DNA of 64,000 nt from NCBI GenBank assembly GCA_964016885.1, contig OZ024745.1, forward strand, positions 61,814,001 through 61,878,000. The letters run 5' to 3'. A program made the translations under genes and the position numbers. Below, piece after piece: positions 1-64,000 of this stretch (position 1 is the stretch's first letter; the number at the start of each line of letters is the position of its first letter). Below the pieces are notes generated by a model that worked only from the letters and a program-made list of their open reading frames with translations, searched no databases and was not told the DNA's origin. Source of the stretch: Eledone cirrhosa (lineage: Eukaryota).

Positions 1-1
1 G

Positions 2-640
2 CAAGAGCAGGCCCTCAGAACGAAGTGGTTGAAACACCATATTTACAAGGAGGAGGCTAGCCCATTGTGTAGGATCTGTGGAGAGAGAGAGGAGACTGTG
101 GCTCACATTGTATCCGAGTGTAAACACCTAGCCCAGACTCACTATAAAGGCTGGAGACATGATGTGATAGGCAGCGTGATCCACTGGCACCTATGCAAAG
201 TAAACAATTTACCACATTCTGAGAAGTGGTATGAGCATAAGTCAGAGTCGGTGATAGAAAACGATCAGGTGAAGGTGCTGTGGGATTTTAGGATTCAGAC
301 GGACAAGAAATGAGAACACAATAGGCCTGACATGGTGGTTTTGGACAAGGAAAAAATATCGCGCCGGATTGTAGATGTAGCCTGTCCATTTGACACGAGA
401 GTGCAAGAAAAGGAGAGGGAGACAATTAACCAATACCGGGACTTAAAGTAGGAGGTAAAAAGGATTTGGAACTGCCATGAAGTCAGAGTCGTCCCGATTG
501 TCATAGGCGCACTAGGTACTATTTCAAAGAGTTTCCAAGGATGCTTAAAGAAAATTAGTCCAGCCCCGCTTTTTGGAATACTTCAAAAGTCATGCTTGCT
601 GGGAACAGCAAGAACCCTCCGATACGTCCTGAATATCTGA
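2..640 (+). mobile_element. 3' end of a decayed RLE-type non-LTR retrotransposon (R4/Dong-like): CCHC zinc knuckle plus restriction-like endonuclease
   Basis: Frame 2 reads QEQALRT..CRICGEREETVAHIVSEC..RHD..WDFRIQTDKK*EHNRPDMVV..IVDVACPFD..YRDLK*EVKRIW..VVPIVIGALG..LQKSCLLGTARTLRYVLNI*. Two internal stops; (TAA)n-like tail at about 715-745. Confidence 0.9.
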
Positions 641-744
641 GGCTGCAGGTAGCGGCTTGATATTCATTTCAACAAACTTTCCAGTTAAATAACATCAATG
701 ACTGAGACTCAAAGAATAACAACAATAATAATGATAATAATAAT

Positions 745-910
745 AATTGTTTCTACTTTTGGCACAAGGCCAGCAATTACCCCAGTGCATTACTGGTGCT
801 TTAAGGATGGAAGGCAAAGTTAATCTCGGCAGATTTGAATTCAGAACATAAAGGGACGTAACTATGCTTGAAAGCATGGCGTCCGACCCTCTACCGTACT
901 GCCAACCCAC
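745..910 (-). mobile_element. tRNA-derived SINE family A, internally deleted copy
   Basis: Reverse complement matches the family seen at 7854, 9429, 13988, 14955, 41864 and 53483. Confidence 0.85.
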
Positions 911-1845
911 AATAATAATAATAATGATAGCCACAGTAATAATTGAGAAATTACTTTCAGGATTCGACCTCATATCGTAGTTTCACTCTTCTACACAATT
1001 AAGCCATTCGACACAGATTTGATTGATATGTTATATGTTCGAATACTTTCCAATTTATATAACAATTATAGGTGTGACTGTATAAGGATGAATATTGAAA
1101 TAACAGATCTAATTTTCTCTGTTTACCAATAAAACAAAGCTGACATATTCTGCAATATAATATTCATTATTGTACTTTAGAAAATCCATATTTTACGTCA
1201 GAAATCAATATATTGTTGGTAATTTTATTGAGAAGACTTAATGAAAAAGTGCCAGATTTGTTTCTAAGCTACGATTTGAAGTTAGGCACTCAAAGTAAGA
1301 AATTGTGATCTGTTCTGTGTCTCAGAGTTCAGGAGCTGTTTGCCTTATAATATTACTTTTGCATAACATTAGCTAGTGACTAATAAATTTATATTAAAAT
1401 GAGTCCACAACTGTTCTTCGATTTCCTGTTATATATATATGTTTTGATATAAGTTTGACAAAGTTTGACAAGCGATGTTTCAATATCATTAATAGGGATT
1501 CGGGCTTTGTATATATGCTTTGTAAATACAAACGAAAGACACAGAACTCCAGGGTCATCGGCCGTTGAGATGTACTTTGACAGTTTAGGCCCCTACTAAC
1601 GGTACTGCTGGTCGACCCGGAGTCACAGCGTCTGACACAAGCCAAACGTTGTCCAGTAGAGTAAAAGACGAGAGGCAAAACATTAATTTATTGCAATTAA
1701 ACTACAAGTACACATAAAATGTTATGTGACGTTACAGTATGAAAGTCTCATAAAGGAAACAAAGAAGGAAAAAAGAAAGGAAGAAAAACATAACAAAGAA
1801 AGATATCGTTTTAAAAATGTAATATATATATATGTACATGTATTA

Positions 1846-1912
<67 letters not shown>

Positions 1913-1960
1913 CATATATGTATATATATATATATGTGTGTGTGCATATATATGTGTATG

Positions 1961-1993
<33 letters not shown>

Positions 1994-2002
1994 GTCTATA
2001 TG

Positions 2003-2048
<46 letters not shown>

Positions 2049-2332
2049 AAGTCCATAGAATCATTAGATAAAATATATACAGTATTTTTTCTCCCAATCA
2101 GCATAAATCAACCACACAAAAAATCATTTAAACGATACTTAACATATACTTATGAAGAAACAATAGATAAATGATATAGCTTTTTATCCGCGACTCACAG
2201 CTACAAAAAAATTACCTAGTATTCCTAATAGCATGTAGAAATTGACTAGACATAGAGTTAACCATACATAATTATGTACAAAATCAAAGTTAGAAGAAAA
2301 AATGTACATAAACCTTACCCAAATCATTAAAA

Positions 2333-2418
2333 TATCTCTAACCCTGGCGGTTTCATTCCATTTTTGGATATATACGACCTTGGATAAATCAACGAGCTTT
2401 GGAAATCATCAGGAGATA
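2333..2418 (-). ncRNA. type I hammerhead ribozyme motif (slightly imperfect)
   Basis: Minus strand: TATCTC-CTGATGA-tTTCCA..TGGAAt-GAAACC gccag GGT-T-a-GAGATA. One extra nt at the cleavage junction. Confidence 0.55.
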
Positions 2419-2592
2419 ACTCAATTGGACAAAGCTTTTCTTACACGATCCCCGCCAGAAACGAATTCAAAATGGCTAAGAATCATCACGTGGCTAGTGG
2501 TAAAGGTAGAAAGTTTGTGATTGGTGTCTGAAAGCGCAGCCGAATACTGCCTAAAGTTTTACTCAACCTTTCATATATATTTATATATATAT

Positions 2593-3369
2593 AAATTGGA
2601 TTAAATGCTCTGAAATAGCGATATATATGTGAAGATAGACATAGAATATTCGAAAATATTCTGTATGTTTAAATAAACATTTTGAAGACCTAATCGCTAT
2701 AGAATAGAATACGTCACGTATTACAATTAGATTCTCGATAAAAGCAAGGGAAGTAACCTACGCGTTTCATTCTCATTAGAAATCTTCAGGATTACATATC
2801 CAGTGCTTTTATCGAGAATGACACAGCTAGAGACTTATAGAATACTTAGCTGTGTACAGGAACTGGTTTGAAAGAGCGGTTGCCGGTCCGGCAGAAATTA
2901 GAAATTGGATTAAATGCTCTGAAATAGCGATATATATGTGAAGATAGACATAGAATATTCGAAAATATTCTGTATGTTTAAATAAACATTTTGAAGACCT
3001 AATCGCTATAGAATAGAATACGTCACGTATTACAATTAGATTCTCGATAAAAGCAAGGGAAGTAACCTACGCGTTTCATTCTCATTAGAAATCTTCAGGA
3101 TTACATATCCAGTGCTTTTATCGAGAATGACACAGCTAGAGACTTATAGAATACTTAGCTGTGTACAGGAACTGGTTTGAAAGAGCGTAAAAGCACTGGA
3201 TATGTAATCCTGAAGATTTCTAATGAGAATGAAACGCGTAGGTTACTTCCCTTGCTTTTATCGAGAATCTAATTGTAATACGTGACGTATTCTATTCTAT
3301 AGCGATTAGGTCTTCAAAATGTTTATTTAAACATACAGAATATTTTCGAATATTCTATGTCTATCTTCA
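2593..3369. mobile_element. retrozyme-like/PLE-derived element: about 1.9 tandem copies of a 309-bp unit (HHR on minus) followed by an inverted partial copy, flanked by (TA)n
   Basis: 2593-2901 is repeated at 2902-3187; 3188-3369 is the reverse complement of part of the unit. HHR motifs at 2753-2795(-), 3062-3104(-) and 3204-3246(+). Confidence 0.85.
3204..3246 (+). ncRNA. minimal type I hammerhead ribozyme
   Basis: GTAATC-CTGAAGA-tTTCT aatg AGAAt-GAAACGCGT-A-GGTTAC: helix I 6 bp, canonical core, palindromic helix III ACGCGT, GUA triplet. Confidence 0.85.
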
Positions 3370-3990
3370 TATATATATATATATATATATATACAATGTA
3401 CAAAGGCAAAATTTCGGCTTTTGAAGCGCTGAGAATATGTGTATATATATATAAGTATAAACAAAGGATCTTCATCCTACTTTATAAACTATGAGATACT
3501 TCTGGTTTCCTTGACCGTAGGACTACCTCCCTACTCACAACGATCGGCACGGAGCTGGCTACCAGCAGGTGTGAGCCTCTCGAGCTGGAATGGCTCTTCT
3601 AATGCGTCTTCCTCGCCATCCTCCGGAGAAACGCCTTTTCAATTCTTTGCGTCGGGGCCAAGGAGCGGCCGGTGCGTGGGATACCATTTGCTCATAATAG
3701 TGAGAGACGAGGAGAGCGGGAGAGACAGAGGCATCAATGCACACACACACTTGATAAGACAATGATTGATGTCGTTTCTTTGAACGAAAGTTATGAGATT
3801 GAGAATCCTAATGTATAAGAATTTTTTTTATTGAAAACCCTCTCATATGTATAAGTTCAAACATAACATATCGACATTCTTTATTGATTATCATTTATAT
3901 GACACGTATGCATATATTTTTTATTTATCATTTATATGACACGTATGCATATATTTTTCAAATCCACTGTCAATAAAGACACCAGGATTT

Positions 3991-4050
3991 TTTCATTCTG
4001 ACGAATGAAAGAAATTTTGGTTGCTTTCAAGAAACCACTGGTAAATGAAA
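3991..4050 (+). ncRNA. type I hammerhead ribozyme (second copy at 38160-38219)
   Basis: TTTCATT-CTGACGA-aTGAAAG..CTTTCAa-GAAACCA c TGGT-A-AATGAAA. Confidence 0.8.
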
Positions 4051-4214
4051 TAATTATCTTATGTTGTTTATTACATAACTAATAAGCTCTGTAATTTACA
4101 TGGAGCACCCTTTTTTCCTGGACCTTTCCGACGGAATTACTTCATTCACACATATATATATAATACAAATAGTGAAAACAATGAAATTAAACAAAATACG
4201 GGTAATTCATAGTA

Positions 4215-4355
4215 AAAACTCATTATTTTACGATCGTTTCTGAGAGGTAGTTCTCCGTATGTTCATTCTATTAGTGATCTATGTAAAATATATTACAAAT
4301 TAAGAAAATATACATACGTCTTCCCTACTCGCCGTCTTCAGAAATAATGAGTTTT
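4215..4355 (-). ncRNA. hammerhead ribozyme with 94-nt helix II insert
   Basis: Minus strand: AAAACTCATTATTT-CTGAAGA-[94 nt incl. CGTATGT/ACATACG pairing]-GAAACGATCGT-A-AAATAATGAGTTTT; 14-bp perfect helix I. Confidence 0.75.
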
Positions 4356-5046
4356 GTTTATTGAAGAATATAAAAACATGTATGAAGTAACCTTTTAAGA
4401 ACAAGGTTGAGATTGACCAATAGTAAAAATAGGAAGGGGCAATATAGATCATTAAGCTGGTAGTAGTAGATGAATAAATTAGCAGTCAGGTGATCGAATG
4501 ACCTTTAAGAAAAGAAAGTTGTGAGTGTAAAGGAATTTAGACAGATTGTATAGACATTTTAGAAAAGTGTGGAGGATCAAGGAAGATTAAAGTTGGAGGA
4601 AAACGGGTGCGTTATAGCCAGTAGAATAGTATAGAACAATCCTAAATATTTGTTATTTCTTTGTTCAAGAGGATTAATTTGTTCTAAAAATACAACAAGT
4701 AGAGTAATTAGATGGAACCAAAGAAAAGTAAAAAGTAGATGAAAATATATAGGTAAGAAAATAATAAAATTTGTGTAAGTATTGTATTGTGTTAGAGTGG
4801 TCAGAATGAAGTTTTACTTGTAGGGAATTTTATTTTCCAATAAGAAATCTCATTAATAATCTGGCTTTCTTAATAGGTTTAAATGCATGTCTGTTAAAGT
4901 TGTGTTAGAGTGTTGAATATAATGTAATATATAGTGCTCATTAATAGTTAATTATTTAAAATAGTTATAGGGATGAACTATAGGATTGAATCTATGGAAT
5001 AATTCTAATAGCAAAAAATATATATATATATATATATACACACACA

Positions 5047-6615
<1,569 letters not shown>

Positions 6616-6618
<3 letters not shown>

Positions 6619-7073
6619 CTTATCAAGATTCTTTATCTGAAAACATGTGTTGAAACCGATATTGTTATACTTTGGGAGGGTCATGTTGCCAATAAGAAAC
6701 ACACACACCAGTTGCTTTCACTTCAATTTATTATAATAAATTTATAAATTTAGGAATTTATAAATTTCCGGTTGGTTGGTTGGTTCCACAACCAGATGGT
6801 TGTTTATATATTGTCAAAGTTCTTTCGTCACATATTCTGTGACCTCTTCAGTGACTGGGGAAACAAAGAAAAGAATCCCCAGTCACTGAAGAGGTCACAG
6901 AATGTGTGACGAAAGAACTTTGACAATTTATAAACAACCATCTGGCTGAGGTAACCAACCAACCAACCGGACATTTATAAATTCCTAAATTTATAAATTT
7001 AATTTATAATAAATTGAAGTGAAATCAGCTGGTGCGTGTGTTTCTTATTGGCAACATGACCCTCCCAAAGCAT

Positions 7074-7080
<7 letters not shown>
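6616..7080. mobile_element. HHR fold-back element (arms about 6659-6862 and 6876-7080; left extension about 45 nt)
   Basis: Inverted repeat between (TA)n tracts. HHR at 6882-6924(+): GTCA-CTGAAGA-gGTCACA gaatg TGTGAC-GAAAG aa CT-T-TGAC. Confidence 0.85.
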
Positions 7081-7126
<46 letters not shown>

Positions 7127-7853
7127 TGTGTGTGTGTAGTTATATATATATTTTTTTGCTATTAGAATTATTCCATAGATTCAATCCTATAGTTCATCCC
7201 TATAACTATTTTAAATAATTAACTATTAATGAGCACTATATATTACATTATATTCAACACTCTAACAAAACTTGAACAGTCATGCATTTAAACCTATTAA
7301 AAAAGCCAGATTATTAATGAGATTTCTTATTGGAAAATAAAATTCCCTACAGGTAAAACTTCATTCTGACCACTCTAACACAATACAATACTTACACAAA
7401 TTTTATTATTTTCTTACCTATATATTTTTATCTACTTTTTACTTTTCTTTGGTTCCATCTAATTCCTCTACTTGTTGTATTTTTAGAACAAATTAATCCT
7501 CTTGAACAAAGAAATAACAAATATTTAGGATAGTTCTATACTATTCTACTGGCTATAACACACTGATATCTGCACCCGTTTTCCTCCAACTTTAATCTTC
7601 CTTGACCCTCAACACTTTTCTAAAATTTCTATACAATCTGTCTAAATTCCTTTACACTCACAACTTTCTTTTCTTAAAGGTGATTCGATACCTCACCCCC
7701 TGACTGCTAATTTATTCATCTACTACTACCAGCTTAATGATCTATATTGCCCCTTCCTATTTTTACTATTGGTCAATCTCAACCTTGTTCTTAAAAGGTT
7801 ACTTATTCATACATATTTTTATATTCTTCAATAAACAAAACTCATTATTTCTG

Positions 7854-8040
7854 GTGGATTGGCAGTATCGGTAGAGGTTCGGACGCCATGCTTTGACGCA
7901 TAGAGTTACGGCCCTTGCAATTCTGAGTTCAAATCTCGCCGAGGTTAAATCTGCCTTTCATCCTTACGGGGTCGATAAAATAATGTACCAGTAATGCACT
8001 GGATAATTACTGGCCTTGTGCCAAAAGTAGAAACAATTAT
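7854..8040 (+). mobile_element. SINE family A with 10-bp target-site duplication
   Basis: B-box-like GAGTTCAAATC; core GCCTTTCATCCTTACGGGGTCGATAAAAT; TSD ATTATTTCTG at 7844-7853 and 8036-8045. Confidence 0.9.
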
Positions 8041-8377
8041 TTCTGAAGAAGGCGAGTAGGGAAGACGTATGTATAGCTTTTACTTTGATAATTTGTAATA
8101 TTTTTATATAGATCACTAATAGAATGAACATACGGCGAACTACCCCCCCCCCCCCAAAAAAAAAACGTTCGCAAAATAATGAGTTTTTACTATGAATTAC
8201 CCGTATTTTAGTTAATTTCATTGTTTTCACTATTTGTATTATTTTGACTCTGCTTCCAAGGAATTATATCGTTGAAATTTTGTATTTTAAACTTTGCCTC
8301 ACGACATCTTCTACATACGGATTACATTGAATTCTTCATACGGCTTGGACCCTACCATTAATTGGTGAATTTATCTG

Positions 8378-8564
<187 letters not shown>

Positions 8565-8565
8565 G

Positions 8566-8687
<122 letters not shown>

Positions 8688-8692
8688 CATAC

Positions 8693-8753
<61 letters not shown>

Positions 8754-8811
8754 CATATATATATATATATATATAGTAAGGAGGTCAAGTATGTTATAGA
8801 TCAGTAAATAG

Positions 8812-8860
8812 TTGCTCCGAAGAATCCAAACCTCGGTTTGGAGGAAACAATTGTAAGCAA
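8812..8860 (+). ncRNA. hammerhead motif with CCGAAGA (U4C) core
   Basis: TTGCT-CCGAAGA-aTCCAAACC tc GGTTTGGAg-GAAACAATTGT-A-AGCAA. Related copies near 38330-38378(-), 43530-43577(-) and 44538-44586(+) keep the CC. Confidence 0.7.
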
Positions 8861-8891
8861 ATAAATGACTTAAACTGAACTTTGATTATTG

Positions 8892-9015
<124 letters not shown>

Positions 9016-9081
9016 GTATATATATATATATAAATATATGTATATATATGTATATATATGTATATATAGAGAGATAAATAT

Positions 9082-9825
<744 letters not shown>

Positions 9826-9826
9826 G

Positions 9827-9916
<90 letters not shown>

Positions 9917-9921
9917 TATAA

Positions 9922-9963
<42 letters not shown>

Positions 9964-9990
9964 GTATATATATATATGTATATATATATG

Positions 9991-10030
<40 letters not shown>

Positions 10031-10031
<1 letters not shown>

Positions 10032-10262
10032 TGATATACTTTGGGAGGGTCATGTTGCCAATAAGAAACACACGCACAAGTTGTTTCACTCCAATTTATT
10101 ATAAATAAATAAAAATATATATATAAAAATAAAAATATTTTTTTAAAAAACTTATAAATTTCCGGTTGGTTGGTTTCACAACCGGACGGTTGTTCATATA
10201 TTGTCAAAGTTCTTTCGTCACACATTCTGTGACCTCTTCATTGACTGGGGATTCTTTTCTTT
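10031..10262 (-). mobile_element. single-arm copy of the 6616-7080 HHR family
   Basis: Matches the left arm 6661-6862; flanked by (TA)n. Confidence 0.8.
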
Positions 10263-10298
10263 GTTTTTTCTTTTTTTTAATTTTTATATTCAGAAACG

Positions 10299-10383
<85 letters not shown>

Positions 10384-10390
10384 CATATAC

Positions 10391-10547
<157 letters not shown>

Positions 10548-10601
10548 TAAAAAAATAATGAATAAAACAATGAAACAGTTCCTTATATTAAACAAAAAAA
10601 G

Positions 10602-10756
10602 TTCATTATTTAACGATCGTTTCTAGGATATATATGTGTTAGAATTGGCATGCATATTCAACAGATCTATGTACACAATTATACAAAATTATACAAACTA
10701 TCAAGATTAAATATACATACCAAACACACATATATGCCGTCTTCAGAAATAATGAA
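10602..10756 (-). ncRNA. hammerhead motif with 116-nt helix II insert (related to 4215-4355)
   Basis: Minus strand: TTCATTATTT-CTGAAGA-cggc..[116 nt]-GAAACGATCGT-T-AAATAATGAA. Confidence 0.7.
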
Positions 10757-10866
10757 ATATATTTATTGATAATAACAACAATTCAAAATTTCAGGTCCGT
10801 TTGGGAATATATATATATATATATATACATATGTATATATATACATATATATATATATATATAAAA

Positions 10867-10914
<48 letters not shown>

Positions 10915-10974
10915 AATACACACACATCTTTAGTTATATCCTTACTTATTTTTACTTTTATTTTTAATTGTTAT

Positions 10975-10975
10975 G

Positions 10976-11049
<74 letters not shown>

Positions 11050-11122
11050 GCTACTGCAGCTGCTACTGCTACTGCTGCTGCTGCTACTACTACTACTACT
11101 ACTACTACTACTGCTACTGCTG

Positions 11123-11166
<44 letters not shown>
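10975..11166. repeat. (CTA)n/(CTG)n trinucleotide microsatellite
   Basis: Direct reading. Confidence 0.95.
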
Positions 11167-11595
11167 GAACCCTTCTAAGAAGGCATTCTCTAACACTTGA
11201 AACTAAAATATTGAAAGTATTTTGCGCTGGCAGCCACAGCCTGGCTTTGTCTTTAGACCATCCCACACAAAGAACGGGAGATTGGAAACACAGTTGTATT
11301 AGTGCCATCAAATCAATCAAATGTCAAGAAAAGCAAGCTCTTTTTGGGAAAGCGAATTCTACAACTACAAAATACTAAGCATTCTTTGAACTGCCAACAT
11401 TGTACTCCAATACTAACCTCTCTTTAAAGAGTCAAATAAACATTTAACCAAAAATGGAATGATCAAGAAAATGAATAAAAATCAACGAATAGGATTGAAT
11501 GAACACACCCCACCAAGTAATGCTAGATATAGAACCGTATACTGAATCCACATGTTAACTGTGACATATTCGTTCAATAAATGATTTCGCGATAG

Positions 11596-11652
11596 CTGTC
11601 TGATGAGGTGGCATGTATTACATAATAGATACCAGTGAAATATATATAACAG
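11596..11652 (+). ncRNA. type I hammerhead motif
   Basis: CTGT-CTGATGA-[imperfect hairpin TGG..TATTA ca TAATA..CCA]-GAAATATATAT-A-ACAG. Confidence 0.6.
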
Positions 11653-13987
11653 TAACAAGGATCAATAAAATGACGTAAGATTCAAATACAATGACTTCTT
11701 CTGTATTACATATGCACGTATATATATATGTATTTATATATAAGTACTCTTAAAATATTATTCTTGTAAATAGTTTAACAAGAAAATCAGTATTATCTAA
11801 CAGTGGAAGGCGGAAAATTGTCCAAAACACTAATAATCATTGGCTTAAATTTGGTTTGAGCGTTCAAATCATATAACGGTTGTCCCTGTATGTAATTTCC
11901 ACCAAGGGCTGTACAATATCTATCAGTAGCATAGAGCAACTAATTCGATCGTCTATAGATCTCTCACTGCAAACATTAACCTTGTGTCATGTCGAAAGAA
12001 ATCATTGTTATCCTTATCTCTCATGTTCATTGACACTTTATATTGGATACCGGAGCAGAATATAATCTTTAGTTAATCCTTCTTTCTATAAAACAATTGG
12101 AGACGCATGAGACATGATGAGATAGAAAGCTTTATTTTCGGTCATGTTAAATATGTCTATATAATATGGATAATATCTATAATCAATAAAATGAGGTGGG
12201 AATAATCGATATTATATCGATATGATATTTATGACCAGATAACTGTTTAATAATGAACAATATTGCTGTATGCAATGCAAAGATATATTATGTATTTATT
12301 GTTTCTTATATATTTGATTTTCCTTGTGGCAAAACTAAATTTATTCCAATAATCATATGAATTATTGGTTTTGACTAGACACGAAATCTCTTTAGAACAG
12401 AGAATAATGGAAGCTGTGTGTTTCGTTTTAACTCCCTTTTCAAAGGACGTTAGTGGCAGAAAGCGAAATGAAATTGCATTAATCAAGAATCGAAATTAGG
12501 TTGGGATAATGACTTGGCATGAATTTATCACTTGTATTCCATTGCTTCCTTCAGTAATCTTACTTAGAATAAGCAAATTAGTGTTGAATGTAATCATTCA
12601 ACTAAAATAGCCAGTCTGTATGTGTGTAAATCCTCATTTCACGAGTCACTGGTAGAACACACACACAGATGAACTTTATTTCTAAGTCTAACTTTAGTCT
12701 ATTCATGAAAAGAACCTGGAGATATATTTTATTAAACGTTTAAATATCTTCTAATGAAATAGTCTTTTCAAATTACACTGACAATATATACGAAGTTGTG
12801 AAACTATATAATATGTTATCTAAATGTTTTTAACTGATATTTTCAATATTTCATTTTTATATTATATATCAGTTTTTGCATGTGTAAACTTGTTCGATAC
12901 GGTTTTATTTGTACATTTATAATACTGTGAAATTTGGTTTTCATATTTTTTGTTCGTTATAAAAATATTTTAATGAATATATGCTTAAATTTCACTATCA
13001 TATAAGAAATATGATCAGTTTCCTCTATTTTATTATTAGAATGCACCGCTTAAAAGAAAAGGATTGTTAGAAACGACGTCAGCATATCAAACAAAATGCA
13101 TTGCCTTGTTTAGTTACAACTTTGCAGGTTGTGACTTTAATTATTGCTTGGGAAACTTATCTTTTTTTAGTTCCACTGTTGAAAACATAAAGTACCAATG
13201 AAATAATCTGGGGATATGAGACATGAAATGTATCACAACATTTCTGTCGCAGTGTATAGGTTAAAAGCCATTATTCACACTGACAAACAACAACACACAA
13301 TACATATATTTATATATGCATATGTGAGATCACAGATCTACCCGATAGATCGCATTTTTCCGATGCCGTACGAGTGCGCTAACCCCTATGCTAAAGTAGC
13401 GTTGGCAACTAAGTCCGTCCTCTTAGAATATTTCAAGTATGTAACTAGGTGTAGAAAAAGTAGTTAACTAAAGAAACATTGCAATATTTGGCTTTCTAAA
13501 CGTCAGGGGCATAATGCAAATACTCATAATAATTGTTCATCACTATAAATAATTGTTGAGAAAATCGTGTTCATTGAAGCTGGAGACGTGCATGCGCTAC
13601 AATTACTGGAAGCAAAATTGGAGACGGTATATATATATATATATATATATGAGAATGCTAAGAATCTCTAAGTTATAATTTATCCCCCATTTAGCAAGTG
13701 TTCAGCAGGGTACCACCTAACTATAAGAAGGCTCTAGTCAGGATTAGTATCAATGAAAAAGTAATCTATTAACATAAAATAAACCTACCGACCTTGTATG
13801 CCAGAAGAGCCAGGGAACGGAAAGCATTTGAAATTAATTAAATAATAGCATATATAGAAAGTAAATATCGAAGAGACCACTGTTAAAATATTGCACCACC
13901 TTGATTTTTAAAAATTAAAAGTACTGTTCGAACTTCGATTGTAATCTCCTTTATATTGGAAAGCTCTTGGTATGGTTATTCAGCATT

Positions 13988-14167
13988 ATTGGCAGTATCG
14001 GTAGAGGGTCGGACGCCATGCTTTCCAGCATAGTTACGTCCCTTTACTATCTGAGTTCAAATCCCGCCGAGGTTGACTTTGCCTTTCATCCTTACGGGGT
14101 CGATAAAATAAAGTACCAGTAATGCACTGGGTAATTGCTGGCCTTGTACCTAAAGTAGAAACAATTA
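13988..14167 (+). mobile_element. SINE family A
   Basis: Sequence identity to the other copies. Confidence 0.9.
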
Positions 14168-14259
14168 TAACTGATCCAACTGGAAAAAATATTGCAATTT
14201 ATCCTACATTATGAAAAGCTGCATAGACACAATTACAAACATATACGTGGGATCACGCG

Positions 14260-14307
<48 letters not shown>

Positions 14308-14954
14308 GACATAAAGACTATATACATAATCACTTACATTTACTTCGATACACCCACCCACATTTATTTATTCACATGGCAACTATGTTCCTATATAATA
14401 TTCCAGGCTAGCAGGAAAGTCTCATTTATAAAATTATATTGAGGCATTCAAATTACGTTTTCTTTTTTAAATGGAATCTTTCTTTTTTCTTTTCAAACTT
14501 GATTGCAATTGAAATTTAATTATATGTTTTCTTAAAGATGGTTTTTAATCGGAAGTTGTCTGAAGAAAACAATAAGAAGAAATACCTAAATGTAAAATAA
14601 AACACAAATAAAAAATCCACAACAAAACATTTGATCATCATAGTAAGCGCCTCAATTCAGTTGAAATTATCCTCTGAATCAATTGTTGTCATTGAAATGA
14701 AGATCACTACTGCGTTATTGTATCAAACATTTAGTACAATCATTGAATCTTAAGAATTGGTGCAGTCATGTGTTGCGTGTGCGTGTAAACATTTTAAACC
14801 ATGCGTGTATCTAAACTTGATGTCTTATTTATTTTTGAGCATTCCAAAACTCTTGGTCAAAGTTATTTATATAATTAAAGCATAATTGGTTCAGGAATTA
14901 ATTAATCTAGATGAAAATAGGTTGTGTATTCGATAACATTATCTATCTATTTAT

Positions 14955-15147
14955 AGAGGGTGGTGCATTGGCAGTATCGGTAGAGGGTCGGACGCCATGC
15001 TTTCCAGCATAGTTACGTCCCTTTACGATCTGAGTTCAAATCCCGCCGAGGTTGACTTTGCCTTTCATCCTTACGGGGTCGATAGAATAAAGTACCAGTA
15101 ATGCACTGGGTAATTGCTGGCCTTGTGCCTAAAGTAGAAACAATTAT
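14955..15147 (+). mobile_element. SINE family A, full length, 17-bp TSD
   Basis: TSD ATTATCTATCTATTTAT at 14938-14954 and 15143-15159. Confidence 0.9.
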
Positions 15148-15285
15148 CTATCTATTTATCTATGCAGATACATAAATGTTTCTCTCTCCCCCCTGTCTCT
15201 CTTCTCTCTCTCCCTCTCTATCTATCTATCTATATATATATATGTACCTATATATATATGTGTGTGTGTATAAATATGTATGCAT

Positions 15286-15319
<34 letters not shown>

Positions 15320-15418
15320 ATAAATATGTATACATATATATATATATATATACATACATACATATATATATATATGTATATATATATATATGTATATGGA
15401 GGCATATGTATATGTATA

Positions 15419-15768
15419 TGGAGGCACATGGCTTAGTGGTTAGAGCATTGGCCTTGCAATCGAAAGGTTGTGAGTTCAATTCTCAGACCGGGTGATGTGT
15501 TGTTTCCTTGAGCAAGACACTTTATTTCACATTGCTCCAGTTTACTCAGCTGTAGAAATGAGATGATAGGGACCCCAGTCCCTATCATTCCACTGCAAAG
15601 TGGTCGTGGAGGTGCCACGGCAAAAAAAGCACCCAGCACTCACTGTAAATGAGGTTGGTGTTAGGAAGGGCATCCAGCTGTAGAAATCAAGCCTGAGTCA
15701 GTTCCCGTCCCACCCTTGCAAGCAGGGAAAAGTGGACGTAAAATGATGATGATGATGATGATGATGAT
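15419..15768 (+). mobile_element. tRNA-derived SINE family B with (ATG)n tail
   Basis: A box TGGCTTAGTGG, B box GAGTTCAATTC, body TCCTTGAGCAAGACACTT..CCAGTTTACTCAGCTGTAGAAATGAG, end GGACGTAAAA(TGA)n. Confidence 0.85.
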
Positions 15769-15929
15769 ATATATATATATATATATATAATAAAATGCTG
15801 TAGTTTGCTTGACGCATTGTATATAAAATATGACGTTGAAAGAGAAAGAAGGCTAAACAATTTAAAATGGACTATTATATGAGGTAACAAAAAGTAAAAG
15901 TAAGTTACCTGGTAATCTTTGTTGTTGTT

Positions 15930-16475
15930 GTTCTTTTATCTGTCCAATATGTCGGCACCTAAAAGTCCCTTCATCAGGGTTTAAGGAACTTTCAGTGGAT
16001 AATGTTCCAATTTCCTCTCTTTGGGATACAATTTTGATTTTGATTAAAATTCTTTCTAAGTCGTTTTCAAGCGTTTTTTGATGGTTATTTCGCTTTCCGC
16101 GTGAATGACGTCAATTGCCAATATAGTATTGCGAAAAATCTATTTTTTTATGTATGAAATGTTTAGTTTATGTGCTTGTGGGTGTGTCTTTTTATATCAA
16201 GTACTGTGTGCTGATTTCTTATCTATTATTTATTTGCTGGCTGAGTCTACGTATGAGCAAGGCTTCTTTAATTCTTAAGGTGCCCACATTTCTATCACTG
16301 GCTTTAATGGTAACGGTAATATGGGGGTTGATGTTTCTACATTTATCAATGTGCTTTTTGAATGAGGATACGCGTGTGTTGAGGTGTTCTCTAATGCGAG
16401 TGTGGAGTGTTCAAGTCATGCTACCAATGTAGAATTTCTTACAGTTGTTGCATTCAATCCGGTATATATATATGT
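15930..16475 (-). mobile_element. decayed Penelope/Poseidon-type GIY-YIG endonuclease remnant plus 3' UTR
   Basis: Minus strand reads IYRIECNNCKKFYIGSMT*TLHTRIREHLNTR..HIDKC..LRIKEALLIRRLSQQINNR; degenerate CTGATGA motif near 15975. Confidence 0.8.
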
Positions 16476-16587
16476 ATTTGTACTCCTGAAGAAGGCCTAA
16501 AGCCTGACACGTCGAACTTTCTTTCCTCTTTTCATATAAAGCGTGAAACTAGTAAAACGTTTTGTTCCTCAGTTTGCTGTTCCCTTG

Positions 16588-16620
<33 letters not shown>

Positions 16621-16625
<5 letters not shown>

Positions 16626-16961
16626 AAAAAGAGATGAAATCGAAAATGCAACTGGAGTCTTATTTTTTTAAATAATATATATATTTATTTGGTTCCTTTA
16701 CCGGTTTCGCAGTTCTTCTGCTTTTCAAAAGGTGAGTTGAGATGGAGGGTCTGTGGTTTTTCTCACAGACCCTCCATCTCAACTCACATTTTGAAAAGCA
16801 GAAGAACTGCGAAACCGGTAAAGGAACCAAATAAATATATATATTATTTAAAAAAATAAGACTCCAGTTGCATTTTCGATTTCATCTCTTTTTCTTTATA
16901 CTTTCACTCGTGTAGGACACCTCGGTTATTTTTCATTTTGTAAAAAAAACCTCACTTTCTA
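16621..16961. mobile_element. HHR fold-back element with U3-A8 variant core
   Basis: Arms about 16621-16755 and 16764-16899, right extension about 62 nt. HHR 16695-16732(-): CCTT-TTGAAAA-GCAG aagaa CTGC-GAAACCGGT-A-AAGG; copy at 16787-16824(+). Confidence 0.85.
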
Positions 16962-19135
16962 ATATATATATATATATATATTTGTGTAAATATATATATA
17001 AATACATCGTCCTGAACGAAACGACAGGACTAAATAAGCAACGGGGCACGCAAATATAGGGACAGAAGACCGTTAGATAGATGTTTCCCCAAGATGCATA
17101 AGTACTACAGTAAACCTCTAATATACCGCTGCAACAAGAAGAACGAAGCACCGGGTGGAATATGAAAATGAGTCCGAGGGCGAGCAATACAGCCCCAGCA
17201 GAGGTCAACCCACGACAACTACAACTGCAGGACCCCAATAGTTATGTCCCTTAAATCAGCATTTCGGCAAGATAGAAATTCGGGAAATTAGCACCAGTAA
17301 TAAAACATATAATTAATGGACTTGATTTGTTCAACTATATCAATGCAGTGATAGTAAATGAATAACAAATATGTTATACACTATATTCATACTTGTTATA
17401 GTATAGCTACAAAAATGTTATATATTATATACGCTCCCCAAACACACACACAATCACATACGGTTCCAAACAAAACCACATGTAGATATATTACCTTCTG
17501 CATGAATTGAAAATATATAATCAAAAATCATTCATTCGTGTTTACTCGCGTTTATGGATTACATACTATCTTCATAAATCCATTATATACATTTAATAGC
17601 TTCTCAACTAATTTTTTATTCAATATACACTGGCAAATATTACAGCCTATATCTAGCTAGTTTAAACATTGGAGTTGACTTCTGAGTGTTTAGAAGAATG
17701 TTGGTGACATTGAGTTGGCAAAAAGAAGCATTTGATTTTGATGTGCAATTTACTTCACTGAACATAAATGAATATATAAATAAGCAAATAAAGAAAGAAA
17801 GGACATGAATTAAGAATCAACTAAAGAGTTATTTAAAATTCCTATTATAGCCTGTCATAGTGTAACGAAAATATCAACAAAATTTATCAGGCAGTTCCGA
17901 TATTGCAAATACCCCTGAACTTTGATGGAAATTGTTTTTTTTACGTTTCATAGTTCATGCGTCTATTAGATATGAAGAATATCCCATGGAACGAGAGAAA
18001 AACCTTTATGAGGAATGCAAATGTAAATATTAAAAAAATAAATAAATACAAATAAATATTGAAAATGTTTAGTACACAACAGTCACAGAATCATGAAGAA
18101 AGATGGGTAACAAAAGAAAAAAAAAATGAAATACTTCGAACTTCATAAGATTTGAAAACGAAAAGGTAGTTTCGACAATTTTATATGTTGAAAAAAGAAA
18201 AGATCAACTAAATGTTTTGAATGTAATAAAGTCTTTCACTGACCCAGTTTATTTTCATGGAAAACGCACTGTCAGTATGTTTACTTGTTTTTTTCAGCTG
18301 ACAGTTATTTCAACTTCATTCCTTATTTAAGGAATGATTAATATACCAAGAGGGCTACGTATTTACTTGTTTAGCATCTGATTTTGGGGATCAGTAAAAT
18401 TTAATTAAGTTTTATTAATATATCGGGAGAGTGATTAGTGGCATTAACCGTTTTCAAATCTTTGAACACTGATGGGGGAGGGAGTAAGAACTTCTTAAGT
18501 CGGAGATGTATCCCGAAAGTTTGCAACCGGGTGGACTCCCTTTCACCAGTTGGGGATATTGAACAGAGCGACTAATTAAGATTACCATCTATGTCGGCCA
18601 CAGTGGGGTTTAAACTGAGAACACAAATAGCCGGGAGAAATATAGCAAGATCTCTTGTTTGACGTTTTAACGGTTCTGCCTGAAAGAATTGGTTGTCTAT
18701 CGACCTGGACCAGATGAACGACAAAATTAAGATTGGTGAGATATGAAGTTAGATTGCAAGAAATGGAACATTTAATGCCTCTAAAACAATTATATCAAAT
18801 CGCAAAAGATAAGGATATTTTGTACAAAAAATATAATAATCCGTTCACGAAACTGTGTGGAATAAATATTGAATAAAAAATTTCCATGATTTTTTTTCAA
18901 AGTAAAAATTCAAATTTTATTTGTATAATAATTGTATAATAATTTGGCCTTCATCTTAATAGTTAACAGAAAGCAGTGTGTGTAGCTGGAGCTGACTAAA
19001 TCGACTATACAATATTCAAGGGACGAGTTGAATACAGAAAATTAGATTAATTCACAACACATTTTCATCTGTCGAATACACGCATTTCACTGCGGTGTTA
19101 TGTCCGCAGCTCGTCATTCCGACAGCTAACGAAGT

Positions 19136-19366
<231 letters not shown>

Positions 19367-19492
19367 GGTGTGGGATGCTTAAAAAAGCGTCCGTAAGCGG
19401 TATGCCGTTTGAGCACTCGATGCTCTTACAGAGAGCAGAGTATAATATCACACAAGAAACGGAGAGTTTGGAAACTCTGCTTCGTAGAATCG

Positions 19493-19589
19493 AGACATAT
19501 CCGAGGATCTTGTGAATTCAGAGTCATGTTTGATCACTGCATCGATTGTGCCTCGAGCAGGTCGCCAGAGAAACGATTGTAATATGTCT
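19493..19589 (+). ncRNA. hammerhead motif, CCGAGGA core, 62-nt helix II insert, inside a (TA)n-flanked element (19362-19635)
   Basis: AGACATAT-CCGAGGA-TCT..AGA-GAAACGATTGT-A-ATATGTCT; 8-bp helix I. Related deleted copy at about 41684-41860(-). Confidence 0.7.
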
Positions 19590-19632
19590 AATAAATATTA
19601 TTCGTCGCACCACTGATTCTCTGTTCCTTATA

Positions 19633-19677
<45 letters not shown>

Positions 19678-19824
19678 CATAAACGGAGAAAGCTATTAGC
19701 GATACTCCGACCAATTTCCAACTCATTCAACAAACAATAGGAAATACCGGGGTATATTCCCAATTAAATGTTTGGAGTGCTAACTATATTGTATTGTCTG
19801 GGTAATTGGCTGTATTATTTTATA

Positions 19825-20416
19825 CTAGCAGTGGTACCCGGCGTTGCACGGGATAAGATATTGTGAAATATATAACCGCCTTAGCAAAGCTTAGTATTGC
19901 CACAATCATGGCTGGCAAAGGAGTGAGGGTCTGGTGGTACATAAGTAATCAACACTGTGGCTTAAAACGCGAGGAAGAAGTTGTGTGCACTTACCAACTG
20001 TTTGGGGAATGAGTGTGAGATTTGTCTTGAGCAAGGGTGGCAAAATAACCGGAGGCAGCAGACAGCCAGACATACAGACATATATTCTAAGAGCGCGTTC
20101 TGGACGCAGAGCGAATTGTAAGGAATGACGAAATGCAGACAGCCAGGCATACAGACAGATATTATAAGGACGCGACGTTATATGTATGTATCTATCTAAA
20201 AAGAGAAGGACTAAGAATTATAGAGAGAGATCGCTAAATCGCCTAATGCGGTCCCTAGGGCATTGAAAATTTGAAATTCTTTTTGCTCAGAACACTCCCT
20301 GAAACATAAGTATTACATGTGTAAAGTTTGAAAACAGTCGGTTGGGTGCTTCTCTAGTTTTAGGGATTCAAACTCATACACACACAGACAGACATCCTCA
20401 GTTTTATATATATAGA
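19825..20416 (-). mobile_element. non-autonomous Helitron-like element
   Basis: Minus strand begins TCTATATATATAAAA and ends with GC hairpin CCCG tgcaacgc CGGG then TACCACTG-CTAG; inserted between A and T; no TSD. Confidence 0.75.
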
Positions 20417-21054
20417 TGAGATATATTAAAGATCTCATTTCCCAAAGGAATCGTTTCATTGTAAGATTTCTACATTGTGGGTGAAATTATACCAAGATCA
20501 ATGGATTCTTATGCAAGTGGGCTCTTACAAATCTTCAGTGGGTGCCCAATAATATTAATATTAATTACTAAATCAACATCAATATTTAGCGATAATCACC
20601 ACCAGTGCTAGAAGGAGCTGTTAGGTTGTAAGTCCAGCAGTTAGAAAGAAAATCTCACATTTGTATATGTGTGTGTGTAGTGGCTGACTGGCCAAGTTGC
20701 CACGTTGACCGATGGCAAGTGGGCCCCAAGGGGCCCACTGTAGTATTTTAGGGGCCAATGCCTTGCTTTCAAAAAATACCTGAAGTATAAGAGAAAGAGT
20801 AAAATGTTTTGAAAAAAAAAAAAAATTAAGCAAAGCATCTGGTCAACCAATTCGCCAGAGAATTAACAGAAACCAAAATATATGATAGTGCTGATAGCTG
20901 GAATCAGTGGGTGTACATTCCACTAAATCGAAAGCTTAGTGTATTCATTCATACAAGCAAACATACATATATAGACACACACAGACACAAGCATATATAT
21001 ATATATATTATGGAATACTGTTCGCTTCTTGCTACAAGACTTTCTATAATTTTC

Positions 21055-21094
<40 letters not shown>

Positions 21095-21098
<4 letters not shown>

Positions 21099-21962
21099 GA
21101 AAATATAGAAATTAATGTGAGCAAGAAGCCAACATTTCATAATATATAAGTGACTATAACGTCAAAATGGAAAATAATTAACGTAAGATATGGGAAAAAA
21201 ATTCAAACTCAATTTAAAAAAATCAAGACAGATTTTATCCACAGATTTTGTGAAATCCAGGGAAAAAAAACAATAGTGTCTTAACTCAGAATAAAATAAA
21301 GTTTAAATACTTATCCTTCAATTTGGAAAAACTACAAATGCTTTATATAGTCTTAAAAAGACTATTTCACGAAACTTTTCAGTGGGATTAGTCACGGTAG
21401 TGATCGTTCCTCAGTATAGCTCTACGCGATAACCAAAAGTTCCACTGCCAAAATATGCCAAAAAGGGAATTTAAAGGCTGGCTAGTTCACCTCGTGCGGA
21501 ATTATGAAAATAAACACACATGGAGAGACATGGCTGGTGACGTCAGAATGAGACGAATGTCTATTTACAAGAAACAGCAGTCAAAAACATTCCGAAAAAA
21601 CTCTACAAAATGTAAGGAGTTCAGCAAAATAGCAATATTATCGCGGTTTTTAAAAAAAAAAAACCGGGATTAGTCACAAATAATTTTAAGCACTCTAGGA
21701 AAAATTCCGAGTATAAATATAAATGAAAATATAGAAATTAATGTGAGCAAGAAGCCAACAGTATTTCATAATATATAATTGACTATAACGTCAAAATGGA
21801 AAATAATTAACGTAAGATATGAGAAAATAATTCAAACTCAATTAAAAAAAAAATCAAGACAGAGATTTTATCCACAGATTTTGTGAAATCCAGGGAAAAA
21901 AACCAATAGAGTCTTAACTCAGAATAAAATAAAGTTTAAATACTCATCCTTGAATTTGGAAA
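21095..21962. repeat. about 240-bp direct repeat (21095-21330, 21720-21962) with a short inverted copy at about 21010-21058; probable PLE-type partial tandem
   Basis: Direct sequence comparison. Confidence 0.7.
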
Positions 21963-21989
21963 ATGTAATTTTTAATGTTGGTGTAAAGG

Positions 21990-23160
21990 CTTAAAAGGTT
22001 TAATCACAGACCGATCTTTGACTCTTAGTAAAAGACAGCCGAAAAATTTGAAGCAATTACTAACAAAGGCAAAGTTTGACCTTAACAACAAAGACCAATC
22101 ATTGACTGTATCTATATGTAATGATAGTCGATGTGGCACATGTCAATCCATACACACTGGCCAATATATGAACACAAAAACTTGAAAAATATTCCCAAAT
22201 ACAAATATGAACTGCAAAAGCAGAAATCTAATTTACTGCATTAAATGCCAGAATTGTGAAGAAATATATGTCGGTGAAACTGGAAATGCACTATCGGAAC
22301 GTGCATGGGTGCACCGACAGCAAATCAGAGACCCAAATGTCCGTCAGATACCCCTGAGTAACCATCTAGCAACATGTGGTCAGAAAATATTTATAATATT
22401 TCCATTCTACAAATTACACAGCCCAAGTGAAATCCAGAGAAAAATTAAAGAAAAGAATTTTATTGATAAATTCCAACCCAAGTTAACTGAACAATAATAA
22501 TGCTTAGGGGTATTACTCCTACTATGACTACGCCTACGACCATGTCGACCACCACTACTAACAACAACAACAACAATAATAATAATTGTTTTTACTTTTA
22601 AATAATTGTTTCTACTTTTAAATAATTGTTTCTACTTTTAAATAATAATAAAAGTGATGTTGATGGTGATGATTACTGAATATCTTTTATAAAACCCCTA
22701 GAAAATGCTATTTTCATCATTTCTAAAAACAGCAAAACAATTGATGCTTTGGATAGGGTCAAATAGAAGTCGTTAGACATGCTCAACCAGCCGTGACGCC
22801 TAAACCAATCAGCTTTAGTAATCCAGTGAAACTACACACCGATTGGTCGAAATACAGTTTGCAAGACCTAGCCTTCTGTAGCCGTTTTTTACTGTATATA
22901 AGGCACAACATTTGCCCATCTCATTACAGTTGAAAATTGCAAACTTGACTGTCACCACAGGATATGAACCTGAAGATTGCGAAAGCATGAAAGTACTTGT
23001 TCAATTAACACTTAACATTTAATATTCTACCATACTATTTCATTATAATATCATTATACATTTTAAATGATTGTAAATAAAACGAGTAAATCAGACAAAG
23101 TTGTAATTCCTTTTATTAATATAATCTTCTATACACAATCATACACACCCGTATATAATT
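21990..23160 (+). mobile_element. Neptune-like Penelope element 3' fragment: Cys-rich linker, GIY-YIG endonuclease and 3' pLTR with HHR
   Basis: KRQPKNLKQLLTKAKF..CNDSRCGTC..MNCKSRNLIYCIKCQNCEEIYVGETGNALSERAWVHRQQI..HLATC..RKIKEKNFIDKFQPKL (ORF 22207-22497); HHR at 22965-23003. Confidence 0.88.
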
Positions 23161-23257
23161 ATATATATATATATATATATTATACTTACACATAAACTAT
23201 ACATATATGTATGTATATATATGTGTGTATCTGTGTATGTATATATATATATATAAG

Positions 23258-24185
23258 TCGACCTTAAGTAGGGGCAATAACATTAAGAAAGACATAAACG
23301 ACACCACATTGTTTTGAACATTTTAAAAGTAGGTCTATAAGTATGAATTTGCAGGAAGTTTTAGTGGATGTTTCAGTGGACTAGTAGTGGGTACTAGAGA
23401 CGGCGAAGATCCTTGCTTTGGGTTTAATCCTGGTCGAGAGGTACATCAATCTTTTTCAGTTTTAATTTTACATCCCATAGAAAAAAACTGAAAAAGTTTA
23501 CCAGGAACCCATATCAAATATGACAGAGAGAAAGAGACAAAGAGGGGGTACGAAGAAATGAGGTGCAACAGAAATGAAACACGGATTACAGCTTAAAATA
23601 TAGTCTAGACACAAAACGAGAATGTAGTTTATGAAACGCCCAAATGAGTCGACCTTAAGTAGGAGCAATAACATTACGAAAAACATGAATGACAACACAC
23701 AATTTTGTTTTAAAAATTTTGAACGTACGTTTATATGTATGAATTTTCAGTAGATTTTCGTAGCTGTCTCAGTGGACTAGTGGTAGGTACTAGAGAAGCT
23801 GGAGATCCTGGTCTTGGGTTCAATACAGGTCGATGGGTGTATCTAACATTTTCAATTTTTATTTTACATCCTATAGAAAAAAACTGGAAAGGTTTACCAG
23901 TAACCCTTCTTCCGACCATGATTGAAATTAAGACAAGGATCGCCAACATCTACGATTACGCCAACTATGCCGCCGAGACAGCTACAAAAGTGTAATGAAA
24001 ATTAATAATTATAAACATACTTTCAAAATCAAAGTAAAGAAGTTGTGGTGTCGTTCATGGCTTTCCTAGAGCTATTAGTCATATTTAGGGTCGACTGTCA
24101 ATATTCTGGCTCTTTGGTAGCAACCTTATTATTCCTATGTGTGTTTAACTGTTGAATTAATTTAGTTTGATTATTTTAACAAAAA

Positions 24186-24241
<56 letters not shown>

Positions 24242-24862
24242 CCAATCATTGTAAGTTTGAATCTGACATGCAAATATAAATATATATGAATCATAGTAGA
24301 TTCAAATATAACAGAGAGAAAGAGACAAAGAGGCGATGAAAAACTGAGGTGCAACAGAAATGAACCCAACACGGATCACAGCTTAAAATATAGTCTAGAT
24401 AGATGAGAAAGAAAACGAGAATGATTTAGAAATGATTTAGAACTCGACCTTAAGTAGGAGCAATAACATTAAGAAAGACATGAACGACAACACAATTTTG
24501 GTTTGAAAATTTTGAACGTAGGTTTATATATATGAATTTTCAATAGGTTTTCATGGCTGTCTCAGTGGACCAGCGGTAGGAACTAGAGACGGTGGAGCTC
24601 TTGGTCTTGGGTTCAATCCTGGTCGGGAAATGCATGTAATTTTTTTCAGTTTTTATTTTACATCCATAGAAAAAAACTGAAAAGGTTTACCGTGAATCCT
24701 ACTCCCGACCAGGATCGAACTTCAGATCAGGATCACCACCGGATATGATTCCTACAACTAGGCCACCGAGACAGCTACGAACGTGTAATGAAAATTAATA
24801 ATTATAAATCTACTTTCAAAATAAAAGTTAAAAGGATGTGGTGTCGTTCATGGTTTTCCTAG
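23258..24862. repeat. array of about 3 diverged units, two containing opposed tRNA-like (pol III A/B box) segments in inverted arms
   Basis: Units start (G)TCGACCTTAAGTAGG at 23258, 23648 and 24444; B-box GGGTTCAATCC; inverted arms at about 23880-24095 and 24670-24862. Confidence 0.7.
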
Positions 24863-25006
24863 TTATGAATATTTTTAAAATGTTATTTATTCATTATAAA
24901 AATTAAATGATAGCATTCTATTTGTAGGTGGGCTCCCTTCATCTCCTGGCAACCAATATCTTTAGACCCAGTCCTGAACTATGTGTGTGTGTGTAATATA
25001 TATATT

Positions 25007-25095
<89 letters not shown>

Positions 25096-25990
25096 CAGGG
25101 TGCGGACGATATTTGTTCGCAAGATTACTGTCTCGGAAGAAATAACAGTAGTTTTATTTTTAAAGATATATTTATCAAACTTGGGTCAGTTTGTATTCAT
25201 GACTTGTTCTTTCGATCGCACTCGATAACACCCGCCATTGGCTTTGTTGACGACCTCAAGGCGGCCCCGGAACCGTCTACAAGCCTTCGTCACTGTCCCT
25301 CGACTTAGGCCCCTAAAGGCACTTGTGATCCTAGCCTTCAGATCATCTTTCGTATTGCAGCTAGATCTGTTGGTCTCTCGTCCCACTGCGCTCCACACAA
25401 AGAAGTCGAGGGGGTTGCAGTCAGGCGAGCTGCGAGGCCAGATGTCAGGTGATGTGTGGTCGACGAAGTTCTCTGACAGCCAGGCTTGGGTCTTTCGGCT
25501 GGTATGGCAGGGCGCTGAGTCTTGCTGCCACACGTACGGCCTACATGCAGCTATCTGGTCGATCCAGGGCTTTACTACCTCGCCCAGAACGCGGATGTAG
25601 CCATCAGTGTTCAGCTTGAGGCCCTTAGAGAAGTGAGGTGGCATGACGTCACCTTGACTGCTGACGACACCTCAGACCAATGCTGTCGCTGGAAACTCTG
25701 TCTGCATGACTCTGGGCACGTCTATGGATGAGACAGCGAGCCACCTGTTGTTCTGGGAGTTGAACTTCGGGTCTTGGCAGAAGCTTTTCTCGTCGTAGAA
25801 AAATCAGAGCATGTCTGGCTCCAGTGGGTGTTCAACTTGTTGATCAGCTTCTTTGCGTGCTTCAGTCGCTTTTCTTGCATCGCCTTTGACAGAAATTGTC
25901 CTTTCTTCATCTTGTATGAAACGTAGCGAATTGTCCTCCCGTGTCTCTTCCACAAATTTGGAGGTTCAAAATCATTCATAATCAATTATT
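25096..25990 (-). mobile_element. decayed Tc1/mariner DNA transposon, DD37D (maT-like) transposase
   Basis: VWQQDSAPCHTS..WPRSSPDCNPLDFFVWS with 37 residues between the 2nd and 3rd Asp; TA followed by TIR-like CAGGGTG at 25096; frameshifted. Confidence 0.85.
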
Positions 25991-26603
25991 CTGAAAATAA
26001 ATAATGGAAATATAGTGAGTGTTTTTATGAAGAAAAGAGTGACAACGGAAGTAAAAAAATTTGCATAAAATTAGCAGTTGAAAAAGCTAGTGAACTAGAG
26101 CAACAACATAAGTTAAAAGGCCAAACACACTGAGACGATGCTTAAACCATTATCCGCACAGCCATAGAAACGACCAAGTAATTTGAGTCAAACAAATAAA
26201 ATATGATTGAAAATAATACCCGGACCCCTGGATGGTTGGTAATATCCAGTATTGGGTTTCTGCAACTCCTAAATCAAGTACTGTCTGCTTAGACAAATAA
26301 TGTTAAGCTTTTGGTATGATGATCGAACAAGGAAGTCACTATTTAAACAGGCTTTTAGTTCAGTGCCAAGCCAAGGACTGACCGTTATCAAAACCCACGT
26401 GGGGCTTGACAAGGGGGACGACCCTTAGTTTTGGCGGATGAATTCAGTATGTGTGTTATTGCAAAATTGCAAAATATCACAAAACGAATTAACCTCTTAA
26501 CAGAATGGTTTTAAAATTAACAAGAGCTATTAATCAGTCAATAGAATTAACTAAAAAAAATCAAGAAAATTAACTGGTCAATAGCTAGACTCTGGAGATT
26601 AAT

Positions 26604-26638
<35 letters not shown>

Positions 26639-26641
<3 letters not shown>

Positions 26642-26757
26642 AACCAGTAAGACCCCGACGGCTGAGCTTACTGGTTCCTATTACCCACTCTACTACCCTT
26701 AGTATTGAGTACTTTGGTGCGTTATGGTCCACCTGGTTCCTTACCACATTTACTTCG

Positions 26758-26760
<3 letters not shown>
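26639..26760. mobile_element. minimal fold-back element, same family as 38866-39067
   Basis: Short inverted arms GGAACCAGTAAG/CTTACTGGTTCC plus about 80-nt extension, between (TA)n tracts. Confidence 0.7.
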
Positions 26761-26814
<54 letters not shown>

Positions 26815-27481
26815 TAAAAAGGAAAAGAAAATGGTGACAAATTTTTCCCAGTGAAAAATAGTTCAATTAGGAATAAGTATGAATTAGTAATAAGTATTAA
26901 TTTTAAGTTTTTACCGGTTGCCTATTTCTTATGCCTTTCAAAAATAATTTTGAGATAGAGCGCTCGTGATTTTTGCTCTAATCTGATGAGTTTTGGAAAT
27001 TCTTCCTGTTTTATGTGAAAAAAGTGGCTTGTAAGGTATTAAGATTTGGTTGGTTGTTGAATGTCACGTGAATAAGCACTATAAATTTCACGCCAATTCG
27101 TGTTGCAAAAATTCTTGTAGTCAGAACAATTTTGATTGGTCGGTAGAAGTCACGTGAATGTTTAAATTGATTTTAGCGCGAACTCGTTTCGCGCCAAATG
27201 TAGGTTTATCGAAGAGTGTCCTTTTCAGCTTGATTGAGTTGCAGTCATGTTGAGAGGTCACCAGTTCAGGTGTCTATTAAGACAAATATGTGTGTGTGTG
27301 TGTAGCCAAGTAGTTCATTGTTGTGATAATGGAAATGAATCGGTCAGTAGGAATGTGTGTGTACGTGTGTGTGTGTGTGTGTGTGTCGGGGGGGGGGGGG
27401 GGTTATTTTAACATGTTGAAACATATTTTTCAGCTCTTGTCTTATACGGAGAAGTGTGTGTGTGTATGTGTGTGTGTGTAT

Positions 27482-27529
<48 letters not shown>

Positions 27530-27932
27530 CTGTATGTTAGTGTTCGCGTGTGCATGCGCGCGCGCACACGTGTGTGCGGATGGACCAGTATTTTTGTGGT
27601 ACTGGTAAAAATGGCGTACGTTATTCGATATTTTCAGTCATTTGTAAAAACGATTCTCTCAAAAGAACATCAATAACATCAATAATAAAAGAGGTGAAAT
27701 GATGTATAGTATTGTCATAACAACAAGGCGTGTGTGAGTCCACATTGTACGTACTGCAAGAGGAATCCATTAGGCCCTGCCGTATGGGATACTTGTGTAC
27801 AAATACATATATATATATCCAATACTAATAATATAATTAAAGCTACAACTCCACTATCCGGGAGCTTCCAACAGCAATGATTGCATTCTTTAAGGGTATG
27901 TCAATATTTATTTATAAAACTGATCTATATTA

Positions 27933-27997
27933 TATTTTATCTGATGAAAGCACACCATAATTTAACTTGGTGTCCTTGAAATATGTATAATGAAATA
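27933..27997 (+). ncRNA. type I hammerhead motif
   Basis: TATTTTAT-CTGATGA-AAGcACACCA..TGGTGTcCTT-GAAATATGTAT-A-ATGAAATA. Confidence 0.75.
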
Positions 27998-28234
27998 AAT
28001 ATGGTTTTATAAATATAGTTTCCATATGTTAATATCGTATTTTTACTCCAAATATTTGTTGAGTGCTTTATATCAGTTATAAAAATATTTACCTGTTGTA
28101 TCACAACAATTTAAATAGAACTTTTACATATATATATATATATATATATACGTTATTCCGGGTTGAATCGGAGGTAACCACAGTAAGTAAGAATGAAACA
28201 GTTCTAGTCCTGTAGAATCTCATCTATATTAAAA

Positions 28235-28288
<54 letters not shown>

Positions 28289-28330
28289 TAGTATATTTAC
28301 GAACATATGCGTACACTTAGCTGAGAATAG

Positions 28331-28412
28331 ACTCCCTGATGACGTAATGTATTCTCGACAGTTACATTACGTAACTATCTTTATCCCATTACAGAAACTA
28401 ATTAGTTGGAGT
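28331..28412 (+). ncRNA. hammerhead motif with 51-nt helix II
   Basis: ACTCC-CTGATGA-cGTAATG..CATTACa-GAAACTAATTAGT-T-GGAGT; lies in a (TA)n-flanked segment of about 190 bp. Confidence 0.75.
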
Positions 28413-28464
28413 GAAAATTTTAGTAAGTTAATTTTTAACTTTTAAAATTTTCTTATTTTACGTC

Positions 28465-28556
<92 letters not shown>

Positions 28557-28558
<2 letters not shown>

Positions 28559-28865
28559 AAGGCGGGTAAAATTCCCGAGATCCATGGACGAGTTCTCTCC
28601 AGCGGTCTCTGTCCCTCATTATCGCTGCCATATCCTGCATCTCCAACAGACCAGTGTCTGTCCTTAGGGCATCAACATATGTTAACCTTGGTCTTCCTCT
28701 TCTAGTGTGTCCATGTAGGGGCTCCCAAAGGAGCACTGAGTGCAATGTCAACTCTGGATGTCGGTGAGCATGTCCAGCCAACCTCAGTCGCCTCTGTGTC
28801 ACTTTTGAGCTGACTTTTGGGATGCTCCCATACAGCTCTGAGTTTTTCATCCTCAGTGTATACTG
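28557..28865 (-). mobile_element. RTE-clade LINE 3' fragment
   Basis: [45 protein letters not shown]. Confidence 0.85.
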
Positions 28866-28872
28866 ATTAATG

Positions 28873-28922
<50 letters not shown>

Positions 28923-28960
28923 CATATATATATATATACATATATATATATATGTATATA

Positions 28961-29007
<47 letters not shown>

Positions 29008-29040
29008 GTATATATATATATACATACATATATACATATA

Positions 29041-29305
29041 AGAAAATTTTCGAAACAGCGAGCGATTTTGAAATTATAAATGTAAGCTATCGCCGTATTT
29101 TGACTAAAGAAATTAAAGAAAATTATTTAGCCTGATAGTGGGGTTAAGAACCCTCAGAGAAATGGAAAAAGATGAGTAATGACGTACATGTACGTCAATA
29201 CTCATATTTTTCCATTTCTCCGAGGGCTCTTAACCCCACTATCAGGCTAAATAATTTTCTTTAATTTTTTTAGTCAAAATACGGCGATAACTTACATTAT
29301 AATTT
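29041..29305. mobile_element. fold-back element, 5'-truncated relative of the tRNA-headed element at 32597-32967
   Basis: Palindrome centred on GACGTACATGTACGTC; arms match 32644-32745. Confidence 0.8.
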
Positions 29306-29351
29306 ATATATACATATATATATATACATATATATATATATACATATATAT

Positions 29352-29807
29352 GTAGGAGGTGAGTTTTATTGTAGTACAATAAAGCAATGCAGATATCGGA
29401 TAAGAAGCACTCTACAGTTTGTAGGACTGGAGTATACATAATATATAAGATCAACAGATGGTTAAAAGAGTTCCATGTATTTTATTATGCGCATTTCAAA
29501 AACAAATATCATCATAAGTTTTAAATCAACATATGAAAAGTAGTTTTTGATTGATGTGTGATTTTTTCGAAAAAAAAAAAAAAAAAAAAAAATCACACAT
29601 CAATCTAAAACTACTTTTCATATGTTGATTTAAAACTGCACTATTCACAAGTGTTTTTTAACCTTCATATCATGTCTTCCTATTTTATCTGATGAAAATA
29701 CAAATGTTATTGCATGATGATATTTGTTTTTGAAATGAGCATGATAAAATACATGGAACTCTTTTAACCATCTTTTGATCTTATATATTATATATATATA
29801 TATTATA

Positions 29808-29854
<47 letters not shown>

Positions 29855-30271
29855 AGATCAAAAGATGGTTAAAGGAGTTCCATATATTTTATTATGCGCA
29901 TTTCAAAAACAAACATCATCAAGCAATAATATTTGTGTTTTCATCAGATAAAACAGGAGAACATGATATGAAGGCTAAAAAAACACTTGTTGATAGTGCA
30001 GTTTTAAATCAACATATCAGTTAATTTAACTGCACTATCAACAAGTGTTTTTTTAGCCTTCATATCATATTCTCCTGTTTTATCTGATGAAAACACAAAT
30101 ATTATTGCTTGATGATGTTTGTTTTTGAAATGCGCATAATAAAATATATGGAACTCCTTTAACCATCTTTTGATCTTATATTATGCATACTCCAGTCCCA
30201 CAAACTGTAGAGTGCTTCTTATCCGATATCTGCATTGCTTTATTGTACTACAATAAAACTCACCTCCTACA
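29352..30271. mobile_element. two adjacent fold-back insertions of one HHR family (29352-29790 and 29848-30271)
   Basis: Each is an inverted repeat with an extension of about 90 nt. HHR 30077-30145(+): GTTTTAT-CTGATGA-AAACACAAAT..GTTTGTTTTT-GAAATGCGCAT-A-ATAAAAT. Confidence 0.85.
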
Positions 30272-31227
30272 TATATATATATATATACATATATATATAT
30301 TACCCACACACACACACATATATATATATTGATAGAAAGATATATCTATAGAGAGATATATACATAGATAAATAGGGGTATGATTGGGGTGGCGTGCAAG
30401 AAAAAACGTTATTTTGGGTATTCTACAAATTATACAATAATTATAAATTTTGTTGTTTATATCTATACTAGCCTTGGTTGAGCTGATCTATTATCGAAGG
30501 CATATATGGAGGTATTTTGAACTACATAGTCTCATGTATCAACCTTATTTACGATGGTTGCCAATTGTTTGAGATAGATTTGCAATGTTTATTTTTAACC
30601 TGGTTGTTTGATGGAAATCATTGCAATATATATGACAGAACACCGGACGAAATACTTTCTTACTTATGTATGAAGTTTGACGAGCGGCATTTTAGAAATA
30701 GTAATCTAACGGTTGGCTAAATCCATGAATCGATTTTTATTTTTGATTTTTATTTAATTCATCTACGCCATACAATTTATATGGTCAGTTATGTATAAGG
30801 CAATATACGAGTCCTTCTCTTTTAAAATATAGTCAAAAATATATTTACTATCTAGAGATAAATAGTTTAAAAAACACATAATATACTGCAAGTTATATTT
30901 TTAAATATACCTTACTAAATAGAACCCATAAATATTAATGTCCATTTTGAATTAATTATTTTACATACGTTACAATATATAATTTCTTAATCTCAAAAGA
31001 ATCCATTGAAATGAATTTGAAGATATTTCAACATTTATAGCACAAAATCTCGACAAAACAATATATATATATATATATATATACATATATATACATGTGC
31101 GTGTGTACGTACGTATGTATGTATGTATGTATGTATGTATGTATGTATGTATGTATGTATGTATGTATGTATGTATGTATGTATGTATGTATGTATGTAT
31201 GTGTGTAGTTTATTCGGTGATTTTGTT

Positions 31228-31409
31228 GTTAAATAAATGGGATTACATGTTTATATTAAAACTAATTAAAGAAATATATATCTAATTCATAGAATGATCA
31301 TAAATCCTTTAATTCGTGTTTTATATGCATAAGGATCAAACTTATTAATTACAAATTACCCCCACCCACACACAGGTACTCGCACCCACACACACATATA
31401 TATATATGC

Positions 31410-31493
<84 letters not shown>

Positions 31494-31650
31494 GTATATA
31501 TATATATATATATATGCATAATTTATAATTAATAAGTTTGATCTTCATGCATATAAAACACTAACTAAAGGATTTATGATCATTCTGTGAATTAGATATA
31601 TATTTCCTTAATTAGTTTTGATATAAACACGCAGTCTCCTGATATTTAAC
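31228..31650. repeat. diverged inverted repeat (arms about 130 bp) around a (TA)n tract
   Basis: 31228-31358 is the reverse complement of 31519-31650; no HHR recognised. Confidence 0.7.
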
Positions 31651-32049
31651 TTCAAATGATTAATTTGATTCATATATTTTGAATAAAACTCATGAAAAAT
31701 TATTATGGCTGCTGGGATTTCTGAAACAAAATTTTCAAGCTGCCTTTGTTTTTGAGACATTATTTATCATTGTTAATTTATCGTGCTACAGCCAGTGTGA
31801 TATTCACATTAATCTTACTACACAGTTTGCCTGCAGAATCCTTTTGTCAAAGAATCTATTACATGGACGTTACAATTTACTGAAAAAGCACAATAAATAT
31901 CATAAATCACGCTTTTTTACACTACACTTCTATACTTACAACATATTCTATTGAAAAATTGTTAATAGATATCTTGTTTCATTTATGAGTTTTTTTTCCA
32001 TCTATCAATCAATCCACCTGCATCCATCCATAAATCCATCTCTCTCTCT

Positions 32050-32104
<55 letters not shown>

Positions 32105-32144
32105 AAAGAACACAAGAGCGTCTACAACAGCAAAAGATTTTTAT

Positions 32145-32193
32145 TGGCTTACAATGTTTCTTCCTTACGTAACCGTAGCATTCGTCAGAGCTA
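32145..32193 (-). ncRNA. type I hammerhead motif
   Basis: Minus strand: GCT-CTGACGA-..TACG gtta CGTA..-GAAACATTGT-A-AGC. Confidence 0.6.
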
Positions 32194-32566
32194 TAAAAGG
32201 GGTTTGATTGGTGTTATGGACTCTACCAACCAACTATTATTTCTTAAGTATATATATATATATAAATGATTCTTTTTGGTCGTTTTGGAAGCCTCAACAG
32301 TGCAGATGGGTAAATCTTCGGGTAACAGAATCCGGTAGTGAAGAGAGAGATGTAAGGGAATGTAGAATGAGATGTATAGTGTGTAGAGGAACGTAGGAAA
32401 GAGCGTAAACAATAAAAAATAATAACACGAGATAGAGTTACCTTGGGAGAGATTTAATTGTCCCTATACTTCGGATTCCATCAACCGGGGGGGGGGGGGG
32501 GTCCGGGGGAGAAAGTTATCTGTCGGAGTGGAACGGTACGTGGCCTCTGTTATCCGCTGTTTGTGT

Positions 32567-33626
<1,060 letters not shown>

Positions 33627-33773
33627 CTGTATGGGGTTCAGTGAATTACTGGTGGGGGTATCAAACAAGCACTCGATGCACAGGCAGAGTGTAGATATAC
33701 TGGTCGATACACAATGAAAAACTAAATACGCGTAAACCAAACTGCATCGTTGTTATATATATATATGTATATA

Positions 33774-34170
33774 TAGTGACGAAACATAAGTCAATTGCAT
33801 GAACTCATAATCCTTTATTTACTGCTATATATATTTCGATGATAGCCATTGAATGGCTATGATCTCATCAGGCAGTTAGTCAGTTCTTAGATATGCCAGC
33901 TCTGTCTTTATAGTGTTGATGGTATCAGTGCCTTGGGACATATGATACCATCAAGACTATAAACACAGAGCTGACACATCTAAGAACTGACTAATTGCCT
34001 GATGAGGTCATAGCCATTCAATGGCTATCATCGAAATATATATAGCAGTAAATAAAGGATTATGAGTTAATGCAATTGACTTATGTTTCGTCACTATTAT
34101 AACTCCGGAACTTATATCTTCGTTTAGTGCTCCCTATCCGCATACTGAAGTACTGGATTTTACCAGTACT
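33774..34170. mobile_element. HHR fold-back element
   Basis: Arms about 33774-33927 and 33943-34096. HHR 33994-34049(+): ATTGC-CTGATGA-..ATAGCCAT tca ATGGCTAT..-GAAATATATAT-A-GCAGT. Confidence 0.85.
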
Positions 34171-34176
34171 ATATAC

Positions 34177-34242
<66 letters not shown>

Positions 34243-34263
34243 TTACATATATAAATGTATATT

Positions 34264-34720
34264 TATTGTTATACTTGGGGAGGGTCATATTGTGGTAATA
34301 ATATTGCCAGAATTAATAACAGACCACACTCACTGTTTGGTTGGTTTTCGCTTCTGTATCTTTTATATCAACTAATTCATTCAGTCCTCAATGTTTCAAT
34401 CTTTACCATTGACAGACCAACGGTCAAAATTACAGATATAATATAGATATAAACACATATAAACACATATATATAGTCTAACAAAGTTCTTTCGTTGCAC
34501 ATCTGCAACATCGTCAGTGGTGCTATTATGTTCCTCCTGTTGTATTGTATATTTACGCCAAGATGGCATAAAGATACAGAAGCGAAAACCAACAAAACAG
34601 TGAGTGTGTTCTGTTATTAATTCTGGCAATATTATTACAACAATATGACCCCCCCCCCGCCAAGTATAACAATATTTGATTCGACACACGATTTCATATC
34701 AAAAACCTCGCAAAACAAAT
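34264..34720. mobile_element. fold-back element related to the 6616-7080 family, HHR in the loop on minus
   Basis: Arms about 34264-34363 and 34570-34674. Minus 34479-34522: CTGACGA-tGTTGCA gatg TGCAAC-GAAAGAACTT. Confidence 0.75.
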
Positions 34721-34770
34721 GTATATTTATATATACGCATATGTAAATTTGCACACATGATTGTATATAA

Positions 34771-34848
<78 letters not shown>

Positions 34849-34874
34849 AATGTAAAATAAACAATACAATATAA

Positions 34875-34948
34875 TTACCTCATTACCAGAGGTTTCCCGA
34901 ATAAGACGAATACAAGAAACGTTCTCATTCGTTCGTCGGACAAGGCAA
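34875..34948 (-). ncRNA. hammerhead motif with CCGACGA (U4C) core
   Basis: Minus strand: TTGCCTTGT-CCGACGA-aCGAAT..ATTCGg-GAAACC tct GGT-A-ATGAGGTAA (helix I 9 bp incl. G-U). Confidence 0.65.
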
Positions 34949-35044
34949 TTTAAAACATAGTGAAATTATTGAAAAATCTCTTCAAGAAAGACAAAATTTT
35001 CAACGGAAATTTATATATGGAAACTTATATATATATAATATGTG

Positions 35045-35063
35045 TGTATATATAAAATTAAGT

Positions 35064-35102
<39 letters not shown>

Positions 35103-36247
35103 TGTGTGTCTGTGTATTACCTATATGGGCCTACATCTTACGACCGATTTTCATGAAACTTTACAGGCTCATAGATTACACGTCAGGGAGTGTTTACTAT
35201 ATATCAGCGTATCGTTTTTTTTATTCCGGGGTCATTCTGCAGATAAAAATTGATAGGGGGGGGGGGGGTCACCTTTATTTAGGTATCGAAAAATAAGATT
35301 TTTGGCTCTAGCCCCCACCGATTTCGTTCAACTTTTAAAGCAAAATAGAATTTATAATTTCACATCCTGTAATGGCTTTATATTTTGCACTTGTTGTTCA
35401 GGGACGCCGTGGCAGCAGCTTAAATATTCAAAAATACCACTTTTAGACTCAAATTTCCACTTTTTCGGCTCTAGCTTCCACATTAATCAACCTACTTTGT
35501 TCAAATTTTAGACTACGCTAGATCTAATTATTTCACGTCTTAAAGTTGCTTTACATTTTGGATTTTTTGTTTAGGAACGGCGTGGCAGCCGCTTAAATAT
35601 TCGAAAATACCACCTTTTCGCTCAAATTTCCGCCTTTTCGGCTTTAGCTCCCACATTTTTCAACCGATTTCGTTCAAATTCGAAACTTAGGCTCCACCTC
35701 ACACATAAATCAATTTATTTGGTTCAACTTTTATACTATGATAGAACCTATCATTGCACATCTTATAGTTGCTTTACACTTTGCATTTTTTGTTAAGGGA
35801 CGGCGACCTATCATTAGCTCCCACATTTTTCAACCGATTCGTTCAAATTCGAAACTTCGGTTCCACCTCACACATAAATCAATTTATTTGGTTCAACTTT
35901 TATACTACGATAGAACCTATCATTGCACATCTTATAGATGGTCAAAGGCAAAACGATGGCCACTGACGTCGTCTGAGCTTTTAGTTGTGTATTTGAGAAT
36001 TCATCGGTTTCCAATCAAGTAGCGCGAGGAAATTTGGCTTAGTGTTAGAGGTCATTACCTCCCTCCCCCAGCATGTCCTTCGTCAGTCACCCGCGTTTCT
36101 CAGTGATAAAGGTCATCACCACCCTCCCCCGCATGGCCTGTGTGTGGCCATAGATGAGTCATCGAGAAGCAGTCGCTAAGATCAATACCTTTTCATCAAA
36201 GCAGATATTATTTTACCTACCCAGGCAACGCTGGGTACTGCTGCTAG
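35045..36247 (+). mobile_element. non-autonomous Helitron-like element with internal tandem repeats
   Basis: 5' T(G/C)TATATATAAAA followed by (TG)n; 3' hairpin ACCCAG gcaacg CTGGGT then ACTGCTG-CTAG-T; diverged repeats of about 170 bp at 35300-35940. Confidence 0.75.
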
Positions 36248-36269
36248 TATATATATATATATATATCGT

Positions 36270-36508
36270 ATGCCCCCTTCAGTCAATATTGACCATGATT
36301 TTGCACATAGAAAGTACACCTCCGAGGCTCAAGCCTGAATAAGGTGTGAGACCAGAGTCACCCATGCATGCCAGTGCCCTCTCTACAGGTCATCTATCTG
36401 GTCCAAGGGAATGGCAATGACCGATACAGCTTGGCACCAGTGACGTCGCAAACTCATCTTTTGAGCAACGTCAAATAAAGTATATTTCTCAAGGGCACAA
36501 CGCCTTCC
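36270..36508 (-). mobile_element. SINE family B-related fragment
   Basis: GAGCAACGTCAAATAAAGTATATTTCTCAAGGGCACAAC is the reverse complement of the family B body. Confidence 0.6.
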
Positions 36509-38041
36509 TGGAAGAAACAAAGAAGTTGTTTACTGTCTCAGAGAACTCAACAAGTACAAACACGTTTGAAGTTTTGAGAACCACAGAAATTTTGAAAAAT
36601 ATTTTGCAATAGTATTATAAAATTTCTGCATCAGTATTATAAATCTTCTGTATCAGCATTATAATATATGAACAGCAAAATATGATACAGCGACAACAGT
36701 TTAAGATACGCCCTTTCTCACTGATAAGAAGATTAAGACTAAACAGCAAGATATGTTGAGTCGCTACCTGGAAAAAAATGCTTCCTGTCACGTGTATCTG
36801 TTCAATCTTACGATAGTTGAAACAGATAGCTAGAATCTGGAGAATGAAAACAGAAGTAATCTCTGATATTATTTGCTTCTGAAATGATTAAAATATATTC
36901 AGACACAAATATAATCAAACAACATACGGGAAATAACGCATATAAACTCTACATATGTAGAATACCGAGAATACAGTAGAATATGCACCAGGGACACACA
37001 GTACTCTCATATTGGGAACAGTCAACGAGTCGCAGTGATAATACATAATAAAAATAAGACTATTGAGAGATAATAATTTTTATAATGGTGAAGATAATAA
37101 TGATGGTTAGGATGAAGATAGAAATGATGATAATGGAGATGATGATATTGGAGATGATGATACAAATGGTGATGGAGATGAAGATGATATTAATCATAAA
37201 TAATTTCGCCTAAACAAAATGCCCATGTTAAAAAAGTAAACCACTTGATGTAAAATGATAAGGATGTTGGAAAGGCGGTTATGTGTTCCAGGATAAAAAG
37301 ATTTCGAGAGAGGCATTGTTTCCACTGCCTTACTACTAAGTTATTTACATGTTTTGTAGCAAAGCTATTTGTGATAGTAGAAGCTACAGACGGAGACATG
37401 ATGCATTGCGTATTTTATTGATGAGAAACATTTGTTACTGTAGTGGGGACATGCATGAATATCTTGTTTGGAACTACCTAACAAGATGACTTATGACTTA
37501 CACGATATCTTGTACAACATGATAACTAGAGAGAAATGTACGAAATCTCTGTGCAAAACGTCATATTCTAACAATACACTCCCTTGATGCATTGTTCGTG
37601 GTTAGCTTAAACGCATGTGAGTATTACTCTGAAGCAAGCAAAGCATTAATCCAAATATTATGAACAATTTTGCAAACATTTCTTTTTCATAAATTATACG
37701 ATGTATTATGCAAAATATGTTAAACATATAGAAATTTTATTACCATTTGTTTAATTGTTCAATAGGGACACATATGTAAAATTGGAGGAACAATATTGTA
37801 GGAATAAAAATGTACAAAAAGGAACAGTGCATTATAAAGAAGGTTATAAAACAGTGGCATTAAAATATTACAACAGCAGTAACTCTATGAATATTCAAGA
37901 CTAAAGGAGCAAAAGAATGCATGAATTTTGACCAAGTTATATTACGCACATATAGAGTAAAGAACTAAATATTAACACCAAATAAGACATTGGCACACAC
38001 ACTTGCGTAAACTCCAACCTAGACCCCAACACATATATAAC

Positions 38042-38088
<47 letters not shown>

Positions 38089-38159
38089 GAAGTACTTCCG
38101 TCGGAAAAGTATTGCATTTTTGTTTTTAGAATCCAATATCAATAAATACACCAGGATTT

Positions 38160-38219
38160 TTTCATTCTGATGATTGAAAGCAAAACGTTTTGCTTTTAAG
38201 AAACCACTGGTAAATGGAA
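38160..38219 (+). ncRNA. hammerhead ribozyme, same family as 3991-4050
   Basis: TTTCATT-CTGATGA-TTGAAAGCAAAA cg TTTTGCTTTTAA-GAAACCACTGGT-A-AATGGAA. Confidence 0.8.
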
Positions 38220-38293
38220 TAATTGCCTTATGTTGTTTATTACATAACTATATATATATACATATATACATATACATATATATATAGAGAGAG

Positions 38294-38791
38294 ATTACAA
38301 TAATCAAAGTTCAGTTTAAATCATTTATTTGTTTACAATTGTTTCCTCCAAACCGAGGTTTGGATTCTTCGGAGCAACTATTTAGTGATCTATAACATAC
38401 TTCACCTGCTTTTCAACACAAGAGACATATAAAAACATATGCACATATTGACCCACAGTGGGATGACATCCATCAAAATGATATAGCATGGCAATTTACA
38501 TATAAAGGTTAAAGGATAAAAATAAAAATAAAAATAAAAATAAAAATAAAAATAAAAATAAAAATAAAAATAAAAATAAAAATAAAAATAAAAATAAAAA
38601 TAAAAATAAAAATAAAAATAAAAATAAAAATAAAAATAAAAATAAAAATAAAAATAAAAATAAAAATAAAAATAAAAATAAAAATAAAAATAAAAATAAA
38701 AATAAAAATAAAAATAAAAATAAAAATAAAAATAAAAATAAAAATAAAAATAAAAATAAAAATAAAAATGAAGCATTGGCAGTTTATGAAG

Positions 38792-38795
<4 letters not shown>
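38294..38795 (-). mobile_element. CCGAAGA-HHR family copy containing an expanded (AAAAAT)n microsatellite (about 38517-38769)
   Basis: Matches 8776-8895 and is homologous to 43500-43780. Confidence 0.8.
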
Positions 38796-38848
<53 letters not shown>

Positions 38849-38865
38849 CATATATATATATATAT

Positions 38866-39065
38866 AACGAAGGAAATATGTTAAGGAACCAGGTGGACCA
38901 TAACGCACCAAGGTACTCAATACTTAGGGTAGTAGAGTGGGTAATAGGAACGAGTAGGACCCCGGCGGCTGAGCTCAAGCCGTATCTACAGCTAATTCTG
39001 GATTTAGTCCAGAATTAGCCGTCGAAACGGCTTGAGCTCAGCCGTCGGGGTCCTACTCGTTCCTA

Positions 39066-39067
<2 letters not shown>
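38866..39067. mobile_element. GC-rich fold-back element with about 80-nt extension
   Basis: Arms about 38945-39002 and 39008-39066; same family as 26639-26760. Confidence 0.75.
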
Positions 39068-39142
<75 letters not shown>

Positions 39143-39443
39143 CATTTCCAGTCGATGTTTTGTATTTTTTATATGCAAATGAGCATCTCTACCAAGTGAT
39201 CATTAGACAAAATAGACTCTAGTATATTCTATGCCAGTACGGGTTGAGTGAGCGTCACTGATGAAAGATTATTAAATTCTGACATTCACAAAAGGTATTG
39301 GCAAGTCTGTGATATATTCACAGAAGTAAATAGAGCAAAGTACAATTTTTTCGTTACCAAAAAAATAGTTTTCTTCGGAAGTGAGGCTACCTATATTTTT
39401 AATGTAAATAAACGTTTACTTTTATATATGTATCCAGCTTCAC

Positions 39444-39513
<70 letters not shown>

Positions 39514-39533
39514 ATTTCTCTCTCTCTCTCTCC

Positions 39534-39582
<49 letters not shown>

Positions 39583-39954
39583 ATACATATAAATATATTC
39601 ATGAATGCACACGCAAATACGATAGTAAGGAATGCGTTTTTCTCCCCTCTGTAACAACACTGCACTTAGTCCCTATTGAGACACACTTCCTGATTGACAC
39701 AAACACGCCATCAACAATAAAAAACGAAAAGAAATGAAGCAAACCAACACCAAACAAATAATAGATAAAATAACAAATACATTGAAATAGACAAATAAAA
39801 GTAAATGTATCGATGATGAGTATTCTGTCAATAGGTCGTGCTTCTCATTAAATTTATGCGTGTAAAGCTGAGTATTCCAAGGACACGTGCTTTCGTAATG
39901 TAATTTTCACGCAGATTCTCAGTTGGGCAAGCGTTTAGAATGTCTCATGAAAGA

Positions 39955-40245
39955 ATCAATGGACAGGTTTTACGGGCAAAATCAACCGACAGGAAACGCT
40001 GCGGTAGACCCCGAGAAAGATGGTTGGATGACATTCACGAGCTCGGCTGGACTGGCTTGGGGATCTAGGCGGATCAGATGGAGACTGTTGCTTCTGCCAG
40101 GACCCGCTGGAAGGAGTGTTTGAGGACTTCCTCCACCCACAACCCTCTTAGAAATAAGAGGGCGAAGAAGAAGAAAAAGAAGACAAAGAAGAAGAAGAAG
40201 AAGAAGAAGAAGAAGAAGAAGAAGAAGAAGAAGAAGAAGAAAAAG
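39955..40245 (+). mobile_element. RTE-clade LINE 3' end with (AAG)n tail
   Basis: RKRCGRPRERWLDDIHELGWTGLGI*ADQMETVASARTRWKECL followed by (AAG)n. Confidence 0.75.
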
Positions 40246-41012
40246 ATATGCAGTTTTCTCTGAATATCTATCCAGTTTCACTCACAAGTCTTCAGCGAGG
40301 ATACGCTAAAAAAACATTTGTCTAACATGCCACGTAGTAGAATCAAACTCGGAACCTTCTAATTGCAAAGCAAACTTAACCATTGGCGCATGTCTGAGTC
40401 CATAAAAAAAACCTAAGCAAATAAATATATAAGATGAGAAAAATCTAAGAAACTACAAAACAACACAGCTAAAAAGCAACAACAATATTACGTGAATTGC
40501 TCTACTGAACATTTAATAAAATTTTGCCTATAGATTTCCTTTTTTTTTTTCTATTAAAAAAAAGGACAAACAAGCAAAAACCTGCAGAAATTTGGACAAT
40601 AATTAAATTATCGTCATGAAATTCGAAAGTGATAATTGAATAGAGGTTACAAAGTGGTAGGAAATTTATCAAGTATTTCGTCTTGTAACGTCTTGTATCT
40701 ATTGTTGTTGCAGTTGTTGTTGTTTAGATTTGTTTCCTTATTTTGTACATGTTATCGGTGTTGTTGCTGCAGTTGAGATTTTTCTAGATATATTTTTTTT
40801 TTATCTCCCCTTGCTTTTAACTATTTTCTGTTTCTGAAGAAGCCATTAAAAACAATTCTCTTCTCCTCCTTCTCCTTGCCCTTACATATCCTTTATTATT
40901 ACTGTAGTCTTTTTTCTTCTTCATTTCATCGGCGTCATGGCCGTAGTCGTAAAACAACCATCACAGTAATCAACATCACATTATAGCATTTTAAAGTAAC
41001 TACTACTACTAC

Positions 41013-41014
<2 letters not shown>

Positions 41015-41044
<30 letters not shown>

Positions 41045-41154
41045 CTTCTTCTTCTTCTTCTTCTTCTTCTTCTTCTTCTTCTTCTTCTTCTTCTTCTTCT
41101 TCTTCTTCTTCTTCTTCTTCTTCTTCTTCTTCTTCTTCTTCTTCTTCTTCTTCT
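41015..41154. repeat. (CTT)n microsatellite
   Basis: Direct reading. Confidence 0.95.
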
Positions 41155-41511
41155 CAATAGTCATGTAATACATCATCATCATCATCATCTTCATCATCAT
41201 CACTACTCCTTATAGTATATTTATCTCACACATTTCTTCTAAATGCCACACCCCCGTCTTCTTTACATTAACTAATATAAGATTTAATGTGGCGGAATAA
41301 CGAGAAAATATAGGCGTGGGTTGTTGACCATATCAGATGACAAGCTTCGGAAAAATATTTTCAGACAATAGCATCTCCGATTTTCACCAGAACGTACACC
41401 AGGAACGACACCGACAAATAGCACGTGGTTTAAACTGCGACCTCAATGAAGATAGTTTGATTTATCAAGAAAATTAAATTTCCTCTATAATACTAAACTA
41501 ATAAGTCGTGA

Positions 41512-41583
<72 letters not shown>

Positions 41584-41634
41584 CTATATGTGTATGTGTG
41601 TGTGTGTATGTATGTATGTATGGATGTATGTATA

Positions 41635-41689
<55 letters not shown>

Positions 41690-41863
41690 GAAAACGAGAA
41701 ATCGGTGATGCATCGGAACTCAATTTATTGTGTGTTACAATTGTTTCCCCGGCGAACAGCTCGAGGTGTGATCCGTGTGTGGATCTACCTGACTCTAAAC
41801 TCGGAGCATAGAGTGCTCAACCGGCATACCGCCTATGGAAGCATCTTAGCTACCATTATACAT

Positions 41864-42047
41864 GTGGATTGGCAGTATCGGTAGAGGGTCGGACGCCATG
41901 CTTTGCAGCACAGTTACGTCCCTTTACGGACTGAGTTCAAATCCCGCCGAGGTTAACTTTGCCTTTCATCCTTACGGGGTCGATAAAATAAAGTACCAGT
42001 AATACACTGGAGTAATTGCTGGCCTTGTGCCAAATGTAGAAACAATT

Positions 42048-42049
<2 letters not shown>
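41864..42049 (+). mobile_element. SINE family A
   Basis: Sequence identity to the other copies. Confidence 0.9.
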
Positions 42050-42106
<57 letters not shown>

Positions 42107-42462
42107 GTCGATCGACTTTCGTCAAATCAGACCGAGGAAACAATGTTTCCGTTGGTCTTTCCAATTGCTAGTACTATCTATCAGTCGCAACTCCAGGTAG
42201 AAGGAACAACGTGAAATAAAGTGTTTTTCTCATAGATATAACACATCACAGTTGACGGGAGTAGCATGAGTTTCTCTGCTAGTACCGGTTGCATATCAGC
42301 GGACTCAATAGGTAATGTTATGTAAAATCACAGAATATATATAAATGAATTAATCGATGTCACATTTGATCGGTTGCGAACCGTATCCATTTATCTGATT
42401 TGGCCCTATCAACGCTCAATGGTTCACAGAATTCATAGTTTCAGAAAGGTAATTTATTATTT

Positions 42463-42549
<87 letters not shown>

Positions 42550-42652
42550 ATGAAATAATCTATAACTCTTAATGAAGTCGTAGAGGAGCCGTCGTGTTAT
42601 ATGGCTTTACTTCGCCTGGTTTGAACATAGCTGATTTCTTCCAGAGAAGGAG

Positions 42653-42734
<82 letters not shown>

Positions 42735-42735
<1 letters not shown>

Positions 42736-43313
42736 GTAATAATAATAAATTTGAAGACTAAAATCGATAAGGATAAATATATATCAAATATATAAGAACC
42801 GTAGAGCAAATATTTATTAAAATAACATTAAATTTTAAGCAAAGAATCGCTGCTTTCACCCTTAACGGGATCTTCTGAAACTAAAAATATCAATCTGTGA
42901 ACGCAGAAGTAAATATTTCAAAAAACGTTGCAACCGAAGGAAGACAGGAAGACGATATTTTGGTTCGTGGAAACGTTCCCTGGCAAAGAACGGAAAAAAA
43001 ACGAAAATAATACGTCATAATTAGGAGCGGTGAAAACAATTAAACGCAAAGACAAAACCCCGTTTATGGTATAAATGAAGTCGTAGACTAAAACTCTATT
43101 ACGTAGTTCATGGAGACGATCTCTGGCAATGAACGGAAAAAACGAAGATAATAGGTCATTATGTGGAGTGATGAGAACAATCACACGCAATCGGTTGCAA
43201 CGTTTTTCGAAATATTTACTTCTGCGTTCACAGATTGATATTTTTAGTTTCAGAAGATCCCGTTAAGGGTGAAAGCAGCAATTCTTTGCTTAAACATTAA
43301 TCTGTTATTTTAA
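42735..43313. mobile_element. fold-back element sharing its 3' end with the PLE at 5143-6542; loop holds a diverged direct repeat (period about 143)
   Basis: Arms about 42817-42937 and 43191-43313. Terminus ATTCTTTGCTTAAAC.TTAATCTGTTATTTTAA matches 6510-6542; HHR-like CAGAAGA-tCCC gttaa GGGt-GAAAG. Confidence 0.75.
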
Positions 43314-43325
43314 TATATATATATA

Positions 43326-44620
43326 GTATTAAGGATACTATTTATGGTTATGTATATACTAAAACCTTTTATAGTTATATATATTTTAAACCCTAAACAG
43401 TGAAAGACAGTAATTTATTACTACCTTATTACCAGTAAGATAAATAGCTCAATGTAATAACATCAGTTGTTCTACAGAGCAGTTATATAGAAATCACATG
43501 AATCAAAGTTCTGTTCAAACTATTTATTAGCTTACAATTGTTTCGTCCAAACCGAGATTTGAAGTCTTCGGACCAATTTTTCAATGATTGTTTACATACA
43601 TGACCTCCTTTCCAACACAAGAGACATCCAGAAACATATGTATATATCGATGCACAGTGGGGTGACATCCATTATAATATTTTAGCATGGCAATTTACAT
43701 TCAAAAATTAAAATCATATTAAAAGAAAATTAAAAGAAAGTTAAAGTTAAAATACAACATCGGCAGTTTACGAAGATAATGCAAGAGGATAGTTTGAAGT
43801 AGTTAGTGTATGCAATAGTTACACGTGGGGCATGCACGTGTGTCTTATTTATATAAGATTAATGTGCGGCAAGGTGTTATATGCAATACAAGCACTTTAA
43901 GCGGGTAAACAAGAGTATTATGGGGGTTGTACTGGTAAAGTATTTTTTATGCATAATAAAGAAGCTTGTGTGCAGAGAGATATTAAAAATAAGAAGCAAA
44001 ATAATGTTATGGTTTTCGTATACACCACCATTTTCACAATCCAGGAAACGTAATAGGAAACGTAATATTACGTTTCCTGGATTGTGAAAATGGTGCTGTA
44101 TACGAAAACCATAACATTATTTTTATTCTCATTTTTAATATTTCTCTGCACACAAGCTTCTTTATCATACATAAAAAATACTTTACCAGTACAACCCCCA
44201 TAATATTCTTGTTTACCCGCTTAAAGTGCTTGTATTGCATATAACACCTTGCCGCACATTAATCTTATATAAATAAGACACACGTGCATGCCCCACGTGT
44301 AACTATTGCATACACTAACTACTTCAAACTATCCTCTTGCATTATCTTCGTAAACTGCCGATGTTGTATTTTAACTTTGTTTTAATTTTCTTTTAATATG
44401 ATTTTAATTTTGAATGTAAATTGCCATGCTAAAATATTATAATGGATGTCACCCCACTGTGCATCGATATATACATATGTTTCTGGATGTCTCTTGTGTT
44501 GGCAAGGAGGTCATGTATGTAAACAATCATTGAAAAATTGGTCCGAAGACTCCAAATCTCGGTTTGGACGAAACAATTGTAAGCTAATAAATGGTTTGAA
44601 CAGAACTTTGATTCATGTGA

Positions 44621-44628
<8 letters not shown>
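43326..44628. mobile_element. large near-perfect fold-back element (arms about 570 bp, left extension about 160 nt) with CCGAAGA HHR motifs
   Basis: 43485-44053 is the reverse complement of 44067-44628; mirrored ORF pairs in the track confirm the symmetry. Confidence 0.9.
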
Positions 44629-44652
<24 letters not shown>

Positions 44653-44654
44653 TA

Positions 44655-45028
44655 GGAGATCAGATGCTTCAGAAAGCTCTTTGGCATCACGTACAGAGAG
44701 AGGATCTCAAATGAGGAGGTGCGAAACAGAATTTGAGAAACCATCGGGTCATATGTAGATCTGCTGACCATTGTAAAAAAAATGCAAATTGGGATGATAC
44801 GGTGATACGGGCACGGGTTAAGATCTTCAAGGATTGCCAAGACTGCCCCGGAGGGAACAGTAGAAGGAGGGAGAAAGAGATGGGAGGACAACATCCCGGA
44901 ATGGACATGCATGAAGCTGGTTGCAACCATGAAGAGAGAGGGGAGGCGAGAGGAACGGAAGGAGCTGGTTATCAGGTCATCTGTGGTGCCCCAACGGTCC
45001 CCCAGGCTAAAAGACAGCTCAGAGATGA
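44655..45028 (+). mobile_element. RTE-clade LINE 3' fragment
   Basis: EIRCFRKLFGITYRERISNEEVRNRI*ETIGSYVDLLTIVKK..AKT..EGTVEGGRKRWEDNIPEWT. Confidence 0.85.
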
Positions 45029-45055
45029 TACACACACACTCACACACACACACAC

Positions 45056-45104
<49 letters not shown>

Positions 45105-45141
45105 GAAAGATTTGAATGGATACAGTTTAGTTGAAAGGAAT

Positions 45142-45258
45142 TTATTGACACGTGTTTCTATAACAGTTACATAACCTAAAACAGCTATCTACAAACTTTT
45201 AGTTATGCAGACATTCAATATTTCAATGTTATTATTTACTGTCATTTCATCAGAATAA
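45142..45258 (-). ncRNA. hammerhead ribozyme in the downstream pLTR (88-nt branched helix II)
   Basis: Minus strand: TTATT-CTGATGA-aATGACAGT..ACTGTTATa-GAAACACGTGT-C-AATAA; GUC triplet. Confidence 0.8.
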
Positions 45259-45822
45259 TATTACTGAGGACCTATTTAGTTTTTATAGAGAATATTAGGA
45301 GGGAGGGGTGAAGTTGTTAGAAGAATAGTTGAAGGAGTGGTTTTTCGATAGCAGTGAGAATTCTTGGTGGCAGTGAGTAATTAGATTCCCATCTGTTGTT
45401 TTGACATTTTTTATAGAATATATTATTGGTTATTTTTCTAAATCTATAGAAGGATTAGAGATAGTAAAGATATGCGTGGTTGGTTTTGTGTTTGCACTTA
45501 ATTAACATTCAGACTTAAATTTTTCTTTCAAGTGTACGTATCCTTTCACCCACGCATTCACACACAAATATATTTGCACACCTCTACAAAATACATATAC
45601 TCACAATTCATATATTCATACTTACATATATATACACATGCATACACATATATATACACACATGTATTCATGTACATACATACGCGCTCATGTGTATACA
45701 TTTTCATACTCAACTTATCTTTATATACACACGTATAGACACACTCATATATACATACATACTCTAGTCCATGTGTACACACAAACACATACTTACACAT
45801 CCATATACACATATATACATAC

Positions 45823-45887
<65 letters not shown>

Positions 45888-46208
45888 CATATATACATAC
45901 ACATACATATACACACACATACATACACATATATATATAAGCACTTTAATACATGAATACACTTACATCTAACTATACACATCAAACATATATATATATT
46001 TACTTATTTATATACATTTTCATATATATATACATACTTATGGACGTTTTTAGACACATTCATTATCGCATATTTGTACCTATTCTCATCAGCATATCTT
46101 TTCATTATTAGTATGGTAATTTAAGGTTATTAATATATGTTGAGAAGAGATTGTTTTTATATTTTTCTAACTAGATTAAGGTTTATATAGTTGGGGGATG
46201 TCCCTCTT

Positions 46209-48530
46209 TTATGTAATATTCGGCTTGTAGTGGGAAAAAAGGGTTTTAGTTCTGTGACGGCAGAATAATGTTCGTTCAATTCTGTTATTCAGCAGTTTCT
46301 TCTTGTGTGTGATTATGTAATAAATCTCAAGATTACATAATTTGCAGAAATTTTGGCTCCTGGAAAAGCTTTGGGTTTTAGCTAATTTTTCCCATTTTAG
46401 GGTAAACTTTTGGTCGCTATCCCTGAGCGTCCAAGCTTTTTCTGCTAAAGTTGTTACATTTCTTTGGCTCTGGTGTTTTATTGAGTAAGAATGCCTATAC
46501 AATCGAGATTTAAACGATGTTGCCGTTGATCCCACGTAATACCACTCGTTGCCTCCGGATTTAATGGTACACTTATAAATAATATTTTTTTCCAGGCAGT
46601 TATTGCCGAGGGGGCAGTTGTCAGGATAGGTGCAGTTACAGTTGTGTACGTTGGGTTTTCTCTGGAGTAGTATTGCGGACGAACTTAGGTGTGGTTTATT
46701 TATGTTCTGTAGTGTATTGTCTACTGTTTTTTTTGTGTTCTTTGTACTTAAGTTCTTAGTGTTTTCGTTTAACCTTCTAGTATTGATCTTTTTTATGTGT
46801 TGTTCAAGGTTTAACGCTGTAGAGTATGACAGTCTTATAGTGGTAGGGTTTAGGATTTTGTGGTATTTGTGTGATGTGGGAAAATGTCTTTTAATTATTT
46901 TAAAGAAGAGTACTGGTAAATTTGTACTAATGGAGCTATTGTATTCGGGGTTATACCATAAGTACTCTTTGCATCGCTTTCTATTAGTTTTGTTTGTTGG
47001 TTTACTGGTGTGCATACTATGGTAGTAAGTGTGGTTTGGTGTTGTGTTATTATATCTACCTATGTGGGATTTATTTTGGGTGTTTTGATTGTTCCCATCT
47101 ATGTACTCTATTTTGTTGAGGTAGCCTGCTTTACTAAGGGCGTTATCGTAGTACTCGGCGTGTTCCTTAAATACTTGTATGTTAGAATATAGACTCGAGA
47201 TTCTAAGGGAAATATTTTTAGGGATAGATTTAATTATAGAGATGGGGTGGTTAGACCCAACATTTACGTATTTGAGATTTTCATTCAATTTATGAAACGG
47301 TTTAATCAAACCAGAGTTTAAATTGAGTGTGACATCCAGGAAGTTAACTACTTTAAGGTTGTATTCATATGTTATAGTTAGTCCTATTTCGAGTAGTAGT
47401 TTTCTTATATCTTTGCGTAGTTTTTCTAGTTTTTGGTTATTAAGGTTTTTAGCTAGGAGGAGAACATCGTCGCGGTATATTCCGCCGTGGAGATTGCTGA
47501 ATTTTTCCTGGAGTCTAAAGGCGATAAATAACCCCACAATATCAGTTATTTCCGCCGAATCGTTAGAGCCCATTGTTATGTCAAAGTTAGAGGGTCTATC
47601 TTTACGTACCCAATAACTGTTCTCAAATTTGACTATAGTTTTCCTAGCTTCTAATATAATCTTAATTTCATCGTTTGTAAGGTCAGAGTTATCCTTAGCA
47701 AACTTAATGGCTCTATTCAAAGTTTCAGGTGATATCGATGAGTAATATTCATCGATATCAAACTGGATAAACTTAGATTTATTCTTATTGCTAATGCTAT
47801 TAAACCATCTTATTGCTTCTTGGGTCTTCCCCCAGAGTTTAATGTTAACCTTAGCCTTAATTTGGGGGATGATTCTATCTAAGATATATTTGCTTATTTT
47901 ACCTATATCTGATTTAGAGGGGCAGATTAATCTAATTTTAGGGTCATTATCAAAGTTTACCTTGTGGTCCTTAAGATTGAAGGTGGGTACCGCCGGTAAG
48001 AGTGGTCCTGTCCTATCTTCGATTCCGAGATTTTTCACTATTTCGCATGCCTCATCATTGATGTGCTTAAGGGTTACTTCACTCGTTTTTCTATATTTTT
48101 TATGTAATTCTTTTCGAATGAAGTTGTTGTATGTAGTGCAATCCATAGTGTACAGGTTTGATGTTTTGTCCGCTTTTACTACAATTCCTTTGGTGTTTTT
48201 AAGGTCGTCCAGTAGTTTTTTTATATCTTTCTGTAATTTGCTGTTGGTGTTGCGTCCTTTGAATTTAATTTTAAGGATTAAGTTCATAAGGTCCTGCTCA
48301 AATGCATCTAATAGTGGGTTGGTGGGTGGGTTTTTACAAGTCCTAAAACCGAATTTGTTGTTTACACCACTTTCTAATGTTGAGTTCATACGGCTTCTAT
48401 CATAGTGGAGCGTTTTCCACCTGACACGTCGAATGAATTCATTAGTTTTTTGAATCATGCTCAATAAATATTCCTTTCTACCTTGGGTTGGTATGTTTTT
48501 GAGTGACATATCCAGGTAGTGTTTTTCCAT
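46209..48530 (-). CDS. PLE reverse transcriptase plus C-terminal GIY-YIG endonuclease, 773 aa (motifs suggest the Hydra clade)
   Basis: RT motifs KADKT, KIRLI, QFDIDEYYSSI, TMGS, YRDD, NFLDVTL, SNHP; linker CNC..CPL..CL; endonuclease IIYKC..YYVGST..FKSRLYRH..CKLCNLE..LLNNR..CRH; no stops. Confidence 0.95.
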   Translation of the reverse strand: MEKHYLDMSLKNIPTQGRKEYLLSMIQKTNEFIRRVRWKTLHYDRSRMNSTLESGVNNKFGFRTCKNPPTNPLLDAFEQDLMNLILKIKFKGRNTNSKLQKDIKKLLDDLKNTKGIVVKADKTSNLYTMDCTTYNNFIRKELHKKYRKTSEVTLKHINDEACEIVKNLGIEDRTGPLLPAVPTFNLKDHKVNFDNDPKIRLICPSKSDIGKISKYILDRIIPQIKAKVNIKLWGKTQEAIRWFNSISNKNKSKFIQFDIDEYYSSISPETLNRAIKFAKDNSDLTNDEIKIILEARKTIVKFENSYWVRKDRPSNFDITMGSNDSAEITDIVGLFIAFRLQEKFSNLHGGIYRDDVLLLAKNLNNQKLEKLRKDIRKLLLEIGLTITYEYNLKVVNFLDVTLNLNSGLIKPFHKLNENLKYVNVGSNHPISIIKSIPKNISLRISSLYSNIQVFKEHAEYYDNALSKAGYLNKIEYIDGNNQNTQNKSHIGRYNNTTPNHTYYHSMHTSKPTNKTNRKRCKEYLWYNPEYNSSISTNLPVLFFKIIKRHFPTSHKYHKILNPTTIRLSYSTALNLEQHIKKINTRRLNENTKNLSTKNTKKTVDNTLQNINKPHLSSSAILLQRKPNVHNCNCTYPDNCPLGNNCLEKNIIYKCTIKSGGNEWYYVGSTATSFKSRLYRHSYSIKHQSQRNVTTLAEKAWTLRDSDQKFTLKWEKLAKTQSFSRSQNFCKLCNLEIYYIITHKKKLLNNRIERTLFCRHRTKTLFSHYKPNIT

Positions 48531-48734
48531 TGTTGTGGTTGCGTTTGCTGTGTGGGTTGCTCGACTTTACAGGAGGTAAATATACAGTATTTTCCGTTGT
48601 GTTGTAATATAAATATTACACACAGTAGATTATCAGCTCACGTAGAGTTTGCTCGACGGTTCCAGTTGTAGTTCCAAAAGTAATCCGGAGAAAAATAGAA
48701 AGATTTGAATGGATACAGTTTAGTTGAAAGGAAT

Positions 48735-48851
48735 TTATTGACACGTGTTTCTATAACAGTTACATAACCTAAAACAGCTATCTACAAACTTTTAGTTATG
48801 CAGACATTCAATATTTCAATGTTATTATTTACTGTCATTTCATCAGAATAA
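48735..48851 (-). ncRNA. hammerhead ribozyme in the upstream pLTR (identical copy)
   Basis: Same sequence as 45142-45258 at an offset of 3593 nt. Confidence 0.8.
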
Positions 48852-49415
48852 TATTACTGAGGACCTATTTAGTTTTTATAGAGAATATTAGGAGGGAGGG
48901 GTGAAGTTGTTAGAAGAATAGTTGAAGGAGTGGTTTTTCGATAGCAGTGAGAATTCTTGGTGGCAGTGAGTAATTAGATTCCCATCTGTTGTTTTGACAT
49001 TTTTTATAGAATATATTATTGGTTATTTTTCTAAATCTATAGAAGGATTAGAGATAGTAAAGATATGCGTGGTTGGTTTTGTGTTTGCACTTAATTAACA
49101 TTCAGACTTAAATTTTTCTTTCAAGTGTACGTATCCTTTCACCCACGCATTCACACACAAATATATTTGCACACCTCTACAAAATACATATACTCACAAT
49201 TCATATATTCATACTTACATATATATACACATGCATACACATATATATACACACATGTATTCATGTACATACATACGCGCTCATGTGTATACATTTTCAT
49301 ACTCAACTTATCTTTATATACACACGTATAGACACACTCATATATACATACATACTCTAGTCCATGTGTACACACATACACATACTTACACATCCATATA
49401 CACATATATACATAC

Positions 49416-49486
<71 letters not shown>

Positions 49487-50293
49487 CATATATACATACA
49501 CATACATATACACACACATACATACACATATATATATAAGCACTTTAATACATGAATACACTTACATCTAACTATACACATCAAACATATATATATATTT
49601 ACTTATTTATATACATTTTCACATATATATACATACTTATGGACGTTTTTAGACACATTCATTATCGCATATTTGTACCTATTCTCATCAGCATATCTTT
49701 TCATTATTAGTATGGTAATTTAAGGTTATTAATATATGTTGAGAAGAGATTGTTTTTATATTTTTCTAACTAGATTAAGGTTTATATAGTTGGGGGATGT
49801 CCCTCTTTTATGTAATATTCGGCTTGTAGTGGGAAAAAAGGGTTTTAGTTCTGTGACGGCAGAATAATGTTCGTTCAATTCTGTTATTCAGCAGTTTCTT
49901 CTTGTGTGTGATTATGTAATAAATCTCAAGATTACATAATTTGCAGAAATTTTGGCTCCTGGAAAAGCTTTGGGTTTTAGCTAATTTTTCCCATTTTAGG
50001 GTAAACTTTTGGTCGCTATCCCTGAGCGTCCAAGCTTTTTCTGCTAAAGTTGTTACATTTCTTTGGCTCTGGTGTTTTATTGAGTAAGAATGCCTATACA
50101 ATCGAGATTTAAACGATGTTGCCGTTGATCCCACGTAATACCACTCGTTGCCTCCGGATTTAATGGTACACTTATAAATAATATTTTTTTCCAGGCAGTT
50201 ATTGCCGAGGGGGCAGTTGTCAGGATAGGTGCAGTTACAGTTGTGTACGTTGGGTTTTCTCTGGAGTAGTATTGCGGACGAACTTAGGTGTGG

Positions 50294-50354
<61 letters not shown>

Positions 50355-50529
50355 AAAGAGAGAAATAAATAGATCGATAGCGAGCAAGAGAGCAACAGAT
50401 AGAAGCGAGAAAGAGTTATGTGGGAGGGAAGTTGACCTCAGCGTGATTTGAATTCAATGAGCAGGGAACGAATACCGTAAAGCATTCTATCCGACGTTCT
50501 GACGACCGTGTCCCACTGATTTCCAGTCT

Positions 50530-51345
50530 CAACGCATGGCTTTTCGTATCATCCAGCGTGGATATCCTCGCACCTTGATTCTCGCTACCCTTACCTGCGC
50601 CCGTGAAAATGACCGCACAACATGCCTCTCAACACACCACGGCCGCCAATACACGCCCTCCTTTCCCCTCACAACCACCCCTCTACTCAAATCCTGCGGC
50701 GCCGTATTTTGTGTATGTGTCGAACCCTCGTTTTTGACCCCGACACCGCACTTTATTTCCTCACTCACCGACCTTAAGCGCCATTGCTATCTCCATGAGA
50801 TTCTTGTTTATTGTTCCTTCTCATTCAATCCTAGGACTCCACTTGACTCCCGTCCCTGCACTCGTCCCCGTTTAATACCTATCCCTACACAACAAACATC
50901 ACTATCTTCATAGGTCCACGCATTCCTTACTCTGCTCCTGTATCAACGTACCTTGTCTATCCTCTTCAGCGTACCTTTTGCAAGCCCATATATATCATCA
51001 AACATGACTCCTTCTGGCGAATCGATACACAGAACACCCAAAGATCATACGACCTGAAAAAGTTACACATGTCTCCCGTCAATTCTGTTTCCGCAACAAC
51101 TGTACACCACGTCTCTCTGTACGCAACACCTCTCTGTCTCAGGCATCATTTTACATCACGGATGCCTAGCTACTCACACCAAAACCGAACAGAAATTAAT
51201 TTACCCTCTTGGAACTACTTTCCCAAATGAACTTAATCCCCCCCCCCCCACCACCGGTTTCTATATATTCCCATTATCGTTTTTCTCACACACAAATACA
51301 CGCGACACTTACTGGGACCTCGTCATTCAGCTTCTGAAGATAACT
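50530..51345 (+). mobile_element. old Neptune-like PLE remnant (RT C-terminus plus GIY-YIG)
   Basis: IIQRGYPRTLI..ARENDR; STYLVY..CKPIYI..LANRYTEH..HVSRQF; EQKLIYPLGTTFPNELN; many frameshifts. Confidence 0.7.
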
Positions 51346-52394
51346 ATTCTTTTTTACTTATGTAATCTTCGTAATATTCTTTACACTTAATAGTGTATAT
51401 TAAATTTTTGATGAACAGTTGAAGAGTGACGTTATTCACAATAAAAAAAATGTCCTGATTAAAATTCCTTTTATGTGTCTTCAATGAGGTAGATTCTGTT
51501 CTGAACACAACCAACTTTTTCCATTGAAGAAGGATACAGATAGAAAGATAAAGTAAAAAGAAATATCGACACGAGCATTGGAATAGAACTTTATTTATCG
51601 CCGTTGAAAATCAGAAAAAGAAAAGAAAACTAAACGAGGTGAAGTTACAGGTTCTGCAATTAAATAAAGACCTAAATGCAAATAGAAATTAACAGAAAAC
51701 AATACACTCTAGAAAACTCACATGGAAAACCAAATCAAGAGTTCAGATAATAAAACCTGAACAAAGTAAACCCAAATAACTCGTAGTAGTAATATTACTT
51801 ATTACAATCAAAGCAATCCGAACCTAAATATTTAAGTAACATTAAATCAGGAGTTAACGCCAGTCAATATATAATCAATATATAAATACCAGCCAACGTC
51901 ATCCATTATAGGATGTATCAATGTATCATACACACCATTATATTGACACAATATTACTATACACACACACACGCGCAAACAGATACAAAGACCCATAGAA
52001 GCGCGGACACACACACAAACACATTAACTCACATACGTGCAAAGAAACACGTACGCACACGCACACACACTCACACGCTTAAAAACATATGCAAAGAACA
52101 GATAAACAAAATACAAGATTAAATAAAATAACTAAGTAAATTATTCTAAAAATATTAGAAAATATGCTGTCCTGATAATGGATGGTGATAATACGTATAA
52201 TATAATGAAACCAAAGAAATGTTAAAACAGTATATATTACATTACATCTTGTTATATTGTATTATCTAAAATGTGTTATCATTACTTATTAACATAAAGT
52301 TACCCAGCAAATTGGCAGAGTTGTTAGAGAGTCGGATTAAATGACTTGTTATAAATACTACTACCACTATGACTAATAATATTGGTTTCAGATT

Positions 52395-52605
52395 TATGGT
52401 TTCGGATTTAGGCACAAGGCCAACAATTGTTTGGGAAGGGAAAGTCGATTAAATCGACCCCGATGCATTACTGGCACTTTATTTTATCAACCTCGTAAGG
52501 ATAAAAGCTAACCTCAGCGGGATTTGTACTCAGAACATAAAGGGCCATAACTATATGCCGCGAAGTATGGTGTCTGACGCTCTAACGATATTGCCAATCC
52601 ATCAT
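52395..52605 (-). mobile_element. SINE family A, diverged copy
   Basis: GGCACAAGGCC..TTATTTTATC..GGATTTG.ACTCAGAAC..TGCCAATCC. Confidence 0.75.
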
Positions 52606-52609
52606 CCCA

Positions 52610-52649
<40 letters not shown>

Positions 52650-52915
52650 TAACAACAACAACAATAATAATTGAGAAATTGCTTTCAGAATTCGACCTCA
52701 TATCATAGTTACAGACCTCTACACAGACCTCTAAACTATTCTACATAGATTTGATTGATAGGTATGTTCGAATATTTTCCAATTTATACAACAATTATAT
52801 GTGTGACTGCGTTGGACGTATGACTCAAAATATTAATTCTTTCAAAAGAAGAAGTGACTTCGTGACAATCCTCAAAGAACTTATAATTCTAGTTGCTTGG
52901 GGCATGTCGCATGTC

Positions 52916-53075
52916 GTTACGGAAGTGGCAATGTAACAGTGAAAACATGTCACATTTAGTAACGGAAGTGGCAATGTAACAGTAGAATATAGCGCATTTA
53001 GTAACGGAAGCAGCAATACATCATTAAAACATGGCGCATTTAATAAGGGAAGTAGCAATGTAATAATAAAAATAT
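52916..53075. repeat. minisatellite of about 42 bp, 4 diverged copies
   Basis: ACGGAAGTGGCAATGTAACAGT-like unit starting near 52918, 52961, 53003 and 53045. Confidence 0.8.
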
Positions 53076-53230
53076 TAGATTAATAACACACTTTTCCCTA
53101 GAGCATTCCATATAAATAGATATCCAAATATACACACAGCAAATATATAGATATTCAAATATTTACACATAGAGACAATGTTGATACTTTACCAATTACA
53201 AATATAATTACAAAATTATAATTATAAAAG

Positions 53231-53313
<83 letters not shown>

Positions 53314-53482
53314 CCGTGTGTGGGTATGTATGTACACACAGACATACAAACACACACGCTCACACATATATGTGTATGTATAACTGGCAGACATATGAGT
53401 TACTCTTTCCCTGTATAATACCAAATATATTATCACATTGTTACCTTCCTTATATCTGATTAGATCTCATATATAAAATAAC

Positions 53483-53670
53483 TGTTTCTACTTTAGGCAC
53501 AAGGCCAGCAATTAACCAGTGCATTACTGGTACTTTATTTTATCGACCCCGTAAGGATGAAAGGCAAAGTCAACCTCGGCGGGATTTGAACTGATCATAA
53601 AGGGACGTAACTATGCTGGAAAGCATGGTGTCCGACCCTCTACTGATACTGCCAATCCACCGCCCTTTCT
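53483..53670 (-). mobile_element. SINE family A with TSD of about 18 bp
   Basis: TCTCATATAT(A/G)AAATAAC at 53465-53482 and 53668-53685. Confidence 0.9.
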
Positions 53671-53853
53671 CATATATGAAATAACGTTCAACTATCTTCG
53701 CTGTGCCACACGATAAATATATTAGGCGATATAGAATGTCTATGTCCTATATTGGTTGAAGTTTGAAACCTTAGGTAGCATGCATTTGTTAGATCTTATT
53801 TATATATTACATTTTGGCTATGCACATTACATAGAGTCCCTTATTTCCTTTAC

Positions 53854-53906
<53 letters not shown>

Positions 53907-53924
53907 GATATATATAAATAAATA

Positions 53925-54153
53925 CACTCGGGTGTGTATGATTGTGTATAGGAGATTATATTAATAAAAGGAATTCCAACTTTTTCTGATTTACTCGTTT
54001 TATTTACAATCCTTTAAAATTATAATGATATTATAATGAAATAGTATGGTAGAATATTAAATGTTAAGTGTTAATTGAACAAGTATTTTCATGCTTTAGC
54101 TATCTTCAGGTTCATATTCTGTGGTGACAGTCAAGTTTGCAATTTTCAACTGT
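53925..54153 (-). mobile_element. solo pLTR copy of the Neptune-like family (22927-23160)
   Basis: Reverse complement match including a mutated HHR. Confidence 0.85.
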
Positions 54154-55979
54154 TGATTTGCATGTTAGCAGACTGGCTGATCAGTCAGATCTGCATATTA
54201 GCATGCCAACACAAGAGCAAGAATGAAGTGTTCATTCTACTTACATGGCTATAAAATTGAGGCTTGTTTGCATAATTGCAAACGAATCGAATATTATTAT
54301 TATCATTGGAATCTTTGAGCTTATTCTGCAGTGGATATGGCGCATGCCTCTCTGATATGACACCTTTAAATTAATTTTGGATATATATATGTGTGTATGT
54401 ATTTTAAAGCTAATATCACTTTTATGTGATGTTATACGACTGAGAATACAAGATTCTCCCGAAAGAGAATGCTATTCCAGTATTGCAAGATCAACTTCCA
54501 TCTGTTTCGGTAGTCATTTTCTGGAATAGCGTGACATGAAATGCTTTGATGAATAACACAACGAATATCTTAACCAGTTTCTTTAACATACAACCTCTAG
54601 TGCTTCTCCACATACACGCCCACGACACACATACACACACATACACACAACACAATTATACACATATATGTATGAGAGTGTCTGCACTTGTGAGTTGAGA
54701 GTGACTGTACTTGTGTTTATATTTGACGAGCAGCAGTGATAGTGGTTAATTAAAATGTTACACCTATACATTTTATTTTATATATTTAACGGATATGATT
54801 AGTTTCCTTCAATAAACTCTGTATTAAAATTATGAAAAACATAATTTCCCAAGGATCATTGCACAAATACTTGAAGACTTCTACCTTGATACACAATCTC
54901 AAAGCTAAAAATGTTCGTCCGAGTCAGTCTGTCTTAGGATTGCTAAATCAAATACAGGATGAAATCGCAGGTACAATAAGGAATGCTGTTTATTATATTT
55001 ACAAAGAATAGAATCGAAATTACGTGGCTGTCGCTGAGAGCTTAATATCATCCAATGGCGCCTTTGATTAAAGTAGAATACAGATGTAGTGTACAATGGT
55101 ACGGAAATATGATTTACAAACACAATGTGTTAATAACCCATACTTATTCATGCATAGATCAACATGTGAAAACTTCTTGAATGTGGCGAACTACATAATG
55201 TGTTATTCTACTCTATGTGTCTCTCACCCTCTTTCTCTTGAAGAAAACAGCTGTTTTTAGAACTGGAAAGGGAATATGCTCTGCCAGATACATAACATGC
55301 CCATGACAAGCTCCATTAGGATTTGCGCGTCCATACATAAAATAGTGTGTAGGATGCTTACACTCACACACACACCTGCGCACCACCCACTCATGTTATC
55401 TCTTTATTTTTTATAATGTTAAAAAATTATTTTTCATGTATTCATCTCTGCATCGGAAGACGCTCGTAAATGTTTTTGATAATTCCTTGCTTTGTTATTA
55501 ACTCTCAGGCATCTTACTAGCAGAGTGGTTCTGCAATTTATAGTACAAAGTGGCTTTACAAGTGCAAAATCACCATAATGTGCGAAATTGCAGGCCAGAA
55601 AATTTGTTCGTCATATGTAATTGTTGTTTGGTGTGCATTTCCTGTTTTTATATATATTTACATATATATATATGTGTGTGTTAGTTTCCAGTATGGAAAC
55701 AGTACATAAAATTAAGAAAGAAATCAATTCTATGAACAGCCTATTGTATAAATAGATATATTTATATTCTTACTGAGTGCCTATACTCTCTCAGTAAAGC
55801 GTCTACTCGCTACCGTGATGAAGCGCAGTGAATGCACAATTTGCTAAACAATCGTGAGTATGCAAGAATAAACATAAATGTATTTGTATTTTATCTGCAT
55901 GTTTGCGGATCTCTGATTTCTGTTTTCTCCAAAAAGATGCGATGAAGTGCATTTTGCATTCAAGTTGTTCTTCGTTTTT

Positions 55980-56170
55980 GTTGTTACTTCTTTCTTGAAT
56001 ATCCCATGGTTTATTGTCTCCTTCAATACAGCCTGAAGCATTGGCTAATTATTCGCAAACACATATTTGTTTAAACAACTATTCTCCATCTGAACACAGT
56101 CCTCCATGCTGATAAGACCTCATCCGATTTCAAATCTCTTTAAGTACAGTCTATAAACATCACCTTTATA
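55980..56170 (-). mobile_element. old R4/Dong-like LINE RT C-terminal remnant
   Basis: KGDVYRLYLKRFEIG*GLISMEDCVQMENSCLNKYV..PMLQAV resembles the RLY.PR..GGRGL..IED motif. Confidence 0.65.
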
Positions 56171-56788
56171 CACTGTGTATAAAATGTGTTTGATTCGGTA
56201 TGTTGCGATACTGAATCAGAAGCTTCCTGTACATTTGGATATAAAAGTACGCAAACTTCATCGTACTTTCATGTGGGATTGTTTAAACAATATTCTTTAT
56301 TAAAGATCTCTTATGTTGAGATAAAGTACATTTCGGCATGATTTATCAGTACGGAAGAAGTATAGCATGGCTGTTCAATCACTGTCTAGTGAAAATGGCA
56401 TTGATATTGAATGAAGTATGCTTGCACATTGATTCACTAATTAGCAGATATTCTGGCACAGTTCATCACAATCTCTATCATCTTCCATCTTACACCTTTC
56501 TGTTATTCTTGTCCGTATTGTTTTGTGAATTAAACATACTCCTCCGGGAATTTTCAAATAAATTCCCAGCGATAGCTTTAGTATTCTTCCAAAGAATTTC
56601 ATTTGATAGAACTACATGAAAGTATTATCGTATTAATTCGTCGAACGTAATCCAGTATGTGATAACCACGTTGTCTGTATTTCATTCTTCTTTCTATGCA
56701 AACCTTCCATCAACAAATGTTCTTTTATACCAACGTTCCAATTAACTAGCTCAAGTCAAATGTTGATCTCGCTGGAGTTTAGAATGGT

Positions 56789-56829
<41 letters not shown>

Positions 56830-56837
56830 GCTGCTCT

Positions 56838-56868
<31 letters not shown>

Positions 56869-57444
56869 ATGTGGATGATGCGGATGATGCTACTTATAAT
56901 AGTAATAATTATTTCAAATAGTAACACTAGATTAGCAATTGTAGGAAGGGTAATTCTATTACATAGAACCTAGTACGTAACTTCGTACTGTCTTCCATCG
57001 ATCCCTGAAAGATGAATGGGAAAGTTGACATTGGTGAGTAACAACGAATACCAACGAATAAGTTTCCTGCCTGAGATCCTAACATCTGTGACTTGTTGCG
57101 GTTAATTCAAGCTCCAATAAACATCTTGTATTCTTACTGTATATGTGAACTTCCTCTACATCTGCAGTGTCCGACACTGGGATATTTATGTTATTTTCAT
57201 ATTCAGACACGGCTCTTCTGCGATCAAATTCCAGCGGAACTCCTCTAAGATTTTCATTCTAGGCACGTGTGAAATGACATTAATGGTGCACATGTAAGTA
57301 CTTACAGAGTAATTCAAGGACTAAGTCGTTTGTTGAACTGAAGAAGTGAACAATCGCATATATTGGTCTTGATAGGAGAATTCATCATCATAAGCATTAT
57401 CGTCGTCATCGTTATCAGAGTCGTCGTCGTCATCATCGTCATCG

Positions 57445-57475
<31 letters not shown>

Positions 57476-60400
57476 TTTCGTGTGTCATCTTATACTTAGT
57501 TTTCTAGTCTGACCTCGCCCAAACCAACACATTTATTTGAATTGTCTGGCTTATTTATAACAATTTATGAATGTAAAATTAATTACAATATTTCTTTTGT
57601 TTTGTTCATATGAAATAAAATGATCCATTGCTCTGTAGTATTTGTGAAAAGATTCTTCATGTTATTTGATTTGATAATATACACTGAAAAATATTTATTC
57701 TACCGTTTATCTATCTGTACGAGGTTGGTTAATCTATTTGTTAATCCATTTGATACATTTTCTCTAGATGTTTATCTACAATCATGAAGCTCTTTAAAAT
57801 GTTTGTATTTAATCAAACTTGTAAAGATCCGTTAAGACAAATGTTCAATTCTTGTTGTTTTTGTCAGTTTCTTACGTTTTAATGAAGGTGGCTGTTTCAC
57901 TATATGTTTGTATCTCTGTGTTTTTCTGTATATATACTTATGTACAGAGACATTTATATATGTATATGTGTACGTAAGAATGCATATGTTTAAGTTTATC
58001 GATGTTTGTATGCATAGATGTTCTGTATATGGATAGTTGGGTGCATATATTTATATGAGTTTATTTGCTCGAAAATATATTTAGCGTGAATGTAATTCTA
58101 TAATAAACATTTCGTATCCTCGGTGATACCCAAGAATCGAAATGAGCCAATAATACTATGAAGGAAGACAGTCGTAATATTTTTACGGATGGCAAAATTA
58201 CAAGTTTGGCGTAATGTATTCACTTAGTTGTGTGAATATAAGATTGCCAGAACACCCAAAATTCATTTCCACAATCGTTGGTTTAACTCTCTTTTATTCA
58301 ACTAAAGATGCCAGTAGCTTAGATTTTAATTGCTTACACTGATGTTGTTTCTCTTATTTTCTAGGAGCTTTCTCTGGCCTCAGGTTACAGGAAGTAATAA
58401 AATAAGGGTCTTCTTTAAATTACATTTCACCAAATCTATATGCTCCTTCTGCTATATAGAAACTGTCTTTAATAGTAATATTGATTTATTTAGTTATAGT
58501 GCTGAAGCAAGAGAGAAACTTTATTCTATTGCGAGTGCCATTCATAAGTAGATATCGTTGTATGAATTCAATCAATGAGCGAATCACTCCATACAGACAC
58601 AGAAATAGAATTCTAATCAAGCACCAGTTCATCTTCGCAGAATATAATGAATGTATAATCCATTTAATATGCCGCAGTATAGTGATTATAATTATTTTAA
58701 CGATAACAACTAAGGCATATAAAGTCACAGGAGCGAAAGGCAATATTTCAATATACTTAGCTATTTTCTGTCTTGACTTATCTATCCTCATTGCCCACGA
58801 GGCGGAACATATTTTTTGACATGTTACACGACAATATTTTATAAATGAATATCTACTAACAGTTAATTCCGTAACTGCAATGATAGGGTGAAATATGAAA
58901 TCGTTTTCGTTGTGATTTGATCTGAGAATTTTGGGAGATGAAACTATATATTGTAGTGAATTTAATCTGGAGCTCTAGCAGATGCCTTTAAAAAGTCTAA
59001 ATGCTATACATGCCTTTTGTTGTCATTTATCCTAACCATGAATAATATGACTCTAGACATTAGTAACTTTAAAGATATAGAACTGAGTTTGTTGTCAGAA
59101 ATTCTTATATCATGAACGCTTCTAAAGTAAATACAACACAGTCGATGATTATATACGTTTCTATAGCTTGAAATTAATTAGAATCACAGATGTGTAGTAT
59201 CGCCTAGTAACTTAAAACTCTTAAACAAATATTGTGTTTCTAGTATGCTGAAGTAATTTTCCGAACTTTGGAGTTAAGCAATTAAATTATTGTGTTGAAG
59301 TTGAGATGTGTGATGCTTCCGAATAATTACTCAGGAAACCTTTCTACTGCAATTGTTTCATTCTTTCAACCCGTCGTTCAAAGACAGTAAATCTCTAAGG
59401 TAATTATTGACAGTGAAACTTACAACGCAATATTACGTTGGTGGCTTAATTGTAAAAGTGGCATTTGATGCCTAAAATTCATGATACATCGTATATTTTC
59501 AATAGTGTTGTCGTAATCTGTACTGCTTATACGGATGTATATTTAACCAACCCCAACCTCTTATAACGTTGCTTCTAATATAAAAACATTCTGGGATGTT
59601 TTAATGTTAGTGGATGCAGACCTATTTTTCCGGTGTCAAGAGAAGAAATATAAAATCCAGAGCAGGTGTCACAATATATCCTCTCGAAGGCTGTAAAATG
59701 TCTGTACAGCCATCAATTAAGCATATTACATATTAAAAAGTATACTTACTGGCAAGTCGCTCTCTTGCTATTCCTATGAAAAATGAGAAATTTCTCATTA
59801 TTGACGCAACCGCATTGTTCAAATGTGAAGTATATTATTTAGAGAATATTTTTACTTTATACAAAAACACGTCCCCGGATTACAAAGATGCTTCATTTCT
59901 TTCAATTTGTTTAGTTTCATGTTGTTTTTAGAAAATGTATTTGTTATGTAAAGTCTTCCACATATGTTTCCTACTCACTTCCTATTAACGGCGCTAAATT
60001 TCATCACATATATGTGAAGAGCGTTTGCTAAGTGGCTATCTGTTGCCGTTTCTCTTCAAAATGACATACTTTAAGAGGAACTGAAGAACAGCTGGTTCCA
60101 GTAATTATGTTACTTGTCGAGAAATTGGGGTATGTTTAATATGCATTTGAGAATAAACTTAAATTTGTTTGAAACATACACATGGATGGTTTCATAAATA
60201 AAGTAATATAAACTATGCCCTTTAGATATTAACTTTGTTTTCATCACCACAGTCATCATGGAAGTGCTTGGGTCTTGCCTTCGTATGGTTAGAAGTTGTT
60301 ATATTCTATTATACAAGGAAGTTTGTTATTTTGTTGTTAGTTTATATACCCGAATTGGTAACAAATTGAAATTGATAGAAGAGCATTGATAAATCATATA

Positions 60401-61862
60401 ACTCATTATGCCAATAGTTTGCAATCAAAGAGTAAGGAGGTGGAATGACAGAATCGTTAAAACGTCGGTAAGAATGTTTGCGGTATTAATGTCGACTTAT
60501 TTCACTGTGAATGCTTTTCTAGCTAAGGTTATCTTCAACCTTCACCCATTCAAAGTTGATAAATAGAGTACCAGTACTAATTTGGTGTCGTTTTTTAATT
60601 CCTCTTACTTTTTCAACGCTTTCATAACCTTTTCTCTAGTGCACGTTCCCTTCCTCTTTCTCTGTTTAAACTAAGAAAAGGATCGACTCCGTTAGGTTTA
60701 AATGCCCACAGCAAGCCTTATGACATATTAAGGTCCCTACTTTTTTTTATCAGCCGTTCAAGTCTCAGAGATTGATGTGTTTTTATTATCTAATCAAATT
60801 CACTATGTCAAATCACGTCTCTAACATAGACGTGATGTGCGTTTAGTACTGAAAGATAACAAACAGAATAATCTCCTATATGTAGCATTAAACTTTACTC
60901 CTGAATGGTATTTATAACTAATTGAAAACTGAAAGCACCGAAAATTATGTCCTCGAACGTGTACTATATAAAGGAAAACAAACACAAATGGATAACCATT
61001 GCGTTAGTATTCTGACTTTCTTCCAGCATGGTAATCTTTGACAGCCCAATTGATAGTAAACGTAAAATGTTCCTAGCTCTGTCTCTCAAGACTATTAAAA
61101 TATAATTATGTATTCTACAAATATCTCGAAACAACAATCGCGTAAATGTTGAACCTAAAATCATTCTCTTTAGACAGATTTCTGACAAGTACTGCGGAAA
61201 ATAGTTTAAAATATTCACCGTATACACTGGATAAGGTTCGTAATGAAATTAAATGATCGATAATGCAAGTAATATCCTCTACTAATTGTAAATTGCTCCC
61301 ATTCATGATATTTACTGTCATTTTTCTTACTTTTCACTCCGCATTCTATCATTGTTTCTGTGTGCTATTCTACTTATTACTTATATCATTTTAATATCAT
61401 TCATATAACCAGAACAACAATAATGTTGACATAATTATATATAAATTGATACAGATAATGTGTCTGTGCGTCGTGTGGAGATTAAATAATTGTTATGTAT
61501 ATATATATATGTATGTGTGTATGTATGAGAAGATAACTGGCAAGGCATTGCCTTAGATCGATCATGTTTAAGAAAAACATGAATTTGAAAAATCTCACGT
61601 GGAGCATAAAAAGTCAAGGGCCTACACGATATTACTTTACCTGGATTTGCATGAAATGAATTTTGTGTGCAATACGTGAGACCGGATTTGCCTCAGTAGA
61701 GCTGGTCTTAGAACTTATCATAGAAGCTATGTACAAAATGTTGCCAATTAGGCTCCCTTTGGCATTACCTCTTCTCAGAAGTGGGGTAAACAATATGCAT
61801 CGGCCGATGAAACCCAATATCTTTTGAAAGCTCAGATAGATACCAGTATATATATATATACA

Positions 61863-62628
61863 CAGGGTGACCCCAAAACAACAGAATAAAACTGATCATT
61901 TTAATTTTTCTTCTTTTCTTTTTCGGGGCATACAAGTCGAATTTGTGAATGAAAGATTGGAACAGTAATCTTCCTCAACATGTCTTGGTCAACCAAGGAA
62001 AAGACATTTTGCCTGGAGGCCTATTTCGCCAACAAATCATACACTGTAGTGCAAGCTAATTTTCGGAGACAGTTTCGGTATCGTCATGCTCCATTAAAAA
62101 GCAGAATTTTTGACTGGGTATGGGACTGTGCAAAATCTTAATTCTAAAGGTCGGAGGGACACTTATCCTGGTCGGAGGGTGAGTGCTATTACAGAAAGGA
62201 ACATTGATGCTGTACGGGAGTCAGTGGGGCGGAGCCCAAAGAAATCACTTCGACGATGCAGTCAAGAGATGTAAATCTCTCGAGAGTCTTTGAGGCGTGT
62301 TCTGAAATCAGATCTTCATTTGTATCCTTATCATATCCAAATAAAGCACAAACTTACGGAGGTGGACATGGAAAAACGCGTAACCATATGCGAATGGGTT
62401 TGTGACACAATCGCAGACAATGCAGACTTCTTGGATCATGTTTGGTTCTCTGACGAAGCGCACTTTCTGCTGTCAGGACATCTAAACAGCAAAAATAATG
62501 TTTATTGCGGTACAGCCTCACCGGAGGATGTGTTACAGAGGCCGTTACACTTCCCAAAGTGCACAGCATGGGTAGCAATCTCTAAACATGGCATAATCGG
62601 CCCATATTGGAGCATATTTTGGAAATAA
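61863..62628 (+). mobile_element. truncated Tc1/mariner element, rosa/DD41D-like transposase pseudogene
   Basis: TIR-like CAGGGTG after (TA)n; ATG at 61980 gives MSWSTKEKTFCLEAYFANKSYTVVQANFRRQF; later LHLYPYHIQ..WFSDEAHFLLSGHLNSKNN..PLHFPKCTAWVAISKHGIIGPY; 3' half missing. Confidence 0.85.
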
Positions 62629-62849
62629 CATGACTTTTATGCACTGCGACCAAGATAACTGAAATTTTGGGGAATGATCCTACACAGACTGAAGTTTAAG
62701 TCCAGCAAATGTCAAGGAAATTGCTGGAGCTGTGTAGAATTTAATAACATTTTTATGAGTTCTGTTTTGTTTTTCATGTATTCATCTCTGCATCGGAAGA
62801 CGCTCGTAAATGTTTCTGATAATTCCTTGCTTTGTTATTAACTCGCAGG

Positions 62850-62915
<66 letters not shown>

Positions 62916-63209
62916 ATGCATAGCAGCATAGATTATTCTACTGATGTATTATTAAAGCAGTTGTCAACCACAAGCACACACGGGCTTCTTAACAGTTACT
63001 GATATGTCTGATTCCGGATGTTTATTGGATGTTCGATGCTTCGTGTATGGACAAAATTCCCGCAGATGAGTTTCTGCCAATTCGAATCATAGCTAATAAC
63101 TAGTAATTTTTATAAAATGCAATTAATAATTTTCCAGAATTGAAGTCACATGGCACGGCTAATTATCATATCGTTTAATGTCTCTATACTAATTTTAATG
63201 ATTACCCAA

Positions 63210-63273
<64 letters not shown>

Positions 63274-63724
63274 CCGTAACATCTGCATGTCTCAAAATAC
63301 GATGTTTTTTCTATGTCTAATGTTTTTTTCACAAGTTGTCATCTTGAGCAAGATTCTTTTATATAGAAGACCAGTTATCCCACCTCCGCAGGTTATTGAT
63401 TTGTCCAGGTGACAGGGAAAAGCCTAAATATTAGTACCAGTGCCGTCATAGGCATTACTCCCAGGACCGAATTTGCCGAAATAAATTACGCAAGGTATAA
63501 ACACTGCCAAGCTCTGTTTCTTGGAATATCAACCCCCGAAAAGATAAAAATTGTCTTTAGTGGGATTTGAACGCAGGGCGAAGAGATTACGTACAAATGT
63601 ACCAGGACAATTGACTTTGGCGATTGATCCACTGGAGAAGACACATATACATACACAGAAACATATATATACATATATATATACATATATTCATACTGTT
63701 GGACCCCCTACGCCTCAGACGATG

Positions 63725-63985
63725 ATTGCTCTAGTTGATTGAACAACAAAATAGCGGGATCAAGGAATTATGTGGGTGAATATTCCACACACATGCAATT
63801 GTCAGGGAGATTCAGCGTAACAAATGTGTCAAAATGTTTTCTTTTTTATTTACAGGTACAACTCATTTTTGGCAGCTGGGACATTTGGAGCAACATGAAA
63901 TAAATATCTTGCACAAGGAATCGAATTCATAACTTTAGCATTGTGAGCCGAATACCATAACAACTAAGTCAAGTGCCTTTACACA
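63725..63985 (-). mobile_element. diverged tRNA-derived SINE fragment
   Basis: GGAGCAACATGAAATAAATATCTTGC.CAAGGAATCGAA resembles the reverse complement of the family B head/body. Confidence 0.5.
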
Positions 63986-64000
63986 CACCCACAAAATACA

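Follow-up and report, generated by a model that had tools for sequence, protein, structure and literature searches.

A young Hydra-clade PLE of Eledone cirrhosa that is likely reverse-transcribed around a ribozyme-cut, re-ligated RNA circle

The 64,000-nt stretch of Eledone cirrhosa DNA analysed here (the window) contains, on its minus strand at 45102..50302, an insertion that runs past its own unit length, a 3,593-nt unit being joined to a 1,608-nt, 5'-truncated second round of the same sequence. Which RNA could have templated such a copy, and what part the two hammerhead motifs within it play, are the questions that this locus raises. The insertion is a single arm of 1.45 rounds that ends at a fixed 3' site, termed A. 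The near-identical 1.6-kb repeats recognised in an earlier sequence-only reading correspond to the 3' part of the unit (downstream pseudo-LTR, 45102..46703) and to the second round, truncated at unit position 1992 (upstream pseudo-LTR, 48695..50302), and they differ over 1,602 aligned nt by 2 substitutions and one 6-nt indel that sits in a TA run. The pseudo-LTR, whose length differs in every copy, is no more than the unit's second round, cut short at its 5' end. The (TA)n target that had been noticed at both ends was borne out by the left (45089..45101) and right (50303..50352) flanks. Inside the 1.1-kb 3' UTR, a TA/CA microsatellite tract (45570..46045, minus strand) varies in length among copies. 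Site A (unit 3593, 45102..45104, minus strand) has UAU at its end, the complement of a TA primer, and a 115-nt tail (unit 1-115, 48580..48694, minus strand) separates it from a second site, B, at 48580; in the window copy this tail is found solely at the internal junction.

Because the repeats are near-identical and the region is rich in microsatellites, an assembly artefact could be suspected, and it had been named beforehand as what would undo the tandem. However, the seamless junction recurs at 34 of 35 full-length loci, where the upstream length differs from locus to locus, the window's two repeats differ at 2 sites, and the junction is spanned by contigs from other runs, X1 and X7, that were compared over the ORF and the junction. 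An artefact is vanishingly improbable for this locus and is largely dismissed for the family.

The open frame at 46209-48566 on the minus strand, with its Met at 48530, is intact as first described and encodes 773 amino acids (46209..48530), comprising a telomerase-like RT together with a C-terminal GIY-YIG endonuclease. Along this minus-strand frame lie the Hydra-diagnostic RWK motif (aa 37-39, 48414..48422), DKT, the Hydra form of DKG (aa 121-123, 48162..48170), the RT catalytic YRDD (47466..47477), a CxCX5C linker (aa 631-639, 46614..46640), the GIY-YIG core (IIY..YVG, 46530..46583) and the endonuclease CxxC, E735, N748 and CxH (46254..46346). The linker that had drawn attention ahead of the endonuclease reads CNCTYPDNCP at aa 631-640 and precedes IIY..YVG. 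The endonuclease residues are CKLC-NLE at aa 729-735 and CRH at aa 757-759, flanking the conserved E and N, and CCHH is absent because just one Cys lies between IIY and YVG. In an alignment of 121 proteins, RWK was present in 106, ADK[TS] in 114 (ADKG in none) and the strict CxCX5C in 103; overall, the Hydra motifs were found in the query and in 103-120 of these proteins. A Pfam profile search gave no match for the query protein and, among 8 relatives, a weak RVT_1 match in one, the rest going unrecognised, and the call of an RT with a C-terminal endonuclease therefore rests on motifs, on the alignment and on the closest structural match of the predicted protein, which is TERT (E 1.1e-8, with an alignment-based structure model).

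These results support the assignment of the element to the Hydra clade of PLEs, in agreement with the sequence-only reading, as every protein motif listed by Craig et al. 2021 (PMC8557442) is present in the query. With that clade, which includes Hydra-1_Obim, the element has in common RWK, DKT, CxCX5C, the lack of CCHH, CxxC and CxH around E and N, a single ORF and a (TA)n target, together with a canonical sense hammerhead motif near the 3' end whose layout, including a palindromic stem III and a stem II that is mismatched at its base, matches the published Hydra table (PMC8557442). Insertion into (TA)n is general, four AT repeats opening 69/81 A-end and 52/61 B-end flanks and the remaining flanks being mostly TA-tract variants. 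Naiad and Chlamys elements were ruled out by their N-terminal endonuclease, which is C-terminal here, and Penelope/Poseidon, Neptune and Nematis by their endonuclease CCHH and DKG motif, both of which are missing here. The trait that did not hold is a length generally under 3 kb, which is descriptive and not diagnostic: the unit has 3,593 nt, whereas published Hydra families are mostly below 3 kb (PMC8557442). The element is further set apart from the published families by its long, microsatellite-bearing 3' UTR, and its 115-nt tail differs from the 30-40 bp described for PLEs. Compared by eye, the family is distinct from Hydra-1_Obim.

The family is young, high-copy and recently multiplied. 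The genome holds 2,766 exact matches to the 3' end and over a thousand near-identical insertions whose tandems are fully resolved, and extrapolation puts the total at about 1,850 insertions; an ORF of at least 770 aa is retained at 21 of 34 other full-length loci, and the ORF is under purifying selection (p=2.6e-6). The view that the element is very recent and autonomous was thus upheld, and it may still be active.

The two type I hammerhead motifs, at 45139..45262 (downstream copy) and 48732..48855 (upstream copy) on the minus strand, are identical and 3,593 nt apart, exactly as had been noted for 45142-45258 and 48735-48851. Read by motif, they contain CUGAUGA, GAAA and GUC and can form helices I-III, with a palindromic helix III; the predicted cut falls after GUC, between 45147 and 45146 and between 48740 and 48739. 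Helix II is a predicted hairpin of 88 nt (45159..45246, minus strand; -24.1 kcal/mol, z -4.35), an unusual length for a hammerhead that differs from the stems of 3-7 bp tabulated in PMC8557442, and our search of the open-access literature found no paper on a long stem II. Rfam missed the hammerhead at all thresholds tried. In a constrained fold, the predicted active monomer reached -20.4 kcal/mol, against -24.2 kcal/mol for the MFE structure, a shortfall in stability of 3.8 kcal/mol, and conservation of the ribozyme core was non-significant (shared alleles at 0 in 36 sites vs 23 in 292, p=0.09). Selection on the long helix II gained no support, 7 of 10 recurrent variants falling on predicted pairs, mostly breaking them, with no compensatory change. 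The extension of helix II is a stable predicted fold without demonstrated importance.

Copies of the family terminate at the two fixed sites A and B, which are 115 nt apart in the 5' UTR, lie 45 and 160 nt downstream (3') of the predicted cut, and both end in a UAU-type match to a TA primer. A predicted hairpin (-4.9 kcal/mol) starts 5-6 nt past A; the one past B is weak and bulged (-0.4 kcal/mol). In 82 of 83 informative inverted insertions (18/18, 34/34 and 30/31 by sample), one arm ends at A and its partner at B. The arms of one insertion were concordant in their subfamily alleles at 159/159 sites, with 20.9 discordant sites expected, and at 266/267 sites in a second sample, with 27.7 expected. 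Concordant arm haplotypes are also compatible with two RNAs from a single source locus. The arms meet head-to-head, mostly via 1-6 nt of microhomology, and in one-arm insertions the visible arm ends in or beside the target.

In L1 twin priming, both nicked target strands prime cDNA and the products are joined head-to-head by microhomology, the arms being adjacent, non-overlapping parts that start at variable internal sites. The insertions described here resemble it in dual-strand priming and in their joins, and differ in that the start sites are fixed and the stretches copied by the two arms, each as long as a whole unit at most, overlap. No paper on Penelope twin priming was found in the open-access literature. 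The Poseidon element PAc of Anolis (Frangieh et al. 2024, PMC11167929) likewise has two internal RT start sites that bound a tail, a hammerhead upstream of them, an AT-rich target and cutting and extension of both target strands. However, PAc belongs to the Penelope/Poseidon clade, and its sites lie inside the ORF and are reportedly non-homologous to the cut DNA (PMC11167929), whereas the sites here are in the 5' UTR with a UAU that matches the TA primer; in bulk, PAc shows no strand difference in start site, whereas A and B are used one per arm.

Copies also pass the predicted cut. None of 269 crossing segments (samples of 89, 86 and 94) has an indel at this position, and arm 5' ends within 5 nt of it number 2/89 (1.1 expected) and 0/31. 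Of 35 near-full-length loci, 34 continue into a second round. The lengths of second rounds (median 838, n=39) agree with those of first rounds (median 1,098, n=89; KS p=0.31), in a comparison of modest power in which the second-round median is the shorter, and second-round ends show no fixed 5' end and neither a cap nor a pile-up. Tandem repeats inside one insertion have 185 subfamily alleles and 29 locus-private alleles in common. Copies that are longer than a unit, scarless and end-less, as would be taken to mark a circle-templated element, are present in the family. In one sample, 7/89 arms ended at unit 3395-3402, a possible RNA 5' end; this pile-up was rejected as a transcription start, being seen at 1/39 second-round ends and in 0/31 arms of a new sample (P=0.08 under the first-sample rate), and so not replicated.

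From these copy statistics, we consider that the likely template of reverse transcription is a 3,593-nt RNA circle produced by ribozyme cleavage and re-ligation. The upstream repeat would provide the transcription start region, and the two hammerheads, probably as a dimer or assisted by protein, would excise one unit, which a host ligase would circularise. The RT-endonuclease, possibly dimeric, would nick both strands of a (TA)n tract. At the DNA level, one new end begins at A and the other at B, 115 nt downstream, via the UAU-type match. Both cDNAs would be extended on the end-less template with a roughly constant drop-off rate (mean about 1.1-1.2 kb), those beyond 3.6 kb would recreate the pseudo-LTR, and the two cDNA ends are fused head-to-head by the microhomologies described above. 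Transposition through a self-cleaved 3.6-kb RNA had been suggested from the sequence: of its two forms, the linear cleaved monomer is disfavoured because its 5' end would be 45 and 160 nt away from the two starts, so that the ORF could not be templated, and because copies do not halt at the cut, while the circle is the best, though provisional, reading. More tentatively, and with somewhat less than even confidence, a dimer may grip one circle at A and B, each fixed site priming one nicked (TA)n strand, and roll along it with strand displacement, renewing the pseudo-LTR in each cycle and carrying small non-coding circles too, such as that of a 260-nt tRNA-bearing family.

Cervera and de la Pena (PMC4209133) had put forward a circular template for PLEs in 2014, as an explanation of their tandem repeats, likewise with a hammerhead-bounded unit and its ligation into a circle. 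Animal non-LTR retrozymes (PMC7229834; bioRxiv 10.64898/2026.07.22.740005) are alike in their hammerhead-bounded unit and their head-to-tail, more-than-unit insertions, and small animal retrozymes form circles that RtcB ligates (PMC7229834). The retrozyme circles demonstrated are non-coding and of 170-400 nt, whereas the circle proposed here is coding, of 3.6 kb and supported by genomic copy statistics alone; our literature search found no demonstration of an RNA circle for an autonomous PLE. We count against the circle that in the sole in vitro PLE system ribozyme mutations left insertion unaffected and the substrate was mainly unprocessed RNA (PMC11167929), that Naiad and Chlamys form tandems without canonical hammerheads (PMC8557442), and also the Rfam miss, the weaker active fold, the p=0.09 for the core and the unreplicated cluster of 7/89 arm ends.

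Both the model of Frangieh et al. 2024 (PMC11167929) and their in vitro results speak for a different template, an uncleaved linear read-through RNA from rare loci with at least two units, in which multi-unit masters would be renewed by unequal crossover between repeats and the ribozyme would be dispensable or act later. Such an RNA accounts equally well for the scarless crossing of the cut, and multi-unit loci exist (L021 and L049). A dimeric circle was considered for the triple tandem L049 and rejected, as its derived alleles (4) are common to units 2 and 3 and not to units 1 and 3. The pattern points to duplication after insertion and is a sign that multi-unit arrays can arise, and be homogenised, by unequal crossover at the DNA level, which keeps the read-through template alive. 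We nevertheless regard it as unlikely: two direct full units occur at only 2 of 35 full-length loci, each of six subfamilies (grouped by eye) includes copies whose second round reaches 1.6-3.2 kb or more, and second-round ends lack a cap or pile-up. By eye, no identical discordance was inherited by two sister loci, and no inversion junction was noticed to be common to independent loci in the subset inspected, apart from one segmental duplicate. R2 and group II intron RTs are known to jump end to end, and if the RT here passed precisely from the 5' end of a ribozyme-cut linear monomer to the 3' end of that monomer or of a different one, this virtual circle would give the same unit-length bottleneck and endless template. 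However, such jumps usually add or lose bases, and the absence of indels from all 269 crossings, with no accumulation of run-off ends at the cut, makes this version very improbable.

As a trans-acting driver of the (TA)n fold-backs in the window, the element is a doubtful candidate. It shares with them the (TA)n target and a one-sided tail, but the unit has no significant DNA similarity to any fold-back. The adjacent fold-back (43326..44630) is a separate element that belongs to a second coding Hydra family, of which it is a truncated, two-armed copy, with a 158-nt tail and a hammerhead-like motif with a CCGAAGA core. In L118 and L122 it continues into its own Hydra RT-EN coding sequence, and the suggestion that our element drives it is not supported; it is also older, because its arms are only 93-97% alike. 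Given a further Hydra fragment at 5332-6352, several enzymes are candidate drivers. The non-coding 260-nt tRNA-bearing family, found in the window at 32597-32968, has the same two-end geometry and copies that are 98-100% identical, and some PLE enzyme must therefore carry it; by eye, it has a weak look-alike of site A. Our element may drive this fold-back; no paper on tRNA-bearing PLE passengers in octopus was found in the open-access literature.

How PLEs regenerate the partial tandem that their transcription needs is an acknowledged open question (PMC8557442; PMC2377424), and what their hammerheads do is a matter of dispute, with a circle proposed in 2014 and cleavage found dispensable in vitro in 2024. 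In this young, intact and numerous family, copy statistics tell against a cleaved linear template of the simple kind and in favour of one without an end, and copy analysis fixes the exact coordinates of the predicted cut, A and B. The element would be a candidate for the first studied Hydra-clade enzyme, one that is closely related to telomerase and has (TA)n as its target.

On the minus strand of the window, the Penelope-like retrotransposon (PLE) at 45102-50302 carries an uninterrupted 773-aa ORF, mapped here in a unit coordinate (u = 48694 - window position + 1; sense unit u1-u3593) in which the ATG lies at u165, the stop codon at u2486, the hammerhead core (sense) at u3442 and the predicted hammerhead cut (sense) after u3548. 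The repeats 45102-46703 and 48695-50302 are two substitutions and a 6-nt TA indel apart, the two hammerhead stretches show no sequence difference at a spacing of 3,593 nt, and (TA)n adjoins the element at both ends, in line with the sequence-only reading. In sequencing runs X1 and X7, contigs cross the junction between units and have end B, one of two fixed 3' ends, next to TA; the X7 pieces show scattered differences from the window copy. Near-identical sequence occurs under four organism labels in runs X1, X2, X3-X6 and X7 (shares 0.68-0.90), a spread for which related species or the mislabelling of samples are possible reasons.

A Pfam search of the protein yielded zero matches. The protein has 292 relatives, the best 120 of which share 31-43% identity, and an alignment-based model (pLDDT 90.1) has TERT as its best predicted structural match (E 1.1e-8). 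Craig et al. (2021, PMC8557442) define the Hydra clade by RWK, DKT, CxCX5C, CCHH loss, CxxC and CxH, hammerheads and (TA)n targets. Every one of these features was found in the window element, with the protein motifs present in 103-120 of 121 aligned proteins, in agreement with the Hydra placement proposed earlier, an assignment made by motifs. The 3,593-nt unit is longer than published Hydra families, and its 88-nt helix II far exceeds those tabulated by Craig et al. The element is a new family within an already described clade.

In the 3.0-Gb genome, all 40 scored matches to the ORF core were near-identical, and a 30-nt 3'-end pattern had 2,766 exact matches, the first 100 listed of which were grouped by reading into 67 insertions, which extrapolates to some 1,850 in all. 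From the family majority the window copy diverges by 0.15% (median 0.47% in a length-unselected sample), which, with the exact end matches, supports the earlier reading of the element as very recent. An ORF of at least 770 aa is kept in 21 of 34 other full-length loci (L033 and L032 being one locus). ORF alleles found in at least two loci are 36 synonymous and 16 non-synonymous, against 67 and 138 for single-locus alleles (p=2.6e-6).

Copy ends were studied in three samples, comprising 35 near-full-length loci, 59 insertions taken regardless of length from the 67 listed for one contig, and 60 stretches drawn from 150 endonuclease matches. Nearly all 3' ends occupy one of two sites, A at u3593 and B at u115, the latter following a 115-nt tail; exceptions include L173 (u29), L180 (about u3580) and L036 (neither). 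Inverted insertions, in which two cDNA-derived arms are joined head-to-head, follow one pattern in 18/18, 34/34 and 30/31 informative cases: one arm ends at A, its partner at B. These counts omit 2, 3 and 5 cases that were gapped, disrupted or had an end beyond the stretch, and take the segmental duplicate L193/L194 once. Single-arm copies have the A end in 17 of 22. The last three bases of both A and B are UAU, the complement of a TA primer; TA tracts form the flanks, and 28 of 38 inversion junctions show microhomology of 1-6 nt. Paired arms agree in subfamily alleles at 159/159 sites (20.9 discordant expected at random) and, in a second set, at 266/267 (27.7 expected). Frangieh et al. (2024, PMC11167929) showed in vitro that a PLE cuts both strands, extends them and initiates at two sites flanking the tail, and Craig et al. 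(PMC8557442) note that often one end alone has the tail. What our data add is a strict rule, one start site per arm, of which we found no earlier report in the open-access literature searched. It follows from this rule that the two primings are coupled, a single RNA being the simplest basis and two RNAs from one locus the alternative.

The B arms of L071 and L205 halt at u3, right at site A (two of ten B arms ending within the tail), as if they had run into the partner's primed end on one shared RNA. In L062, L100, L103 and L104 the arms end within about 11 nt of each other in unit position, forming perfect palindromes, which may reflect arms that occasionally halt together or one arm that snaps back.

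Several fold-backs in the window have a microsatellite at one end and a tail at the other, as do, by eye, most of those at 33209-33533, 6659-7081, 2930-3378, 38944-39066 and 9181-9428; in 33209-33533 a minimal core that resembles a hammerhead but lacks stem II was seen by eye. The adjacent fold-back (43326-44630; also 38290-38513 and 8778-8894) represents a second Hydra family. Its tail is 158 nt long, and its inverted arms begin at query 153-161 in 7/8 second-arm matches. Some 46 nt ahead of its A end lies a hammerhead-like motif with the core CCGAAGA in 12/12 copies; its A end, too, reads TTTCTAT. In L118 and L122 it leads into a Hydra RT-EN coding sequence of its own, and it has no significant DNA similarity to the 3,593-nt unit, which speaks against the proposal that the element drives this fold-back; judged from its sequence, it would need no driver in trans. 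A decayed third Hydra-type fragment (5266-6430) retains thumb, linker and endonuclease between inverted repeats. PLE geometry also characterizes a 260-nt non-coding tRNA-bearing repeat (32597-32968; loci L129-L148): it forms partial tandems with seamless joints and has inverted arms, its two fixed 3' ends are some 50 nt from each other, it targets (TA)n or (TC)n, and its copies are 98-100% identical; an Rfam search of it found no ribozyme. Being non-coding, this family would require a driver in trans. A diverged relative lies at 29048-29305.

Read by motif, the element's hammerhead has the order CUGAUGA, 88-nt helix II, GAAA, palindromic helix III and GUC. Isolated helix II folds at -24.1 kcal/mol (z -4.35), the whole 171-nt region is unremarkable in fold stability (z -1.1), and the active monomer fold is predicted 3.8 kcal/mol above the MFE. 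An Rfam search of the region did not detect the motif. When X1, X2 and X7 were compared with the element, small insertions in helix II were seen in X7.

From the predicted cut it is 45 nt downstream to A and 160 nt to B, which places both sites near the 5' end of a monomer running from one cut to the next; on such a linear RNA, reverse transcription begun at either site could not copy the ORF. Arm ends show no excess at the cut (2/89, 1.1 expected; 0/31), and segments crossing it have zero indels there in 89, 86 and 94, with 2, 1 and 3 substitutions nearby. Run-on into a second round is seamless in 34/35 near-full-length loci, and the lengths of second rounds (n=39; median 838, mean 1,066) and first rounds (n=89; median 1,098, mean 1,244) were not distinguishable in distribution (KS p=0.31), in hand-entered tables that omit the duplicated unit of L049, disrupted L091 and five arms halting inside the tail and treat L098 as censored. 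Repeats of one insertion have 185 subfamily and 29 locus-private alleles in common. They disagree at 103 of 49,777 positions, many of these due to three deletions and none, by eye, recurring in sister loci. Scarless crossing of the cut, absence of end pile-up, matching round lengths and shared repeat alleles together indicate a template that behaves as end-less and unit-periodic.

We consider it rather probable that this template is a ribozyme-derived RNA circle. The mechanism itself is not new, an end-less circular template for PLEs having been proposed in 2014 by Cervera and de la Pena (PMC4209133); in the open-access literature searched we found no genomic or biochemical circle test for an autonomous PLE. 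Of the self-cleaved 3.6-kb RNA suggested earlier, the circular form accords with the copies, and the linear form conflicts with the position of A and B and the lack of pile-up. An uncleaved multi-unit RNA is an unlikely template, for which speak ribozyme mutants that leave insertion in vitro unimpaired (PMC11167929) and L049, which indicates that unequal crossover is able to build and homogenise multi-unit arrays, making linear multi-unit masters possible. Precise jumping between template ends appears still more improbable. Weighing against the circle are the non-significant conservation of the ribozyme core across copies (p=0.09), the tandems that Naiads form without canonical hammerheads (PMC8557442) and a cluster of seven A-type arms, among 89 arms, ending at u3395-3402 (window 45293-45300 and 48886-48893), which did not replicate in a further sample and is possibly a pause site or RNA start. 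L049 and L116 (G000 C2, ~283.73-283.75 Mb) form a ~14-kb insertion with an extra unit, likely gained by unequal crossover after insertion. The family is ordinary and well classified, yet it lends itself unusually well to testing how pseudo-LTRs are regenerated.
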